A stretch of DNA of 57,744 bases from the NCBI GenBank assembly GCA_021817165.1, contig JAKAVT010000005.1, forward strand, positions 1 to 57,744, read 5' to 3'. The notes below the pieces were generated by a model. That model saw only the letters and a list, made by a program, of their open reading frames with translations. It did not search any database and had not been told where the DNA came from. Position 1 is the first letter of the stretch. Each line of letters starts with the position of its first letter. The translations under genes and the position numbers were made by a program. This document shows, in pieces, positions 1 through 57,744 of the stretch. This DNA is from Nanobdellota archaeon (GTDB lineage Archaea; Nanobdellota; Nanobdellia; Parvarchaeales; Parvarchaeaceae).

Positions 1-1
1 A

Positions 2-2368
2 GTAACTTATGATGGGGTCGTAAACTTTTCAAATACCTCGCATATAAACATCTCAACATTGAAAGGAAATTACTCTTTCATAATTTCATCGCCATACAAT
101 GAAACAGCTGGCTGCAAAACGATTTACACGGCAAATCCAAAAACAGGAATGTTAGAAGCAGGCACTTCTTTGAATGTATCCTATAATTCGACTTTGTACT
201 GCCAAGAAAACTTCACCGAAACCGGCCTCCCGACTGGTTCGGACTGGGCTGTGAAATACGATGGCATTATAAACGATTCTTATTCTACACTGATACGTTT
301 CCTGGTTCCGGTAGGCAGCCATTCTTACAGTGTTCCGAATACCCTGGTTTTGGTATCAGGTTGTTCTCTGACTTATTCTCCCTCTCCAGGCAGCGGAACC
401 GCAAAGACAAATTCAACCGTTCCCATTTCCTTTTCACTGTATTCAGAAGTATGTCCGACTAAATTCACAGAAAGTAGCTTGCCGTCAAATACAAACTGGT
501 CTGTGACTTATGATAACCAGTTAAAGTCTTCGGATTTTTCCACCATATCATTCTATGAACTCAATGGCAGCTATTCATTTTCCGTTGGTTCTGCCCATTC
601 AAGCACTTCCGTTTGCAACATTACATATAATCCTTCTCCAGGCAGCGGAACCGCAAAGACAAATTCAACAGTTTCAATTTCCTTTTCAATATCTTCGGAA
701 ACATGCATTACTACATTCACAGAGACAGGTTTGCCTGTAAATACAACCTGGAAAATGGCTTACAATGGCCTGAATAAATCGACTAATTCTACGGCTATTT
801 CCTATTCCGATTTAAACGGCAGCTATGCATTCTCTGTAAAATCCGTGCTTATAGTAGGCTCACTTTGCAACACAACTTATACTCCTTCACCAAAGAATGG
901 AACTGCAGTAACCGGTTCATCGGTTTCAATAACCTATGGCCATTCTACGACATGCAAGGAATTCACTACTACTTTCAATGAAACAGGCTTGCCAAAAGGA
1001 ACTAACTGGTCTGTAACATACAACAATGTCACGAATTATTCAACCACACAGTATATAACTTTCCTGGATTTATCAGGTAATTATTCATATAATATATCGA
1101 CTTCTTCATCCACCGTTCCTGGATGTACACCTGCCACTTATAGCCCTTCACCTCAAAACGGAATTGTAAAAGCCAGTTCAAATGTTTCAGTTTCGTATAC
1201 CTCCCCAGGAGTAGTGTGCACAACTAAGTTTACAGCTTATAATCTTCCTAAAGGGGCGTTCTGGAACGTTACTTACAATGGAGTAACCGAATCTTCAACC
1301 AACAATACTATAGCATTCAAAGAATCCACCCCCGATCTGTTCTCTTATAAGATACCGAATCAATTGTTCTACAGCCAGCAGGGTTACTGTGGTTTGAGAA
1401 GTTATTATCTTAGGAATATTTCAAGTGGGCAAGCTTACGGTGGAACTAACGTTTCGGTCTCATTTCTAACTTCTTCAGGTTGCACATATGCATATGTTGC
1501 AAATTATGGTTCTAATACTGTTTCCGTAATAAATGGTACTTCCGTAATAGCCAATATCAGTGTGGGCGTGGAACCTTACAGCGTTGCAATAACTCCAAAT
1601 GGCGAGTTTGCATACGTATCCGATAGCCCGGAAGATGCCGTTTACGTAATTAATACTTCCTCAAATAAGGTTGTGACAGAAATAACCGGCTTACATGCTC
1701 CCATTGGCATGGCTATAACTCCAAATGGAAATTTCGGTTATATTCTTGAATCTGGATATAACTATTTAGAAGTAATAAATGTATCATCTAATTCATTAAT
1801 TTATCAAATACCTGGGTTCTCATCTCCAAATGGCATAGCAATAACACCTAATGGTAAGCTAGCCTACGTTACAAACTACAATTCCAACAATGTCTCTGTA
1901 GTTAATCTTACAACTAATTCCGTTATCTCATCGTTTAATGTTAGTTCCGAACCTTACGGTATAGCAATAAACCCTAACAGTAAGATAGCTTATGTTGCAG
2001 ATTACTACGCATTTGAAATTTCAGTGGCAAATCTGTCATCTAATTCCTTAATCAGAAATTTAAAATCAAAGTATACTCCTATTGGCATAGCAATAACACC
2101 TAATGGTAAGCTAGCCTACGTTACAAACTACAATTCCAACAACGTTTCCATAATAAATACAACTACAAATTTTGGTTTATCTGAAATTGATATAGGAGAA
2201 AAATCTTATGGCATAGCAATAACACCGAATGGCAAGTTAGCTTATATATCAGATTACAATTCAAATATGGTTTCGCTTATAAATTTGACTTCAGATTCTT
2301 TAATAACTAATATAGCCGTTGGATCTTCACCTTTAGGAATATCAATGTCGTATGGTATGTCCACCTAG
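2..2368 (+). CDS. Large surface/adhesin-like protein (5'-truncated by the window): ~84-aa Ser/Thr-rich Ig-like repeats plus C-terminal YVTN beta-propeller
   Basis: Frame is open from base 2 (VTYDGVVNFSNTSHINISTLKGNY...). Repeated F.ETGLP.GT.W.V.Y motif resembles the repeats of acidophile thermopsin-like surface proteins. Repeated P.GIAITPNGKLAYVTNYNSNNVSVI blades; many N-x-S/T sequons. Confidence 0.85.
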   Translation, partial: VTYDGVVNFSNTSHINISTLKGNYSFIISSPYNETAGCKTIYTANPKTGMLEAGTSLNVSYNSTLYCQENFTETGLPTGSDWAVKYDGIINDSYSTLIRFLVPVGSHSYSVPNTLVLVSGCSLTYSPSPGSGTAKTNSTVPISFSLYSEVCPTKFTESSLPSNTNWSVTYDNQLKSSDFSTISFYELNGSYSFSVGSAHSSTSVCNITYNPSPGSGTAKTNSTVSISFSISSETCITTFTETGLPVNTTWKMAYNGLNKSTNSTAISYSDLNGSYAFSVKSVLIVGSLCNTTYTPSPKNGTAVTGSSVSITYGHSTTCKEFTTTFNETGLPKGTNWSVTYNNVTNYSTTQYITFLDLSGNYSYNISTSSSTVPGCTPATYSPSPQNGIVKASSNVSVSYTSPGVVCTTKFTAYNLPKGAFWNVTYNGVTESSTNNTIAFKESTPDLFSYKIPNQLFYSQQGYCGLRSYYLRNISSGQAYGGTNVSVSFLTSSGCTYAYVANYGSNTVSVINGTSVIANISVGVEPYSVAITPNGEFAYVSDSPEDAVYVINTSSNKVVTEITGLHAPIGMAITPNGNFGYILESGYNYLEVINVSSNSLIYQIPGFSSPNGIAITPNGKLAYVTNYNSNNVSVVNLTTNSVISSFNVSSEPYGIAINPNSKIAYVADYYAFEISVANLSSNSLIRNLKSKYTPIGIAITPNGKLAYVTNYNSNNVSIINTTTNFGLSEIDIGEKSYGIAITPNGKLAYISDYNSNMVSLINLTSDSLITNIAVGSSPLGISMSYGMST
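383..669 (+). repeat. 35-bp identical direct repeat within the Ig-like repeats (383-417 and 635-669)
   Basis: TCTCCAGGCAGCGGAACCGCAAAGACAAATTCAAC occurs twice, 252 bp apart. Confidence 0.9.
1831..2142 (+). repeat. 60-bp identical direct repeat in propeller blades (1831-1890 and 2083-2142)
   Basis: TGGCATAGCAATAACACCTAATGGTAAGCTAGCCTACGTTACAAACTACAATTCCAACAA occurs twice, 252 bp apart. Confidence 0.9.
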
Positions 2369-2394
2369 ATTGCTTGTTATTGAATTAAAACAAA

Positions 2395-2403
2395 GTTTAA
2401 ATA
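2395..2403 (+). promoter_or_regulatory. TATA box of pilin 1 (leaderless); same element at 3008-3016 for pilin 2
   Basis: GTTTAAATA begins exactly 30 nt before the ATG of both pilin genes and is preceded by an A-rich BRE-like sequence. Confidence 0.65.
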
Positions 2404-2424
2404 TGCTCATATCTTATTATAAGT

Positions 2425-2907
2425 ATGGTAAAAGGACAGTCAGCATTGGAATATATGATGACTTATGGTTGGGCAATACTGATCATAGTCATCGTAGCTG
2501 TAATCCTGTACTCTATGGGTATTTTCAACCCTAGAGCAAGTGTAACCGCAAGCAGCAGTGGGTTCAGTCCATTCGCAGTAAGTGCAGCTGTATGTAGTAA
2601 TAGTGGTTTGGTAGTAGCCTTCACAACTGGAGGTTTGCCAAATGGGGCTACAAGTGTAAGCTTAAAAGAGTTATACTTAAGCTCTGCAACTGGAATGAGT
2701 GGTAGTTCTGCGACAACTACCGGTTTCAGTGCTCTTTCTGTAGCATCCGGAAGTAGCTTTACAGCAACTGTTGCCGCCGCTAGTCTTAACTGCACAACTT
2801 CGGGAATTCCCTTTACTGCAAGTGGAGCTTTAGAGTATAAATACACTACCGCAGCAGGTCCTGTGACTACAAATGCTACGGGTACAATAGCAGGAACAAG
2901 CAGCTAA
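2425..2907 (+). CDS. Type IV pilin-like protein with class III signal peptide (copy 1)
   Basis: N-terminus MVKG|QSALEYMMTYGWAILIIVIV: basic residue, G|Q cleavage site, E at +5, hydrophobic helix. Confidence 0.85.
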   Translation: MVKGQSALEYMMTYGWAILIIVIVAVILYSMGIFNPRASVTASSSGFSPFAVSAAVCSNSGLVVAFTTGGLPNGATSVSLKELYLSSATGMSGSSATTTGFSALSVASGSSFTATVAAASLNCTTSGIPFTASGALEYKYTTAAGPVTTNATGTIAGTSS

Positions 2908-2917
2908 AAATGATTTG

Positions 2918-2940
2918 ATTTTTTTATTTTTTTTATTTTA
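2918..2940 (+). terminator. Oligo-T archaeal terminator after pilin 1 (duplicated after pilin 2, ~3555-3580)
   Basis: T7-A-T8 tracts directly after the stop codon. Confidence 0.6.
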
Positions 2941-3037
2941 AAAGATATTCATTAAAGAAGAATCTACTAATTTTTCTCGTTTAATAGCACATTAAATTGA
3001 AATCTAAGTTTAAATACCTTTGTTTCTTTATATACTT

Positions 3038-3544
3038 ATGGTAAAAGGACAGTCAGCATTGGAATATATGATGACTTATGGTTGGGCAATACTGATCATA
3101 GTCATCGTAGCTGTAATCCTGTACTCTATGGGTATTTTCAACCCTAGAACAAGTGTAACCGCAAGCAGCAGTGGGTTCAGTCCATTCGCAGTAAGTGCAG
3201 CTGTATGTAACAGTAGTAGTTTGAATGTAGCCTTCACAACTGGAGGTTTGCCAAATGGGGCTACAAGTGTAAAATTAGAAGGTCTCTATCTAAGTTCAAT
3301 GAGTGGAGTTGCGGATATAGCATCTCCTACGACTACACAGTTAGAGCAACCATATACATCGACGAGTTTCTCTGCAGAGTCAGTAGCATCTGGTGAAGCT
3401 TTTACTGTTTATACCACATCTGTTGGCTGTAGTACAAGCGGGACTCCATTTACTGCAAGTGGAGCTTTAGAGTATAAATACACTACCGCAGCAGGTCCTG
3501 TGACTACAAATGCTACGGGTACAATAGCAGGAACAAGCAGCTAA
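3038..3544 (+). CDS. Type IV pilin-like protein with class III signal peptide (copy 2)
   Basis: Same N-terminus as copy 1. ATG at 3038 is preferred over the ORF-track start at 3020 because it aligns with copy 1 and with the TATA spacing. Confidence 0.85.
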   Translation: MVKGQSALEYMMTYGWAILIIVIVAVILYSMGIFNPRTSVTASSSGFSPFAVSAAVCNSSSLNVAFTTGGLPNGATSVKLEGLYLSSMSGVADIASPTTTQLEQPYTSTSFSAESVASGEAFTVYTTSVGCSTSGTPFTASGALEYKYTTAAGPVTTNATGTIAGTSS

Positions 3545-3689
3545 AAATGATTTGATTTTTTTATTTTTTCTTTTCGTTTTTAAAAATTTATTGTTTACAA
3601 ATTTTTCTAATGTTTAAATATAATGTACAGAAAAATAATAGTTAAAAAGAGAAATTAAAGTTTTTAATATTGCTAATATTAACTATTGT

Positions 3690-4187
3690 ATGAAGAAAGC
3701 AGTCTATGCCGGCAGCTTTGATCCTATAACAATAGGACATGAATGGGTAATTAGAAAAGCCGCATCCTTATTCGATGAATTAGTAGTTGCAGTAGGAGAG
3801 AATCAGCAGAAAAAAGAGGATTTTTCACTGGAGGAAAAGAAGAAAATGCTTGCATCTGTAATAAAAGACTATAAAAACATTAAAATAGACTCGTTCAAGG
3901 GAGAATTTCTGGTCGATTATGCGATGAGGATAAAAGCTTCCTACATAATAAGAGGGATAAGGACGGAAACCGATTTAGAGTATGAAAAAGGGATACAATA
4001 TATAAACAGCAGATTGAATGAAGACATAACGACTATTTTTCTTATACCACCAGAGGATCTGTCAGTCGTAAGCTCCAGTTTGGTAAGAAGCTTAGTAGGA
4101 AGCAAAGGATGGGAAATAGCCGTAAAGAGATTCCTTCCGAACGAAGAATGCTATAAGATATTCGTAAAGCATTATCAGAATGCCTGA
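3690..4187 (+). CDS. coaD: Pantetheine-phosphate adenylyltransferase (bacterial-type)
   Basis: AVYAGSFDPITIGH, IIRGIRTETDLEYE and VSSSLVR motifs. Confidence 0.9.
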   Translation: MKKAVYAGSFDPITIGHEWVIRKAASLFDELVVAVGENQQKKEDFSLEEKKKMLASVIKDYKNIKIDSFKGEFLVDYAMRIKASYIIRGIRTETDLEYEKGIQYINSRLNEDITTIFLIPPEDLSVVSSSLVRSLVGSKGWEIAVKRFLPNEECYKIFVKHYQNA

Positions 4188-4400
4188 AAGAGTTAGGTTT
4201 TAAACGTCAAATATAATAAATCTCATACAAAGCCAGATTTCTGGATAGGCAAGCTAGTTCCAATAGGCTATCCAGCCTCTTTTTATAATCGAAATGATAT
4301 CCATTGCAAACCTTTTTACAGATAAGATGGGTTTTTATGTTCATAGCTTAGTTATTGCGAATAGAAAAGCTTAATAGCAAGTACACATCTTAAATAATTA

Positions 4401-5138
4401 ATGCTTACTGAGAGCAGAATGGATTTTAAGGGAGTGGTGTTTGATTTTGATAACACCTTAGTTGACACAAAAACTACGATTAATGAAGCGTACGAAAAAG
4501 TATTCTCTGAAATAGCGGAAAAATTCAATGTAGACAAAGCAAAGCTAATCTCCGAAGCAAATCGGTTCCAAGAAGAAAAGATGAAGGAGTTAGCGCAGTC
4601 TAAATCATCATATAATCATGCGGACTGGATACCTTTGATAGCAGAGGGAGCATCAATAAAATTGAATGAAAAAGAAAAGGAACATTACAAGCAAATTTTC
4701 TACTCCCACGTTCTAAACAATCAAAAATTTTCTGATAAAACGGAGGGGTTGCTTAAAGAACTGAAAAGAGAGGGCAAGAAGCTGGCTCTTTTGAGCGAAA
4801 GGGATTCCGTAGAGGGGTTAAAAGCCGAAAGGATAAACAAGGTTCCTTTTCGCGGTTATTTTGACGTTGTAGTCATAGCCGGAGAAACTGTGCCTTTCAC
4901 CAAATCAAAAGACGGGATAAAGCCGTTTGTAGAAACCGCGAAGCTTTTGGGCTTTGGAACAAATGACATAGTTATGATAGGCGATAGACTGGACTTAGAC
5001 ATACAAAACGCAAAGGAATCAGGAATGAAAACTGTTCTTTTTACCGGCTATGCAAAGTCGCAGGAAAAAGGCAAGTACGAGCCTGACTTAGTAATAAGCG
5101 ACATTTCCGAATTTGGAAGGCTGCTGAGAAAAAAATAA
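4401..5138 (+). CDS. HAD-family hydrolase (alternative start 4419)
   Basis: FDFDNTLVD motif I; MIGDRLDLDI motif IV. Confidence 0.85.
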   Translation: MLTESRMDFKGVVFDFDNTLVDTKTTINEAYEKVFSEIAEKFNVDKAKLISEANRFQEEKMKELAQSKSSYNHADWIPLIAEGASIKLNEKEKEHYKQIFYSHVLNNQKFSDKTEGLLKELKREGKKLALLSERDSVEGLKAERINKVPFRGYFDVVVIAGETVPFTKSKDGIKPFVETAKLLGFGTNDIVMIGDRLDLDIQNAKESGMKTVLFTGYAKSQEKGKYEPDLVISDISEFGRLLRKK

Positions 5139-5177
5139 AGAGCGAAATGCGTTTTAAACAGCAAGTTTGGTGCTACA

Positions 5178-6425
5178 TTATCCTGCATATGGAAGCAGCC
5201 GATGGAAAGAATATCCTGCTAGCAATATTAAAACGGCGGCAAACATTATTGCCGAAGAAGATAAGAACACTAAAAAGATATTAGAACCGTAATCAAACAG
5301 TCCGTTTCCCAATATCGGTCCAAGGCCGAAGGCTATTGGCTGCAGAGCGTTATAAATGCTTATGTATTTAACCCTTTTGACATCTGTGTTATTAAGCATT
5401 TCATTGAATATTGCAAGCGTAACTCCCCCTCCAAATACTCCCATAAAGACCGCTGGAATCAAAAGCAGATATACACTTTTTATGGCAAACCAGACGAATG
5501 GCATAATGCCAAGTACGATACCGGAAAGGATAATCGCACGTGCTGCGGAATATTTTAAGATGAATTTTCCCCAGTATATCTGAGTGGAGATTGTTGACAA
5601 TGCTATAATCAAGAATATAATGCTGAACCACTCGTTTCCAGCATTGAGAAACCGGTTACCAACTATGTACAGCGAAAAGTAAGGCTGGCTCATCTCATAA
5701 CCTAAAAACCAGATAAAAACGAAAAGCATGAAATGTGAAAAACGTTTTATCGTTTTTACTGTTTGATAGTTTTTTCTCTTTTCAATTGGATAATTCGGTA
5801 TGCTTCTCATAACCAGAAGTGACGCCATGGAAAACACGAAGCCTACTAAGAATACTATCAAAAAGCTGTAAATTTTTGCATTTTCTGTAAAGTAAAATAT
5901 CAAAAGTGCCAGGATGTAACCTAACAGGCCGAATATCCCCATCATGAAATTCCTAAATGAAAAATATGCTGGTCTATGCTTCTTTTTGATTAGACTTGGG
6001 ACCCATAGTGTCCAGGTGGTACCTGAGAAATAAGCAAAGAAAAACCTTAATGAAAGCAATGTTATTATCAGATAAACCAAGAAGGAATAACCCTCAAACA
6101 ATGACAGCAGTGCAAGTGGTATCCATATAAATCTATCCAGAAAAGTTATCATTACAGTAAGATTCCTTATGTTTTTAGTCCTTTCACTGTATCTGTATGC
6201 AAATAGCTGGGCTATTGGGGTTATAAGCACAGGAATTCCCGTTATTAATCCTATTGGTGCGTTTGAACCTATAAGAAAAACAACGAATGGAACTATGTAA
6301 GGAGTGGTCATGTTTGAATATACCGACCATAAAGAGCCATCGGTTATGGAAAGGTTCATTGCAGCCTTCTCTTTCGAACCTCTCGGTAAAAAATATTCTT
6401 TTAGTGTCTTTTTAAAGTTCAGCAT
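5178..6425 (-). CDS. MFS transporter
   Basis: About 12 hydrophobic segments in two halves. First ATG at 6425; the ORF track extends to 6443. Confidence 0.8.
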   Translation of the reverse strand: MLNFKKTLKEYFLPRGSKEKAAMNLSITDGSLWSVYSNMTTPYIVPFVVFLIGSNAPIGLITGIPVLITPIAQLFAYRYSERTKNIRNLTVMITFLDRFIWIPLALLSLFEGYSFLVYLIITLLSLRFFFAYFSGTTWTLWVPSLIKKKHRPAYFSFRNFMMGIFGLLGYILALLIFYFTENAKIYSFLIVFLVGFVFSMASLLVMRSIPNYPIEKRKNYQTVKTIKRFSHFMLFVFIWFLGYEMSQPYFSLYIVGNRFLNAGNEWFSIIFLIIALSTISTQIYWGKFILKYSAARAIILSGIVLGIMPFVWFAIKSVYLLLIPAVFMGVFGGGVTLAIFNEMLNNTDVKRVKYISIYNALQPIAFGLGPILGNGLFDYGSNIFLVFLSSSAIMFAAVLILLAGYSFHRLLPYAG

Positions 6426-6488
6426 AATAATATTACTAAACAAACGAGAATAAATAGCGGAAGTAATAAGCTATTTTTGCTGTAACAT

Positions 6489-7478
6489 TTATAATTCTAT
6501 TATAATTCTTCCGTCTTTTTCTTTGCTGCTATTCTTCTTAAATGCTTCCTTTGTTTCCTGAAAATCGAATTTTTTCCAGATTTTTATCTTTAAATCTTTG
6601 GATTTATTTACCACTTCGGAAAATTGTTTAACTGAGCCACCTGTTGCTCCCAGTATACTAAGCTGCTTAGAGTATAGCTGTGAAATATCTATTTTAGCGT
6701 TACTCCCTGTTTCCGTTCCAAATGCAACCATTCTGCCGTTTTTACTCAAAAGTGAATAGCCTAAATCCCAGAATTTTTCCCCGATTGATTCTATAACTAC
6801 ATCTGCCATATGCGAGTTAGTTATCTTTCTTACTTCTTCCAATGCATTTTCGTATCCAATTGCATAATCTGCGCCAAAATCTTTAACCCAATTCTTGCTT
6901 GAAATTGCAATTGTTTTTGCGCCCAGCATTTTGGCAAATTGGAGTGCAAATACACCGGTATTACCAGATGCGCCAATTACGACAACAAATTCGTTTTTCT
7001 GCACTTTTGCTCTTTCCAAAGCATTGTAAGAGGTAAGTGCAGCCACAGGTAAACTTGCGGCTAATTCAAAATTTACAGAATCCGGCAGCTTGAATACATT
7101 CTTTTCATCTAAAGCAATATACTCTGCTAACCCACCGTTCGATCCTATGCTAAATATATATCCATTATCACAAAGCATTTCATTTCCGCTTTTACAGTAA
7201 GAACATGTGCCGTCAAAGTATCTGTTATAAACGCTTACTCTATCCCCTTTCTTTAATTCCTTTACGCCTTCTCCGACTTCCTCTACCTTCCCAGCAAATT
7301 CCGCCCCGGGTATTTTTTCCGAATTTACAGGTATCAAATCTATCACCATAGAATCAACCGGATTTAATCCAACTGCCATTACTTTTATAAGTACCTGTCC
7401 TGCTTTAACTTCAGGTTTTTCGACTTCCTTTAAATTTAAATTATCTATTCCGTTTTTGTTCAGAACCCATGCTTTCAT
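6489..7478 (-). CDS. MDR-family (zinc-binding alcohol dehydrogenase/quinone oxidoreductase-like) protein
   Basis: GLNPVD and PGAEFAG (catalytic Zn ligands substituted), CSYC...C structural Zn residues, GASGNTG Rossmann motif. Confidence 0.85.
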   Translation of the reverse strand: MKAWVLNKNGIDNLNLKEVEKPEVKAGQVLIKVMAVGLNPVDSMVIDLIPVNSEKIPGAEFAGKVEEVGEGVKELKKGDRVSVYNRYFDGTCSYCKSGNEMLCDNGYIFSIGSNGGLAEYIALDEKNVFKLPDSVNFELAASLPVAALTSYNALERAKVQKNEFVVVIGASGNTGVFALQFAKMLGAKTIAISSKNWVKDFGADYAIGYENALEEVRKITNSHMADVVIESIGEKFWDLGYSLLSKNGRMVAFGTETGSNAKIDISQLYSKQLSILGATGGSVKQFSEVVNKSKDLKIKIWKKFDFQETKEAFKKNSSKEKDGRIIIEL

Positions 7479-7600
7479 ATCGTATAAGATATACGTTATT
7501 ATATAAAAGCTTTTCTAGCTTTTCTAATTAAATTAATGATTTATTAAATAAGTAAAATATGTAAGCAATAACTTATTTGCGGTTGCTTTTCGTCATATAA

Positions 7601-7673
7601 TGCCCCGACCGGGATTTGAACCCGGGTTTCCGCCTCGAAAGGGCGATGTCCTTGGCCTCTAGACTATCGGGGC
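7601..7673 (-). tRNA. tRNA-Glu(TTC)
   Basis: Reverse complement GCCCCGA...TCGCC-CTTTCGA-GGCGG...GGTTCAAATCC...TCGGGGC-A folds as a cloverleaf. Confidence 0.95.
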
Positions 7674-7727
7674 ACACCTTATCTAAAAACTATTTAAACA
7701 TTTAAAGATTGGGGCGTTTAAATAAAT

Positions 7728-8948
7728 ATGCCAAACGTAACGTTTTATTTTGAGGTGCATCAGCCTTACAGGCTGAAGAGGGTGTACTCCTTCATAGAGA
7801 ACAAAGAGTTTATAGACGTAGACAAAAACAGGGAGATATTCAACAAAGTAGCTGACAAATGTTACATACCTATGACAAAACTGCTCATTGATCTAGTAAA
7901 GGAATATCCGGAGTTCAAGGTGAATTTTTCTCTTACGGGGGTTTTCATGGAGCAGGCAGAGATGTTCAGGCCGGAAGTCATACAGCTTTTCCAGGAGTTA
8001 TTTGATACCGGGAACATGGAACTGCTTGATGAGACGTATTATCATTCGCTTTCATATCTTATAGACAAAGACGAGTTCATGGAGCAGGTGAAGCAGCACA
8101 AGTCTCTAATGTACCATTACTTTAAATCCCATCCGAAAGTATTCAGGAACACCGAAGCAATGTATTCGAATGAAATAGCTGACGCTGTCTCTAAAATGGG
8201 TTACAACGGGATAATAGCCGAAGGCTGGGACAGAGTGCTCGGATGGCGTTCCCCAAACTACGTGTACACGGATCCGGGGGAAAAGATAAAAGTGCTTCTT
8301 AGAAATTACAAGCTGAGCGACGACATAGCCTTTAGGTTTTCAACGCCGACATGGAATGAGTTCCCATTGACTGCCGAAAAGTACTCTAACTGGGTGGCAA
8401 ACAACGAAGGAAGTACAGTAAACTTGTTCATGGACTACGAAACGTTTGGTGAACATCAATGGAAAGAAACAGGGATATTCGATTTCATGAGAGACCTGCC
8501 GGGTAAGCTTATAAGCAAAGGAGTAGGATTCAACAAGGTCTCGGAAGCAATAAAACAAAAGGCAGCCGGCGTTGTAGACGTTCCGTACTATCTTTCATGG
8601 GCAGACATGGATAGGGATCTGTCTGCATGGCTTGGAAATCAGATGCAGGATGCGGCCTTCAAAAAACTTAAATCGATGGAAAAAGAAGTTCTGCTTTCAG
8701 GCAGTGAGGAATTGATAAGAAGATGGAGGATACTGCAGACCTCTGACAATTTTTATTACATGTGCACTAAGTGGTTTTCCGACGGAGACATACACAAGTA
8801 CTTCAATGCTTACTCTTCTCCGTACGTAGCTTACTTGAATTACATGAACATAATCTCGCAGCTGGATTCGATGGTCAAAGCCTTTTTAAAGCTGCATCAT
8901 AAGCCTGAAGGTAAACAGGAAGGAACTTTTCCCAGCCAAACTGATTAG
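7728..8948 (+). CDS. GH57 alpha-amylase/glycoside hydrolase
   Basis: FEVHQP, ETYYHSL, FRNTE and FMDYETFGEHQW conserved GH57 regions. Confidence 0.92.
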   Translation: MPNVTFYFEVHQPYRLKRVYSFIENKEFIDVDKNREIFNKVADKCYIPMTKLLIDLVKEYPEFKVNFSLTGVFMEQAEMFRPEVIQLFQELFDTGNMELLDETYYHSLSYLIDKDEFMEQVKQHKSLMYHYFKSHPKVFRNTEAMYSNEIADAVSKMGYNGIIAEGWDRVLGWRSPNYVYTDPGEKIKVLLRNYKLSDDIAFRFSTPTWNEFPLTAEKYSNWVANNEGSTVNLFMDYETFGEHQWKETGIFDFMRDLPGKLISKGVGFNKVSEAIKQKAAGVVDVPYYLSWADMDRDLSAWLGNQMQDAAFKKLKSMEKEVLLSGSEELIRRWRILQTSDNFYYMCTKWFSDGDIHKYFNAYSSPYVAYLNYMNIISQLDSMVKAFLKLHHKPEGKQEGTFPSQTD

Positions 8949-10644
8949 CCAATTCGTTTGCCGATATCTTTAATTTCAATAAATCATCGTCGTCCATAAG
9001 CGCTATCTTCATCATGTCCTTCGCTATCTGCGCTATGCAGTCATCTCTCTTTTTCCCAAGCATCCTTTCAACAAATACGCCCTTGTACCCATCCATGTAG
9101 TCGTTTAAAAGATACTGGCCGAATCCGCTGTAATCAGAAGTAAAGGAAATCGACATATAGGCTGCAGCTTCCAAAGGAGTATAGCCGAAAGGCTCGTATT
9201 TTGACAGGAAAAATCCTGCAGTTGAAAGCGCAAGCACTTCGTAATAAGTAAGGTTGAGCAGCTCATCTCCCACTGCAAGGTACTTTGGATAAAAGACGAC
9301 TTTTACGTGGTTTTCCGCCGAGTTTTCCAGTTTGTTTTCCCGTAGTTTGTTTATTATGGCATCGTTGTTTTCAGGATATGAAAGCATGAAAGGAGTTAGG
9401 GGAGGGTTTGTCGGTTTCGGTCTCCTCAACTGTTTCAACAGTCTTTTTGAATCGTTTATCATCTTGCTGTATGCTTTGTCAGCCATCCCTCCTTCAACTT
9501 CTATGGAAGAAGACATAGCCGAATCGAAGTTCTTCAGGTCTTCATCCAAAGCAGATTTTATGCTTATGTAAGTGAGGTAATTTGCCACGACGTCATTCCT
9601 TACCCCTATAGTACCGGATGGAACTGCTATAAGCGCTATAACATAGTTGTCGTCAGTCAGCATCTTGTCGAGCTTTCCCAGCGCGTCTATGAAAACGTCG
9701 TAGCCTTTGTCGTAGAATTCGTATCTTCCGCTTGTTATGAACACCCTGAGGTTGCTCGGATTGATGTCATAGTAAGGAAGGAAATAGGCATTTAGAAAAT
9801 TGTCAAGTTTCTTCTTTGCATTCACCCTCATGCTGTTTAATTCGTCCGTTTGCGGCAAATTATCGGTGTCTATTCCGTTTATCGTTACGAAATCCGGCTT
9901 CTTTCCCAGTATTATGTTGGCTTCTTTGGCCACTACTCTGCTTACAGCTGTGAATATCGTTGCATTGAATGCACCGGCTTTTTCAGTGAAATGCTTTGCT
10001 GCCACACCGTATTTGTACGGCATATCCGGGGTTATCCCCGTATTTGAAATGACATAAGTATTGGTGTTTCCGCCGGAATAAGATATTGCCCTTCCAAGCA
10101 CCGTAGCATGCACGGTGAACACCGTTGGAATCTTTACCTTTTTGTACTTCAAGTAAAGTATGGCGCCTGCCGAAAGCCATTCATGGACCTGCACGACGAT
10201 TTCCTGTTTAATAGATTTGCTCAATGCCTCTATCACCGCTCCTGCTGCATACGACCATGCAAGCGGCTCATTGTAATCTCCAGGAGAGTTCAGGGAGTCT
10301 ATCTTGAAATTATCCCAAAAATCCTTTTTGATTTCGTTTATGTGCCTGTTCTCGAACTCCTTCGCGTCTATCAGCAGGAGATTTACGTCATTGGCCGATG
10401 ACCACTTCCCAAAGTAAACCTTTACTCCATCGAGTTTTATGTCGCCGACTGCGTCTTTTATGTACTGCGGAGGGGGGCTTTCCATAAATTCTACCGCTGC
10501 CTGATTCGGATTGTAAAATCCTATAGCAAGGTAGTTATCCCCGAATTGTTTTTTAATGTACGACGACTTTGACGTTAAAACCGTCCATATCCCTCCAACC
10601 TTGTTGCCAGCCTCGAAAGAAACTTCTATCAGAAACCCGTCCAT
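8875..10644 (-). CDS. Glycogen synthase, GT3 family
   Basis: EVSFEAGNKVGGIWTV, HEWL, FTVHATVLGR, SGRYEFYDKGYDVFI and SKYEPFGYTPLEA motifs. Confidence 0.88.
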   Translation of the reverse strand: MDGFLIEVSFEAGNKVGGIWTVLTSKSSYIKKQFGDNYLAIGFYNPNQAAVEFMESPPPQYIKDAVGDIKLDGVKVYFGKWSSANDVNLLLIDAKEFENRHINEIKKDFWDNFKIDSLNSPGDYNEPLAWSYAAGAVIEALSKSIKQEIVVQVHEWLSAGAILYLKYKKVKIPTVFTVHATVLGRAISYSGGNTNTYVISNTGITPDMPYKYGVAAKHFTEKAGAFNATIFTAVSRVVAKEANIILGKKPDFVTINGIDTDNLPQTDELNSMRVNAKKKLDNFLNAYFLPYYDINPSNLRVFITSGRYEFYDKGYDVFIDALGKLDKMLTDDNYVIALIAVPSGTIGVRNDVVANYLTYISIKSALDEDLKNFDSAMSSSIEVEGGMADKAYSKMINDSKRLLKQLRRPKPTNPPLTPFMLSYPENNDAIINKLRENKLENSAENHVKVVFYPKYLAVGDELLNLTYYEVLALSTAGFFLSKYEPFGYTPLEAAAYMSISFTSDYSGFGQYLLNDYMDGYKGVFVERMLGKKRDDCIAQIAKDMMKIALMDDDDLLKLKISANELANQFGWEKFLPVYLQAYDAALKRL

Positions 10645-10721
10645 TAGTTTACTAGTTATTCGTTGAATAAAAAACTATCTTAACAGAAAGCTTTATTTAT
10701 ATCGCATGACATATAATCAAA

Positions 10722-11642
10722 ATGGTTGAAAAATTGATAATAATAGGTTCCGGACCGGCAGGCTATACTGCAGCTGTATACGCAGTAAGGGATGATTTGA
10801 ATCCCTTGTTAATAAGAGGCTTTGAAGTAGGCGGTCAGTTAATGCTTACTTCCGCTGTGGAAAACTTTCCAGGCTTTAAGTCCATTCTTGGCCCTGATCT
10901 TATGGACAAGATGGCCGAGCAGGTTAAGGCACTTAACTGCAGAGTTATAGATGACAACGTTTCGAAGGTTGATTTGAATGTTTATCCATACAAGGTTTAT
11001 GTAGGTGACAAGGCATATGAAAGCTATTCTATAATAATATCCACTGGTGCTTCGGCAAGATGGCTTGGCTTGGAAAACGAGAAAAGGCTGATAGGAAAAG
11101 GAGTTTCAGGCTGTGCTGTCTGCGATGGAGCATTCTTCAAGAACAAAAAAGTCGTGGTAGTTGGCGGAGGGGACAGTGCAATGGAAGACGCAGGCTATCT
11201 TTCTACCCTTGCAAGTTCAGTTACTTTGATACACAGAAAACACGAATTCAGAGCCAGCAAGATAATGCAGGACAGGGTCTTTTCAAACAAGAAAATAAGC
11301 ATAGTCTGGGACAGCGAAGTCGTTGACGTGCTTGGGAAAGAGCACGTAGAGGGAGTTAAGATAAAAAACGTGAAGACTAATGAAGAGACTGAACTAAAGA
11401 CGGATGGGCTTTTCCTTGCAATAGGCCATAACCCCAATACGGAGATGTTCAAAGGTTACTTAGACATGGATGAGAATGGATACATAAAAACAAAAGAATT
11501 CACAAAAACAAGCAAAGATGGCATATTCGCAGCCGGTGACGTCCAGGATAAGCGTTACAAACAGGCCGTTATCGCGGCTGGATGGGGAAGCATGTGCGCA
11601 ATAGACGCAAGGAAGTTTTTGGAAGAAAAAGGCTTAAACTGA
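10722..11642 (+). CDS. trxB: Thioredoxin reductase
   Basis: GSGPAGYTAA, CAVC redox motif, GGGDSAME, AAGDV. Confidence 0.95.
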   Translation: MVEKLIIIGSGPAGYTAAVYAVRDDLNPLLIRGFEVGGQLMLTSAVENFPGFKSILGPDLMDKMAEQVKALNCRVIDDNVSKVDLNVYPYKVYVGDKAYESYSIIISTGASARWLGLENEKRLIGKGVSGCAVCDGAFFKNKKVVVVGGGDSAMEDAGYLSTLASSVTLIHRKHEFRASKIMQDRVFSNKKISIVWDSEVVDVLGKEHVEGVKIKNVKTNEETELKTDGLFLAIGHNPNTEMFKGYLDMDENGYIKTKEFTKTSKDGIFAAGDVQDKRYKQAVIAAGWGSMCAIDARKFLEEKGLN

Positions 11643-12605
11643 TTCCGCTTTTTCCTTGAATTTTTTTACGTAATCCTCCGGTACCACTGTGTTTACAAAC
11701 ACGTTCTGGCCAAGTTCTACTCCAGCAAGATTAGCAATTCGTGGGTATATTTCTATGTGCATGTGATAATCAGGTTCCCTTTTGTTTTCGTGTATAACGA
11801 AATTATATGCCTGTTCCCCGAACAGCTTTGCATTTGTCAGTATTATCTTTTTGAGCCCATTTGTAATGTCCTCTTTTTCTTCCTGGCTTAAATCCATTAT
11901 GTAATTCACGTGTCTTTTCGTCAAAAGCATGGATTCACCTGCAAACCTGGAGCCGTACGGCGCTATGGCTGCTACCTTTTCGGTTTCGAACAGTATTCTA
12001 CTTTCCTCCTTTTTTACTGCTTCTTCGTAAATGCAGGAATTGTTCTCTTTTAGGTACTTCTTTGCTATTTCTATTTCTATTGCAGGTGTACCAAGTATTT
12101 CAGGCCAAGCTATTATCTGCGTATGAGGGTGGCCTATGCTTGCTCCTCCGGAAGCCCCGTAATTTTTAAAGACCATCACATGCTTTATGTAATTCCTTGA
12201 ATACAGTGCTTCTTCCCTTTCAATAAGCGTGTTAAGCCATTCCAGGGATTTTTTCGTGCCCATGTTCTCGAATTTATCGGAATGTTTAGGGCTTTCTATC
12301 AAAACCTCATTGTATCCATATCCGGATATTGAAGAAAGAAAGCCGTTTTCGTATTCTAAAGGGGTGTGGCCGTCCAATTCTGGAAACTTGTTTCTTATTA
12401 CCATCGTTGTCCATGGCTCATTTACGTGCATTATCTCCAAGTTAACCCTGTCTACGGTATTCGGTTCGAATGGACATTCCTTGAGATTCACAGCCCCTTC
12501 GTCTTCCGTTTCAAGTTCTTTTGGACGCCGGTCCCTTCCAGGCACTATGACCGCATAATATCCGGTTCTATAGTCTTTTCTGATTTCACTGTATTGGCTG
12601 TCCAT
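11634..12605 (-). CDS. galT: GalT-family sugar-phosphate nucleotidyltransferase
   Basis: R..RP, CPF, NKFP and GASIGHPHTQ (HxHxQ) motifs. Confidence 0.85.
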   Translation of the reverse strand: MDSQYSEIRKDYRTGYYAVIVPGRDRRPKELETEDEGAVNLKECPFEPNTVDRVNLEIMHVNEPWTTMVIRNKFPELDGHTPLEYENGFLSSISGYGYNEVLIESPKHSDKFENMGTKKSLEWLNTLIEREEALYSRNYIKHVMVFKNYGASGGASIGHPHTQIIAWPEILGTPAIEIEIAKKYLKENNSCIYEEAVKKEESRILFETEKVAAIAPYGSRFAGESMLLTKRHVNYIMDLSQEEKEDITNGLKKIILTNAKLFGEQAYNFVIHENKREPDYHMHIEIYPRIANLAGVELGQNVFVNTVVPEDYVKKFKEKAESV

Positions 12606-12736
12606 TCATTATTAAAGAGATTTTTTAATTTAAAGTTTTAATGGTTTTTCTGCTGCATTAAAACGTTTCGCATGGAATAATCTCCGATAAGGGTAAAAGA
12701 AGCAGCATTGCAAAACCCGTTAAAATAGTGGAAAAC

Positions 12737-12815
12737 TTTAAATATAACACTAATCTCTATTAGAGATATCAATGCAAGTTTGCATTGCATATATCTAAAG
12801 TTATCAGAAGGAGGT
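12737..12815 (+). promoter_or_regulatory. Thermosome promoter: TATA, two palindromes and Shine-Dalgarno
   Basis: TTTAAATA 12737-12744; ATCTCTA-T-TAGAGAT 12753-12767; CAATGCAA-GT-TTGCATTG 12770-12787; GGAGGT 12810-12815. Confidence 0.6.
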
Positions 12816-12820
12816 ATAAT

Positions 12821-14461
12821 ATGGCAGAAGGAATTCAACCAATTTTCATCTTACCAGAAGGGTACAACAGGACGAGCGGGAAGGACGCCCAGAGAAACAA
12901 TATCGCAGCAGCTAAAGCAGTAGCGAACGCTGTCAAATCCACTTTAGGGCCTAGGGGAATGGACAAGATGCTTGTCGATAACATAGGAGACATAACCATA
13001 ACAAACGACGGCGTAACCGTTTTAAAGAACATGGAGATAGAGAATCCTGCGGCAAAGATGATAGTAGAAGTCGCAAAGACGCAGGAAGAAGAAGTGGGAG
13101 ACGGAACCACTACGGCAGTGATAATAGCCGGGGAATTGCTGAAGAATGCGGAAACGCTGTTGGACCAGAGTATACATCCTACTTTAATAGCAAGGGGATA
13201 CAGGCTTGCAGCAAACAAGGCGCAGGAGATACTGGACAAGATAAAACTTCACCTTGACATAGCGAATAAAGAGGATCTTGGAAGAATAGTCAAAACTGCC
13301 ATAGTGGGTAAAAGCACAGGCGCGGATGCTCACATAGTATCGTTGATAGTCGATGCGGTTCAGCACGTTAAATCGATGTCGGGCAAAAACGACACGCTGG
13401 ATCTGGATGACATAAAGGTAGAGAAGAAGGTGGGCGGCGGTCTGCTTGATTCAAGGCTGATAAAAGGGGTTATTATAGACAAGGAAAAGGTCCATCCCGA
13501 CATGCCGGATGAGGTTAAAAACGCAAAAGTGGCGCTTCTGAACCTTGCATTGGAGATAGAGAAGACAAACATAGATGCGCAGATAAGGATAGAAAAGCCG
13601 GAACAATTGCAGGCGTTTCTTGATGAAGAGGAAAACATGCTAAGAGAGATGGTCGAGAAGATTAAGGCATCCGGAGCAAACGTAGCGATAGTTCAGAAAG
13701 GCATAGATGATACGGCACAGCATTTCCTATCGAAAGCAGGGATACTAGCGTTTCGCAGGGTATCAGAAAACGACATGAAAAAGATCGGGAAAGCTACCGG
13801 CGCAAAGGTGGTTGCAACGCTTGACGAATTGGGCAAGGAAAGCCTGGGAGAAGCCGGCGTTGTGCATGTTGAAAAGCTAGCAGGAGAGACGCTGGCATTG
13901 ATAGAGGAATGCAAGAATCCGAAGGCGGTCACCATACTTGTAAGGGGAGGAACGGAGCACGTCGTAGACGAGATACAAAGGGCGATAGATGACAGTCTTG
14001 GAGACCTTAAATCAGTCATAGAGGATGGAGGCTCCATAGTAGCGGGCGGAGGAGCAGCCGAGCTTGAGGTTTCGAAGAACCTAAGGGACTTCGCCACCGG
14101 CTTGGAGGGCAGGGAGCAGCTTGCCGTGAACTCGTTTGCCGATGCATTGGAAGTAGTTCCGAAGACTTTGTCGGAGAATGCGGGACTGGATCCAATAGAC
14201 ATACTTGTAGAATTAAGGGCGGAACACCAGAAGGGAAAAACGTGGGCTGGCGTGAACCTTCTCGATGTATATAAACCGCAGGTGTCTGATATGTATAAAG
14301 AAGGAGTAATCGAGCCTTTGAGGACAAAAAAACAGGCGATAAAAAGCGCAAGTGAAGTCGCCGTTATGATCCTTAGGATAGACGATATAATAGCAGCTGG
14401 CAAGTCTGCAAATCAGCAGCCGCAGATGCCGCCAGGTGGAATGGGAGGTTATGGAGATTGA
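12821..14461 (+). CDS. ths: Thermosome (group II chaperonin) subunit
   Basis: [21 protein letters not shown] and a GGM-type tail; SD GGAGGT supports ATG 12821. Confidence 0.96.
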
Positions 14462-14463
14462 TT

Positions 14464-14700
14464 ATGTCAGAAAATGTTTTGAGTAGGCCTTTGGATATGT
14501 TGAATTCAGCAAAGGGTAAAATGGTTTTAGTGGAGCTTAAGAATGGACACGCGATAACCGGTAAGCTGGTGGCGTTCGACGTTCACATAAACGTTACGTT
14601 GGAAAACGCAGAGGAAAAGAAAGACGCAGACACTCTGAGAAAGCTTGGAAACGTATTTATAAGGGGTGACACGATAATCCTTATCTCTCCGACTATATGA
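14464..14700 (+). CDS. Sm-like (Lsm/SmAP) RNA-binding protein
   Basis: RPLDML, GKLVAFDVHINVTL, FIRGDTI; canonical position upstream of rpl37e. Confidence 0.93.
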   Translation: MSENVLSRPLDMLNSAKGKMVLVELKNGHAITGKLVAFDVHINVTLENAEEKKDADTLRKLGNVFIRGDTIILISPTI

Positions 14701-14879
14701 GCACAGCATCGATGGGTCTGCACAACAGAAAACAGCCGCACGTAATGTGCAGAAGGTGCGGCAAGGAGTCTTATCTAAAGAGAAAGCATTACTGTTCACA
14801 CTGCGGTTACGGCAGAAGTTCAAAATTAAAGGCCTACGCCTGGAACAATAAAACTGTAAACGGGAAAAGGAAAGACTGA
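14697..14879 (+). CDS. rpl37e: 50S ribosomal protein L37e
   Basis: HVMCRRCG...CSHCGYG zinc finger; Sm-L37e operon. Confidence 0.92.
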   Translation: MSTASMGLHNRKQPHVMCRRCGKESYLKRKHYCSHCGYGRSSKLKAYAWNNKTVNGKRKD

Positions 14880-14883
14880 TTAA

Positions 14884-15600
14884 ATGTCAGAGAAGATTAA
14901 AGCAAAGGCATTGATATTTGATTTTGATAATACCTTAGTAGATACTCACTCCACCATAAGCGGTGCATATTCAAGGATTGTTGGATTGCTTTCTTCAAGT
15001 TTAGGGATGGACAGCAGCTATTTAATGCAGCAGCTTTTGAATGCACAGAAAGAAGTAATCGATGACATTCCATTGGTTTCCAGACAGTATGACAGGAAAG
15101 CAGTTATAAAGAAACTGAATGAAAACCTGTCACTCAACATGAATGAAAAGCAGATAGATGAACTTGCGCAGGTATTCTATGATTTCATACTGGAAAAAAT
15201 AGATTATTCGAACGACACTGAAGAAGTTCTGAAGGCCTTAAAATCAAAGGGCAAAAAGCTAGGGCTTTTGACAGACACTGACGTAAGACCGGGTTTGAAG
15301 AAAAAAAGACTTGACAGCTTAGGCTTTACGAAGCTCTTTGACGAAGTTTTAATAGCGGGAGAAGATATCCCACAGAGAAAGAACAGCCCCATACCTTTTA
15401 TTGAGCTTGCCAGGCTCTTGAACGTAGAGCCGGAAAGCATACTGGTAGTAGGAGATAGAATGGATGCGGATATAGACAATGCAAAAGAAGCAGGCATGAA
15501 GGCAGTTCTTATAGACAAGTATCTGCCTCCGAATACGGGCGTTCATAAACCGGATGCGGTTATACACGAGCTTAACCAGCTTTTAGAGATAGTGGATTAA
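14884..15600 (+). CDS. HAD-family hydrolase (paralogue of 4401-5138)
   Basis: FDFDNTLVDT; VVGDRMDADI. Confidence 0.85.
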   Translation: MSEKIKAKALIFDFDNTLVDTHSTISGAYSRIVGLLSSSLGMDSSYLMQQLLNAQKEVIDDIPLVSRQYDRKAVIKKLNENLSLNMNEKQIDELAQVFYDFILEKIDYSNDTEEVLKALKSKGKKLGLLTDTDVRPGLKKKRLDSLGFTKLFDEVLIAGEDIPQRKNSPIPFIELARLLNVEPESILVVGDRMDADIDNAKEAGMKAVLIDKYLPPNTGVHKPDAVIHELNQLLEIVD

Positions 15601-15633
15601 TCATTATTAATATTTAAATGGCATTAAGATTAA

Positions 15634-16779
15634 ATGGAAAAGCTTAATGTAACGCCCTGGGAAGTAAACGGGGAGTTAAACGATAATGCTTACTCTAAAT
15701 TGGTGGAAAGATTCGGCGTTGATTTAATAAGCGATAATCTTTTGAACAGAATAAAAAAGATTGCAAACGGAAAGTTGCACCCTCTTCTTAGCAGAAGTGT
15801 TTTCTTTGCTCACAGGGAGCTTAATCTGGTTTTGGATGACTATGAGAATGGCAGGCCTTTTTACCTTTATACCGGCAGAGGACCTTCTGGGAAGATGCAC
15901 ATCGGTCATTTATTGCCATTTACGTTTACGCTTTGGCTGCAAAAAAATTTCAACGTTGATTTGTTGATACAGTTGACAGATGATGAGAAGTTTTTGGTAG
16001 GCAGCAAGGAAAAAAGCGAGATAGAGAGATTTACAAATGATAACATACTCGATATAATAAGTTTAGGTTTTGATCCGAAGAAGACGCACATAATAGCGGA
16101 TTACAAGAGCGCTAAAACTCTATATTACTATGCAACGGATGTGGCAAAGCACGTTACGGTATCAACTATAAAGGCGGTTTTTGGAGTTAATGACAGTGAT
16201 AATATAGGAAAGCTCTTCTTTCCGTCAATGCAAATAACTCCTGCATTTCTTCTTTCAGCTTTAAGTGGCAAGAAGATGAGGTGTCTTATACCATATGCCA
16301 TAGACCAGGACCCGTATTTCAGGGTTGCAAGAGACGTGCTTCCTAAATTGGGATATTACAAGCCGTCTGCAATAATCTCAAAGTTCCTGCCGGCTCTTCA
16401 GGGCAATTCCGCAAAAATGTCATCCTCCAAAGAGGAAAGCGCCATATTTTTGGATGACAGCAGGGAGCAGGTAAGAAAGAAGTTAATGAAATATGCGTTT
16501 TCAGGCGGAAAAGATACAGTGGAAGAACAGAGAAAGTACGGTGCAAATCCGAATATTGACTTTGCGTTTCTTGAATACAGCTTTTTAGAGGAGGACCAGA
16601 GAAAAGTCGATAAGGTATACCAAGATTACAAATCAGGTAAGATACTAAGCGGTGAAATGAAAGAAATGGCCGCTGAAAAGATATCGGATTTTCTTGAGAA
16701 ATTAAGGGAAAGAAGGGAAAGCATGAAAGACAGGGTAAACGAATATCTTTTTGATCCGGAGAAGCTGGATTTAGCCTAA
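15634..16779 (+). CDS. trpS: Tryptophanyl-tRNA synthetase (archaeal/eukaryotic type)
   Basis: YTGRGPSGKMHIGH, AIDQDPYFR, KMSSS. Confidence 0.96.
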   Translation: MEKLNVTPWEVNGELNDNAYSKLVERFGVDLISDNLLNRIKKIANGKLHPLLSRSVFFAHRELNLVLDDYENGRPFYLYTGRGPSGKMHIGHLLPFTFTLWLQKNFNVDLLIQLTDDEKFLVGSKEKSEIERFTNDNILDIISLGFDPKKTHIIADYKSAKTLYYYATDVAKHVTVSTIKAVFGVNDSDNIGKLFFPSMQITPAFLLSALSGKKMRCLIPYAIDQDPYFRVARDVLPKLGYYKPSAIISKFLPALQGNSAKMSSSKEESAIFLDDSREQVRKKLMKYAFSGGKDTVEEQRKYGANPNIDFAFLEYSFLEEDQRKVDKVYQDYKSGKILSGEMKEMAAEKISDFLEKLRERRESMKDRVNEYLFDPEKLDLA

Positions 16780-16938
16780 GATTATTTAATATTTTATAAT
16801 TCAGCGTACGTCTTGCTTTTTATGGTTTATATGCTCTTTAACGGCATTTTCTTACGTTAAAGGCTTATTCGGTGGAGGGCTTTGTGTAATAAGTCAAAAT
16901 TTGTTTAATAAGTCTGAAAGCTGTTTTAAAAGTTTTAT

Positions 16939-17088
16939 ATGGTAAAAAAACCTAAAACCGTTATGCCTCAATACATAACAGCTTTTGATCCGACAATTAA
17001 ACGACGTGTCCTTTTTATCGTGAGAAATGGCTGGGCAATTTCGGTAATTACTGGCTATAGATTTCCTTATAAACCGAGGCGTAGATAA
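16939..17088 (+). CDS. Small basic 49-aa protein (not in ORF track), putative partner/antitoxin
   Basis: MVKKPKTVMPQYITAFDPTIKRRVLFIVRNGWAISVITGYRFPYKPRRR*; its stop overlaps the next ATG (TAATG). Confidence 0.6.
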   Translation: MVKKPKTVMPQYITAFDPTIKRRVLFIVRNGWAISVITGYRFPYKPRRR

Positions 17089-17534
17089 TGTTTCTTAATC
17101 CAAGGGCTGTTGAATCTGCTCCAGAAACTATCATCCCAAAAATAGAAAAAGAGAAAAGTTCTATTGCTGCTTTATTCTTAGAATCCAGTGCTATAGAGAG
17201 TTATTTAAGTAGTTTTATATCGCTTACTGGTAAGAAAATGTCCAAAGGGACGCACACGCCTCACAATGGAGTTGAAGAATCCATTAAAAAAATGGGTTTT
17301 AATCAGCTGCTTAGTATAACAAATGACTTAGGGGTTATTAATGATAATCTATATAAAAAATTAAATAATTTTGCTGAGCGGAGAAACCAAATTGCGCATA
17401 ATTTAATTGGTATAGATCTAGACGCAATTGAAAATACAAATGAGATAAAGTCGCTTGTCTCTATCGGTTTAGAGTTATGCAAGAGCCTTTCAAAATTACA
17501 TACTGAAATGCTTTACTCTTTAACGGAAAAATAA
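17088..17534 (+). CDS. HEPN-motif protein, putative RNase toxin
   Basis: Helical 148-aa protein with RNQIAH (R-x4-H) and an upstream AIESYL (E) segment. Confidence 0.65.
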   Translation: MFLNPRAVESAPETIIPKIEKEKSSIAALFLESSAIESYLSSFISLTGKKMSKGTHTPHNGVEESIKKMGFNQLLSITNDLGVINDNLYKKLNNFAERRNQIAHNLIGIDLDAIENTNEIKSLVSIGLELCKSLSKLHTEMLYSLTEK

Positions 17535-17661
17535 AGAAATTCCTAAAAATGGTACCTCCTGGCCTGTAAATAAATACTTCTAAATTTCCTTTTTTGTAAA
17601 TAGTGCTCTTTTTGCCTAATGGCAGTTTCTTTACTATCTCAAAGACCTTTGATTTGTCCAT
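17461..17661 (-). pseudogene. Probable truncated passenger gene inside the cassette
   Basis: Protein-like N-terminus MDKSKVFEIVKKLPLGKKSTIYKKGNLEVFIYRPGG, then runs 74 nt into the antisense of the HEPN gene. Confidence 0.35.
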
Positions 17662-17749
17662 ATTAGAACAAAGCAATACTTGTTTAAAAAGTCAAGGATT
17701 TGTTTAAAAAGTAAGACTATTTACACAAAGCTTCGGTGGAGCAAAAGTA

Positions 17750-17786
17750 TTTATATTGGTAATTATATATAATTATTAGTAATTAT
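17750..17786 (+). promoter_or_regulatory. TATA box plus putative RHH operator
   Basis: TTTATAT 17750-17756; TAATTAT at 17760, 17770 and 17780 (10-bp period); perfect palindrome TAATTATATATAATTA 17760-17775. Confidence 0.5.
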
Positions 17787-18006
17787 GGAAGAACAAAAAT
17801 TCACAACGGTTTCAATTCCTAAGCCTTTGGCTGATAAAGCCAAAAAGCTCATAGAGAAAACCGGCTTTACGTCGCTTTCGAGTTTTGTGGAATATCTCTT
17901 GAGGGAGATAGTTTCGGAAAGCAATGAAGACAAAAAAGGACGGGAAGGAAAGGATCAGCAGGTGCTTGATCTTGAAGACAAGCTCAGAAAACTGGGCTAT
18001 ATGTAG
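17785..18006 (+). CDS. CopG/ribbon-helix-helix transcriptional regulator
   Basis: TTVSIPKPLAD...TGFTSLSSFVEYLLRE RHH pattern. Confidence 0.85.
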   Translation: MEEQKFTTVSIPKPLADKAKKLIEKTGFTSLSSFVEYLLREIVSESNEDKKGREGKDQQVLDLEDKLRKLGYM

Positions 18007-18015
18007 GAGGTAAAC

Positions 18016-18846
18016 ATGGAAAATGAACAATATTCTGTCAAGAAGCAAAGAATAGAAGGAGGATTAAGTCTCGATGCAAAGGAGGAAATTGCGCTCATAG
18101 TCATAAAAGATGCGTTGAAAAGATATAACCGGCCAACAGTCGTCTGGAGCGCGGGCAAGGACAGCACGGTGGTTTTAGACCTTGTAAGGAGGGCCTGCAA
18201 GGATTTGAACATGCAGTTGCCGCCCGCGTTGTTTATAGACCATGGTCAGCATTACGATGAAACAATGAAAATGCTTGAAGAGATAAGCAGAGAGTGGGGT
18301 TTTAAGATGATATATGCGAAGAACGAAGACGTTATTAAAAACGTTAGAAATGATAACATGATAAAGGTCAGCAGCCTTAACAAGTTAAACCAGGATGAAG
18401 CTAAAAGAATAGGTTTCAATGGGGAAGAATTCGAATACAGCTTGGAAACGGAAGTGGGAAACCACCTTCTGAAAACAGTTGCTATGAATCTTACCATAGA
18501 AAAATACAGGTTTGATGCGCTTTTTACCGGAGTAAGGTGGGATGAAAACGAAGCAAGATCCATGGAGGTTTTCATAAGCCCAAGGTCTCATCCAGATCAC
18601 GTTAGAGTGCAGCCAATACTGCCGTTTACCGAGAGAAATGTATGGGAATACATCTTTAAGCACAAATTACCGGTTCATCCGCTATACAAATTGGGCTACA
18701 GGTCAATAGACGGTAAACTGGATTCAAAGAAGACAAGCGATTTACCGGCGTGGGAGCAGGACTTAGAACACACCAAAGAAAGGGCCGGCAGATCACAGGA
18801 CAAAGAAGGAGTAATGGAAAAACTCAGGCTTTTCGGCTACATGTGA
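18016..18846 (+). CDS. PAPS-reductase-family PP-loop protein, CysD-like (sulfate adenylyltransferase subunit 2)
   Basis: WSAGKDSTVV PP-loop, TGVRWDENEAR, HPLYKLGYRSI, ERAGRSQDKE; SD AGGAGGT upstream. Confidence 0.75.
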   Translation: MENEQYSVKKQRIEGGLSLDAKEEIALIVIKDALKRYNRPTVVWSAGKDSTVVLDLVRRACKDLNMQLPPALFIDHGQHYDETMKMLEEISREWGFKMIYAKNEDVIKNVRNDNMIKVSSLNKLNQDEAKRIGFNGEEFEYSLETEVGNHLLKTVAMNLTIEKYRFDALFTGVRWDENEARSMEVFISPRSHPDHVRVQPILPFTERNVWEYIFKHKLPVHPLYKLGYRSIDGKLDSKKTSDLPAWEQDLEHTKERAGRSQDKEGVMEKLRLFGYM

Positions 18847-18848
18847 AA

Positions 18849-19343
18849 ATGGAACAGTCATTATATGATATTTTGATGAATGCAGGTAAACAGGCAGCAA
18901 AAGCATTGAATAATATCTTGGAGGAAAAGCCTTTGTACGATCTGCTGGAAGATGCAAGAAAGAAAGGCAGCAAAGAAGCATTAAGCATTAACAGGAAGTA
19001 TGCCAAGCTCTTTACTGGCAATTCCGTGAAATACTGCATAAACCCAGAGTACTTAAAAATTAAGAACGTCAATAAACTTAAAAGAGTCGTTTACTCCGTA
19101 ATTCAAAACGCCTTCAAGGAATACGAGCGTGGAGAAAAAGAAAACATTGAGATACTGTTGAACTACGGTTATCAAGCGGAAAAGATCAAAGGAATAAAGA
19201 AGGAGCTTGAAGAAAGCTATGGTTTTAGGGGCACGGACGCAGGATTCTACGAGGTCCCGGTTCTTGGGAAAGCTCTTGACTTTTCTGTGAAAAACCTGTC
19301 AGTCAAAGCCGTTCATCCGGATTCGCTTAAAGAATACATTTAA
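18849..19343 (+). CDS. Hypothetical protein with short N-terminal internal duplication
   Basis: ATG two bases after the upstream stop; LYDILMNAGKQAAKAL / LYDLLEDARKKGSKEAL. Confidence 0.6.
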   Translation: MEQSLYDILMNAGKQAAKALNNILEEKPLYDLLEDARKKGSKEALSINRKYAKLFTGNSVKYCINPEYLKIKNVNKLKRVVYSVIQNAFKEYERGEKENIEILLNYGYQAEKIKGIKKELEESYGFRGTDAGFYEVPVLGKALDFSVKNLSVKAVHPDSLKEYI

Positions 19344-19392
19344 ACAATCAGGTAATTATAAATATTAAAGTATCTATTAAAGTAATCATTGT

Positions 19393-19491
19393 GGCCTGGT
19401 AGCTTAGCCCGGTAGAGCACTGCTCTTATATGAGTATGCTCCAACATTTTAGGAAAAGCAGGGGTCCCGAGTCCAAATCTCGGCCAGGCCA
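19393..19491 (+). tRNA. tRNA-Ile(TAT) with 25-nt intron at 37/38 (19431-19455)
   Basis: Acceptor GGCCTGG/CCAGGCC-A; anticodon stem CTGCT/AGCAG with loop CT-TAT-A|A; BHB central helix CTTA/TAGG with two 3-nt bulges. Confidence 0.88.
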
Positions 19492-19558
19492 ATATTAATA
19501 ACAACCTTTAAATAACATAGTTGCCATAATTTTTACTTGTTACATATCGGAGGTAAAC

Positions 19559-19831
19559 ATGGAAAAGAATTCTTTGGAAAGGATAGTAAACGCAATGAAG
19601 TTGTTTGATGGGATAAATTATTCTGCAGCCACGGAAAAGATCCTTTACGGCACTTATTCTAAATTCGGCGAAAAGGCGGTTTTGGACCTTGCAAGTCGGC
19701 TTCTTGACGACAAAGCAGAATCTGTTCTGACGCTGGGCAACGTGAAAACCGTCAGCGGCAACGCAAAGATCATTACTTACGTTAATTTGTACAATGAACT
19801 TAAGGAAATGAGAGCTTTTTACGAGAGATAA
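19559..19831 (+). CDS. Hypothetical protein
   Basis: 90-aa ORF with SD GGAGGT and an upstream TTTAAATA. Confidence 0.65.
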   Translation: MEKNSLERIVNAMKLFDGINYSAATEKILYGTYSKFGEKAVLDLASRLLDDKAESVLTLGNVKTVSGNAKIITYVNLYNELKEMRAFYER

Positions 19832-19974
19832 ATTAGAAATGATGCCGCTGCGTGATTGGCAGCAAATCGATTAAGATAAACTGAATCTTTGGCAAGTGAA
19901 CATTTGCCCGTTTATGTGACGGTTTCTCTTAATAGATAGCTTTATAAATAGAACGATTCTTATACATAAGGTAG

Positions 19975-20054
19975 AGGAATGATGTTAGGGGGTTCTAGTA
20001 GGAGTTTATTGTTGATTCAAACTTTCTCTTATTGGAGTTCTAAACTTCATTCTT
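19975..20054 (+). promoter_or_regulatory. Long G-U-rich 5'UTR hairpin
   Basis: 19975-19982 pairs with 20047-20054; 19990-20004 pairs with 20026-20040 (15 contiguous pairs, many G-U). TATA TTTATAAA at 19941-19948; SD AAGGAGG directly after the hairpin. Confidence 0.6.
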
Positions 20055-20064
20055 AAGGAGGAAT

Positions 20065-20202
20065 ATGGCAAAGTTCGAAAGAAGAATGTATAAAGCTGTA
20101 TGTTCCGATTGTGGGAAAGAGACGGAAGTTCCTTTCCAGCCACAAGAGGGCAGACCAGTTTACTGCAGAGACTGCTATAGCAAGAGAAAGGGAACACAGT
20201 AA
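20065..20202 (+). CDS. CxxC-x17-CxxC zinc-ribbon protein (45 aa, not in ORF track)
   Basis: MAKFERRMYKAVCSDCGKETEVPFQPQEGRPVYCRDCYSKRKGTQ; strong SD. Confidence 0.9.
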   Translation: MAKFERRMYKAVCSDCGKETEVPFQPQEGRPVYCRDCYSKRKGTQ

Positions 20203-20256
20203 TTCCTGTTTTTAGTAAATAGCAAAAACTTTAAATTTTATTTTTTATTATTTTAT

Positions 20257-21690
20257 TTATTGATCGTCAAATGTCCTAAGCTGGGGGAACGGTATAACTT
20301 CCTTTATGCTTTTTGAATCCGTGCCTATCATCTGCAATCTATCGATTCCTATGCCAACGCCGCCGGCCGGAGGCATGCCATAGCTCATCGCTTCTATGAA
20401 ATCTATGTCAAATTCCTGCGTTTCGTCTATTCCCCTGTTTTTTCTTTTTGCCTCTTCTTCAAACCTGCTTATCTGGTCTATAGGATCGTTTAGTTCGGAA
20501 AATGCATTCGCTATCTCCATGCCAGCTATGTACAGTTCAAACCTGTATACGAACCGGGGGTCATCGGCAGTTTTCTTTGCAAGCGGCGAAACTTCGATGG
20601 GAAACCTGGTAACGAACACTGGATCTATTATGTTGTCGGATACCTTAGCTTCGAATATGGCGTTTACCGCTTCTCCGTATGAGCTTACCTTGCCGTCTAT
20701 CTGTTTTCCCCTCTTTATTATCTCTTTTTCTTCGTTTACTCCAAGGTTGTCTTTCACCATGTCTTCCATTGTTTTAATCTGGAATTTTGACAGGTCTATC
20801 ATCTTTTCTCCGAATTTAACCCTGTAGGTTTTATTGGCCGCATATACGGATTCTTTTACTATCTCTTCAGTAAGTTCAAGCATTGTGCTTAAATCTCCAT
20901 AAGCCTGGTAAGCCTCCATCATTATGAATTCCGGATTGTGCCTCGTATCTATGCCTTCATTTCTGAAATTCTTGCTTATGTCAAAAACCCTCTCAAATCC
21001 GCCTACGAGAAGCCTTTTCAGGTAAAGCTCAGATGCTATCTTTAGATAAAAATCCCTGTCTAGAGAATTATAATGCGTTATGAACGGCTTTGCGTTTGCT
21101 CCTCCGGGTATTGGCTGCAGTATTGGTACTGTGACTTCGGTGTAATTTTTCCCTTCCATTATCTCTCGGATCTTGGAAAGCATTACGCTGCCCTTTTTTA
21201 TTTTATCCAGCGATTCCCTGTTTATTAAAAAATCCAGATATCTTTTCCTGTATCTTTTTTCCGTGTCTTCCAAACCGTACCACTTGGAAGGAATGGGAAG
21301 CAGCGATTTGCTCAGCATAACTATCTTTTTTGCGTCTACCGATATTTCATTCGTCTTAGTCTTCACTACGTTTCCCTTTACGCCTATTATGTCTCCTACA
21401 TCAAGTTCCTCTGCGATTTTTGTCGATTCTTCATCGGCGTGTTTTTCCGAGAAATAAACCTGTATGCTGCCTTTCTCGTCCTGCAAATCTATGAACTTTA
21501 TCTTTCCGTGGTCTCTTTTTGCCGTTATTCTTCCTGCAACAGAGGTATCCTTACCCTCAAGCTTTTCAAAGTTTTCTTTTATGTCTATAGAATGCAGTTC
21601 TGCATCGAATCTATCGCCGTAAGGATCTATACCCTCTTCTTTCAGTTTTTCCAGTTTTTCCAGCCTTTCCTTGTCGAATTTAAATTCCAT
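20257..21690 (-). CDS. lysS: Lysyl-tRNA synthetase, class II
   Basis: OB anticodon domain, GGANAKPFITH, FRNEGIDTRHNPEF, EIANAFSELNDP, GMPPAGGVGIGIDRL. Confidence 0.96.
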   Translation of the reverse strand: MEFKFDKERLEKLEKLKEEGIDPYGDRFDAELHSIDIKENFEKLEGKDTSVAGRITAKRDHGKIKFIDLQDEKGSIQVYFSEKHADEESTKIAEELDVGDIIGVKGNVVKTKTNEISVDAKKIVMLSKSLLPIPSKWYGLEDTEKRYRKRYLDFLINRESLDKIKKGSVMLSKIREIMEGKNYTEVTVPILQPIPGGANAKPFITHYNSLDRDFYLKIASELYLKRLLVGGFERVFDISKNFRNEGIDTRHNPEFIMMEAYQAYGDLSTMLELTEEIVKESVYAANKTYRVKFGEKMIDLSKFQIKTMEDMVKDNLGVNEEKEIIKRGKQIDGKVSSYGEAVNAIFEAKVSDNIIDPVFVTRFPIEVSPLAKKTADDPRFVYRFELYIAGMEIANAFSELNDPIDQISRFEEEAKRKNRGIDETQEFDIDFIEAMSYGMPPAGGVGIGIDRLQMIGTDSKSIKEVIPFPQLRTFDDQ

Positions 21691-22936
21691 GGTACTGTAA
21701 AAACAATGTTATCAAAAGGACAAGGCCTACTGCCATGGAATAGCCGAATATCCCCTTTCTTGTGTTTCTGTCCTTTGCTATCAATCCTATAAATCCCTTT
21801 TCTATTATCGCCGCAAATATGGATACGCCAAGAAGCATCGCAGTATAGCTTGCGCTTATTTGATGATCCAAAAATAGCGTACCCAACGCAAACGACGCGC
21901 CGACTATGTTTGCAAGCGCGGATAAAAACATGTCCACTATGAGAAGATTCGGTGCGGCTATCGCGACTATTCTGGAAACGGAAATGACTATAAAGAAGAC
22001 TGCGGCGAATTCCAGTGTCTTTACCAGTGGAAACGGATTATTGGGTTTTTCCGCTTTTTTGTTTATTTCCCCTTTTCCAATCAGGTATATCATCAGCAAG
22101 CTTATTATAGAGACTGCGGTTACCGGTATCATGTAATAGACAATTCTCGATGAAAGGGTTACTATATATATTATTAAAAGTGCCTGTATGAGGACCATGG
22201 GAACGTTCGCTCCGACTATCACGTTGTACACGACTGCCTTTCCAAGCTTTTTAAACCGGTTTCCAAGGTTTACAAGCGCGAACGTTATCGTAGTACCGGT
22301 TATAAGGCTGCCTATGATCGTCGAAATAAGAAGCCCGGACTTTGAAATTCTAAGTATGGCATACTGAAGGAAGAAGACGGTTCCAACCAGCGTTATCAGG
22401 AGCCAGAACTGAAAAGGATTAAAGAAGCCGTACGGTCCTAAGTATACATTCGGAAGAAGCGGCAGTATGACAAAGGAGATTATCAGCAGGTTTATTGCCG
22501 CGATTATCTCGCTTTTCTTTATAGAAGTTATAAAATAGAGAAATTCCCTTTTGTAGAAGCTTATGGCCGTTATAAGTATCACTATGACTATCGCGTATTC
22601 ATAATAACCTATGCCGACAAGCATACCGGACAAAAACAGTATCATCGAGCTTATGTACGTCGTTGCTCCCGGATTTTTCGTTTTAGCGTTCTTTTCTATG
22701 TAAATTGCGCTTGCGAAAATTATCATGACTGCAAATCCCGCTATAAGTATGGATGGAGATTTGAACGTTTCATAGAAAATTGCAAATATGTTTCCCAAAA
22801 GGGCTATAAATATGGATGTCCTAAAGCCCATGAATATCTTTACTCCCTTCTGCATCCTATACTCGTTTTCTAGGCCGAATATTGCACCCAGGGCTATTGA
22901 AAGTATTATATATTCGAAAGTTAAATCAATGTTCAT
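21680..22936 (-). CDS. MgtC/SapB family membrane protein with DUF4010-like C-terminal region
   Basis: LGAIFGLENE...GFRT, PGATT, ILPLLP...FNPFQFW; polytopic. Confidence 0.75.
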   Translation of the reverse strand: MNIDLTFEYIILSIALGAIFGLENEYRMQKGVKIFMGFRTSIFIALLGNIFAIFYETFKSPSILIAGFAVMIIFASAIYIEKNAKTKNPGATTYISSMILFLSGMLVGIGYYEYAIVIVILITAISFYKREFLYFITSIKKSEIIAAINLLIISFVILPLLPNVYLGPYGFFNPFQFWLLITLVGTVFFLQYAILRISKSGLLISTIIGSLITGTTITFALVNLGNRFKKLGKAVVYNVIVGANVPMVLIQALLIIYIVTLSSRIVYYMIPVTAVSIISLLMIYLIGKGEINKKAEKPNNPFPLVKTLEFAAVFFIVISVSRIVAIAAPNLLIVDMFLSALANIVGASFALGTLFLDHQISASYTAMLLGVSIFAAIIEKGFIGLIAKDRNTRKGIFGYSMAVGLVLLITLFLQYHGI

Positions 22937-22981
22937 TATTATTCTAAGAAATAAGCATTAATAAAGTTTGTTTAAACGCCT

Positions 22982-24124
22982 TTATTTCTTATATAACTCT
23001 ATGAATTTTTCCGCCGCCTTTTCCCATGTGATGCTGTCAAGCTCCTTGTATGCTTCCTTGGACAGCTCGCTGTTTATTTCGCTATAATCCAAAAGTCCAA
23101 GTATTAGGTCTGCCATCTGCTCCGTGTCCCAGAAATCGACCTTGAGCGTGTTCCTTATCACTTCAGAAACGCCTGATTGAGAAGAGACTATGGTCGGAAC
23201 GTTGGAGGCGATGGCCTCAAGGGCAACTATACCGAAAGGTTCGGATACGGAAGGCATCACAAAAACATTCGCAATGGAATATAGCGCTTCCATGTCTTCA
23301 TCAGGCACCCTTCCCAAAAATATTATCCTGTCGGCAAGTTCCAAGTTTATAGAGAGATTTATAAGGTTCGACAGTTCAGGTCCTTCTCCTATGATGTACA
23401 GCAACGCATCGCCGTTTTTCTTCGCCACTACGCTGAATGCTTTTATCAGATTATCGATTCCCTTCTGAACTGACAGCCTCCCGACATAAAGGACTATTTT
23501 TTGACCGTTGCTTATTTTGATGACGTTGAACTTTTCCTTGTTTATGGCATTGTATATCACACTTATCTTTTTTTCGTCGGTTTTGTACAGACTTATGATT
23601 TCCTCTTTCAGTCTTCTGCTCACCGTTACTACAGTATCCGCACGGTCTATAAGTTCTTTCTCCTCTTTCGATATGCTTTCCCAGGGTTTACCTGCCGTGC
23701 GGTCATATTCCGTGCTGTGTATGGTTGCAATAAGTTTTTTCCCGGTGTTTTTCTTGATCGCTATGGCAGCTCTTCCGGTTACCCAGTCATTTGCTTGTAT
23801 TACATCAAAGTCTATTTTCGATGACAGTTCTACCGCTCTGTTTTTGTATTCCTCTACTTCATTGAAAACGTCCTTGTAAAGCGCGTTTTCCCCTGCCATA
23901 TCTTTGCCGTTTTTTCTGCTGCTGATGTCATACATGCTTTCAAAAAGCCGGCTTTCGAACGTCAAGAAATTTACGCCATTTATTTCGATGTGCTCCTTGA
24001 ATGGGAGTATTACGTTTACTATTACTCCTTTCTCGGAAAGAGTCTTTACAATATTATAAGAATGAGTACCTAAACCCCCTACGGAATGCGGCGGAAACTC
24101 CCATCCTAAGAAAAGAACTTTCAT
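22982..24124 (-). CDS. GT4 glycosyltransferase
   Basis: LGWEFPPHSVGGLG, HSTEYDR, PSVSEPFGIVALEA. Confidence 0.9.
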   Translation of the reverse strand: MKVLFLGWEFPPHSVGGLGTHSYNIVKTLSEKGVIVNVILPFKEHIEINGVNFLTFESRLFESMYDISSRKNGKDMAGENALYKDVFNEVEEYKNRAVELSSKIDFDVIQANDWVTGRAAIAIKKNTGKKLIATIHSTEYDRTAGKPWESISKEEKELIDRADTVVTVSRRLKEEIISLYKTDEKKISVIYNAINKEKFNVIKISNGQKIVLYVGRLSVQKGIDNLIKAFSVVAKKNGDALLYIIGEGPELSNLINLSINLELADRIIFLGRVPDEDMEALYSIANVFVMPSVSEPFGIVALEAIASNVPTIVSSQSGVSEVIRNTLKVDFWDTEQMADLILGLLDYSEINSELSKEAYKELDSITWEKAAEKFIELYKK

Positions 24125-24194
24125 GTTATTTACGATTTTTGTACGTTATTACTTAGAATAATATGTTTTTTATTCTTTAAATACAATTAACTTA

Positions 24195-26315
24195 ATGGAA
24201 AAATTAAGTGAATTTAAAAGTAACATTCCTCAGATTATATACGAAAGACTTGAAAAAAAGATAGAATATCTGATGCCTCCGCAGGCAGAAGCAGTGAAAA
24301 AAGGTCTGTTCAATGGAAAGAACGTAATAGTGTCTGCGCCCACTGCCTCAGGTAAAACTCTGATAGCAGAGATGGCAATACTGAATTCCTTCTTATCCGG
24401 CAAGAAATCCATTTACCTTGCGCCGTTAAGGGCGTTGATCTCTGAGAAATATGAGGATTTTGTGAAAGAAAACAGTGACGTAAAAGCGATACTATCAATC
24501 GGGGATTACAATGAAAAGGACTACAACATAGACAAATACGATGTAATATTCGCTTCAACGGAGAAGTTCGACAGCATAATAAGAAATTCCCTGCATAAAA
24601 TAGGTAACATAGGCTGCATAGTATACGATGAGGTGCATTTGCTGTCAGACATTGGCAGGGGCCCAACGCTAGAATTCCTCATAACATTAAATAAGCTTCT
24701 TTTTCCAAATGCCCAGATAATAGGGTTGAGCGCTACAATAGGAAACGCAGACGAACTATCAGAGTGGCTGAAGGCCGAGATGGTAAAAAGCGATTTCCGG
24801 CCGGTTAAACTTTCAAAGAAAAAGTACTTTGAAGGAGAGCTTGTGAACGGAACCGTGGAAAAAATAAACAGCGGCTACGAAGACCCTCTTTCAAACCTAG
24901 CAGTGTGGCTTTTTAAGAACAATAAACAGGCGCTTGTATTCTCGCAGAATAAAAGGACAGTAGTTGCGAATGCGAAGACAATCTCTTCTTTGACAGGCAG
25001 CAGGCTTTCCGGAGAGGATAAAACGAAACTCCTTGCAGTTTCTAAGGACATATTAAACGTACTGGAAAGGCCTACAACGCAGTGCGAGATCTTAAGCGAT
25101 TTAGTCAAGAGCGGCGTAGCGTTTCATCACGCTGGCCTGGTAAACAAGCAGAGGAAGCTAATCGAAGACAATTTCAAGAAAGGCCTGATCAAATTCATAG
25201 TCGCTACTCCCACTCTCGCAATGGGGGTAAACCTGCCGGCAAATACGGTTATAATAAACTCAATCAGAAGGTACGGGGATTACGGGATGGAATTGCTTCC
25301 TGCTGTAGAAGTGGAGCAGATGATGGGAAGAGCGGGAAGGCCGAAATACGACAAGGAGGGCAGTGCGATAATAGTCGCAAGGAATGACGGAGAACTGGAA
25401 ATAATAGACGAGAAGTATCTCAGCGGGGAAATAGAACCAATAACCTCAAAATTCAATAACGAGCTAGCAATAAGGAGGTATGCGCTTAATCTTTTCTGCT
25501 TGGGTATATACGACAAAGAAGACAAGGTTTCGGATTTCTTTGACGAAACTTTTATGCATTTCAGTGGGATAGAAGTATACGATAAAATAGAAGATGCAGT
25601 CTCATTCTTGGAGGAAAACGATTTCATAACTGAAAATGCTGGAAAGATAGAAGTTACAAGGATGGGCAAACTCGTAAATTCGCTGTACATAGATCCATTG
25701 ACAGGGTCTCTTTTCATAAAATTTATTGAAAGGATAAAGAAGAAGGAAAAAGTGGAAGAACTGGATTTATTGCACGTTATATTCTGCAGCGAGGAGTTCC
25801 GGAATATAAGGACAAACCAGAAAGAATTCCAGAAATACGAGGAGGAAAGCTATGAGCTGGATTTATCCGCGGACGAAAATATCGTGGACTATGACAGGTT
25901 TATCTCTGCAATAAAAATGGCGCACGTAATGCAGGATTGGATTTCCGAGAAGAATGAAAAATACATGGAAGAAGAATACGGCCTTTTACCCGGAGAGTTC
26001 TATAACATACTTGAAAACACGAAGTGGCTCCTTTATTCTTTGAATGAAATCAGTAAGGTAATGCAGTTAAGGAGGAAAGACGTAACCGAAATGGGAATAA
26101 GGATAAAAAATGGGATAAAAGCGGAGCTGATACCACTGGTATCTGTGCCAGAAATAGGCAGGATCAGGGCAAGAAAGCTTTATTCTGCGGGCATAATGTC
26201 ATTAAAGTCGTTAAAGGAAGCGGGACTTGAACGTTTGATTTCCCTTTTAGGCAGAGGCGTTGCGCAGAAGGTTTATGCTTATCTGCATAAAAATGAAAAT
26301 ACTCTACTAGGATAG
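24195..26315 (+). CDS. hel308: Hel308/Hjm SF2 DNA helicase
   Basis: APTASGKT, DEVH, SAT, AFHHAGL, TPTLAMGVNLPA, QMMGRAGRP and C-terminal IGRIRARKLY. Confidence 0.92.
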   Translation: MEKLSEFKSNIPQIIYERLEKKIEYLMPPQAEAVKKGLFNGKNVIVSAPTASGKTLIAEMAILNSFLSGKKSIYLAPLRALISEKYEDFVKENSDVKAILSIGDYNEKDYNIDKYDVIFASTEKFDSIIRNSLHKIGNIGCIVYDEVHLLSDIGRGPTLEFLITLNKLLFPNAQIIGLSATIGNADELSEWLKAEMVKSDFRPVKLSKKKYFEGELVNGTVEKINSGYEDPLSNLAVWLFKNNKQALVFSQNKRTVVANAKTISSLTGSRLSGEDKTKLLAVSKDILNVLERPTTQCEILSDLVKSGVAFHHAGLVNKQRKLIEDNFKKGLIKFIVATPTLAMGVNLPANTVIINSIRRYGDYGMELLPAVEVEQMMGRAGRPKYDKEGSAIIVARNDGELEIIDEKYLSGEIEPITSKFNNELAIRRYALNLFCLGIYDKEDKVSDFFDETFMHFSGIEVYDKIEDAVSFLEENDFITENAGKIEVTRMGKLVNSLYIDPLTGSLFIKFIERIKKKEKVEELDLLHVIFCSEEFRNIRTNQKEFQKYEEESYELDLSADENIVDYDRFISAIKMAHVMQDWISEKNEKYMEEEYGLLPGEFYNILENTKWLLYSLNEISKVMQLRRKDVTEMGIRIKNGIKAELIPLVSVPEIGRIRARKLYSAGIMSLKSLKEAGLERLISLLGRGVAQKVYAYLHKNENTLLG

Positions 26316-26350
26316 AAAAGTATTTGTTTAAAGCCCATGATTAATACTGT

Positions 26351-26962
26351 ATGAAAATACTGGCTGCTTCAGACATACATGGAGATTTGCAGGCTGCAGA
26401 GGGCCTTGCAAAGAAAGCAAAGAAGGAAAAAGCCGATCTAATCATACTGGCGGGAGACTTATCAATATTCGGAAACGGTCTTGAAGGTTTGCTTAAGCCG
26501 TTTAAGGATGCAAATAAAAAAGTAGCGTTGATTCCAGGCAACCATGACAGCGAGGCCGACATTTTCATGCTCAAGAAACGCTATCCCGATACGATATATG
26601 ACCTGCACAATTATTCATTTAAGATAGGAGATGTAGGCTTTTTTGGGTGCGGACTGGCAAACATAGGGCCGAACGAGATTTCAGAAGACGAGCTCCATAA
26701 AAAGATCCAGTCATCCTATAACTACATAAAGAATTCAAAGAAGAAAGTGATGGTCGTGCACGTCCCACCATATAACACCAAACTTGATAGAATAGGAAAT
26801 AACATGAACATAGGAAGCACTGCCGTAAGGGAAATGATAGAAAAGACAAAGCCGGACGCATGCATATGCGGGCACGTGCATGAGACTTTTGGGCTGGAGG
26901 ACAAGCTTGGCAAAACGAACATAGTAAATGCCGGTCCAAAGGGAAAAATAATAGAGATATAA
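26351..26962 (+). CDS. Calcineurin-like metallophosphoesterase
   Basis: SDIHG, AGDL, PGNHD, VHVPP, CGHVHE. Confidence 0.88.
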   Translation: MKILAASDIHGDLQAAEGLAKKAKKEKADLIILAGDLSIFGNGLEGLLKPFKDANKKVALIPGNHDSEADIFMLKKRYPDTIYDLHNYSFKIGDVGFFGCGLANIGPNEISEDELHKKIQSSYNYIKNSKKKVMVVHVPPYNTKLDRIGNNMNIGSTAVREMIEKTKPDACICGHVHETFGLEDKLGKTNIVNAGPKGKIIEI

Positions 26963-27002
26963 ATCGATAATTATAAATAGATATTCAATTCATCATACTG
27001 CA

Positions 27003-27248
27003 ATGAAAACAATACTTATATATGGTCTATTTATAGTTTTCATAGTATTCATACTTGTTGTGACATATCTCGAATTGTTTCTTTCTTTGGGATTGGCAAC
27101 GCAATTTGCATTAGGAATGGTTTATTTGATTATTTTAGTTGGCTTGGTTTATTTATCTTCATCAAAAGCTCTTTACAATAAGCATAGTGTGATTATGATA
27201 CTTACATTAGTTCTACTTGTTTTATTGATGGTACTGCTTAGTTTTTAG
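27003..27248 (+). CDS. Small membrane protein (about 3 TM segments)
   Basis: 81 aa, almost entirely hydrophobic; TTATAAATA upstream. Confidence 0.6.
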   Translation: MKTILIYGLFIVFIVFILVVTYLELFLSLGLATQFALGMVYLIILVGLVYLSSSKALYNKHSVIMILTLVLLVLLMVLLSF

Positions 27249-27323
27249 GCGTAATTATCAAAGCTGCGATATTGTCTTTTATCCTATCAAAAGATAAATA
27301 TCACGTCGTTCTTAAGATATCGT

Positions 27324-27416
27324 GGGCCCATAGTCTAGTCCGGATAGGACTGATGGCTTCGAATGCCTTCAGTTGGAAGTAACCATCTGACCTGGGTTCA
27401 AATCCCAGTGGGCCCT
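27324..27416 (+). tRNA. tRNA-Arg(TCG) with 19-nt intron at 37/38 (27363-27381)
   Basis: Acceptor GGGCCCA/TGGGCCC; anticodon stem GATGG/CCATC; BHB central helix CTTC/GAAG; T-arm GGTTCAAATCC. Confidence 0.88.
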
Positions 27417-27450
27417 AATGTTTTTATAGTAAATAAATTCTAAATATGAA

Positions 27451-28017
27451 ATGGGCATGAACAATGACATTGACGAGAAAGCAGAGACAAGGGAGGAGGC
27501 TTCAGCTTTGCTTAACATGCTACTTGAAAGTAAGAAAGAGGGTCTTGCCTACGTTCATGCAATCGTGGACGGAGAGGATTTTGATTACAAAAGCCTGGAA
27601 AGAACCGAAATTAATAGAAGAAAATACGGCATCGAAAATTCCATTTTGGGGATAGCAAACACATTAAAAAAGTACATACAAGAATGCGACAGGCTTTCAT
27701 TCGGCAACAAGATTCAAAATGGAATAAGATACTACTTTGTCAGGCCATACGTTAAAGAGGAATTCTTTTTTCTTCTGGATGAAACAATCGAAGATATAGC
27801 GTCCGCATACAAAATAAATCTGGATAACATGCATAACCTGCTTTTAAAAGTAAACGGCAGTAAAGCCGCGTCTAAGGAAAACAGCAGAAAAGAAAACATG
27901 AGGAATATTTTGGAGGAGATAACCGAGATTGAATGCTCAAATGAATTCGTGTCAGATTTGGAGGAAAGCATCGATTTCGCAAAAAGAGTGCAGCTTGCAA
28001 CCTACAAAAAAATATAA
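27451..28017 (+). CDS. Hypothetical helical protein
   Basis: 188-aa ORF with host-like codon style; no recognisable motif. Confidence 0.6.
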   Translation: MGMNNDIDEKAETREEASALLNMLLESKKEGLAYVHAIVDGEDFDYKSLERTEINRRKYGIENSILGIANTLKKYIQECDRLSFGNKIQNGIRYYFVRPYVKEEFFFLLDETIEDIASAYKINLDNMHNLLLKVNGSKAASKENSRKENMRNILEEITEIECSNEFVSDLEESIDFAKRVQLATYKKI

Positions 28018-28041
28018 ATACTTGCTGTTCATTTGGTAGTT

Positions 28042-28314
28042 ATGGCTTTAGACGACTCAAAAAAAAGTATCAATAAATTGTTCCTACATGACAAGCCTTT
28101 TCTTCTTTTGAAGGTCATAAACGACAGCAGGCAGCCGGTTTACGCTGCTATGATATCAAAGAAAATAGACTGCAGTTACGCTTACATAGTCAGATTGATA
28201 AAGATGATGAACAAGATGGGATTGATTTATTTCGACGGTAGCAACCATAAGAAGATAATAAACCTTACGCAGAAAGGAAAGAAGATCCTTAAGTTCTTGT
28301 CGGAAATCGAATAA
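28042..28314 (+). CDS. Winged-helix (MarR-like) DNA-binding protein
   Basis: YAAMISKKIDCSYAYIVRLIKMM...GLI...INLTQKGKK. Confidence 0.8.
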   Translation: MALDDSKKSINKLFLHDKPFLLLKVINDSRQPVYAAMISKKIDCSYAYIVRLIKMMNKMGLIYFDGSNHKKIINLTQKGKKILKFLSEIE

Positions 28315-28782
28315 TCAGTTCTCTTTGTCGATCGACTTTGCGTATTCCTCTATTTTGCCAAGCATCCTGTCTATTATATACGGTTTTATAAAATCAGTTA
28401 TTATCTCGTCAAGCTTCATGTTCTCCTTTATTCGGTATAAGCTGTTCCTTTTTTCAACCAATCCAACGGCCATAAGCTTCCTCAAATCCCTTAATATGTT
28501 TGCATACACTATCTTTACCTTTCTTTTGTAAAGCTCTTTTATTATCTCATAGCTGTCCAGCCCGTCAGGCCGCTTCTTTCTCGCTTTTAAAAGTATGTCT
28601 AAAAGGTATACTATCGCTATCCTGCTTTCCCCCGAACTTATCAATCCAAGCGAGATGCAGAACCTTCTTAGATTGGCATTGTAATCGTTTGTAGGCCTTT
28701 CAAATTCGTTCAATGAAATTCCGCTCAATGGCCGGTCTCTGAATAGCCTTTCCCTCAATTTTTTACTTTCTTTATTGTCCAT
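28315..28782 (-). CDS. Winged-helix domain protein
   Basis: YANILRDLRKLMAVGLVEKRNSLYRI wing motif. Confidence 0.7.
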   Translation of the reverse strand: MDNKESKKLRERLFRDRPLSGISLNEFERPTNDYNANLRRFCISLGLISSGESRIAIVYLLDILLKARKKRPDGLDSYEIIKELYKRKVKIVYANILRDLRKLMAVGLVEKRNSLYRIKENMKLDEIITDFIKPYIIDRMLGKIEEYAKSIDKEN

Positions 28783-28788
28783 GAACCG

Positions 28789-30078
28789 TTATTTTTTCGC
28801 GTCTTGTGAGTATAATTTATTTTGCAGCTGAAGCACGTCATCTTTTGTTGCGAAAAGCGAAAGGCCGCTGTTTACTTTATTGACCGTACCTTCCATCTCG
28901 GATACTCTTTTATTCAAATCGTTTATCTTTGCGCTTAAATCCATAAATTTGTTCATGCTGGAGTTTATCTGATTGAACATCACTTCTATTTTGGATGCTT
29001 GGGCATTCATTTTATTCTCACTTTCTTCCACGTTTTTGTACACGTTTTCCACGTTCTCAAATAATTTGGATGCGTTCTTTACAACTGACAGCGAATTTAC
29101 CCTGTTAGAAAGCTCCGTGATTGATTTTGAAAGGTTACCGTTCGTATCCATTATCTTTTCAATCTCTCCCGACATTACCTCCGTTTTATCCTGCGTTTTC
29201 CTCACTTCTATCACCAATTCCGCCGGGTTATATGCAGTGATAGTAGACAAAGTGGATCTTGCGCTGTTCATGAAGTCATTTATGTGGTTCTGCGTATCGT
29301 TTACGCCCTTTTGTATGTTTTCGAATTCGCTGCTTACCGTCTCCATCTTAAGGTTTAAGCCGTTTATTTCTACCGTCAGGGAATTCACCGTGTTTATAAG
29401 CTTGTCAAACTTGTTTTCCGACTCCACCTTATATTTTTTCAGTTCGTTTATGTCATCGGAGAAGGAATTTATGCCAGGCAAAGAGGAATACACGGTTTCA
29501 TTCAATTTGTCAAGCTTCTGCTGCAGTTCGTTGTCGGAAGCGGACAAGTTTGAAGCCGTTTCCTTTATGTTTCCCATTACCACATCGTATTGTCGCGCAA
29601 GGGCAGATATGCCGTCTTCCATTCTTTTGAGATTGTCGCTGTAATCCTTGTCTTTTAAATTTATGGTCTTTGCCACGCCGTTGAAATTTTCTATTGATTT
29701 ATTTACGTTATCCGACAGCTCTTCCATGTTTGAACGTATAAAATTGAAGGAATCGCTTAATTTGTTTATCTTCGCTGCAGAATCGTTGTATGCATCGTTG
29801 ATTTTTTCTATCGAGGAATTGAATGCAGATACTGCGCCGTTAACTGCATTTGACAGCATCGATATGTCGGAATTTATCTTAGTAATCCTGCTCTCGAACA
29901 GTTCTGGATTGTCTAGCTTGCCTATTTTCTTGTCCAAAGCGGCATTCTGCTGGCTCAATGCGTCTATTTTGCTATATAAGTCGGATATCAGTGTGCTTAT
30001 TGAACTGTTGAATTTATCTATGCCGGTAAGGTAAGATTCGTAGTCTTTTGGCGCATTTTGATCGCTATTGCTTTCCAT
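28789..30078 (-). CDS. Long coiled-coil protein
   Basis: Heptad-rich N/S/K/E sequence; start at MESNSDQ (30078) avoids overlap with the upstream gene. Confidence 0.7.
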   Translation of the reverse strand: MESNSDQNAPKDYESYLTGIDKFNSSISTLISDLYSKIDALSQQNAALDKKIGKLDNPELFESRITKINSDISMLSNAVNGAVSAFNSSIEKINDAYNDSAAKINKLSDSFNFIRSNMEELSDNVNKSIENFNGVAKTINLKDKDYSDNLKRMEDGISALARQYDVVMGNIKETASNLSASDNELQQKLDKLNETVYSSLPGINSFSDDINELKKYKVESENKFDKLINTVNSLTVEINGLNLKMETVSSEFENIQKGVNDTQNHINDFMNSARSTLSTITAYNPAELVIEVRKTQDKTEVMSGEIEKIMDTNGNLSKSITELSNRVNSLSVVKNASKLFENVENVYKNVEESENKMNAQASKIEVMFNQINSSMNKFMDLSAKINDLNKRVSEMEGTVNKVNSGLSLFATKDDVLQLQNKLYSQDAKK

Positions 30079-30112
30079 ATAAAGGTTACTGCTCTTTTTT
30101 ATATTTAAACTT

Positions 30113-31024
30113 TTAAATCGCAGGGCCGTTTCCAAGCTCGTTCTTAAGCTTGCACGCCTCACAAATGTCATTTGCAGAGGGGAACCCGCAGTATCTACAC
30201 TTGTTTATTTTTATGCCGGTTTTTACCGCATAAATCTTTTTTATCTCCAGCATGGCGTCGATTATGTTCCTTTTCGAGCCCGTGAACTCTGTTTCCATCT
30301 GCTTTATCTTCCTCGAAATAAGGCCCCTAAACCCCATACCTGCGTATGGACAGGGCGTGTGTATGGCGTTTATATCGTTTAGCATGGAAAAAAGCATGGT
30401 TTCCTTTTCGCTTAGGAAAAGGAAAGGCTTAATCCTGGGAACGAAACCCTCCTCTTTTATGATTCCTGAATATGCTCCAAGCCTGACCATCTTATCAACG
30501 TCGTTTTGTACTAGGTTCATAATCACATTCTCTGCCTCGTCATCCATGTTGTGGGCCGTCGCGACCTTGTCTGCATGCACTTCTGAAGCCGCATAGTTTA
30601 TAAGATGTCTGCGCAGCACGCCGCATGCAGAGCAGGGTATGCCACTTCTTGTTTTTGTTATGGAATCCATCGTTTGGCCAGTGAAATCTTTATACGAGTA
30701 TATTCTGTAGTCTACGCCATATCTTCCGCAGTAGTCTTTCATTATTTCTATCGTTTTGTCTCTATATCCTTTTATTCCCTCGTCTATCGTTATTGAAACA
30801 ATTTCGTTTGATTTTTTGAAGTATTTTGAAAGTATGTAAAGGAGGGACAAGGAATCCTTGCCGCCGGAGTTTGCCACAGCTATCTTTTCCCCCTTTTTTA
30901 TAAGCCGGTATTTTTTAATCGTTGAAAGCGTTATCTCCTCGAACCGCTGTTTAAAGTGTTCCGCGCAAAGTGTGCCGTTATTTGTGGATATGACTGCATC
31001 CGCTCCGCATATTTCGCATTCCAT
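30113..31024 (-). CDS. ncsA: tRNA 2-thiolation protein TtuA/NcsA (Ctu1 family)
   Basis: SGGKDS PP-loop, CSACGVLRR, ATAHNMDDEAE, CPY, terminal zinc fingers. Confidence 0.88.
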   Translation of the reverse strand: MECEICGADAVISTNNGTLCAEHFKQRFEEITLSTIKKYRLIKKGEKIAVANSGGKDSLSLLYILSKYFKKSNEIVSITIDEGIKGYRDKTIEIMKDYCGRYGVDYRIYSYKDFTGQTMDSITKTRSGIPCSACGVLRRHLINYAASEVHADKVATAHNMDDEAENVIMNLVQNDVDKMVRLGAYSGIIKEEGFVPRIKPFLFLSEKETMLFSMLNDINAIHTPCPYAGMGFRGLISRKIKQMETEFTGSKRNIIDAMLEIKKIYAVKTGIKINKCRYCGFPSANDICEACKLKNELGNGPAI

Positions 31025-31227
31025 CAACCGCCTGAAAAGACCTCTACTACGTTTATTTCATCCCCCTTCCGAATCGATTGGTCTTTCGTGTAGATCTTTC
31101 CGTCCTTTCCGATCAATATAACCGAATCGTCGTTAAACGAAAGCTTATCCAACAGTTCTTTTATTGAGCCACTTTCTATGTTTATTGTCTTTTCTCCGAA
31201 ATTTATGTTGTTAAGTTTTATCTCCAT
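31024..31227 (-). CDS. Ubiquitin-like sulfur carrier (ThiS/MoaD/SAMP family)
   Basis: C-terminal VFSGG; stop overlaps the ttuA/ncsA start. Confidence 0.85.
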   Translation of the reverse strand: MEIKLNNINFGEKTINIESGSIKELLDKLSFNDDSVILIGKDGKIYTKDQSIRKGDEINVVEVFSGG

Positions 31228-31228
31228 T

Positions 31229-33577
31229 TTAATCACTTATATTGTGCATGCCTCTTAAATCCTTTTCAAAAGGCTTTAGCTCGGGAGGAACTACGGCTTT
31301 TATCGCCTCTCTTAAAGACATTTTACCTTCCTTTTTGGCGTTCCATATCCCGCTATCGAATTCCATGATCTTGTCTCCAAGCAGCAGGATGTTGCCGTCG
31401 TACTTTTTCGCTTCCGGCATCTTTTGATAGTGTATGGATTCTCCACCATAAAGTTCTTCCCACAGCGTTTGCGTTATAAAGGGAGTTATTGGGGCCATAA
31501 GCAAAAGCAATCTTTTCAATACGTAATTAAGCGTGTAAACCGCCGATTTTTTCTCGTTTTCTGAAAATCCCTCGCCGTATGCTCTTGCCTTTACGAGCTC
31601 TATATAATGTGGTGCGAACACATTCCATATGAACTCCCTTACCTTATTTGCAGGGATAAATGAATTTAGTTCCTCATAGCTATTTCTGCATTCTTCAGTC
31701 AGTTTTTCGGTGTAACTGATTATCCATTTGTCGCTTTCATTCAGGAGCGTTTCATCGAAATCTTCGTAATTGCCGAATTGGTTTATAAGCCTTGCCACGT
31801 TCCATAGCTTCGTTAGAAATTTTGAGCTTCCCTGCAGCCTGCTTTCGGAAAAAAGAAAATTGCTGCCAGGCAGAGCCTCCGACGCCGCCCAGAACCTGAA
31901 CGCATCTGCGCCGTATTTTTCTATAACTATCGTTGGATCAATGCCGTTTCCCTTTGATTTAGACATCTTTTCACCGTGCTCGTCAAGTCCCATGCCGTCT
32001 ATCCAGACCTTTTCCCATGGAAGTTTTCCAGTAAGTTGGTAGCAGCGGAGAATACTATAGTTTAGCCACGTTCTTATTATGTCAATGCCCTGGGTCCTCA
32101 AGCTCAGCGGGTATGTTTTTTCATAGAAGTTTTTATCCGATAAATATTTGGTAACGTATAAAGCAGAAACACTTGAATCCATCCAAGTGTCAAACGTCCT
32201 GTCATCCCCTATGAATTCACTGCTGCCGCATTTTGCGCAGACTGCTCCTTGAGGGGGTTTTTCCTTCCATGGCTGGTAATACTTCCCTTCTTCTGGCACG
32301 TATGGTTCTTTGCAGTTTTTACAGTACCACAATGGGATTTCCGTTCCATAGTATCTTCTTCTGGAAATCGGCCAGTCTGCCGACACTTTCAGCCAGTTTA
32401 TTAATATCTGCCTGTGCTGCTCAGGGATTATTTTCAGTTCGTTCGCCAGTTCCTCCAATTTGTCCTTTATGTCCGTGACTTTTAAGTAATATTCATCAAG
32501 GGGTATTATCTCTATAGGAGTTTTGCTCCTATCGCAAATCGGAGTCCTGTGCTGTATTTTTTCTATCTTTTCAACGTAACCTCCTTCTTTAAGCATGTCA
32601 ATTATCTCTTTCCTTGCGTCCTTTATCTTCAGGCCTTTCAGCTTTTCTCCTGCGTTTTCGTTCATTTTTCCGTCAGTGTCTATCACAATGTTCTCCGTTA
32701 GCTGCAGTTCCTTGATTATCATTATGTCATTGTAATCCCCGTAGCTGCATATCATGACGGCTCCGCTTCCAAAATCCGTCTTTGCGTATCCATGCGGGAT
32801 TATCTTTACTTCTTTGTTGTACAGTGGCGTGATGGCTGTTTTGTTTATCACGTCTTTGAATCTCTCATCGGAAGGATTTACAAGTATGGCGGAGCATGCA
32901 CCCAGAAGCTCAGGCCTCGTGCTTGCTACGAGTATTTTCTGCCCGGAATCCTTTATTTTGAAATAGAAATAAATTAAATCCGTTTCCATTTCCTTGTACT
33001 CTATTTCGGCATCTGCTATGGTAGTCCCGCAGTCTATACAATAATTGCTGGGCCTTGTGCCCCTCGTTATCCTCCCGTTTTTCCACATCTCTATGAAAGT
33101 GCTCTGCGTAAGTTTTCTGTAATCCTCGGAATCTGTCCTGTAAACCCTGTCAAAATCAGCGGAGTACGCGAATGACTTAAGGATCTCAAACATCTCTTTC
33201 TCCAGTTCGTCAAGCGATTCTCTGCATAGTTCTATGAATTTTTCTCTTGGAGTGTCTCTCATTCTTATGCCGTGTTTTTTTTCAGCGTATCTCTCTACAG
33301 GTATGCCGTTTCTGTCCATGCCGATTGGGAATAGCACTTCCTTGCCGAGCATTCTTTGAGATCTTGCAATGCCGTCTATCTTAGAATACTGTGCGGCTGC
33401 ACCAAGGTGCCACGGCCTTCCTGATGTATATGGGGGAGGAGTATCTATGGAAAATATCTTCTTTTCAGAGTACGGCGAGAAATCCCATCTGAGCGAATTT
33501 AATCTTTCCGCTGTATTCTTTTCTAATTTTCTATCCCAGTTCTTGTTTTCTCCAAATATTTTGTTGCCTTCGGCCAT
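31229..33577 (-). CDS. valS: Valyl-tRNA synthetase
   Basis: IDTPPPYTSG, HLGA (HIGH variant), GSGAVMIC, DWPISRRR, DTWMDSS, KMSKS. Confidence 0.92.
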   Translation of the reverse strand: MAEGNKIFGENKNWDRKLEKNTAERLNSLRWDFSPYSEKKIFSIDTPPPYTSGRPWHLGAAAQYSKIDGIARSQRMLGKEVLFPIGMDRNGIPVERYAEKKHGIRMRDTPREKFIELCRESLDELEKEMFEILKSFAYSADFDRVYRTDSEDYRKLTQSTFIEMWKNGRITRGTRPSNYCIDCGTTIADAEIEYKEMETDLIYFYFKIKDSGQKILVASTRPELLGACSAILVNPSDERFKDVINKTAITPLYNKEVKIIPHGYAKTDFGSGAVMICSYGDYNDIMIIKELQLTENIVIDTDGKMNENAGEKLKGLKIKDARKEIIDMLKEGGYVEKIEKIQHRTPICDRSKTPIEIIPLDEYYLKVTDIKDKLEELANELKIIPEQHRQILINWLKVSADWPISRRRYYGTEIPLWYCKNCKEPYVPEEGKYYQPWKEKPPQGAVCAKCGSSEFIGDDRTFDTWMDSSVSALYVTKYLSDKNFYEKTYPLSLRTQGIDIIRTWLNYSILRCYQLTGKLPWEKVWIDGMGLDEHGEKMSKSKGNGIDPTIVIEKYGADAFRFWAASEALPGSNFLFSESRLQGSSKFLTKLWNVARLINQFGNYEDFDETLLNESDKWIISYTEKLTEECRNSYEELNSFIPANKVREFIWNVFAPHYIELVKARAYGEGFSENEKKSAVYTLNYVLKRLLLLMAPITPFITQTLWEELYGGESIHYQKMPEAKKYDGNILLLGDKIMEFDSGIWNAKKEGKMSLREAIKAVVPPELKPFEKDLRGMHNISD

Positions 33578-33608
33578 TCTAATACAAGATTGTTTGCGTT
33601 TTTATCCT

Positions 33609-34940
33609 TTACTGGAAAGTTATTTCCTGTCCGTCAAGCAGTATGTGGGAATTTTTATTCAGCTCGTATCCGAATTCCCTAGCTAGATCTATGTTTGCGC
33701 TGAGCTTTTCTATTCCGCCGTGCGAAGGTATCAAATGCTTTGGCATCAGCATCTTTATTAGCAGCTTGTGGTCGTTTTTTGACGCATGCCCGGATACGTG
33801 CACGTCGTCTGCTATGTTAACGTTTAAGCTTTCAAGCGCATTTTTCAGCATCCCTTTGTTTGCCTCGTTTATCGGCGTTGGTATTGTTCTTGACGAGAAT
33901 ATCACTGCATCCTCATTTGATAGATGGTATTGGTACTGGCCAGTTACAAGCTTGTCAAGAAATGCGCCCCTTTCTCCCTGATGACCGGTGCATATTATTA
34001 CGAACTTTCCAGGTCTTTCTGATACGTATTTAAGGGCGCTGTTTATCTGCTCCCTTCTTACTATCACTTCAGGCAATGCGCCCCTGTTTATTACGCCGGT
34101 GTTTATTGCGGCCTTTATATACATGTCCATGCTTCTGCCGAATATCATTACGTTTCTGTTCAATTTCCTGCTTATCTCCACTATGTTTTTTATCCTTGCA
34201 ATGTGGGAAGAGAAAGTAGATATAAAAATCGTTTTGTTGTCAAGGCTTTTCTTGATTATGTCCTCAAGCATGGTCTTTACAACGCTTTCTGAAAAAGTGT
34301 ATCCATCTACTTCTGCATTAGTAGAATCGGATATCAATATGAAGACTCCCTCCTTTCTAAGCTCCTCAAGTCTTTCGTAATCGGGCTTTTTACCCAATGT
34401 AGGAGTGTTGTCAAATTTCCAGTCGTTTGCGTATATCACTACTCCGTATTTGGTGTGCAGCGCTATCATAGAGCTATTTGGTATGGAATGCGTTATGTTA
34501 ACCAATTCAAGTTTTATGTTATCTGATATGTTGTACAGCGTGCCTGTGTTAAGCTGCACAAGTTTGAGGGACCTTACCTTGAAGTTTTTCATAAGGTTCT
34601 CTATGACCTTTATTGTAAACGGTGTCGCTATCACCGGGCACTTGTATTTCTGGCTCAGGAAAGGAACTGCCCATATGTGATCCAGATGGCCATGCGTAAG
34701 CACTATTGCCTTGACCTTCTTGCCATCCTCCATGAAGAAATCCCTGTCATCAGGTATAACGCCGTTGTCTATAAGAGCGGTCAGGTCGTTTACTGTTATG
34801 TCGTTTTTGTCTTCCTCAAAGTTGACCAGCTTTTCTATGTCTGCGCCCATGTCGGTTATTATTATCTCGCCGTCGATGTCTATCGCAGTCATGCTTTTTC
34901 CTATTTTACTATATCCTCCAAATGCTTTTACTTTTATCAT
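33609..34940 (-). CDS. rnj: RNase J family beta-CASP ribonuclease
   Basis: THGHLDH, THSIP, DWKFD, HVSGHA, PSHG. Confidence 0.9.
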   Translation of the reverse strand: MIKVKAFGGYSKIGKSMTAIDIDGEIIITDMGADIEKLVNFEEDKNDITVNDLTALIDNGVIPDDRDFFMEDGKKVKAIVLTHGHLDHIWAVPFLSQKYKCPVIATPFTIKVIENLMKNFKVRSLKLVQLNTGTLYNISDNIKLELVNITHSIPNSSMIALHTKYGVVIYANDWKFDNTPTLGKKPDYERLEELRKEGVFILISDSTNAEVDGYTFSESVVKTMLEDIIKKSLDNKTIFISTFSSHIARIKNIVEISRKLNRNVMIFGRSMDMYIKAAINTGVINRGALPEVIVRREQINSALKYVSERPGKFVIICTGHQGERGAFLDKLVTGQYQYHLSNEDAVIFSSRTIPTPINEANKGMLKNALESLNVNIADDVHVSGHASKNDHKLLIKMLMPKHLIPSHGGIEKLSANIDLAREFGYELNKNSHILLDGQEITFQ

Positions 34941-35851
34941 ATTCCTTTTACAAACTCACCTACGTTTTTATATCCTTTTTTTCTGGAAAGAATCCTAAGC
35001 AGTTTGACAGCTCCGCTGCCATACTGCATGGCTTTTTTCTTCCTTTCCGTTATTTTTCCGCTTAGTCCGAGTGATTTCCCAATCGAACGAACCGGAACTT
35101 TATCGTAATTCTGCGCAATGTCCTCTATGTCCATTGAAAGCACTGTATCTATGACTTTGTCATCAAGGTATGGAAATGCAATCGATAATCCAAGCTTTAA
35201 CGCCATCGAATTCAGTCTCCAAAGGTCCAATGCCGGCATGTAAAAAAGCCGCCATTCCCTAAATTTTCCAAGTGCTTCCTTTTCCATCGTTTTGTGCCTT
35301 TGAAATCCGAAAAACAGCTCATCGCTCCCTATCCCGCTTATAACTCTGCTACATTTCATCTCCTTTGCCCTCTCCATTGACAGGAATTCGGGTATTCCCA
35401 TGATTATGCTGTACACGTCAAGATCAAGCGCTTTAAGCGATCTAATTGCATGGTATGCATTTTCTTCAGTTATTATGACACTGCTGAGAGGGGTATTTAA
35501 TTCGCTGCCAAGAACGCCGGCATAATCCAGGTCCTCGCAGCCTTCTGTGCCTGCTGATATAAGCTTCACGTCATTGAATTCTTTGACTGCCAAGGCCGCA
35601 AGCACTGAAGAGTCTATTCCCCCAGATACAAGAACCGAATCAGGCCTTGCTTTTGAAACGCTTTCCTTCAGGGACTGTGCTATGTCGTAATTTGCCTTTT
35701 TTCCGCCTTTTTTTAATTTTATGCCTATCCTGTTATTTGATAGGCTTACAGCCGAATTTCCAGGGAATACAAGCCGCAAGTTGAATATCATTTCGTTTTC
35801 CGAAGTAGAGTTTATCCTATCAATAAGCAATACGTCATCTCTCGTTTTCAT
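34937..35851 (-). CDS. Asparagine synthase C-terminal-domain protein (no glutaminase domain)
   Basis: SGGIDSS, SGIGSDELFFG, FPYLD, RKKKAMQYGSG. Confidence 0.75.
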   Translation of the reverse strand: MKTRDDVLLIDRINSTSENEMIFNLRLVFPGNSAVSLSNNRIGIKLKKGGKKANYDIAQSLKESVSKARPDSVLVSGGIDSSVLAALAVKEFNDVKLISAGTEGCEDLDYAGVLGSELNTPLSSVIITEENAYHAIRSLKALDLDVYSIIMGIPEFLSMERAKEMKCSRVISGIGSDELFFGFQRHKTMEKEALGKFREWRLFYMPALDLWRLNSMALKLGLSIAFPYLDDKVIDTVLSMDIEDIAQNYDKVPVRSIGKSLGLSGKITERKKKAMQYGSGAVKLLRILSRKKGYKNVGEFVKGI

Positions 35852-36186
35852 GTTTCTCTCAGCTCAAGTTTGTCCCCTACTTTTATGTTGTATTTTCCGT
35901 CTACCGGCAGCTCCAGAACGTGCTGTGCTTCTTCAGGCCCGTTATAAAGCCGCCATTTTCTTGCGATAGTCTGATGGACCACCTTGAAATTTTTATTCAG
36001 CCATATCACCCTTAACTCGAATCTTACAAAATTCATGTGTATGTCTTTTACGTCCGGTAGAAAAGCGCCTTTTCCAGGGCTGGATACAAACATAAGTCCC
36101 ATGACTTTGCTTGAAAAAGTCCTGCAATATTTGACATCCTTTGCGATCAGCTTTCCGTTTTTGTAAAAATCACATTTCTCTTTCAT
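35848..36186 (-). CDS. DUF192 family protein
   Basis: KVMGLMF, IHMNFVRFELRVIWL, HVLELP; start is uncertain (36186 or 36228). Confidence 0.75.
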   Translation of the reverse strand: MKEKCDFYKNGKLIAKDVKYCRTFSSKVMGLMFVSSPGKGAFLPDVKDIHMNFVRFELRVIWLNKNFKVVHQTIARKWRLYNGPEEAQHVLELPVDGKYNIKVGDKLELRET

Positions 36187-36254
36187 TGCCTTTTCCCCGT
36201 TTGATATGTAGAATGTTAATGTTTTCAATTGATGTTTGACTATCCATAATTTTA

Positions 36255-36854
36255 TTAAAATTCAAGTTCCTTTGACACGAAATCTTCAAGGTTTATCTTC
36301 TCGATCTTTTCTTTCTCCTCTTTTTTGGCCATGTTCATTGCCAGTAGGAACAGTATTAAACCTATGCTGTTCCCGCTCTTATTGTTGCCTGGGATTATAA
36401 GATCTATAAATGCCGTGCTGTTGTCCGTGTTTGTTATGCCAACTATTGGTATGTTTATCTTCTTTGCGTCGTTTATGGCCCTTCTGTTCGCTTTCGGGTC
36501 AGTTATTAACAGGACTTTCGGCTCAAAAAAGTTCTTGTAGCTTATGTTCGTAAGCGAACCTGCAAGATATCTTCCGAAATTTACGCTTATTCCCATGAGC
36601 TTCGAGAAATTGTAAACGGGATAGTACGCACTGTCCAGCGTCGACACAAGAAGGATGTTTTTTCTCTTGTATCCGTTCAAAAACTTGGCTGCAAGCTTTA
36701 TCCTCTCGTCTATAAGTTTTATGTTCAATATCGTAAATTTATTAGGTATCTTCTTGAATACGAATCTTTCGAATTCCTTGTTGTTGGCGTTTGCCCCTAT
36801 TCTCGTTCCGTAAGTCTTATACGCTTCCAATTTGTCTATTTTTTTAAATACCAT
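36255..36854 (-). CDS. rps2: 30S ribosomal protein S2
   Basis: GRYLAGSLTN, EPKVLLITDP, IPGNNKS. Confidence 0.92.
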   Translation of the reverse strand: MVFKKIDKLEAYKTYGTRIGANANNKEFERFVFKKIPNKFTILNIKLIDERIKLAAKFLNGYKRKNILLVSTLDSAYYPVYNFSKLMGISVNFGRYLAGSLTNISYKNFFEPKVLLITDPKANRRAINDAKKINIPIVGITNTDNSTAFIDLIIPGNNKSGNSIGLILFLLAMNMAKKEEKEKIEKINLEDFVSKELEF

Positions 36855-36855
36855 A

Positions 36856-38022
36856 TCAATTTAGCTCAATTAGCCTATTTATTTTCTCTATCCTTTCTCC
36901 TCTATTGATTCCAACTTTTAAATACTTTGCGTTTAACCCAACTGCTAGGTCTGCTATTATCGGGATAGATGTTTCCTCGGACCTATGCGATACTACCTTG
37001 TCTATTTTGAATCTGTCTGCAAGCTCAGAGTATTCCTTTACCTTGTACATGAGACCCACTTGATTCGGCTTTATTAGCGTTGCATTTATAGACCCGTGCA
37101 CCTTTTCAAGCCTTTCCGGAGTAGTTGCAGTAAGGTCATCTCCGACTATAAGCGAACCGCCAAGCGATTTTAGTACTTCTCCATAGTCTTCCGCAAGAGT
37201 TTCATCAACAGGATCTTCTATGTAAAATATGTCAAACTCGTCTGCAATCTTTTTTGTCAGGTCTATCTGCTCCCCCCGGTCTAATTCCTTTTTCCCGTAT
37301 ATCGGCCGTTTGTACCTGTATTTTCCATCCTTATAAAACGTAGAAGCCGCGAAATCCAGCCCAAGTCTTATGTCCATGCTGTTTTCTTTTATTACGTCTT
37401 CTGCCGCTTCCCTTACTAGCTTTATCGATTCATAGTTGTCCAGTCCGCTTATGAATCCTCCTTCAGGGTCTACTCCGCCTATGAAGCTGTCAGTTTTGTC
37501 TTCAAGCAGCTCTTTCACCCTTTTGTAAACCCTTAGAGTGCCGTTTATGCTTTCTAAATTGTTATTAGTTATAGTCGTTACAAGTATCTCTTGTATGTCC
37601 ATACCCAATCCGGAGGCATGTAGTCCTCCCCCTATCATTTTACACACAGGCATGACATTGTTTTTCTTTCCAAACAGTTCATAGGGCTCTTTGTTTAGGT
37701 CTGCACTTACTCCATATAATAGAGCGTACGAAAGTGAAAGCGATGGCCCTCCGATGAATTCTTCAGGCAGGCTTTTTTCTAGGGCAAAGATGTCTTCCAA
37801 TCCATTTATCTTAGTTCCCACCAATTTTTTAAGATGCGCGTTAAAACTGGCTATTTCATCGTCTATGCTCCTGCTAAACTGGTTTACTTCATATTTACTG
37901 TTGCTTTCGCCTGCCGGAGACGATCCACGAAATCTGCCTTTCTCAGTGTTAAGTACGACTTCTACTGTGAAATTCGAATTTGCGTTTAGAATCTTCAGCG
38001 CTTTTATCTCTTTTATCTCCAT
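36856..38022 (-). CDS. eno: Enolase
   Basis: GGGLHA, IQE, LDFAAS, IEDP, VGDDL, IKPNQVG, VSHRSEET; adjacent to rps2. Confidence 0.9.
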   Translation of the reverse strand: MEIKEIKALKILNANSNFTVEVVLNTEKGRFRGSSPAGESNSKYEVNQFSRSIDDEIASFNAHLKKLVGTKINGLEDIFALEKSLPEEFIGGPSLSLSYALLYGVSADLNKEPYELFGKKNNVMPVCKMIGGGLHASGLGMDIQEILVTTITNNNLESINGTLRVYKRVKELLEDKTDSFIGGVDPEGGFISGLDNYESIKLVREAAEDVIKENSMDIRLGLDFAASTFYKDGKYRYKRPIYGKKELDRGEQIDLTKKIADEFDIFYIEDPVDETLAEDYGEVLKSLGGSLIVGDDLTATTPERLEKVHGSINATLIKPNQVGLMYKVKEYSELADRFKIDKVVSHRSEETSIPIIADLAVGLNAKYLKVGINRGERIEKINRLIELN

Positions 38023-38042
38023 TTTTATTATATATCTATATC

Positions 38043-38552
38043 TTATTTAAAGATTTTTTCTATTTTAAGTATTTTATCGGAAAAATCAACTGCATCGCTT
38101 TTTCCAGTTCCGTTTATTGCAGACATTGCCTTCTTTACCGTTCTATTTATGTTCTTTGTATTGTCAATCTGGAACACCCTCTTTTTAGTCCTCAGCGCTT
38201 CTGCATACGTGCCGTTCATTGCCTCAAAAATAGCATTATCATATATTTTTGCTTTTTTATACCCTCTTTTTCTAAGCCGTCTTGCAAGAATTGTCGGGTC
38301 CGTTCTAAGCACGATTATCATGGATATCCTGTTCGATTTTATGAAATGTGAAAGATGCGAAACTACCAATGCGTTGTCCTGCTTTAGACTTTGAAACGCA
38401 TCGTTTACCTCTCTCAGAGTGACCTCTCTCTCTGTTTTTCCCCCGCCGAGAACGCGGTTTAAATCCAATATCTGGTATTTCAGTTTCCTTGCAAGCGCCT
38501 TTGCTACCGTGTGTTTACCAGTGCCGGGTGTGCCGGATATCGCTATTATCAT
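38043..38552 (-). CDS. Adenylate kinase AK6/Fap7 family
   Basis: ISGTPGTGK, VSHLSH, RLRKRGY..AKIYDN. Confidence 0.82.
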   Translation of the reverse strand: MIIAISGTPGTGKHTVAKALARKLKYQILDLNRVLGGGKTEREVTLREVNDAFQSLKQDNALVVSHLSHFIKSNRISMIIVLRTDPTILARRLRKRGYKKAKIYDNAIFEAMNGTYAEALRTKKRVFQIDNTKNINRTVKKAMSAINGTGKSDAVDFSDKILKIEKIFK

Positions 38553-38607
38553 ATTACGGTTATGAAGAGTTTTAATCTATTTATATTAATTCCTGCGATA
38601 AAATGAG

Positions 38608-39981
38608 ATGGACTCTGTAGAAAACAGATCAAATCTATATTCTCTTTTATCCAGTTTTAACAGCGTCGATAACGACTCGATAGAACGCGTGTTAAAGAAT
38701 GATGTTGATGAGTCAGTGTCGGATGCGGTTAAAGTGCTTAATAAAGGATTCATAGACAAAGCCTACGGGAAGGAAGGCTTGGATAGGTATCTAAGGAGCG
38801 TTCTGGATTACTGGGAGGATTATGCTTCAACTACGGGTAAAAGCAGCGCTGGTCTTAAAAAAAGAAACCTGCTTTACAACATACTTTCATCTCCTGCGAA
38901 ACTTATTGCAAAAACATATGATTACATACTGGAAAAAACGAATAGCCATTTTCTCTCAACGGTCTCAATGGGCTTGATTGGAGGCGAATTGGCAGAAATC
39001 ATTGCATTTACAGGAGAGACAGCTTATTATTCCTCAGCATTAAACCTTCCTTTCATGGGTCTTTTTGCAGAAGAATTTATGGCAAATGCGTCTCTTTTCG
39101 TACAGATACCTTTGCTAACGGGTTTGGTGTCTGCCTTGTCAATTGCTTTTATCGTCGGCGGCACTTCAAAGGTGTTCAACCACAAAAAATTAACCGTGCA
39201 GGAAATAGAAAACGACGTAAAAAAATACGCCGGTGAGTTTGAAAAAACCTTTAAAAAATACAATAAGGCGCTTTTTTACTCAAAAATAGAGCCTTCTTTA
39301 GGGAATATAAATGCGATTTACATGCTTTCTTCTACAAAAGCATACTCAAAGGCAATGAATTCGGAAGAAGGCCTAGGAGAATACGAAAAATCGATGCTTC
39401 CTTACATATCCAAAGTGCTTAAAAAGCACATAAATCCAAACCTTATCTTACATCATTCACCGAAAGGCGTTGGAGGATTCACATTGGTGTACAATTCGCT
39501 TTTAGGCAAATTAATAAAGAATAAATCTTATAGCCCTGTTTTTCTGAACACGGAGCGGTTCAATGCCGTTCCAGAGTATCTTTTTGCGCTTTTTCACGAA
39601 CTGTCGCACGGCGCAGGCGCGACTACCGAGCAGATGGCAAGTTATTACGCCGAGACGGCGATGGATGCAGTTAAAGACGATTTTCCACTGGAAGGCTACG
39701 ATCTTTTCCTCGCAGTTAACAAGCTGGAATCTGCCGTTTCCACACTATCAATGAAATTCAAGTCAAATAGCGAATTCTTCGACGAGCTTGAAAAATTACA
39801 TCTGCCCAGATTCATAAAGGAATCCTTTGATTACAGTTTCAATCCCATGTTTTCTATAACTTTTCCGGTCAGCGAGTCCCTTTACAGCGGCGTCATAGAG
39901 TCAAAGTTTTCCAGTCTTTATGCTTCCGGCCCGTATCTTGCCAAAAAGATGGTGGAAAAAGGAATGATTAGAACATTTTAG
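38608..39981 (+). CDS. Membrane-anchored hypothetical protein with HExxH zincin motif
   Basis: Hydrophobic segments at about aa 120-185; FHELSHGAGATTEQMASY. Confidence 0.6.
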   Translation: MDSVENRSNLYSLLSSFNSVDNDSIERVLKNDVDESVSDAVKVLNKGFIDKAYGKEGLDRYLRSVLDYWEDYASTTGKSSAGLKKRNLLYNILSSPAKLIAKTYDYILEKTNSHFLSTVSMGLIGGELAEIIAFTGETAYYSSALNLPFMGLFAEEFMANASLFVQIPLLTGLVSALSIAFIVGGTSKVFNHKKLTVQEIENDVKKYAGEFEKTFKKYNKALFYSKIEPSLGNINAIYMLSSTKAYSKAMNSEEGLGEYEKSMLPYISKVLKKHINPNLILHHSPKGVGGFTLVYNSLLGKLIKNKSYSPVFLNTERFNAVPEYLFALFHELSHGAGATTEQMASYYAETAMDAVKDDFPLEGYDLFLAVNKLESAVSTLSMKFKSNSEFFDELEKLHLPRFIKESFDYSFNPMFSITFPVSESLYSGVIESKFSSLYASGPYLAKKMVEKGMIRTF

Positions 39982-40165
39982 CATGTCGTAAAAACTGTCT
40001 TTTCCGATGATGGAATGGAAGGCGGTAAAATATAAAAGTGCAGGAAAGATAAGTAGAATATGAAAAACCTCAGATTTAGATTGTGCTCAAATAAAGCCAT
40101 TGAAACAAAACAGGTGCAGGGCATTGCGGCGATTTGCTTTATAGAAGGCTTGTTTTTGTCATAAG

Positions 40166-41692
40166 ATGGAAGAAAAAAATGTCATAAAGATGCTAAACAA
40201 GACCGATAAGGTCCTTCTTTCCAACCTTGAAAACAAAGAGATGTTTTCCAACGAGATAGAGTTAAAAAGCGGGCTCGACAGGATTACAGTTATAAATTCA
40301 GCACGGAAGCTTTTCTCCCTCTCTCTTGTTAGCATAGAAAGCATAACTGGAACGACGCTTAGGCTTACTTCCCTTGGGCAGAAATACCTGAAAGAAGGGC
40401 TTCCGGAATATAGAGTATTCAATTTCGTAAGGCGCAATGAAACGGTGGAATATAAACAACTTTTCTCCAGCGTCCCGATGGAAAAGGATGAATTAAACGC
40501 TGCGATAGGGGTGCTTAAAAGATTGCTTGCGATAAGCGTAGATAACGGCAGGATCACTGCAAACGCCGGAAAATCGGCGGAAATAGACGAAAGAAATGCA
40601 GTTTTACAGTCGGTGGAGAAGGGGCAAAAAACAGATTACGCAGGAACTGAAGATCTCATAAGACGCGGAATAATCGAACAAGTAGACGAGATAAGGGAAA
40701 AGATTTCGATAACTCCTGCCGGCATAAAAGTACTCAAAGACGCCGGATTTAATGCCGAATACATAGACAAGCTGTCCGCCAGCAACATTAAAAATTGGGA
40801 GGGCCTGAATTTCAGGGAGTACAGCGCGAAACCCGAGATTCTTAATTCATTATCCGGCAAAATCAACATAAAGACAAAGTTTATCTCATTGATAAAGGAT
40901 GCAATGTTATCCATGGGCTTTTCGGAGATGCACAGTAATTATATAGAATCGACGTTCTGGAATTTTGACGTAATGATGTTTAGACAGGACCATCCTGACA
41001 GGGATATACAGGACACTGTTTATTTGAATGGCGGGAAGGGAAGCATACCTGTCGGGATTCTAAAAAACGTGAAGGACGTTTACGAAAGAGGATTTTTTTC
41101 GTCAAAATACAACGAGTCAATCGGCTACAGAAGGAAATTTGATACTTCTAAAAGCGATTCGCTCATAATGCGGGGACACACCACTGCTACAACCTTCAGG
41201 TACATATACGAATTCATATCCAAGAACAAGGATAAACCTGCTAAGTTTTTTTCAGTCGACAAAGGATTCAGGAACGAAACGATGGACAATACTCACCTGC
41301 TTGAGCTTTACCAGATAGAAGGAGTAGTGTACGATGACAATCTAACAGTATCCGACCTTATCGGTTACATAAGGCAATTTTACGGAAAGATAGGGATAAA
41401 AAAGATAAGGCTTAAGCCTACTTACAATCCGTACACCGAGCCGAGTCTGGAGATACAGGCCTTCAGTCCCAAGCTAAAAAGATGGTTAGAGGTGGGAAAT
41501 TCGGGCGTATTCAGACCGGAGACTCTCAGACCGTTTGGAATAAGCAAAAACATAGTTGCATGGGGTTTCGGGATGGAAAGGATGCTTAACCTTAAGCTTG
41601 GCATGGCGGACATACGCGACCTTTACGGCGCATATACCGACATTGATCTTTTGCGTGAGATGGAGTCGGTGAGGGCATTCAGCGATTTTTGA
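40166..41692 (+). CDS. pheS: Phenylalanyl-tRNA synthetase alpha subunit
   Basis: FWNFD, QDHPDRDIQDT, MRGHTT, FRNE, YNPYTEPSLE, WGFGMER. Confidence 0.95.
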   Translation: MEEKNVIKMLNKTDKVLLSNLENKEMFSNEIELKSGLDRITVINSARKLFSLSLVSIESITGTTLRLTSLGQKYLKEGLPEYRVFNFVRRNETVEYKQLFSSVPMEKDELNAAIGVLKRLLAISVDNGRITANAGKSAEIDERNAVLQSVEKGQKTDYAGTEDLIRRGIIEQVDEIREKISITPAGIKVLKDAGFNAEYIDKLSASNIKNWEGLNFREYSAKPEILNSLSGKINIKTKFISLIKDAMLSMGFSEMHSNYIESTFWNFDVMMFRQDHPDRDIQDTVYLNGGKGSIPVGILKNVKDVYERGFFSSKYNESIGYRRKFDTSKSDSLIMRGHTTATTFRYIYEFISKNKDKPAKFFSVDKGFRNETMDNTHLLELYQIEGVVYDDNLTVSDLIGYIRQFYGKIGIKKIRLKPTYNPYTEPSLEIQAFSPKLKRWLEVGNSGVFRPETLRPFGISKNIVAWGFGMERMLNLKLGMADIRDLYGAYTDIDLLREMESVRAFSDF

Positions 41693-41695
41693 AAT

Positions 41696-43339
41696 ATGGT
41701 AATGCTTAATTACAGTCTTGATGAAATGAACGAAGCGCTGGGGAAAAAGCTGAAGATAACCGATTACGAAAGAATAGCCCTGAGGTTCGGATTGGATTTG
41801 GATGTTGGGGATGACATGCTTGATTTTGAGCTTACTTCTGATAGAACCGACATAGTTTCAAAGTATTCTCTTGCGCAGATATTTGCCAGTCAGCTTGGAA
41901 TAAAAATTAAAAGGCACGTTTCGATTGGAAGGGAAAAACCGGGCGTTTTAGTGGAAAAAACGGCAAGGGAGTTCGTAAATTTAATCCACGTAGTGCTTGA
42001 TGATAGAGCCGAAAAGAATCTGAGTGAGATTCTGGCCATCCAGGAAAGGCTCGACAAGAATGTAGGAAGGAACAGGAAAAAATCCGCCATAGGGCTGTTT
42101 GACTATGAAAAGATTGCCTTTCCAATAACTTACCGTGAAATAGGAAAGGACAAAGTAGAATTTATTCCACTTGGATATTCATCGTCAAAAAATTACGATG
42201 ACATAATCAGAGACGTAAAACAAGCGATCGAATACAGACAGTTAATTCCCAGGAAGCCGATAGCGTGGCTGGACAGCAGTAACAACATAATAGCTATGCC
42301 GCCGATAATAAATGCAGACAGGTATTCGGTAACCGCAGATACAAAGGAGTTATTGATAGACGTGACTGGGCCCGACAGAGAGACAGTAAACGCAGTAACT
42401 AAAATACTTATGTACAATTTCCAATTTTTAGGTAAAGTGTCTATCATAGCAGCAAGCTATAAAAATAAAGCGATATCCACGGGATTTTCAATCGATACGC
42501 ACGGATTTTATTTGAACGAAGATTCAATAAAGTCAGTGCTTGGAAACAAGATAAGCCAAAAACAGGCGGTAAAGATACTGTCGGCATCCGACTACACAGT
42601 CAAAACGCAGGGAAAGGACATTTTCGTGAAGCCACCATTCTACCGGCAGGACGTTATGCATCAGGTGGACATAATAGACGACATAATGAGGGCTTTCGGC
42701 GTTGATAACATAACAGAAACGATTCCGCATACCTACACTGAGGGCAGTTTCCTTCCAAATCATTACTTTGTTCAGAATATAAAAGAGATACTGATAGGAT
42801 TTGGTTACCAGGAGATAGACATAAATGCGCTTACGAATGAGAAATACCAATTCTTAAACACGTTTATAAATGGAGAGGATTATGTCAGCCTTCTGCAATT
42901 AAAAAGCGGCGATGTCACAATGGCCAGCAGATACATCTTTCCTGAGCTGTTAAGGCTGATATCCAATAACCTTCACAAGAAGTTCCCGCAGAAAATATTC
43001 TCACTGTCGGAAGTCGTCCAGGAGGGGGAGTCAGACGTAACGTTCGAGAACAGACTGAAGCTTTCATTAGTGTCCTGCGAGAAGGATTCAAATGTGACCG
43101 ACGTTCTCTCAATAATAAAGAAGGTTCTGGCGGATTCGTTCATGACAAAGGACATATCCACGGGTTACGTCAGCGCAAAATATGCGAAAACATTTATAAA
43201 TGGAAGGGCTTACACTCTTATAGTAAACGGGAAGGAAATAGGGGTTGCCGGAGAAGTCCATCCGAGGGTTTTAAATTCGTTCGGCATAGAACTGCCAGTT
43301 TCACTGGCCGAAATATACATTGATGGGTTTACACGATGA
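41696..43339 (+). CDS. pheT: Phenylalanyl-tRNA synthetase beta subunit
   Basis: DRTD, MPPIINA, PFYRQDVMHQVDIIDD, GEVHP; follows pheS. Confidence 0.93.
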   Translation: MVMLNYSLDEMNEALGKKLKITDYERIALRFGLDLDVGDDMLDFELTSDRTDIVSKYSLAQIFASQLGIKIKRHVSIGREKPGVLVEKTAREFVNLIHVVLDDRAEKNLSEILAIQERLDKNVGRNRKKSAIGLFDYEKIAFPITYREIGKDKVEFIPLGYSSSKNYDDIIRDVKQAIEYRQLIPRKPIAWLDSSNNIIAMPPIINADRYSVTADTKELLIDVTGPDRETVNAVTKILMYNFQFLGKVSIIAASYKNKAISTGFSIDTHGFYLNEDSIKSVLGNKISQKQAVKILSASDYTVKTQGKDIFVKPPFYRQDVMHQVDIIDDIMRAFGVDNITETIPHTYTEGSFLPNHYFVQNIKEILIGFGYQEIDINALTNEKYQFLNTFINGEDYVSLLQLKSGDVTMASRYIFPELLRLISNNLHKKFPQKIFSLSEVVQEGESDVTFENRLKLSLVSCEKDSNVTDVLSIIKKVLADSFMTKDISTGYVSAKYAKTFINGRAYTLIVNGKEIGVAGEVHPRVLNSFGIELPVSLAEIYIDGFTR

Positions 43340-43776
43340 ATTGCGAGATATGTGGTGCATTCGAGGAAAACCTTTTAAAGACAGAAGTAGAGGGCGCAGT
43401 AATGAATCTTTGCAAGAGCTGTTCAAAATATGGCAAGGTCATCGGGGAATCTGATCCTGGCTATAAATCGTTTTCAATACATGGAGAAAGCGAAAAGCAG
43501 CTAAAGGAAAACTACATACAGGCAATAAAAGACGCTGCAGAGCAAAAGGGCCTTTCAATCAACGAATTGGCAGACAGGATAAAATGTTCACCAAAGGATC
43601 TGGAAAAGATTGTGAAGGGTCAGATCATGCCGAATAATGAGATATCTGTAAAACTTGAAAGGTTTCTTGGCATATCATTGTACGAAATGGACTATGTTTC
43701 TGATGCGAATTTCAAAACTCACGTTGAAAAACTGTCGTTTGGAGACATTGTAGACATAAAAAGAACCAAGAAATAA
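43336..43776 (+). CDS. mbf1: Archaeal multiprotein bridging factor 1 (Zn ribbon + HTH)
   Basis: MNCEICG...VEGAVMNLCKSCSKYG plus XRE-type HTH; C-terminal LSFGDIV. Confidence 0.85.
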   Translation: MNCEICGAFEENLLKTEVEGAVMNLCKSCSKYGKVIGESDPGYKSFSIHGESEKQLKENYIQAIKDAAEQKGLSINELADRIKCSPKDLEKIVKGQIMPNNEISVKLERFLGISLYEMDYVSDANFKTHVEKLSFGDIVDIKRTKK

Positions 43777-43783
43777 GAATATA

Positions 43784-43866
43784 GCAGAGGTAACGAAGCG
43801 GTCAAACGTGTAAGGCTTAGGACCTTATGGCTTAGGCCTTCGAGGGTTCAAATCCCTCCCTCTGCA
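43784..43866 (+). tRNA. tRNA-Leu(TAG)
   Basis: GCAGAGG/CCTCTGC-A; TAAGG-CTTAGGA-CCTTA; long variable arm. Confidence 0.93.
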
Positions 43867-43972
43867 CGTTCTAAAAATCATCTGTGTATACAATTATTGC
43901 TTAATGATAAACTTAAATACTAAAATTTGCTTATCTTCTTATAGCATTAAAATTAAGTGGTGAGGTGTAAAC

Positions 43973-44377
43973 ATGGTAAATCTTCCGTTTGATAATTTCT
44001 TGAATATTTTCAAGAAGAACGTAAATGTGGATTCGTCTAGTCAAGGCAGCGACTACGTTGAATTAGAAGTAGAACAGGGCGACAAGCCTATGGCCAAGAT
44101 ATATGTGAAGTACTACAACCTTAACAAGTTTGAGGATGCAAGCCCAGTGCTGAATGACATCCGCTCTGGATATACTTTGTCGTTCATAAAGGTAAAAGAG
44201 ATAAGAGAAAAAGGAGGAGTAGAGGAATTAAAACGTACCATATCAAAATTAAAGAAAAGTTCAGATGCTGCGGGAGCACAGATAATAGGAGTTGACGAGG
44301 ATTATCTTTTGGTAGTCCCAGACTTTGTCAAAGTAGAAAAAGGGGAAGTATTGGGCAGTCAAGAAAACAAGGTTTGA
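43973..44377 (+). CDS. sepF: Cell division protein SepF
   Basis: DYVEL N-terminal motif; VLNDIRSG, ELKRTISKLKK...GAQIIGVDEDYLLVVP; SD GAGGTG. Confidence 0.8.
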   Translation: MVNLPFDNFLNIFKKNVNVDSSSQGSDYVELEVEQGDKPMAKIYVKYYNLNKFEDASPVLNDIRSGYTLSFIKVKEIREKGGVEELKRTISKLKKSSDAAGAQIIGVDEDYLLVVPDFVKVEKGEVLGSQENKV

Positions 44378-44378
44378 T

Positions 44379-44705
44379 TCAATTGCCGTTTTCTGCTTCT
44401 TTTGAATAATAAGCCGCGTTTATAGCGCTCTTGTCCGATTCTTTCGTTATACTTAGCATCGTAAGCGCTTTTATAGGGGTATGGTCTTCCTTTTCTCCGT
44501 CTATTTTTACGGTATTAAATGAAAATGATAAATCATCGAAAAACTCCGCGGCGCTTCTATCTATTCCAACGGTTTCTGGCTTTGCCGTATTTAGTATGTC
44601 CTTAACTTCGTTTAAACTCTTTACCCTGTGCACCTGCACGGAATTGTTTATGATTACTGCCACTATAATCCTGCCTTCATTTACCGCTATTCCTGCCCTT
44701 GTCAT
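44379..44705 (-). CDS. Hypothetical protein, possible RNase H-like fold
   Basis: AGIAV...IIVAVI...KPETVGIDRS pattern; operonic with the methyltransferase. Confidence 0.5.
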   Translation of the reverse strand: MTRAGIAVNEGRIIVAVIINNSVQVHRVKSLNEVKDILNTAKPETVGIDRSAAEFFDDLSFSFNTVKIDGEKEDHTPIKALTMLSITKESDKSAINAAYYSKEAENGN

Positions 44706-45261
44706 ATACTTTTATAAGGATAAGCTCCTCGAAGAAAAAATTAACTGAAGATAACCTCTCGAAGCTAAGTCTTAAACGCTTTATCTCCTTATATACTTTA
44801 TCCGTGTTGTAAACGCTGGAAATGATTATAAACGCCTTTCCTTCTGGATTAAGATGGTCTTTGAGAGAACGTATTATCTTTATCGTGAGTTCGCTGCCTT
44901 CTTTTCCACCGCTCAAAGCTTGGCCAGCCCATCCCCTTTCTTTTTTCTCCGGAAGATAAGGGGGATTCGCATAGATTACGTCGAACCTCCTTTTATCGAG
45001 CGAAGAGAACAAGTCTGATTCTATACATTCAAAGTTTTTTATTCCATTTTTTCTTGCGTTGTACTCTATTGCTTTTATCGCATTTGGATTTATGTCCGCA
45101 AATGTCACCTTGTCAGAATTTGACGCGGCGCTTAAGCCTATTATTCCGCTGCCAGCGAACATGTCAAGTACTTCACCATATGCATATTTTACTGCGCTTA
45201 AAAGCAGTAAGCTGTCCTCTGAAGGAGGATAGACATCCTTGAATTCCTTTATATACACCAT
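44677..45261 (-). CDS. HemK/PrmC-like protein glutamine methyltransferase
   Basis: VYPPSEDSLLL, LDMFAGSG, NPPY. Confidence 0.88.
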   Translation of the reverse strand: MVYIKEFKDVYPPSEDSLLLLSAVKYAYGEVLDMFAGSGIIGLSAASNSDKVTFADINPNAIKAIEYNARKNGIKNFECIESDLFSSLDKRRFDVIYANPPYLPEKKERGWAGQALSGGKEGSELTIKIIRSLKDHLNPEGKAFIIISSVYNTDKVYKEIKRLRLSFERLSSVNFFFEELILIKVYDKGRNSGK

Positions 45262-45296
45262 ATCGAAACACTTATTAACAATCAATACTAGATTAA

Positions 45297-45764
45297 ATGA
45301 TAAATATGAAAGGGTTCAGGAACTATTTATTGCTTGCTTTGTTGATAGTGCTTTTGATTGCGTTTATAGCAGCTGGTAAGACTTCTCCGGCTTACAAGGC
45401 ACCGGTAACGCAGACTGTAAACTGCGGTTCAATAAGTCTCAGCTTCGTTTATTCCACCAATACAAACGTAAAGGCGCCAGAAGGCACTAACACTTTCTTC
45501 AACATGGATGTTAACAACACCGGAAACGTAACCGAAGATATAGGTTTGGCCGTAACTCCTTCTGCGAACGCACCGTTCTCAGTCAGAGTCGCAAATTCGA
45601 CGGAACTTAACATAAGCAAAGAAGGGTTTACCAGCTTCGGAGTCTATTCGCCGTCAAAGCTTGGAAATTATTCCGTCGTTGCAAACTTATCTGCAAGCTA
45701 TCTCAATTGCGTAAATTACAAGATCATACCTATAAATGTGACAGTCGTAAATGCTACTAGTTAA
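45297..45764 (+). CDS. Secreted/membrane-anchored hypothetical protein (Ig-like)
   Basis: N-terminal hydrophobic segment; beta-rich with N-glycosylation sequons. Confidence 0.65.
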   Translation: MINMKGFRNYLLLALLIVLLIAFIAAGKTSPAYKAPVTQTVNCGSISLSFVYSTNTNVKAPEGTNTFFNMDVNNTGNVTEDIGLAVTPSANAPFSVRVANSTELNISKEGFTSFGVYSPSKLGNYSVVANLSASYLNCVNYKIIPINVTVVNATS

Positions 45765-46099
45765 TGGAAAACCAGACAACGAAGGATACACAGATTAAAG
45801 AAATAAGGGAAGAGAACGTAAGAGTAAGGTTTGTTGGGAAATTGGTGTCTTTTGACGATAAAACAGGGGTGTTCGAAGTCGAGGATGACGGTTTACGGCT
45901 TACCTGTCTTCCAAACTATCAGGAACAAATCAAACTTGAACCGTCAGAAATCGTTCTTGTCACTGGAAGAAGCATTGCAGCAGACTCATCGTTTGAGATA
46001 AGGGCAGACAAAGTAGAAAAGATAAATATAAATGATTACAACAATTATAAAAAGTATTTAACGATAAGGAATAATCTATTAAATGGTAATGGAAGCTGA
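45764..46099 (+). CDS. Single OB-fold protein (small RPA-subunit-like)
   Basis: IKEI...RVRFVGKLV...VEDD...IVLVTGR; directly upstream of PCNA. Confidence 0.65.
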   Translation: MENQTTKDTQIKEIREENVRVRFVGKLVSFDDKTGVFEVEDDGLRLTCLPNYQEQIKLEPSEIVLVTGRSIAADSSFEIRADKVEKININDYNNYKKYLTIRNNLLNGNGS

Positions 46100-46829
46100 A
46101 TTTAAGGATGCAGAAGTTTTTAAGAAGATGATGGACACAATAGGCAGCTTAATGTCTGATGTTTCCATAGATTTCAACGAAGAGGGGTTTGCAATAAAGG
46201 CCATGGATCCTGCAAACATAGCGATGGTCCTATTTGAAGCGAAAAAATCGATTTTTTCCAGCTTCAACGTAGAAAAGCCAATCAAGATATCAGTTTCACT
46301 GGATGATTTAAACGGAATATTAAGGCTGACTAAGAAAGAAGACCGGCTTAAGATGTCCGATTCCAAGAACAGGCTTGTTATAGACATAAATGGAAAAAAC
46401 AAGCAGCATTTTGGTATTCCTTTAATAGATGAGAATTATACGGCGCAGAAGATACCACAACTTAAGTTCACTTCTGAAGTCACCGTTTTGGGTTCGCTTA
46501 TAAAGGATTCCGTGAAAGCGGCTGTGTTGGTTGATGATTCAATATACTTTACCGTTGACAGGCCGAGATTCATAATAAGCTCAAAGAGCGAGGAAAAGGA
46601 GTTTTCGCAGGAACTGTCAATAAACGATAACAAAGAGATATTTGACATGAAATCAGACTCTACTACAAGGTCAAAATACTCTATTGATTACCTTACAAAA
46701 TTTTTGTACGCAGTCGACCCTGAAAAGCCGGTAAGAATGTCCTTTTCTAACAATTATCCGCTTAAGCTTGACTATGAGATAAACTCCGACGCGTCTATGT
46801 CGTTTATACTTGCAAATAGGCTTGAATAG
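46083..46829 (+). CDS. pcn: PCNA sliding clamp
   Basis: KAMDPANIAMV, SKYSIDYL, YPLKLDY, FILANR. Confidence 0.94.
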   Translation: MVMEAEFKDAEVFKKMMDTIGSLMSDVSIDFNEEGFAIKAMDPANIAMVLFEAKKSIFSSFNVEKPIKISVSLDDLNGILRLTKKEDRLKMSDSKNRLVIDINGKNKQHFGIPLIDENYTAQKIPQLKFTSEVTVLGSLIKDSVKAAVLVDDSIYFTVDRPRFIISSKSEEKEFSQELSINDNKEIFDMKSDSTTRSKYSIDYLTKFLYAVDPEKPVRMSFSNNYPLKLDYEINSDASMSFILANRLE

Positions 46830-47267
46830 TCAAAACATAAACAGCTCGCTTTCATATAATTCTATGTCCTTAAGCAGTGCAGGCAGCGAATAAAAATCAA
46901 CGGCAAGTATTTTTTCCCCGTCTTCCCTGTGCATCAATAGCGAATTGGTTTTGTTCTTCGTAACTAGAAGTATTATGTCCTTTTTTCCTTCATTGCCGTC
47001 TTTTACAAGGAAGTTATAAGCCCGAGTCAGCTGTTTCTTTGCGAACTCCCTTTCCTTCTCAGGAGGGATGTAAGCATGGTTTTTGCAGTCTACGAAAAAC
47101 CTCCTCTTTTTATCGTACGCTATAAAATCGATTTGAAACCGCCTGTCAGTTTTGAACCTTACATTTCTTTCAACGGTGTAATCGAATTTCTCGAATATAT
47201 CTGCAGAGTCGTTTTCGAACTTCTTCCATTGATTATCCTCCTTGTCGAATTTGACATCGAAATACAT
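46830..47267 (-). CDS. PD-(D/E)xK restriction-endonuclease-like (Mrr-like) protein
   Basis: WKKFE...QIDFIA...FVDCK. Confidence 0.7.
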   Translation of the reverse strand: MYFDVKFDKEDNQWKKFENDSADIFEKFDYTVERNVRFKTDRRFQIDFIAYDKKRRFFVDCKNHAYIPPEKEREFAKKQLTRAYNFLVKDGNEGKKDIILLVTKNKTNSLLMHREDGEKILAVDFYSLPALLKDIELYESELFMF

Positions 47268-47305
47268 AAGATATATAAAAGAGGCATATTAATAAATGGT
47301 ATCAA

Positions 47306-47376
47306 GCATCGGTAGTCCAGTGGTAAGACACTACCCTGCCACGGTGGAGACCCGGGTTCGAATCCCGGCCGATGCA
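47306..47376 (+). tRNA. tRNA-Gly(GCC)
   Basis: GCATCGG/CCGATGC-A; CTACC-CTGCCAC-GGTGG; GGTTCGAATCC. Confidence 0.95.
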
Positions 47377-47694
47377 TTACTTTTGCTTCCTTAGCATCAT
47401 TTTTATGTAAATCCAGCTTTCCAGGTTTTTTATTGGCCTGGTCATAGAACCGCCGCCCAGCAATGAAAGCACTAGAAGCAAGATGCACGCTGCCGTTAAC
47501 GCGTATATTAAAGGAGAGACGATTCCTATGTAGCCAAGCATTGCGGATATTATTATCGTTACTATAAATCCCACCTCCTTCCGGTAAAAGTAGGTTATAC
47601 CAACTCCGGATACAATAAGCGCAAAAAACAGGTATGCTATGTAAGGGTTCGTCTGTATTGCAGACGTTATCATTATGTATAATATATTGGTCAT
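47377..47694 (-). CDS. Small membrane protein
   Basis: Three hydrophobic segments; start overlaps the pth2 stop. Confidence 0.6.
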   Translation of the reverse strand: MTNILYIMITSAIQTNPYIAYLFFALIVSGVGITYFYRKEVGFIVTIIISAMLGYIGIVSPLIYALTAACILLLVLSLLGGGSMTRPIKNLESWIYIKMMLRKQK

Positions 47695-48059
47695 AGGAGC
47701 TTTAGTTTGGACGTTATCCGGTTTATTTCATCGGTATAATAAGGACCTATGCCTATAGCAGTTTCAGTGCCTGGCGGCACCTGCGTCTGGCCCGCGTCTT
47801 TTACTACCTGAAAAGGAAGGCTGCTTCTTTTTAGTCTGTCTTTCAATTCTTCAAATTCCCCGGGTTTATTCACCTTTAATACTATCTTGGTCTCCCCTTC
47901 GCTGATCCATTTTTTAGCCAGTTCTGGATAAAGTTTTTCGGTGTGCAGAAAACTCATCAGGCTTGCGTGAGAACCCTGTGCGACGAGTTTTCCAGTCCCC
48001 ATGTCTATGTCCTTCCTCAGTATTATCACCTGTTTTATCTCTTTTTGCTGCTTTTCCAT
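47691..48059 (-). CDS. pth2: Peptidyl-tRNA hydrolase 2
   Basis: KQVIILRKDIDMGTGKLVAQGSHA, KIVLK, DAGQTQV, IGP. Confidence 0.94.
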   Translation of the reverse strand: MEKQQKEIKQVIILRKDIDMGTGKLVAQGSHASLMSFLHTEKLYPELAKKWISEGETKIVLKVNKPGEFEELKDRLKRSSLPFQVVKDAGQTQVPPGTETAIGIGPYYTDEINRITSKLKLL

Positions 48060-48111
48060 ATATTATTTATAACAGAAACATATAAATATGAATCTGATAA
48101 TAAACTAACAA

Positions 48112-48297
48112 ATGGCAGAGGATTTAGTTGAAGCAGAAAAGAATTTCTGCATTTCATGCGAAAGGGACGTTTCTATAATAGACGATTCAGTGATTTTCAA
48201 TTGCCCAAACTGTGGCACAAAAATTTCAAGATGCGGAAAATGCAGGGGAAGAGGCGTTAACTACACCTGCAAAGTATGCGGTTTCGTTGGTCCTTGA
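48112..48297 (+). CDS. DUF1610/HVO_2753-like zinc-finger protein
   Basis: CISC...FNCPNCG...RCGKCR...YTCKVCGFVGP; conserved neighbour of EF-1beta. Confidence 0.88.
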   Translation: MAEDLVEAEKNFCISCERDVSIIDDSVIFNCPNCGTKISRCGKCRGRGVNYTCKVCGFVGP

Positions 48298-48298
48298 T

Positions 48299-48568
48299 AT
48301 GGGAAAAGTAGTAATAAAGATAAAAGCGCTTCCAAAGAACACTTCGTCGGATGTAAACAAGGTTTCGGATGAGATAAAGTCCTTCCTTTCGAAATATGGT
48401 TCGGTATACAAACTGGAGGTACAGCCGCTTGCGTTCGGTCTCACGGTTATAATGATTACGCTCGTAGCGGACGAAGATCAGGGAACTTCTAAACTGGAAG
48501 AGGCCTTTTCATCATTTACAGAAGCCAGTCTAAGCATATCAGAAGTCAGCAGAGCGCCTGATTTCTGA
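48299..48568 (+). CDS. ef1b: Translation elongation factor 1-beta
   Basis: MGKVVIKIKALP...QPLAFGL; ATG at 48299. Confidence 0.88.
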   Translation: MGKVVIKIKALPKNTSSDVNKVSDEIKSFLSKYGSVYKLEVQPLAFGLTVIMITLVADEDQGTSKLEEAFSSFTEASLSISEVSRAPDF

Positions 48569-48570
48569 AG

Positions 48571-49629
48571 TTATTTTATATCCTTTGCTTCTTCCAAAAA
48601 CAGCTTCTTGAACTTGTCTTTGTCTTTATAGGCTATCGAGCCGCCAGAAGCCTTGTCATGTCCGCCGCCTTCTCCTTTTATCTTTTGGAATATATTATTC
48701 AGCATGACCGGCAATTTTATATCCACCCCGTTAGCCCTTAGATTCAAGCGCATAGTCCTTCCGTTTATTTTCGTCATGAACACTAGCACATTACCGTAAT
48801 ATTCCTTGTCAAAGCTCAGCTCAGTTACAAGCGTGGAAGAGTACCTTTTCTTTTTCTGGTCCAATTCATAAAAATAGACTCTGCCGGATCTTTCGGCATT
48901 TTCCTTAAAGTCCCTTTTCAGCTTTTCAAGTTCTTCCTTCACCTTTTTTTCGACAAATATGAGTTTTTGGTTGTTTAGGACATCTGCAATTGAAGTGCTG
49001 TTTATGAGTATCCCCAGGGCCTCGTCCGCCCCTTCTCTATTGTATACAGTAGTCATTGCGCCTATCATGCCAGCGGCCCTGCCGAAGTCATTATCATACA
49101 TAAATTCATCTTTTCCTATCTTTATCCCGTATTTTTCCGCCGTTTTTTTCACAAAATCGGAATTTTCCTTTCCGCCGGAATCACCTACCAGACCTATTGC
49201 AGAGGCCCAGTCGAGTTCCTTTATTTCCTGCTCGAATATCTGGTAAACCAGCAGGGAACAAGGAGTATACGTATTGTCTCCCCATATCTTTGGATTTGCG
49301 TAAGCTAGAAGATCTGCGTTTATTATTTGATGGTGGTCTATTATGCACAGGTTCTTGTCTTTGAACAATGGCAGTTGCTCTTCCCTTATCTGCATGTCGC
49401 AGACTATTACGTTCTTGCTGTATTCCTGCATGTCCATGTCCTTGTAGTCTTCATAGTTTGTCGGTCTGTAATAGTATATTCCTTTATTCATTTTTTTGAG
49501 GGCTGCTGTAAGCAGTGCCGCGCTTACTATCCCGTCTGTGTCAAGATGGTAAAAGACGGTGAAATCGTTGTTTTTTGACATGAACTCCCTTACGCTTTTG
49601 ATGCTTTCAGCTTTCTTAATTTCATCCAT
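48571..49629 (-). CDS. DHH/DHHA1 phosphoesterase (RecJ/GAN-like)
   Basis: YHLDTDG, CD, IDHH, GD, GGGHDKASG. Confidence 0.85.
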   Translation of the reverse strand: MDEIKKAESIKSVREFMSKNNDFTVFYHLDTDGIVSAALLTAALKKMNKGIYYYRPTNYEDYKDMDMQEYSKNVIVCDMQIREEQLPLFKDKNLCIIDHHQIINADLLAYANPKIWGDNTYTPCSLLVYQIFEQEIKELDWASAIGLVGDSGGKENSDFVKKTAEKYGIKIGKDEFMYDNDFGRAAGMIGAMTTVYNREGADEALGILINSTSIADVLNNQKLIFVEKKVKEELEKLKRDFKENAERSGRVYFYELDQKKKRYSSTLVTELSFDKEYYGNVLVFMTKINGRTMRLNLRANGVDIKLPVMLNNIFQKIKGEGGGHDKASGGSIAYKDKDKFKKLFLEEAKDIK

Positions 49630-49663
49630 AAGAATATCTATGAATTATACTACTAATATATGC

Positions 49664-51850
49664 TTATTGTACTTGATTGAATTTTTTCAGCAGGCCATCT
49701 ATAAGCTTATAGTATCTTGATCCACCTGATGAGTCTATGTCGTTTCTTATAGTCTGCAAAGGTATCAGCTTGTACTTTAGGTAGGAAGTACCTATTGAAT
49801 TATCAGTAGGTATGTAAAGCTCGCTTATCCCCTTCGTATAATTTGGTTTGTGTATTATGTAACTTTCAAAGTAGGTTTCATTTTCAAGCGCAGGTACGGT
49901 AATCGCAGTCATTGTGTTCCAATTATCTCCTTTCTTTTTCAGTGCAAATTTTATTCCAGGCTCATGGCAATCTCCTGCCATTGCTATGTCCACAAGGTCT
50001 TTTCCGGTGTTTTTGATTATATTCATAAGCGAGGTTCTCGCGTCCATTCCCCCGCGGTAGCCCGCGCTGTGCAGCTGCAGCAATCCATATCCGTCAAGGT
50101 AGGGAGTTTCTCCCCTCAGAAGGTAATCGTCTACGTACACTACTTCTTTCGTTCCGCTGTTCTCAAGTTTTGGCCCTATCATCCTGCCTTCGCTCCCATT
50201 TCCAGTAGCCCTTTCAAAGTGATTGCCTCCAACCACGTAAGCTTTTTCAAACAACGGCGCAAGCGGCCTTAGATATTTATCAAGTCTTTTTTCCTGCTGG
50301 CCTATGTCGATGTCAGAATTGCCGTACACTACTCCATGCAGTTCATTTATAAACTTGGTTTTTGCTCTCTCTTTGTCACTGTCATTTAGTATATCTTCAA
50401 GCTTCCCTAAAAATTCTTCCGGACTGGGAGCTCTTGGCAAAGACATCTTAGTTCTTTGCGCTTTGTCATTCCCGCCGTCGACCATATCTCCACCTATGAA
50501 AAGTACTCTTTTTTCTTTAGGTATCTGGCTTTTATTTATTATGTCAGGCACTTTTTCCATTGCTTCGTAATCTGATGCGGCATTGCCGACGTGCCAGTCG
50601 GATATCTGCACCATCTCGTAAAGTGACCCGTTCGCTTTGTCCTTGTTTATTTTGTACGGACTTACCTTCTTTTTTATGCCGTTTATGTCAATATGCTCTA
50701 TTTCTATGCTGTTATCATCGTATACCGACAAGAAGGAAATCCCGCTGTCTTCAAACTGCGAAAGCCTTTTGGACACGTCCGTTTTGTTAAGGCTGGCCCT
50801 TAGTTTGAATTGTCTGTCTATGTCCATAAGCGGACCTTGGTTAAGTATCAGAACGGGGTCTTTCCTGCTTTGATAGTCCAGAGCCGTAAACTCTGTTGAA
50901 GATCCCCTGCCTGTTATGTAAAGATCGGCAAGTCTTCCGTACTGTGCATCAAAATTGGCATAGTCAACTATCATGTTTATGTTCCTGTCGCTGGGCTTTC
51001 CCTCGTTTAATCCGGCCGTAAGCGCGTTTATTGCGTGGAAAACCTTCACCTTAAAACCATTTATGAGGATCTCCGCGTCAGGGTTGTTGTCTTCCTTTTC
51101 TCCCAAGAAGTTCTCGAATCTTTTGTATACTTTTATGTTGTCGTCGTTTTTACCATCGTTTAGTATCATGTTAATGAGGTGCAGGTATATGTCGTTGGCC
51201 TTGTCTTTTATGCCTTTTTTGTCCGAGGTCTTCCACTGCGAAGCCTTGAATTTATAGCTTTCTGGTATTATTGACATTATCCTTTCTATCTCATCAGGCA
51301 CCTTATCTTCAAGCTTGTTCTGTTTTTTGTTTTTCTTGATTACTCTTGTCTTTTCTTCTTCCTTTTTGTTTCTTCTGCTGAGCCTTTCCAGAGCCTCTAT
51401 TATCATCTTTACGTTCTTATAATCCGTAACACCGTAGACGTAGTATATCGGTATGTTCCTTTTGCTGGCCTCGTATGCTATGCTTTTCATCTGTATCTTA
51501 GCAAGCCTTGCAGCCTCTGTTAAATCATCTACAGAATCGGAGTCGTTCTTTCCATGCTTGACTTCGTTATACGCATCCTCCCCGTATTTTTCCTTTAGCC
51601 TGTCCTCCACTAGGTCCAATCTCTCTCCCCTCAGCCTGCTGTATTTATCAGGTATGAATGCCAACCCTCCGTTTATTACTATTCCGTCGATTTTTCCCTC
51701 GTAATCCTTTATTATTCCGCCTAAATCGTTTAATACTTCATGGCTGCTCAATTTAGTTGCGAGTTCCAATTCCGACATAACAAGAAGTCTTAATTTTGAA
51801 TTAGAATCGTTATTTGGTTTTATTATTTCCTCAAGCATTTTACTTCCCAT
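49664..51850 (-). CDS. Large protein with C-terminal calcineurin-like metallophosphoesterase domain and a degenerate N-terminal copy
   Basis: C-terminal half: ISDWHVG, GGDMVDG, VGGNH, LH, AGDCHE. N-terminal half: VMSELEL, INGGL, VYGVTD, FH. SD GAGGGGGT. Confidence 0.65.
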   Translation of the reverse strand: MGSKMLEEIIKPNNDSNSKLRLLVMSELELATKLSSHEVLNDLGGIIKDYEGKIDGIVINGGLAFIPDKYSRLRGERLDLVEDRLKEKYGEDAYNEVKHGKNDSDSVDDLTEAARLAKIQMKSIAYEASKRNIPIYYVYGVTDYKNVKMIIEALERLSRRNKKEEEKTRVIKKNKKQNKLEDKVPDEIERIMSIIPESYKFKASQWKTSDKKGIKDKANDIYLHLINMILNDGKNDDNIKVYKRFENFLGEKEDNNPDAEILINGFKVKVFHAINALTAGLNEGKPSDRNINMIVDYANFDAQYGRLADLYITGRGSSTEFTALDYQSRKDPVLILNQGPLMDIDRQFKLRASLNKTDVSKRLSQFEDSGISFLSVYDDNSIEIEHIDINGIKKKVSPYKINKDKANGSLYEMVQISDWHVGNAASDYEAMEKVPDIINKSQIPKEKRVLFIGGDMVDGGNDKAQRTKMSLPRAPSPEEFLGKLEDILNDSDKERAKTKFINELHGVVYGNSDIDIGQQEKRLDKYLRPLAPLFEKAYVVGGNHFERATGNGSEGRMIGPKLENSGTKEVVYVDDYLLRGETPYLDGYGLLQLHSAGYRGGMDARTSLMNIIKNTGKDLVDIAMAGDCHEPGIKFALKKKGDNWNTMTAITVPALENETYFESYIIHKPNYTKGISELYIPTDNSIGTSYLKYKLIPLQTIRNDIDSSGGSRYYKLIDGLLKKFNQVQ

Positions 51851-51921
51851 AATGTTACCCCCTCTGTTAATTGATATACTTCCTCTTTTATAAATTGAAG
51901 TTGAGTATTACTATAGTATTA

Positions 51922-53214
51922 CTATATCTCGCTGAAACCAGTGTACTTTCTGAGCACGTCTGGTACGAGTATCGTTCCGTCTTTCTGCTGATAAGTGTCC
52001 ATTATTGCTATTATGGTTCTCTGCATTGGCAGCCCCGTCCCGTCCAAAGTATACACATAATCCTTGTTTCCCTTTCTGTCTGCATATTTTATGTTTAACC
52101 TCCTTGATATCCAGTCAGTAGTGTTGTCGAACGAGCCGACCTCCCTGTATTTTCCCTGCGAATAAAGATAAGCTTCTACGTCATATTGCTTTACGTCCCT
52201 TATCCCCATATCCCCAGTGGAGCAGCTTACCACCCTGTATGGTACCCTCAATTCTTTCCATATCTCTTCAACGTTAGCCAGCATTTCCTCATGAAATCTC
52301 TTTGAATCCTCAGGCTTGCATAGTACTATCTGCTCCGTCTGATCAAATTGATGCAGCCTGAATATCCCCTTTGTGTCCTTCCCATGTGCGCCCGCTTCTT
52401 TTCTAAAAGCCGGACTTATGCCAACCATCTTTATCGGCAGCTCTTCTTCCGGTATCGTTTCGTTTGAATACTGTGCTATCATCGGATGTTCGGTCGTAGA
52501 GATCAGAAAACGTTCTTCCTCTCCCTCTTCTTCAACTCCAGTAACTTTGTACAGCGCGTCTTCGAATGTAGCCATGTGCGCTATTCCTCCGTAAATGTCG
52601 CGTTTTATCATAAAAGGGGGCAGAATTGGAAGGTATCCCTTCGAAGCTATTTTTTCGATGGAGTACATCTCCAGCGCAAGTTCAAGTTGTACAAGTTTTC
52701 CCTTGATAAACACAAATCTGCTGCCGGCAATCTTGGCGGCGTTTTCCATGTCTAAAAGTTTTCTTTCCTGCCCTATGTCAATGTGGCTTTTAGTAATAAA
52801 ATCCCTTTTTTTAATCTCTCCGTATTTTCTTATTTCAACATTGTCATTATCGTCTTTTCCTTCAGGTGCATCCGGGCTGACGACATTTGGCAGCCACAAA
52901 AAAATGTTTTTCGCTTCATCTTCATATCTTGCTATCTCTTCCTCCCTGGTTTTTATCTGTTGCATTATCTCTCTTACGCTTTTCCTCTCGTTTTCCTTTT
53001 CTTCTGCATTTTCCTTGTTTTCTGCGAATTCCCTGCTTATCGTATTTCTTTTGTGCCTAAGCTCGTCTACGCCGCTTCTGGCCTTTTTTATAAGCTCGTT
53101 TAATTCTATCAATCTGTCAACAGGGTTTTCTATCGGTGGTTTAAGGAATCTTTTCTTTATAGAGGACAAAAGCTCATCCCTGTGCTCCTTTACATAATTC
53201 AAATCGTAATTCAT
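51922..53214 (-). CDS. serS: Seryl-tRNA synthetase
   Basis: N-terminal coiled coil; LISTTEHP, FRKEAGAHGKDTKGIFRLHQF, YREVGS. Confidence 0.95.
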   Translation of the reverse strand: MNYDLNYVKEHRDELLSSIKKRFLKPPIENPVDRLIELNELIKKARSGVDELRHKRNTISREFAENKENAEEKENERKSVREIMQQIKTREEEIARYEDEAKNIFLWLPNVVSPDAPEGKDDNDNVEIRKYGEIKKRDFITKSHIDIGQERKLLDMENAAKIAGSRFVFIKGKLVQLELALEMYSIEKIASKGYLPILPPFMIKRDIYGGIAHMATFEDALYKVTGVEEEGEEERFLISTTEHPMIAQYSNETIPEEELPIKMVGISPAFRKEAGAHGKDTKGIFRLHQFDQTEQIVLCKPEDSKRFHEEMLANVEEIWKELRVPYRVVSCSTGDMGIRDVKQYDVEAYLYSQGKYREVGSFDNTTDWISRRLNIKYADRKGNKDYVYTLDGTGLPMQRTIIAIMDTYQQKDGTILVPDVLRKYTGFSEI

Positions 53215-53302
53215 ATGGAAATATTATGATTTAGGAATAAAAGCTTTTTTATTCTGCGTTAAATAAGTTTTTATATTTTATATGATAATTGTTATGAGTC
53301 AA

Positions 53303-53375
53303 GGGCCCGTGGTCCAGCGGTTATGACGTCTGCTTGACGTGCAGAAGACCAAGGGTTCGAATCCCTTCGGGCCCA
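53303..53375 (+). tRNA. tRNA-Val(GAC)
   Basis: GGGCCCG/CGGGCCC-A; TCTGC-TTGACGT-GCAGA; GGTTCGAATCC. Confidence 0.95.
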
Positions 53376-53415
53376 TTGATTAATTTTTAATGTTCTATGA
53401 TTCAAGAAGAATGCA

Positions 53416-54507
53416 TTATAGAGAAATAATAAGTGCAGCGACGGCGGTATTAATAATCAAGAAAAGAAAGGAAGTTTTTAGGAACGAAGCGTATTTTCTT
53501 TTATCTTTTGTCTGCCTGAGCCCTATGACGTTTGCAAGCGAAGCGATAACGCTGCCGTTACCGCCTATGTTAACTCCCCATAATAGAGGTATAAAATTAA
53601 ATGTTTTCAATAAAACAGATGCAGGTACGTTGCTTATCACCTGCGAGATTAAAATCGCGTATACGAATTGATACAGTGTCGAATTGCTTTTCGGCAATGG
53701 GATTATTGAACTGAGCGAACCGAATATCATGAAAACGACGAAAAAAATCAGAATAAGCAGAATGTCTATCCTGCTAAGAGTTCCCAGCCTTTTTGAACCG
53801 GGAATTCTTACAAATGCAAGTATGCAGATGGAAACAGCAATCGTAGCTACAAAAAAATAGTCACCATAATTGAGAAGCAGGCCTATAACGTCTATTATGA
53901 AGATAAAAAGCGAAGAGTAAAAGAGCGGAAGATGCGGCTTCTTTGCCTTATAGTTTGTTTTTAATTTTCCGTCCTTTACCAAAAAGAACGTAAATGCAAA
54001 AAGAAGAATGACTGATATCGCAAATGCAGGTAATATCCCCGTAATGAAATTGAGGGCAGTTTGGTGGTAACGCAAAAATATTATTATGTTCTGCGGATTG
54101 CCGAAAGGTGCCAGCATCGAACCCACATTTGCAGCAATAATCTGCATTATTATGGTGTTTAGAAGGCTCTTTCTTGATATTATCCCTATCTCTACTGTTA
54201 TTGGTATGAGTATCAAAAGAGAAGCATCGTTTGTCATCGCAATTGATACTAAGAAAGTTATGGCAACCAGAATAATGGAGACTTTTTTGATGCGTTTGAA
54301 TTTTTTTGTGATTTTTTCTGCAATAACATCTATCTCTCTGGATGCAAGTATTCCGGTGTTTGCTATTATAAGGGAAGTTATTATTACGAAAGCCCTCGTA
54401 TAAATCGGATCCAATGCAACTTTTCCAGAAAATATCAGGTACGCAGACAACATTATTACAGCGGCGTAAATCGATATTCTAATGGAAGTTCCCCGGCTTT
54501 TCACCAT
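53416..54507 (-). CDS. ArsB/NhaD/CitMHS-type anion permease
   Basis: MTNDASL, AANVGSMLAPFGNPQN, SQVISNVPA, NIGGNGSVIASLAN. Confidence 0.85.
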   Translation of the reverse strand: MVKSRGTSIRISIYAAVIMLSAYLIFSGKVALDPIYTRAFVIITSLIIANTGILASREIDVIAEKITKKFKRIKKVSIILVAITFLVSIAMTNDASLLILIPITVEIGIISRKSLLNTIIMQIIAANVGSMLAPFGNPQNIIIFLRYHQTALNFITGILPAFAISVILLFAFTFFLVKDGKLKTNYKAKKPHLPLFYSSLFIFIIDVIGLLLNYGDYFFVATIAVSICILAFVRIPGSKRLGTLSRIDILLILIFFVVFMIFGSLSSIIPLPKSNSTLYQFVYAILISQVISNVPASVLLKTFNFIPLLWGVNIGGNGSVIASLANVIGLRQTKDKRKYASFLKTSFLFLIINTAVAALIISL

Positions 54508-54513
54508 ACCTAA

Positions 54514-55014
54514 TTAAGTTAACTCTGCTACCGATTCCATGCTTTTGAGCATATTCTTGTAGTTGTACCCGAATTCTTCGGCAAAGGCGCAAAGCTGGAA
54601 AAAAGACTTTACATCGTTTGTATTTTCAGACCCTGATGAATACAAACAGTTTATTCCATAGTCATTGCAAAGCTTTCCGTTTATCAGCAGGTTTTTGTAA
54701 ACCTTGAACATGTTTTCGCTTTTTTCAAGAGCCGAAAAGCCGAATATAACCGTCATTTTGTTTTCTTTTAACTTGCTGCATAATCCTTTATTGAGAAGAA
54801 AGCCGTTCACCTCCAAATCGTAGATAAATTTCGCCTTCCCTTTTCTGATGACAAAATCGTAGTCTTTTCCGGAATATGCTTTGAATTCACTGTTTTCATT
54901 TTTTGTAAGCTCTCTTATATTCTGGTCTTTCAGAAGCAATACTCTATCAAAGCCGAGGACCTTTAGTTTTTCTACAATCTCCTTTGAATCTTTCCTTATA
55001 ACATCAATTTTCAT
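54514..55014 (-). CDS. rnp3: RNase P protein component 3 (Rpp30)-like, shortened
   Basis: LNKGLCSKLKENKMTVIFGF...LCNDYGINCLYSSGSENTNDVKS resembles the Rpp30 C-terminal half. Confidence 0.55.
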   Translation of the reverse strand: MKIDVIRKDSKEIVEKLKVLGFDRVLLLKDQNIRELTKNENSEFKAYSGKDYDFVIRKGKAKFIYDLEVNGFLLNKGLCSKLKENKMTVIFGFSALEKSENMFKVYKNLLINGKLCNDYGINCLYSSGSENTNDVKSFFQLCAFAEEFGYNYKNMLKSMESVAELT

Positions 55015-55077
55015 TAACTATACTAATTCTGCGCTAAATAAAACTTTATATATAAGGAAATAGAAAGCTATAAGATT

Positions 55078-55266
55078 ATGGCAGAAAGATCGAATCCAAT
55101 CGCTGATAACAGACTGTTTTATAACGTATACGTATGCAGAAACTGCAATGCAAAGATACGTGTTTCCAGTCAGAAAGTTCTTAGAAGAAATGAGGTAAGG
55201 TGCAGGAACTGCGGTTCTTCGGCATTGAGACCTAAACACAAAGAGTTAAGAAAGTTAAAGGTGTAA
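55078..55266 (+). CDS. rpl40e: 50S ribosomal protein L40e
   Basis: VCRNCNAK...CRNCGSSALRPK. Confidence 0.88.
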   Translation: MAERSNPIADNRLFYNVYVCRNCNAKIRVSSQKVLRRNEVRCRNCGSSALRPKHKELRKLKV

Positions 55267-55273
55267 GTATATA

Positions 55274-56527
55274 ATGTCAGTTTTAAGCGTACTCTTAGCG
55301 AATGGCGACAATCTACTTTTAACAATCATAATACTCGTAGTCTTCGGATTGTTCGTAATAATAGAAAGAAAAAGATTTGATGTAGAAGGAAAGGTAGTAT
55401 TTCTTTACAAAACGAAAGTAGGGCTCAAATTGATGAAGAAAATCGCAAGGTTTAAACGGCTCATAAATATATACTCAACGATAGGAGTATTCGTTGCGCT
55501 TGCAGGCATAGCTTTCGTGCTTTATCTTTTCCTTCCATATTTGTATCTCATGATAACCAGTCCGACTACCACCTTCCCGGCAGTAGCACCCTTGTTCCCG
55601 GTCTCTATCTCGCTGCATGGAATACCGGTTCTCATAGGAGTGCCGATACTTTACATACTAATAGCGATAATCGTATTGGCGGCACTGCATGAAGCTTCTC
55701 ACGGAGTTGTTGCTCTTTCAAAAAACATAAACATAAAATCGACAGGCTTCGGCTTTTTATTCGGCGTTTTGCCGCTTGCCTTTGTAGAGCCTGATGAAAA
55801 GAAAATCATAAAGGCAAAGAGGATGGATAGACTGAGGATATTCTCGGCAGGCGCGTTTACAAACGTTGTATTGGGATTTATCTTTTTGGGAGCGTATCTG
55901 GCGCTTTCACATTTTATGGTTTCTGCCAGTCTAATCTCATACTCTCCCTATTATCTTGACATTTCAACCGTAATCAACAATAGCCCTGCAAGTCTTGCGT
56001 CTTTGCCGGTAAATTCTACGGTTTCGGAAATAAACGGCCATCAATTTTATTCGGAGCAGGGGGCGCTGTCAGATCTAAATGTAACGCCAGGGCAGTATGT
56101 CAATTTTACCTTGACGAATGGGAAAACGTATTCCATGAAAACTACGTATAACTCGTCCATAAACAATACTTATCACAGTTACATCGGAGTAGGAGGATTT
56201 TTCACGCTTGCAAAACCGCCGGCTTTTATAATAGAACCGATATCCGTTACGGCCTTTCCGAACAGTTCCTTCTCTTCGCAGTCGCTTTACTGGATAGACG
56301 GGCTTTTCCTTTGGCTGTGGGTTATCTCGTTCAGCCTTGCGATAGTAAACATCCTTCCTTTGTCGTATCTTGTGGACGGCGGCAAGATATTCTTTGATGC
56401 TTTGGGGTATGTAGTTAAAAACGAAAAGAAAGCACTTGCAATCCTCAATACAGTAGCTTTCCTTTTTATCCTGCTTTTGGTTCTTTTGAGTCCCATTGGC
56501 TCGATAATATTCGCGTCTTTAAGATGA
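55274..56527 (+). CDS. Site-2 protease (M50) with PDZ-like insert
   Basis: LHEASHG, AFVEPD, SAGAFTN, NILP...DGG. Confidence 0.9.
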   Translation: MSVLSVLLANGDNLLLTIIILVVFGLFVIIERKRFDVEGKVVFLYKTKVGLKLMKKIARFKRLINIYSTIGVFVALAGIAFVLYLFLPYLYLMITSPTTTFPAVAPLFPVSISLHGIPVLIGVPILYILIAIIVLAALHEASHGVVALSKNINIKSTGFGFLFGVLPLAFVEPDEKKIIKAKRMDRLRIFSAGAFTNVVLGFIFLGAYLALSHFMVSASLISYSPYYLDISTVINNSPASLASLPVNSTVSEINGHQFYSEQGALSDLNVTPGQYVNFTLTNGKTYSMKTTYNSSINNTYHSYIGVGGFFTLAKPPAFIIEPISVTAFPNSSFSSQSLYWIDGLFLWLWVISFSLAIVNILPLSYLVDGGKIFFDALGYVVKNEKKALAILNTVAFLFILLLVLLSPIGSIIFASLR

Positions 56528-56579
56528 AATTCAGTTTTAAAAGGAAAAGGTTAAATCTTCAGTTTACAACGTATAATTA

Positions 56580-57224
56580 ATGGCAATGAAAAAAAGAAAG
56601 AATACAGTAAAAAACTCCAAAAGAAGAACCGTTAAAAAGGCTAAAAAAACAAAAAAAACGGCGGTAAAAAAGGAAAAAAAGATAATAATAGACACTAACA
56701 AGCTATTGAGGTTAGAAGAAGCAAGAAAATACGTTATAGACGTCGCAGGCGAAAAAGGGCTTGAAGTATTTGAATTTCTCATTGCCAAAGGGGAGATGGA
56801 AGAAAACCTCCTTGCGAAAAAACTCAAATTCGAGAAGGCCAATGCGATAAGGAAATTTCTATACAGGCTTTACAATAAAAACCTAGTTTCTTACAGGAAA
56901 ATAAGGAAAAACAACAAGGCATGGTACACCTATTTTTGGAGCGCGAATCCAGAGAAACTCGTTTTTATAATAAGGGAGATGTATGAAGAGGAAATAAAGC
57001 AGACCAAAAAGTCCATGGAATTAAACAAAGCGGAAGACTTCTACGTATGCGATATCTGCAACAGAAGATACGACATAAATGAAGCATTGCAAAACGATTT
57101 TAGGTGCAAGAACGATGGCGGCGTGCTCACCCACATCGAATCAGGAAAAGTTCTGGAAGACAAGCAGAGCAGGATAGACTTCCTTAATAAGAAACTGAAC
57201 GAATTAAAGCAGCTGGTTAAATAA
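56580..57224 (+). CDS. tfe: Transcription factor E alpha
   Basis: wHTH IRKFLYRLY...WYTYFW; FYVCDIC...FRC zinc ribbon; extra Lys-rich N-terminus. Confidence 0.88.
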   Translation: MAMKKRKNTVKNSKRRTVKKAKKTKKTAVKKEKKIIIDTNKLLRLEEARKYVIDVAGEKGLEVFEFLIAKGEMEENLLAKKLKFEKANAIRKFLYRLYNKNLVSYRKIRKNNKAWYTYFWSANPEKLVFIIREMYEEEIKQTKKSMELNKAEDFYVCDICNRRYDINEALQNDFRCKNDGGVLTHIESGKVLEDKQSRIDFLNKKLNELKQLVK

Positions 57225-57226
57225 GA

Positions 57227-57517
57227 TTACTTTACGTTTTCCAGTACACAGTTGTAATTCAGGTTTATTTCATTTGTATTTGAGCACGCTATCGAAGAAG
57301 TGGAGTTAACGGCCGCGCATGAGTAACCGAAACTTGCGTTTTCCTTTATGCATGTGTTGCTAGTCAAAGTAGAATTAGTTATTAAGTTGTGGCATTCCAA
57401 TTCGCATATCCCTATGGCTATCTGCCTGTGATTCTCGTAAGGATTTGTGTAAAATATGGCAGCCCCTATAACCAATGCCAAAATAATGATCAATACAGCG
57501 TAATACCCCTTGTCCAT
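57227..57517 (-). CDS. Small membrane-anchored Cys-rich protein
   Basis: MDKGYYAVLIIILALVIGAAIF followed by six Cys; ATG at 57517. Confidence 0.6.
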   Translation of the reverse strand: MDKGYYAVLIIILALVIGAAIFYTNPYENHRQIAIGICELECHNLITNSTLTSNTCIKENASFGYSCAAVNSTSSIACSNTNEINLNYNCVLENVK

Positions 57518-57549
57518 ATATTTTAATAATATTTTATGTCTACCGTAAT

Positions 57550-57744
57550 GTGACATCCTCTCATGAATGAATTCACAGGTTTATAGCTATTCCAAGATGC
57601 ATCGCTTATCGCTTTTGCCAGGTTGTGGTTCTTCTTCATTTCCCTGATGTTCAGGGTTTCTATCACTATGGTATCGAACCGCTTGGTTATCGCCGTTGAT
57701 ACCTTGTGTATGAAATCATTCCTTTTATTTGTTGTTCTTTCATG
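57550..57744 (-). mobile_element. tnpB: IS200/IS605/IS607-type tnpB remnant with right end (5'-truncated by the window)
   Basis: Frame from 57744 reads HERTTNKRNDFIHKVSTAITKRFDTIVIETLNIREMKKNHNLAKAISDASW (RuvC-II region), then ends CCTGTGAATTCATTCATGAGAGGATGTCAC. Confidence 0.8.

What the first reader, a model, noticed from the sequence alone, without database searches (positions are those of the whole stretch)
16869..17741. Transposase-free mobile cassette with IS903-like ends carrying a candidate HEPN toxin module
Seen: an 855-bp element with 18-bp TIRs (15/18 identical) and a perfect 9-bp target duplication TCGGTGGAG, containing no transposase, only passenger ORFs. Established (from memory, to be verified): IS903 (IS5 family) has TIR GGCTTTGTTGAATAAATC and makes 9-bp duplications; the left end here matches 15/18. 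Inference: a non-autonomous mobile insertion cassette moved in trans that delivers defence or addiction cargo into a streamlined DPANN genome. The intact duplication suggests recent insertion. Standard annotation would probably miss it.
Basis: partly seen in the sequence, partly recalled or inferred. Interest (0 to 1): 0.82.

Follow-up and report, generated by a model that had tools for sequence, protein, structure and literature searches.

The report
Mobile defence-gene cassette without transposase
An 855-base jumping-gene shell with no transposase of its own has recently dropped a small two-gene RNase (HEPN) module just upstream of a promoter in a tiny DPANN archaeon, and it belongs to a widespread archaeal family of such shells that ferry defence and toxin-antitoxin genes.

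Summary
Window 16878-17732 is an 855-bp element with 18-bp inverted ends (15/18) and a perfect 9-bp duplication. Contigs of four metagenome runs from four studies join 16867 to 17732, skipping 864 bp (element plus one duplicate): the predicted empty site. Sister species also have the empty TrpRS-RHH junction. Siblings with the same ends and their own 9-bp duplications occur in DPANN, Nitrososphaera and Methanosarcinaceae genomes, from 47-bp MITEs to 5.7-kb cassettes carrying HicAB, type I R-M, GmrSD, SIR2, Schlafen-like and other genes; none holds a transposase. The left end matches the IS903B right end 15/18. Autonomous IS5-family relatives with similar ends and 9-bp duplications exist in the class and genus, none in this genome. 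Cargo: a conserved 41-49-aa beta protein plus a 148-aa HEPN protein with invariant RNxxxH. Unexpected: elements and their autonomous relatives sit 9 bp upstream of BRE/TATA promoters. New variant of a known kind (mobile insertion cassette).

The parts
15634..16779 (+). upstream neighbour, Trp/Tyr-type class I tRNA synthetase (not part of the element)
   Evidence: PF00579 E 7.3e-31; directly upstream of the RHH gene in the empty alleles of G005, G017, G011, G013
16869..16877 (.). left copy of the 9-bp target duplication TCGGTGGAG
   Evidence: only one copy remains in the empty-site contigs
16878..16895 (+). left terminal inverted repeat GGCTTTGTGTAATAAGTC
   Evidence: 15/18 to the IS903B right end; 17/18 to an end beside a transposase in G176:C1
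16901..16941 (+). two further direct copies of the inner end motif (TTGTTTAATAAGTC, GCTGTTTTAAAAGT) overlapping a BRE/TATA-like promoter for the cargo operon
   Evidence: (family D1); promoter reading is inference from spacing (about 32 nt from TTTTAAAA to the ATG at 16963)
16939..17088 (+). ORF1, 49 aa as listed (conserved core starts at Met9, 16963): small four-stranded beta protein, candidate partner/antitoxin of the HEPN protein; stop overlaps the next start (TAATG)
   Evidence: 78% identical homologue upstream of a HEPN homologue on metagenome contig L237; 5 more homologues, 23 invariant positions; model pLDDT 85.5
17088..17534 (+). 148-aa minimal HEPN-domain protein, candidate RNase toxin/defence effector
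   Evidence: PF18735 E 2.6e-6, 27.9 bits, cut-off 28.4; 49 relatives at E<=1e-3; model pLDDT 89.8; best structural matches are HEPN proteins, 2hsb_A Z 10.6 rmsd 3.0 over 113 residues
17382..17399 (+). codons of the R99-N100-x3-H104 motif
   Evidence: the only invariant columns in 35 of 35 aligned family members
17535..17679 (.). non-coding inner part of the right end; the listed minus-strand ORF 17461-17676 is probably not a gene
   Evidence: no family match; its 5' DNA is conserved in the G029:C7 element where the start codon is ATA and the cargo differs; no Rfam match above threshold
17680..17713 (+). two direct copies of the inner end motif (TTGTTTAAAAAGTC, TTGTTTAAAAAGTA)
   Evidence: the same arrangement in the 96-bp MITE of G006
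17715..17732 (-). right terminal inverted repeat AGCTTTGTGTAAATAGTC
   Evidence: 94% identity of 17680-17731 to the G006 MITE
17733..17741 (.). right copy of the duplication TCGGTGGAG
17742..17784 (+). host promoter of the RHH gene (CAAAAGTATTTATAT) and three TAATTAT repeats: the target context, starting right after the duplication
   Evidence: kept in the empty-site contigs; conserved in 24 of 33 genus genomes' RHH loci
17785..18006 (+). 73-aa ribbon-helix-helix gene whose promoter is a recurrent insertion site of the family
   Evidence: weak RHH_1/DUF6364 matches; family ends upstream of its orthologues in other genomes

Best explanation
Window 16878-17732 is a non-autonomous DNA transposon of the mobile-insertion-cassette kind: two IS5-family-type inverted ends, each with extra copies of the inner end motif (probable transposase binding sites), enclosing cargo and no transposase. 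A DDE transposase of an IS5-family clade, supplied in trans by an autonomous relative that is not in this assembly, cut the target with a 9-bp stagger and inserted the cassette 9 bp upstream of the BRE/TATA promoter of a ribbon-helix-helix gene, leaving that promoter intact. The insertion is recent and still polymorphic in natural populations. The cargo is one operon with its own promoter in the left end: a 41-49-aa beta protein and a 148-aa HEPN protein with the RNxxxH active-site motif, most likely an RNase toxin held in check by the small protein (toxin-antitoxin or abortive-infection module). Shown: boundaries, duplication, empty allele, family, lack of transposase, HEPN fold and motif, gene-pair conservation. 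Inferred: trans-mobilisation, identity of the transposase, RNase activity, antitoxin role, active promoter targeting.
For: Boundaries and duplication. Empty allele: contigs of X7, X10, X13, X15 (4 of 4 runs laid, studies P4-P7) join 16867 to 17732, skipping 864 = 855 + 9, with 0-3 other letters per flank piece; these contigs have depth 30-53, contigs over the element interior in the same runs 0-5.5. Empty junctions in sister species. Family: ends only, not cargo, match in 5 of 60 relatives; the 95-bp G006 MITE matches 9 of 33 genus genomes; end pattern 87 hits vs 15 control in 33 genomes, 41 vs 3 and 39 vs 2 in two Methanosarcinaceae MAGs, 13 vs 0 in a Nitrososphaera MAG. Of 24 elements with both ends, 13 have 9/9 and 5 have 8/9 duplications, all different. 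No transposase ORF in any cassette inspected; cargo Pfam above cut-off in 9 of 10 tested: HicA, HicB, N6_Mtase, Methylase_S, DUF3800, GmrSD_N twice, SIR2_2, SLFN AlbA_2. Autonomous relatives: G347:C43 1111-bp IS, ends GGCTATGTGTAAAAACTA/AGCTATGTGTAAAAATTA, duplication AAGATTATA twice, 322-aa transposase (PF01609 25 bits, cut-off 23; NF033579 E 2e-25); G019 967-bp IS with 9-bp duplications in the same genus; G009:C25 has a related 376-aa transposase 2.4 kb from a family right end. HEPN: (10 of 35 members hit PF18735). Gene pair conserved in three contexts. Patchy cargo: 0 of 32 other genus genomes. Complex prediction HEPN + ORF1: weak support, score 0.42, best of 3 controls 0.01; that mark was reached by 58 of 80 solved complexes and 2 of 110 mismatched pairs, but at 0.60 or under by only 7 of the 80 and by both mismatches; runs agree in at least 5% of contacts, partner pLDDT at least 61.
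Against: No autonomous element with these exact ends was found: PF01609 0 matches in G000, transposase profile A5 0 in G000; the genome is 89.8% complete, so absence is not shown. IS5-family ISs found have ends that differ at 4 or more of 18 positions, so trans-mobilisation by any of them is untested. HEPN Pfam match is just below the curated cut-off (27.9 vs 28.4); Foldseek gave no PDB match at E<=1e-3, and Z about 10 is within the range common for helical bundles (note). ORF1 has no recognisable fold (best Z 4.5) and the complex score is weak, with one of three runs at 0.01. Distant HEPN homologues in other genera stand without TIRs. The HEPN homologue on L237 has in-frame stops while its ORF1 is intact, which fits addiction decay but also other readings. 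No RNA run was available, so expression is unknown.
Confidence: 0.8

Rival explanations
1. The ends and the 9-bp repeat are chance features, or the polymorphism is a deletion between two pre-existing 9-bp repeats, not an insertion.
For: A 9-mer can recur by chance; TCGGTGGAG has a third copy at 40610; 2 of 100 shuffles gave two 18-mer matches with 3 mismatches. A deletion between direct repeats would give the same empty contig.
Against: The same ends bound 13 other elements with perfect, all different 9-bp repeats in other genomes; sister species lack the element at the orthologous junction; the cargo is absent from 32 of 32 other genus genomes searched.
Confidence: 0.02
2. The cassette is moved by something other than an IS5-type DDE transposase (for example a site-specific recombinase, a Tn7-like machine or a casposase), and the likeness to IS903 is coincidence.
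For: No transposase lies in any cassette; the exact partner is unknown; multiple subterminal repeats and precise target choice recall Tn7-like elements (recalled knowledge); small RHH genes sit beside related transposases.
Against: Autonomous ISs with related ends (GGCT.TG...), 9-bp duplications and single IS5-family transposase ORFs exist in the same class and genus and share the promoter-side position; Tn7-like elements make 5-bp and casposons about 14-15-bp duplications (recalled); duplications differ from site to site, unlike att recombination.
Confidence: 0.08
3. The HEPN protein is not a toxin: it is a non-catalytic HEPN-fold regulator or an RNA-processing enzyme, and ORF1 is an unrelated small protein.
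For: Top Foldseek rows include MtlR/YggD regulators; no MNT or other known antitoxin is present; complex support is weak; homologues in other genera stand alone.
Against: R-N-x3-H is invariant in 35 of 35 members, which regulators of the fold need not keep (recalled); ORF1 and HEPN are adjacent with overlapping stop/start and co-occur in three contexts; sibling cassettes are rich in defence and TA genes.
Confidence: 0.3
4. The position 9 bp upstream of promoters reflects survival of harmless insertions in a gene-dense genome, not target choice by the transposase.
For: Coding density is high; insertions inside genes or between promoter and gene would be lost; the motif used was defined after seeing the data.
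Against: The intergenic space offered more positions (98 nt between the TrpRS stop and the BRE here), yet ends lie 9-12 nt from the RHH promoter in independent insertions with different duplications (5 of 25 loci by regex, 3 more by eye); 10 of 19 DPANN elements vs 0.73% of background positions carry the motif at that offset; 5 of 5 autonomous IS copies do too; two elements sit 9 nt from another family end instead.
Confidence: 0.25

Closest known systems
Mobile insertion cassettes (MIC231 of Bacillus cereus, derived from IS231, IS4 family)
   Same: Two IS-type inverted repeats, no transposase, one or more passenger genes, size 0.7-3 kb, moved in trans (definition read in a passage of PMC6199540).
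   Different: Archaeal; ends of IS5/IS903 type with 9-bp duplications; family spans three archaeal phylum-level groups; sizes 47 bp to 5.7 kb; cargo mostly defence/TA; promoter-adjacent position; trans-mobilisation not shown.
IS903 / IS903B (IS5 family)
   Same: 18-bp ends alike (15/18 for the left end); 9-bp duplication.
   Different: No transposase here; the related autonomous ISs found have IS5-family transposases (NF033579 below cut-off) without the PF13737 domain; the genus's own PF13737+PF01609 IS has other ends and an 8-bp duplication.
Archaeal MITEs
   Same: The short members (47-236 bp) are ordinary MITEs; a census paper reports high MITE density in a Woesearchaeal genome (passage of PMC11602168).
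   Different: That paper's text has no occurrence of 'cargo'; here the same ends carry whole gene modules. Its supplementary MITE lists could not be read, so this family may be in them.
Minimal HEPN toxins (HepT of HEPN-MNT type VII TA; RiboL-PSP HEPN; prophage HepS)
   Same: About 150-aa helical HEPN fold with R-x4-H motif.
   Different: No MNT partner; upstream partner is a 41-49-aa beta protein of no known family.
Target-selecting transposons (Tn7 at attTn7; yeast Ty3 at Pol III start sites; recalled)
   Same: Insertion at a fixed distance from a functional landmark that leaves host genes intact.
   Different: Landmark here is an archaeal BRE/TATA promoter or a family end; single-ORF IS5-type transposases; mechanism unknown.

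Membership tests
Mobile insertion cassette (MIC) | two inverted repeats related to those of an IS | tested here: met
   likeness to IS903B ends and to ends of autonomous archaeal IS5-family ISs
Mobile insertion cassette (MIC) | no transposase gene, one or more passenger genes | tested here: met
Mobile insertion cassette (MIC) | flanking target duplication and evidence of movement | tested here: met
   (empty allele)
Mobile insertion cassette (MIC) | transposition in trans by a cognate transposase | not testable with these tools
   needs a transposition assay; no cognate gene in G000
IS5 family, IS903 group | ends of the GGCTTTGTTGAATAAATC type | tested here: met
   15/18 and 12/18 to the IS903B right end
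IS5 family, IS903 group | 9-bp target duplication | tested here: met
   IS903B value from PMC9769513
IS5 family, IS903 group | transposase with PF13737 + PF01609 architecture (architecture recalled; seen in L022 ORF) | tested here: not met
   the element has none; related autonomous ISs (L291, L282, L285) have PF01609 only
HEPN superfamily | helical HEPN fold | tested here: met
   model pLDDT 89.8; 2hsb_A Z 10.6 rmsd 3.0 113 aligned, 7ae2_A Z 10.0 rmsd 3.6 118 aligned; caveat for helical bundles
HEPN superfamily | R-x4-6-H motif | tested here: met
   R99, N100, H104 invariant in 35 of 35
HEPN superfamily | Pfam/NCBIfam model above curated cut-off | tested here: not met
   PF18735 27.9 vs 28.4 bits; NCBIfam far below cut-offs
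HEPN-MNT (type VII) toxin-antitoxin | adjacent MNT nucleotidyltransferase antitoxin | tested here: not met
   no such domain in ORF1 or the minus ORF
Toxin-antitoxin module in general | conserved adjacent small partner that binds the toxin | tested here: inconclusive
   adjacency conserved in three contexts; predicted binding weak: 0.42 vs best control 0.01
Toxin-antitoxin module in general | toxicity and neutralisation | not testable with these tools
   needs expression tests

The most novel reading that the evidence does not exclude
An IS5-family clade of Archaea, with its MITEs and cargo cassettes, selects its targets actively: it inserts exactly 9 bp upstream of BRE/TATA promoters (or of its own ends, which contain a TATA-like TTTATAAA), perhaps by reading TBP/TFB-bent DNA or a promoter that mimics a transposon end. 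Such safe-site targeting lets the family persist in 0.7-Mb DPANN genomes, makes pairs of MITEs capture whole transcription units, and so builds a cross-phylum shuttle for defence and toxin-antitoxin genes (DPANN, Nitrososphaera, Methanosarcinaceae).
Probability: 0.4. Interest if true: 0.85.

Novelty: new variant of a known kind. Interest (0 to 1): 0.72.

Why it matters
DPANN archaea have minimal genomes and depend on hosts; how they gain and lose defence genes is poorly known. Here is a caught-in-the-act case: one strain population with and without an 855-bp cassette. The family shows that transposase-free shells can move whole defence and toxin-antitoxin modules in Archaea, that the same end type occurs in DPANN, ammonia oxidisers and methanogens, and that insertion is placed where it does no harm, next to promoters. 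If targeting is active, it is a prokaryotic parallel to promoter- or Pol III-targeted eukaryotic transposons and a candidate tool for safe-site insertion in archaea. Standard annotation misses all of this because no transposase gene marks the element.

Tried and rejected
Exact autonomous partner: not found. PF01609 in 33 genus genomes, PF13737 in 401 class genomes (9 with a match), inverted-repeat scans of 39 transposase loci, tblastn of two transposases against all held loci, PF01609 and the G010 transposase in Methanosarcinaceae, Nitrososphaera and Nanoarchaeota genomes: none adjacent to matching end pairs. Profile A5 in 401 class genomes (86 with a match) gave the related G347 IS and several one-ended cases (L282, L284, L285, L288, L298) whose second end I could not find. 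G347 holds one copy of its IS and no derivatives.

Viral route: 33 IMG/VR stretches with one exact end match each, 0 with an inverted pair.

The window's HEPN and the 148-aa HEPN-like cargo of L109 share no detectable sequence similarity (BLASTP E 0.31). Word-index search found only 2 proteins for the HEPN. Foldseek vs PDB: no match at E<=1e-3. ORF1: no Pfam/NCBIfam family, no usable ESM Atlas hit, best structural Z 4.5. Rfam: 4 matches, all far below gathering scores. No RNA holder listed among 20 runs, so nothing can be said on expression. Minus-strand ORF 17461-17676 rejected as a gene. Literature: searches found no paper describing this family, archaeal MICs or TATA-adjacent IS targeting; I read only passages (find mode) of PMC11602168, PMC13343696, PMC9769513, PMC6199540; supplements are closed, so MITE catalogues may hold the short members. 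My first regex was wrong (2 false rows) and was replaced. The last printed line (L205, left flank) is an indexing slip and was ignored. The P value uses a motif chosen after seeing the data.

Full report
1. The observation. The sequence shows TCGGTGGAG at 16869-16877 and again at 17733-17741, bracketing an 855-bp stretch whose first 18 bases (GGCTTTGTGTAATAAGTC) and last 18 bases read backwards (AGCTTTGTGTAAATAGTC) agree at 15 of 18 positions. With up to 3 mismatches the left end has exactly these 2 matches in the window (expected 0.08); the 9-mer has 3 (expected 0.08). Inside each end lie further copies of the inner motif TTGTTTAAWAAGT: two more in direct order at the left, two in direct order before the inverted terminal copy at the right. 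ORFs: 16939-17088 (49 aa), 17088-17534 (148 aa), and a minus-strand 71-aa ORF 17461-17676. None is a transposase. Neighbours: a TrpRS-type synthetase upstream, a 73-aa ribbon-helix-helix (RHH) gene and a PAPS-reductase-like gene downstream.

2. It is an insertion, and a recent one. Twenty public runs hold parts of window 16500-18100. I laid 4 of the 20, from four studies (mine drainage, tailings, sediment metagenomes). In 4 of 4 a contig joins 16867 to 17732, skipping 864 bases, which is the element plus one copy of the duplication; flank pieces differ from the window by 0-3 letters; the bridging contigs have depth 30-53, contigs over the element interior 0-5.5 in the same runs (17 over 17580-17687 in X10, where sibling ends also map). 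Contig depth is a rough figure, but the empty allele clearly exists beside the filled one. Across species, the RHH gene was found in 24 of 33 genus genomes; G005, G017, G011 and G013 have TrpRS directly upstream of it with no element, seven others have a membrane-protein gene between.

3. It belongs to a large family. The whole element matches nothing else in its own 762-kb assembly, but its ends match 5 of 60 relatives. G006 has a 96-bp MITE made of the two ends alone, with its own perfect duplication CATCCGATA. The end pattern GGCTTTGTKTAWAWAGTC with up to 2 mismatches gives 87 matches in 27 of 33 genus genomes against 15 for the reversed control. Two Methanosarcinaceae MAGs hold 41 and 39 matches (controls 3 and 2), a Nitrososphaera MAG 13 (control 0). 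Of 24 elements with both ends defined, 13 have 9/9 and 5 have 8/9 identical flanking 9-mers, each different. A second, decayed member (386 bp, duplication 7/9) lies on contig C2 of the window's genome.

4. Cargo differs from copy to copy. Cassettes of 0.47-5.7 kb carry, among others, HicA+HicB (L103), an N6 methylase with a type I specificity subunit (G029:C42), DUF3800 and GmrSD-like genes (L164), another GmrSD-like gene (L195), a SIR2-like gene (L200), a Schlafen/AlbA_2 protein (L198), a SAM methyltransferase, a HAD-like protein, a secreted Cys-rich protein, a response-regulator receiver; 9 of 10 cargo proteins scanned passed Pfam cut-offs. I saw no transposase ORF in any of them.

5. Which transposase? 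The left end is 15/18 identical to the right end of IS903B taken from a plasmid record, and IS903B makes 9-bp repeats (PMC9769513, passage). G000 has no PF01609 match and no match to transposase profile A5. In the same class, G347:C43 holds a clean 1111-bp IS with ends GGCTATGTGTAAAAACTA / AGCTATGTGTAAAAATTA (14/18 to the window's ends), duplication AAGATTATA, and one 322-aa IS5-family transposase. In the same genus, G019 has a multi-copy 967-bp IS (ends GGCTCTGTAGAAATCC, 9-bp duplications), G010 a 1256-bp IS (GGCTTTGGGACAAAAGTC, 9 bp), and G009:C25 a related 376-aa transposase with methylase genes 2.4 kb from a family right end. So the cassettes derive from an archaeal IS5-family clade with GGCT.TG ends and 9-bp duplications; the exact partner is missing. 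The genus's IS with the IS903-type domain pair (PF13737 + PF01609) has other ends and an 8-bp duplication.

6. The cargo here. The 148-aa protein has 49 relatives at E<=1e-3 among 1.84 billion representatives. In an alignment of 35, the only invariant columns are R99, N100 and H104. Ten of 35 members hit the RiboL-PSP HEPN model weakly. The AlphaFold model (pLDDT 89.8) is a six-helix bundle. Foldseek finds nothing at E<=1e-3; exhaustive alignment ranks HEPN proteins first (2hsb_A Z 10.6, rmsd 3.0, 113 aligned; HEPN toxins 7ae2_A 10.0, 8xdj_A and 5yep_B 9.8), with the caveat that helical bundles often reach such Z. The gene is in 0 of 32 other genus genomes and only in 5 of 400 other class genomes at 25-30% identity, there without the ends. 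ORF1 is real: a 78% identical copy precedes a HEPN homologue on an unrelated metagenome contig beside an HsdR-like gene, five more homologues exist, one apparently on the contig of the closest HEPN relative (same longest-contig length 53,123), and 23 positions are invariant. Its model is a four-stranded beta protein without a convincing match. Complex prediction gave weak support (0.42; best control 0.01). I read the pair as a toxin-antitoxin-like or abortive-infection module; this is inference.

7. Position. In the window the right duplication is followed at once by CAAAAGTATTTATAT, 34 nt before the RHH start. The same holds elsewhere: one flank of most DPANN elements reads 9 nt, then [CG]AAAG..TTTATA, then a gene start 45-52 nt from the element end. 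With a strict motif, 10 of 19 DPANN elements have it starting 8-12 nt from an end, against 2196 of 300,920 background positions (binomial 3.5e-14; motif chosen post hoc). Family ends lie at this offset upstream of RHH orthologues in 5 of 25 loci by regex and in 3 more by eye (G029:C7, G009:C3, G009:C25), each with another 9-mer and other cargo, so these are independent hits on one hotspot. Five of 5 autonomous IS copies show a TATA-like stretch right after the duplication. Two cassettes instead abut another family end. The ends themselves contain TTTATAAA. Either the transposase reads promoter-like DNA, or selection alone leaves such copies; I favour the first.

8. Verdict. A real, recently mobile, transposase-free cassette of a widespread archaeal family; kind known from bacteria (MIC), this variant not found in print by my searches.

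Noticed in passing
G000:C2:16852-17237 (own genome, outside the window): Second, decayed member of the family: 386 bp, ends GGCTTTGTCTATAAAGTA and GTCATTGTGCAATAAGTC, flanking 9-mers 7/9 alike, small minus-strand ORF inside; its left flank is 9 nt from a GAAAGCTTTAAATAC promoter on the other strand.
   Followed up: partly
window 17742-18006 and loci L217, L218, L220, L222, L223, L224, L230: The promoter of the 73-aa RHH gene is a repeated landing site of the family in at least 8 loci of the genus, each with a different 9-mer; between TATA and start codon lie three TAATTAT repeats, a likely operator.
   Followed up: partly
L282 800-990, L288 2500-2640, L285 430-600: Small RHH-like genes lie divergently upstream of L291-like transposase genes in three genomes; whether RHH proteins take part in transposition or its control is open.
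   Followed up: no
L302 781-1747, L304 653-1619, L306 196-1162 (G019): Multi-copy 967-bp IS with ends GGCTCTGTAGAAATCC and 9-bp duplications; G019 has 32 PF01609 matches, far more than its relatives.
   Followed up: partly
L022 1095-3431 (G010:C10): A 1256-bp IS is inserted at the very end of another IS5-family IS, its duplication CAGGCATTA starting in the last base of the first.
   Followed up: partly
L195, L197, L198 and L194, L200 (Methanosarcinaceae MAGs): Different cassettes use nearly the same 9-mers (CCATCAATG; CACACCATC) and flanks, so they may sit in copies of another repeat or at a preferred site.
   Followed up: no
L237 1719-2126: The HEPN homologue beside an intact ORF1 homologue and an HsdR-like gene has in-frame stops, as if the toxin had decayed first.
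   Followed up: no
L034 2343-3389 (G029:C31): A 313-nt near-perfect inverted duplication of coding sequence next to a transposase gene.
   Followed up: no
L015 575-1603 (G024:C52): Cassette whose two ends are each a whole MITE, with duplication TCTTAGGGA around the composite: a hint that pairs of MITEs capture genes.
   Followed up: partly
window 40610-40618: Third copy of TCGGTGGAG in the window, probably chance.
   Followed up: no
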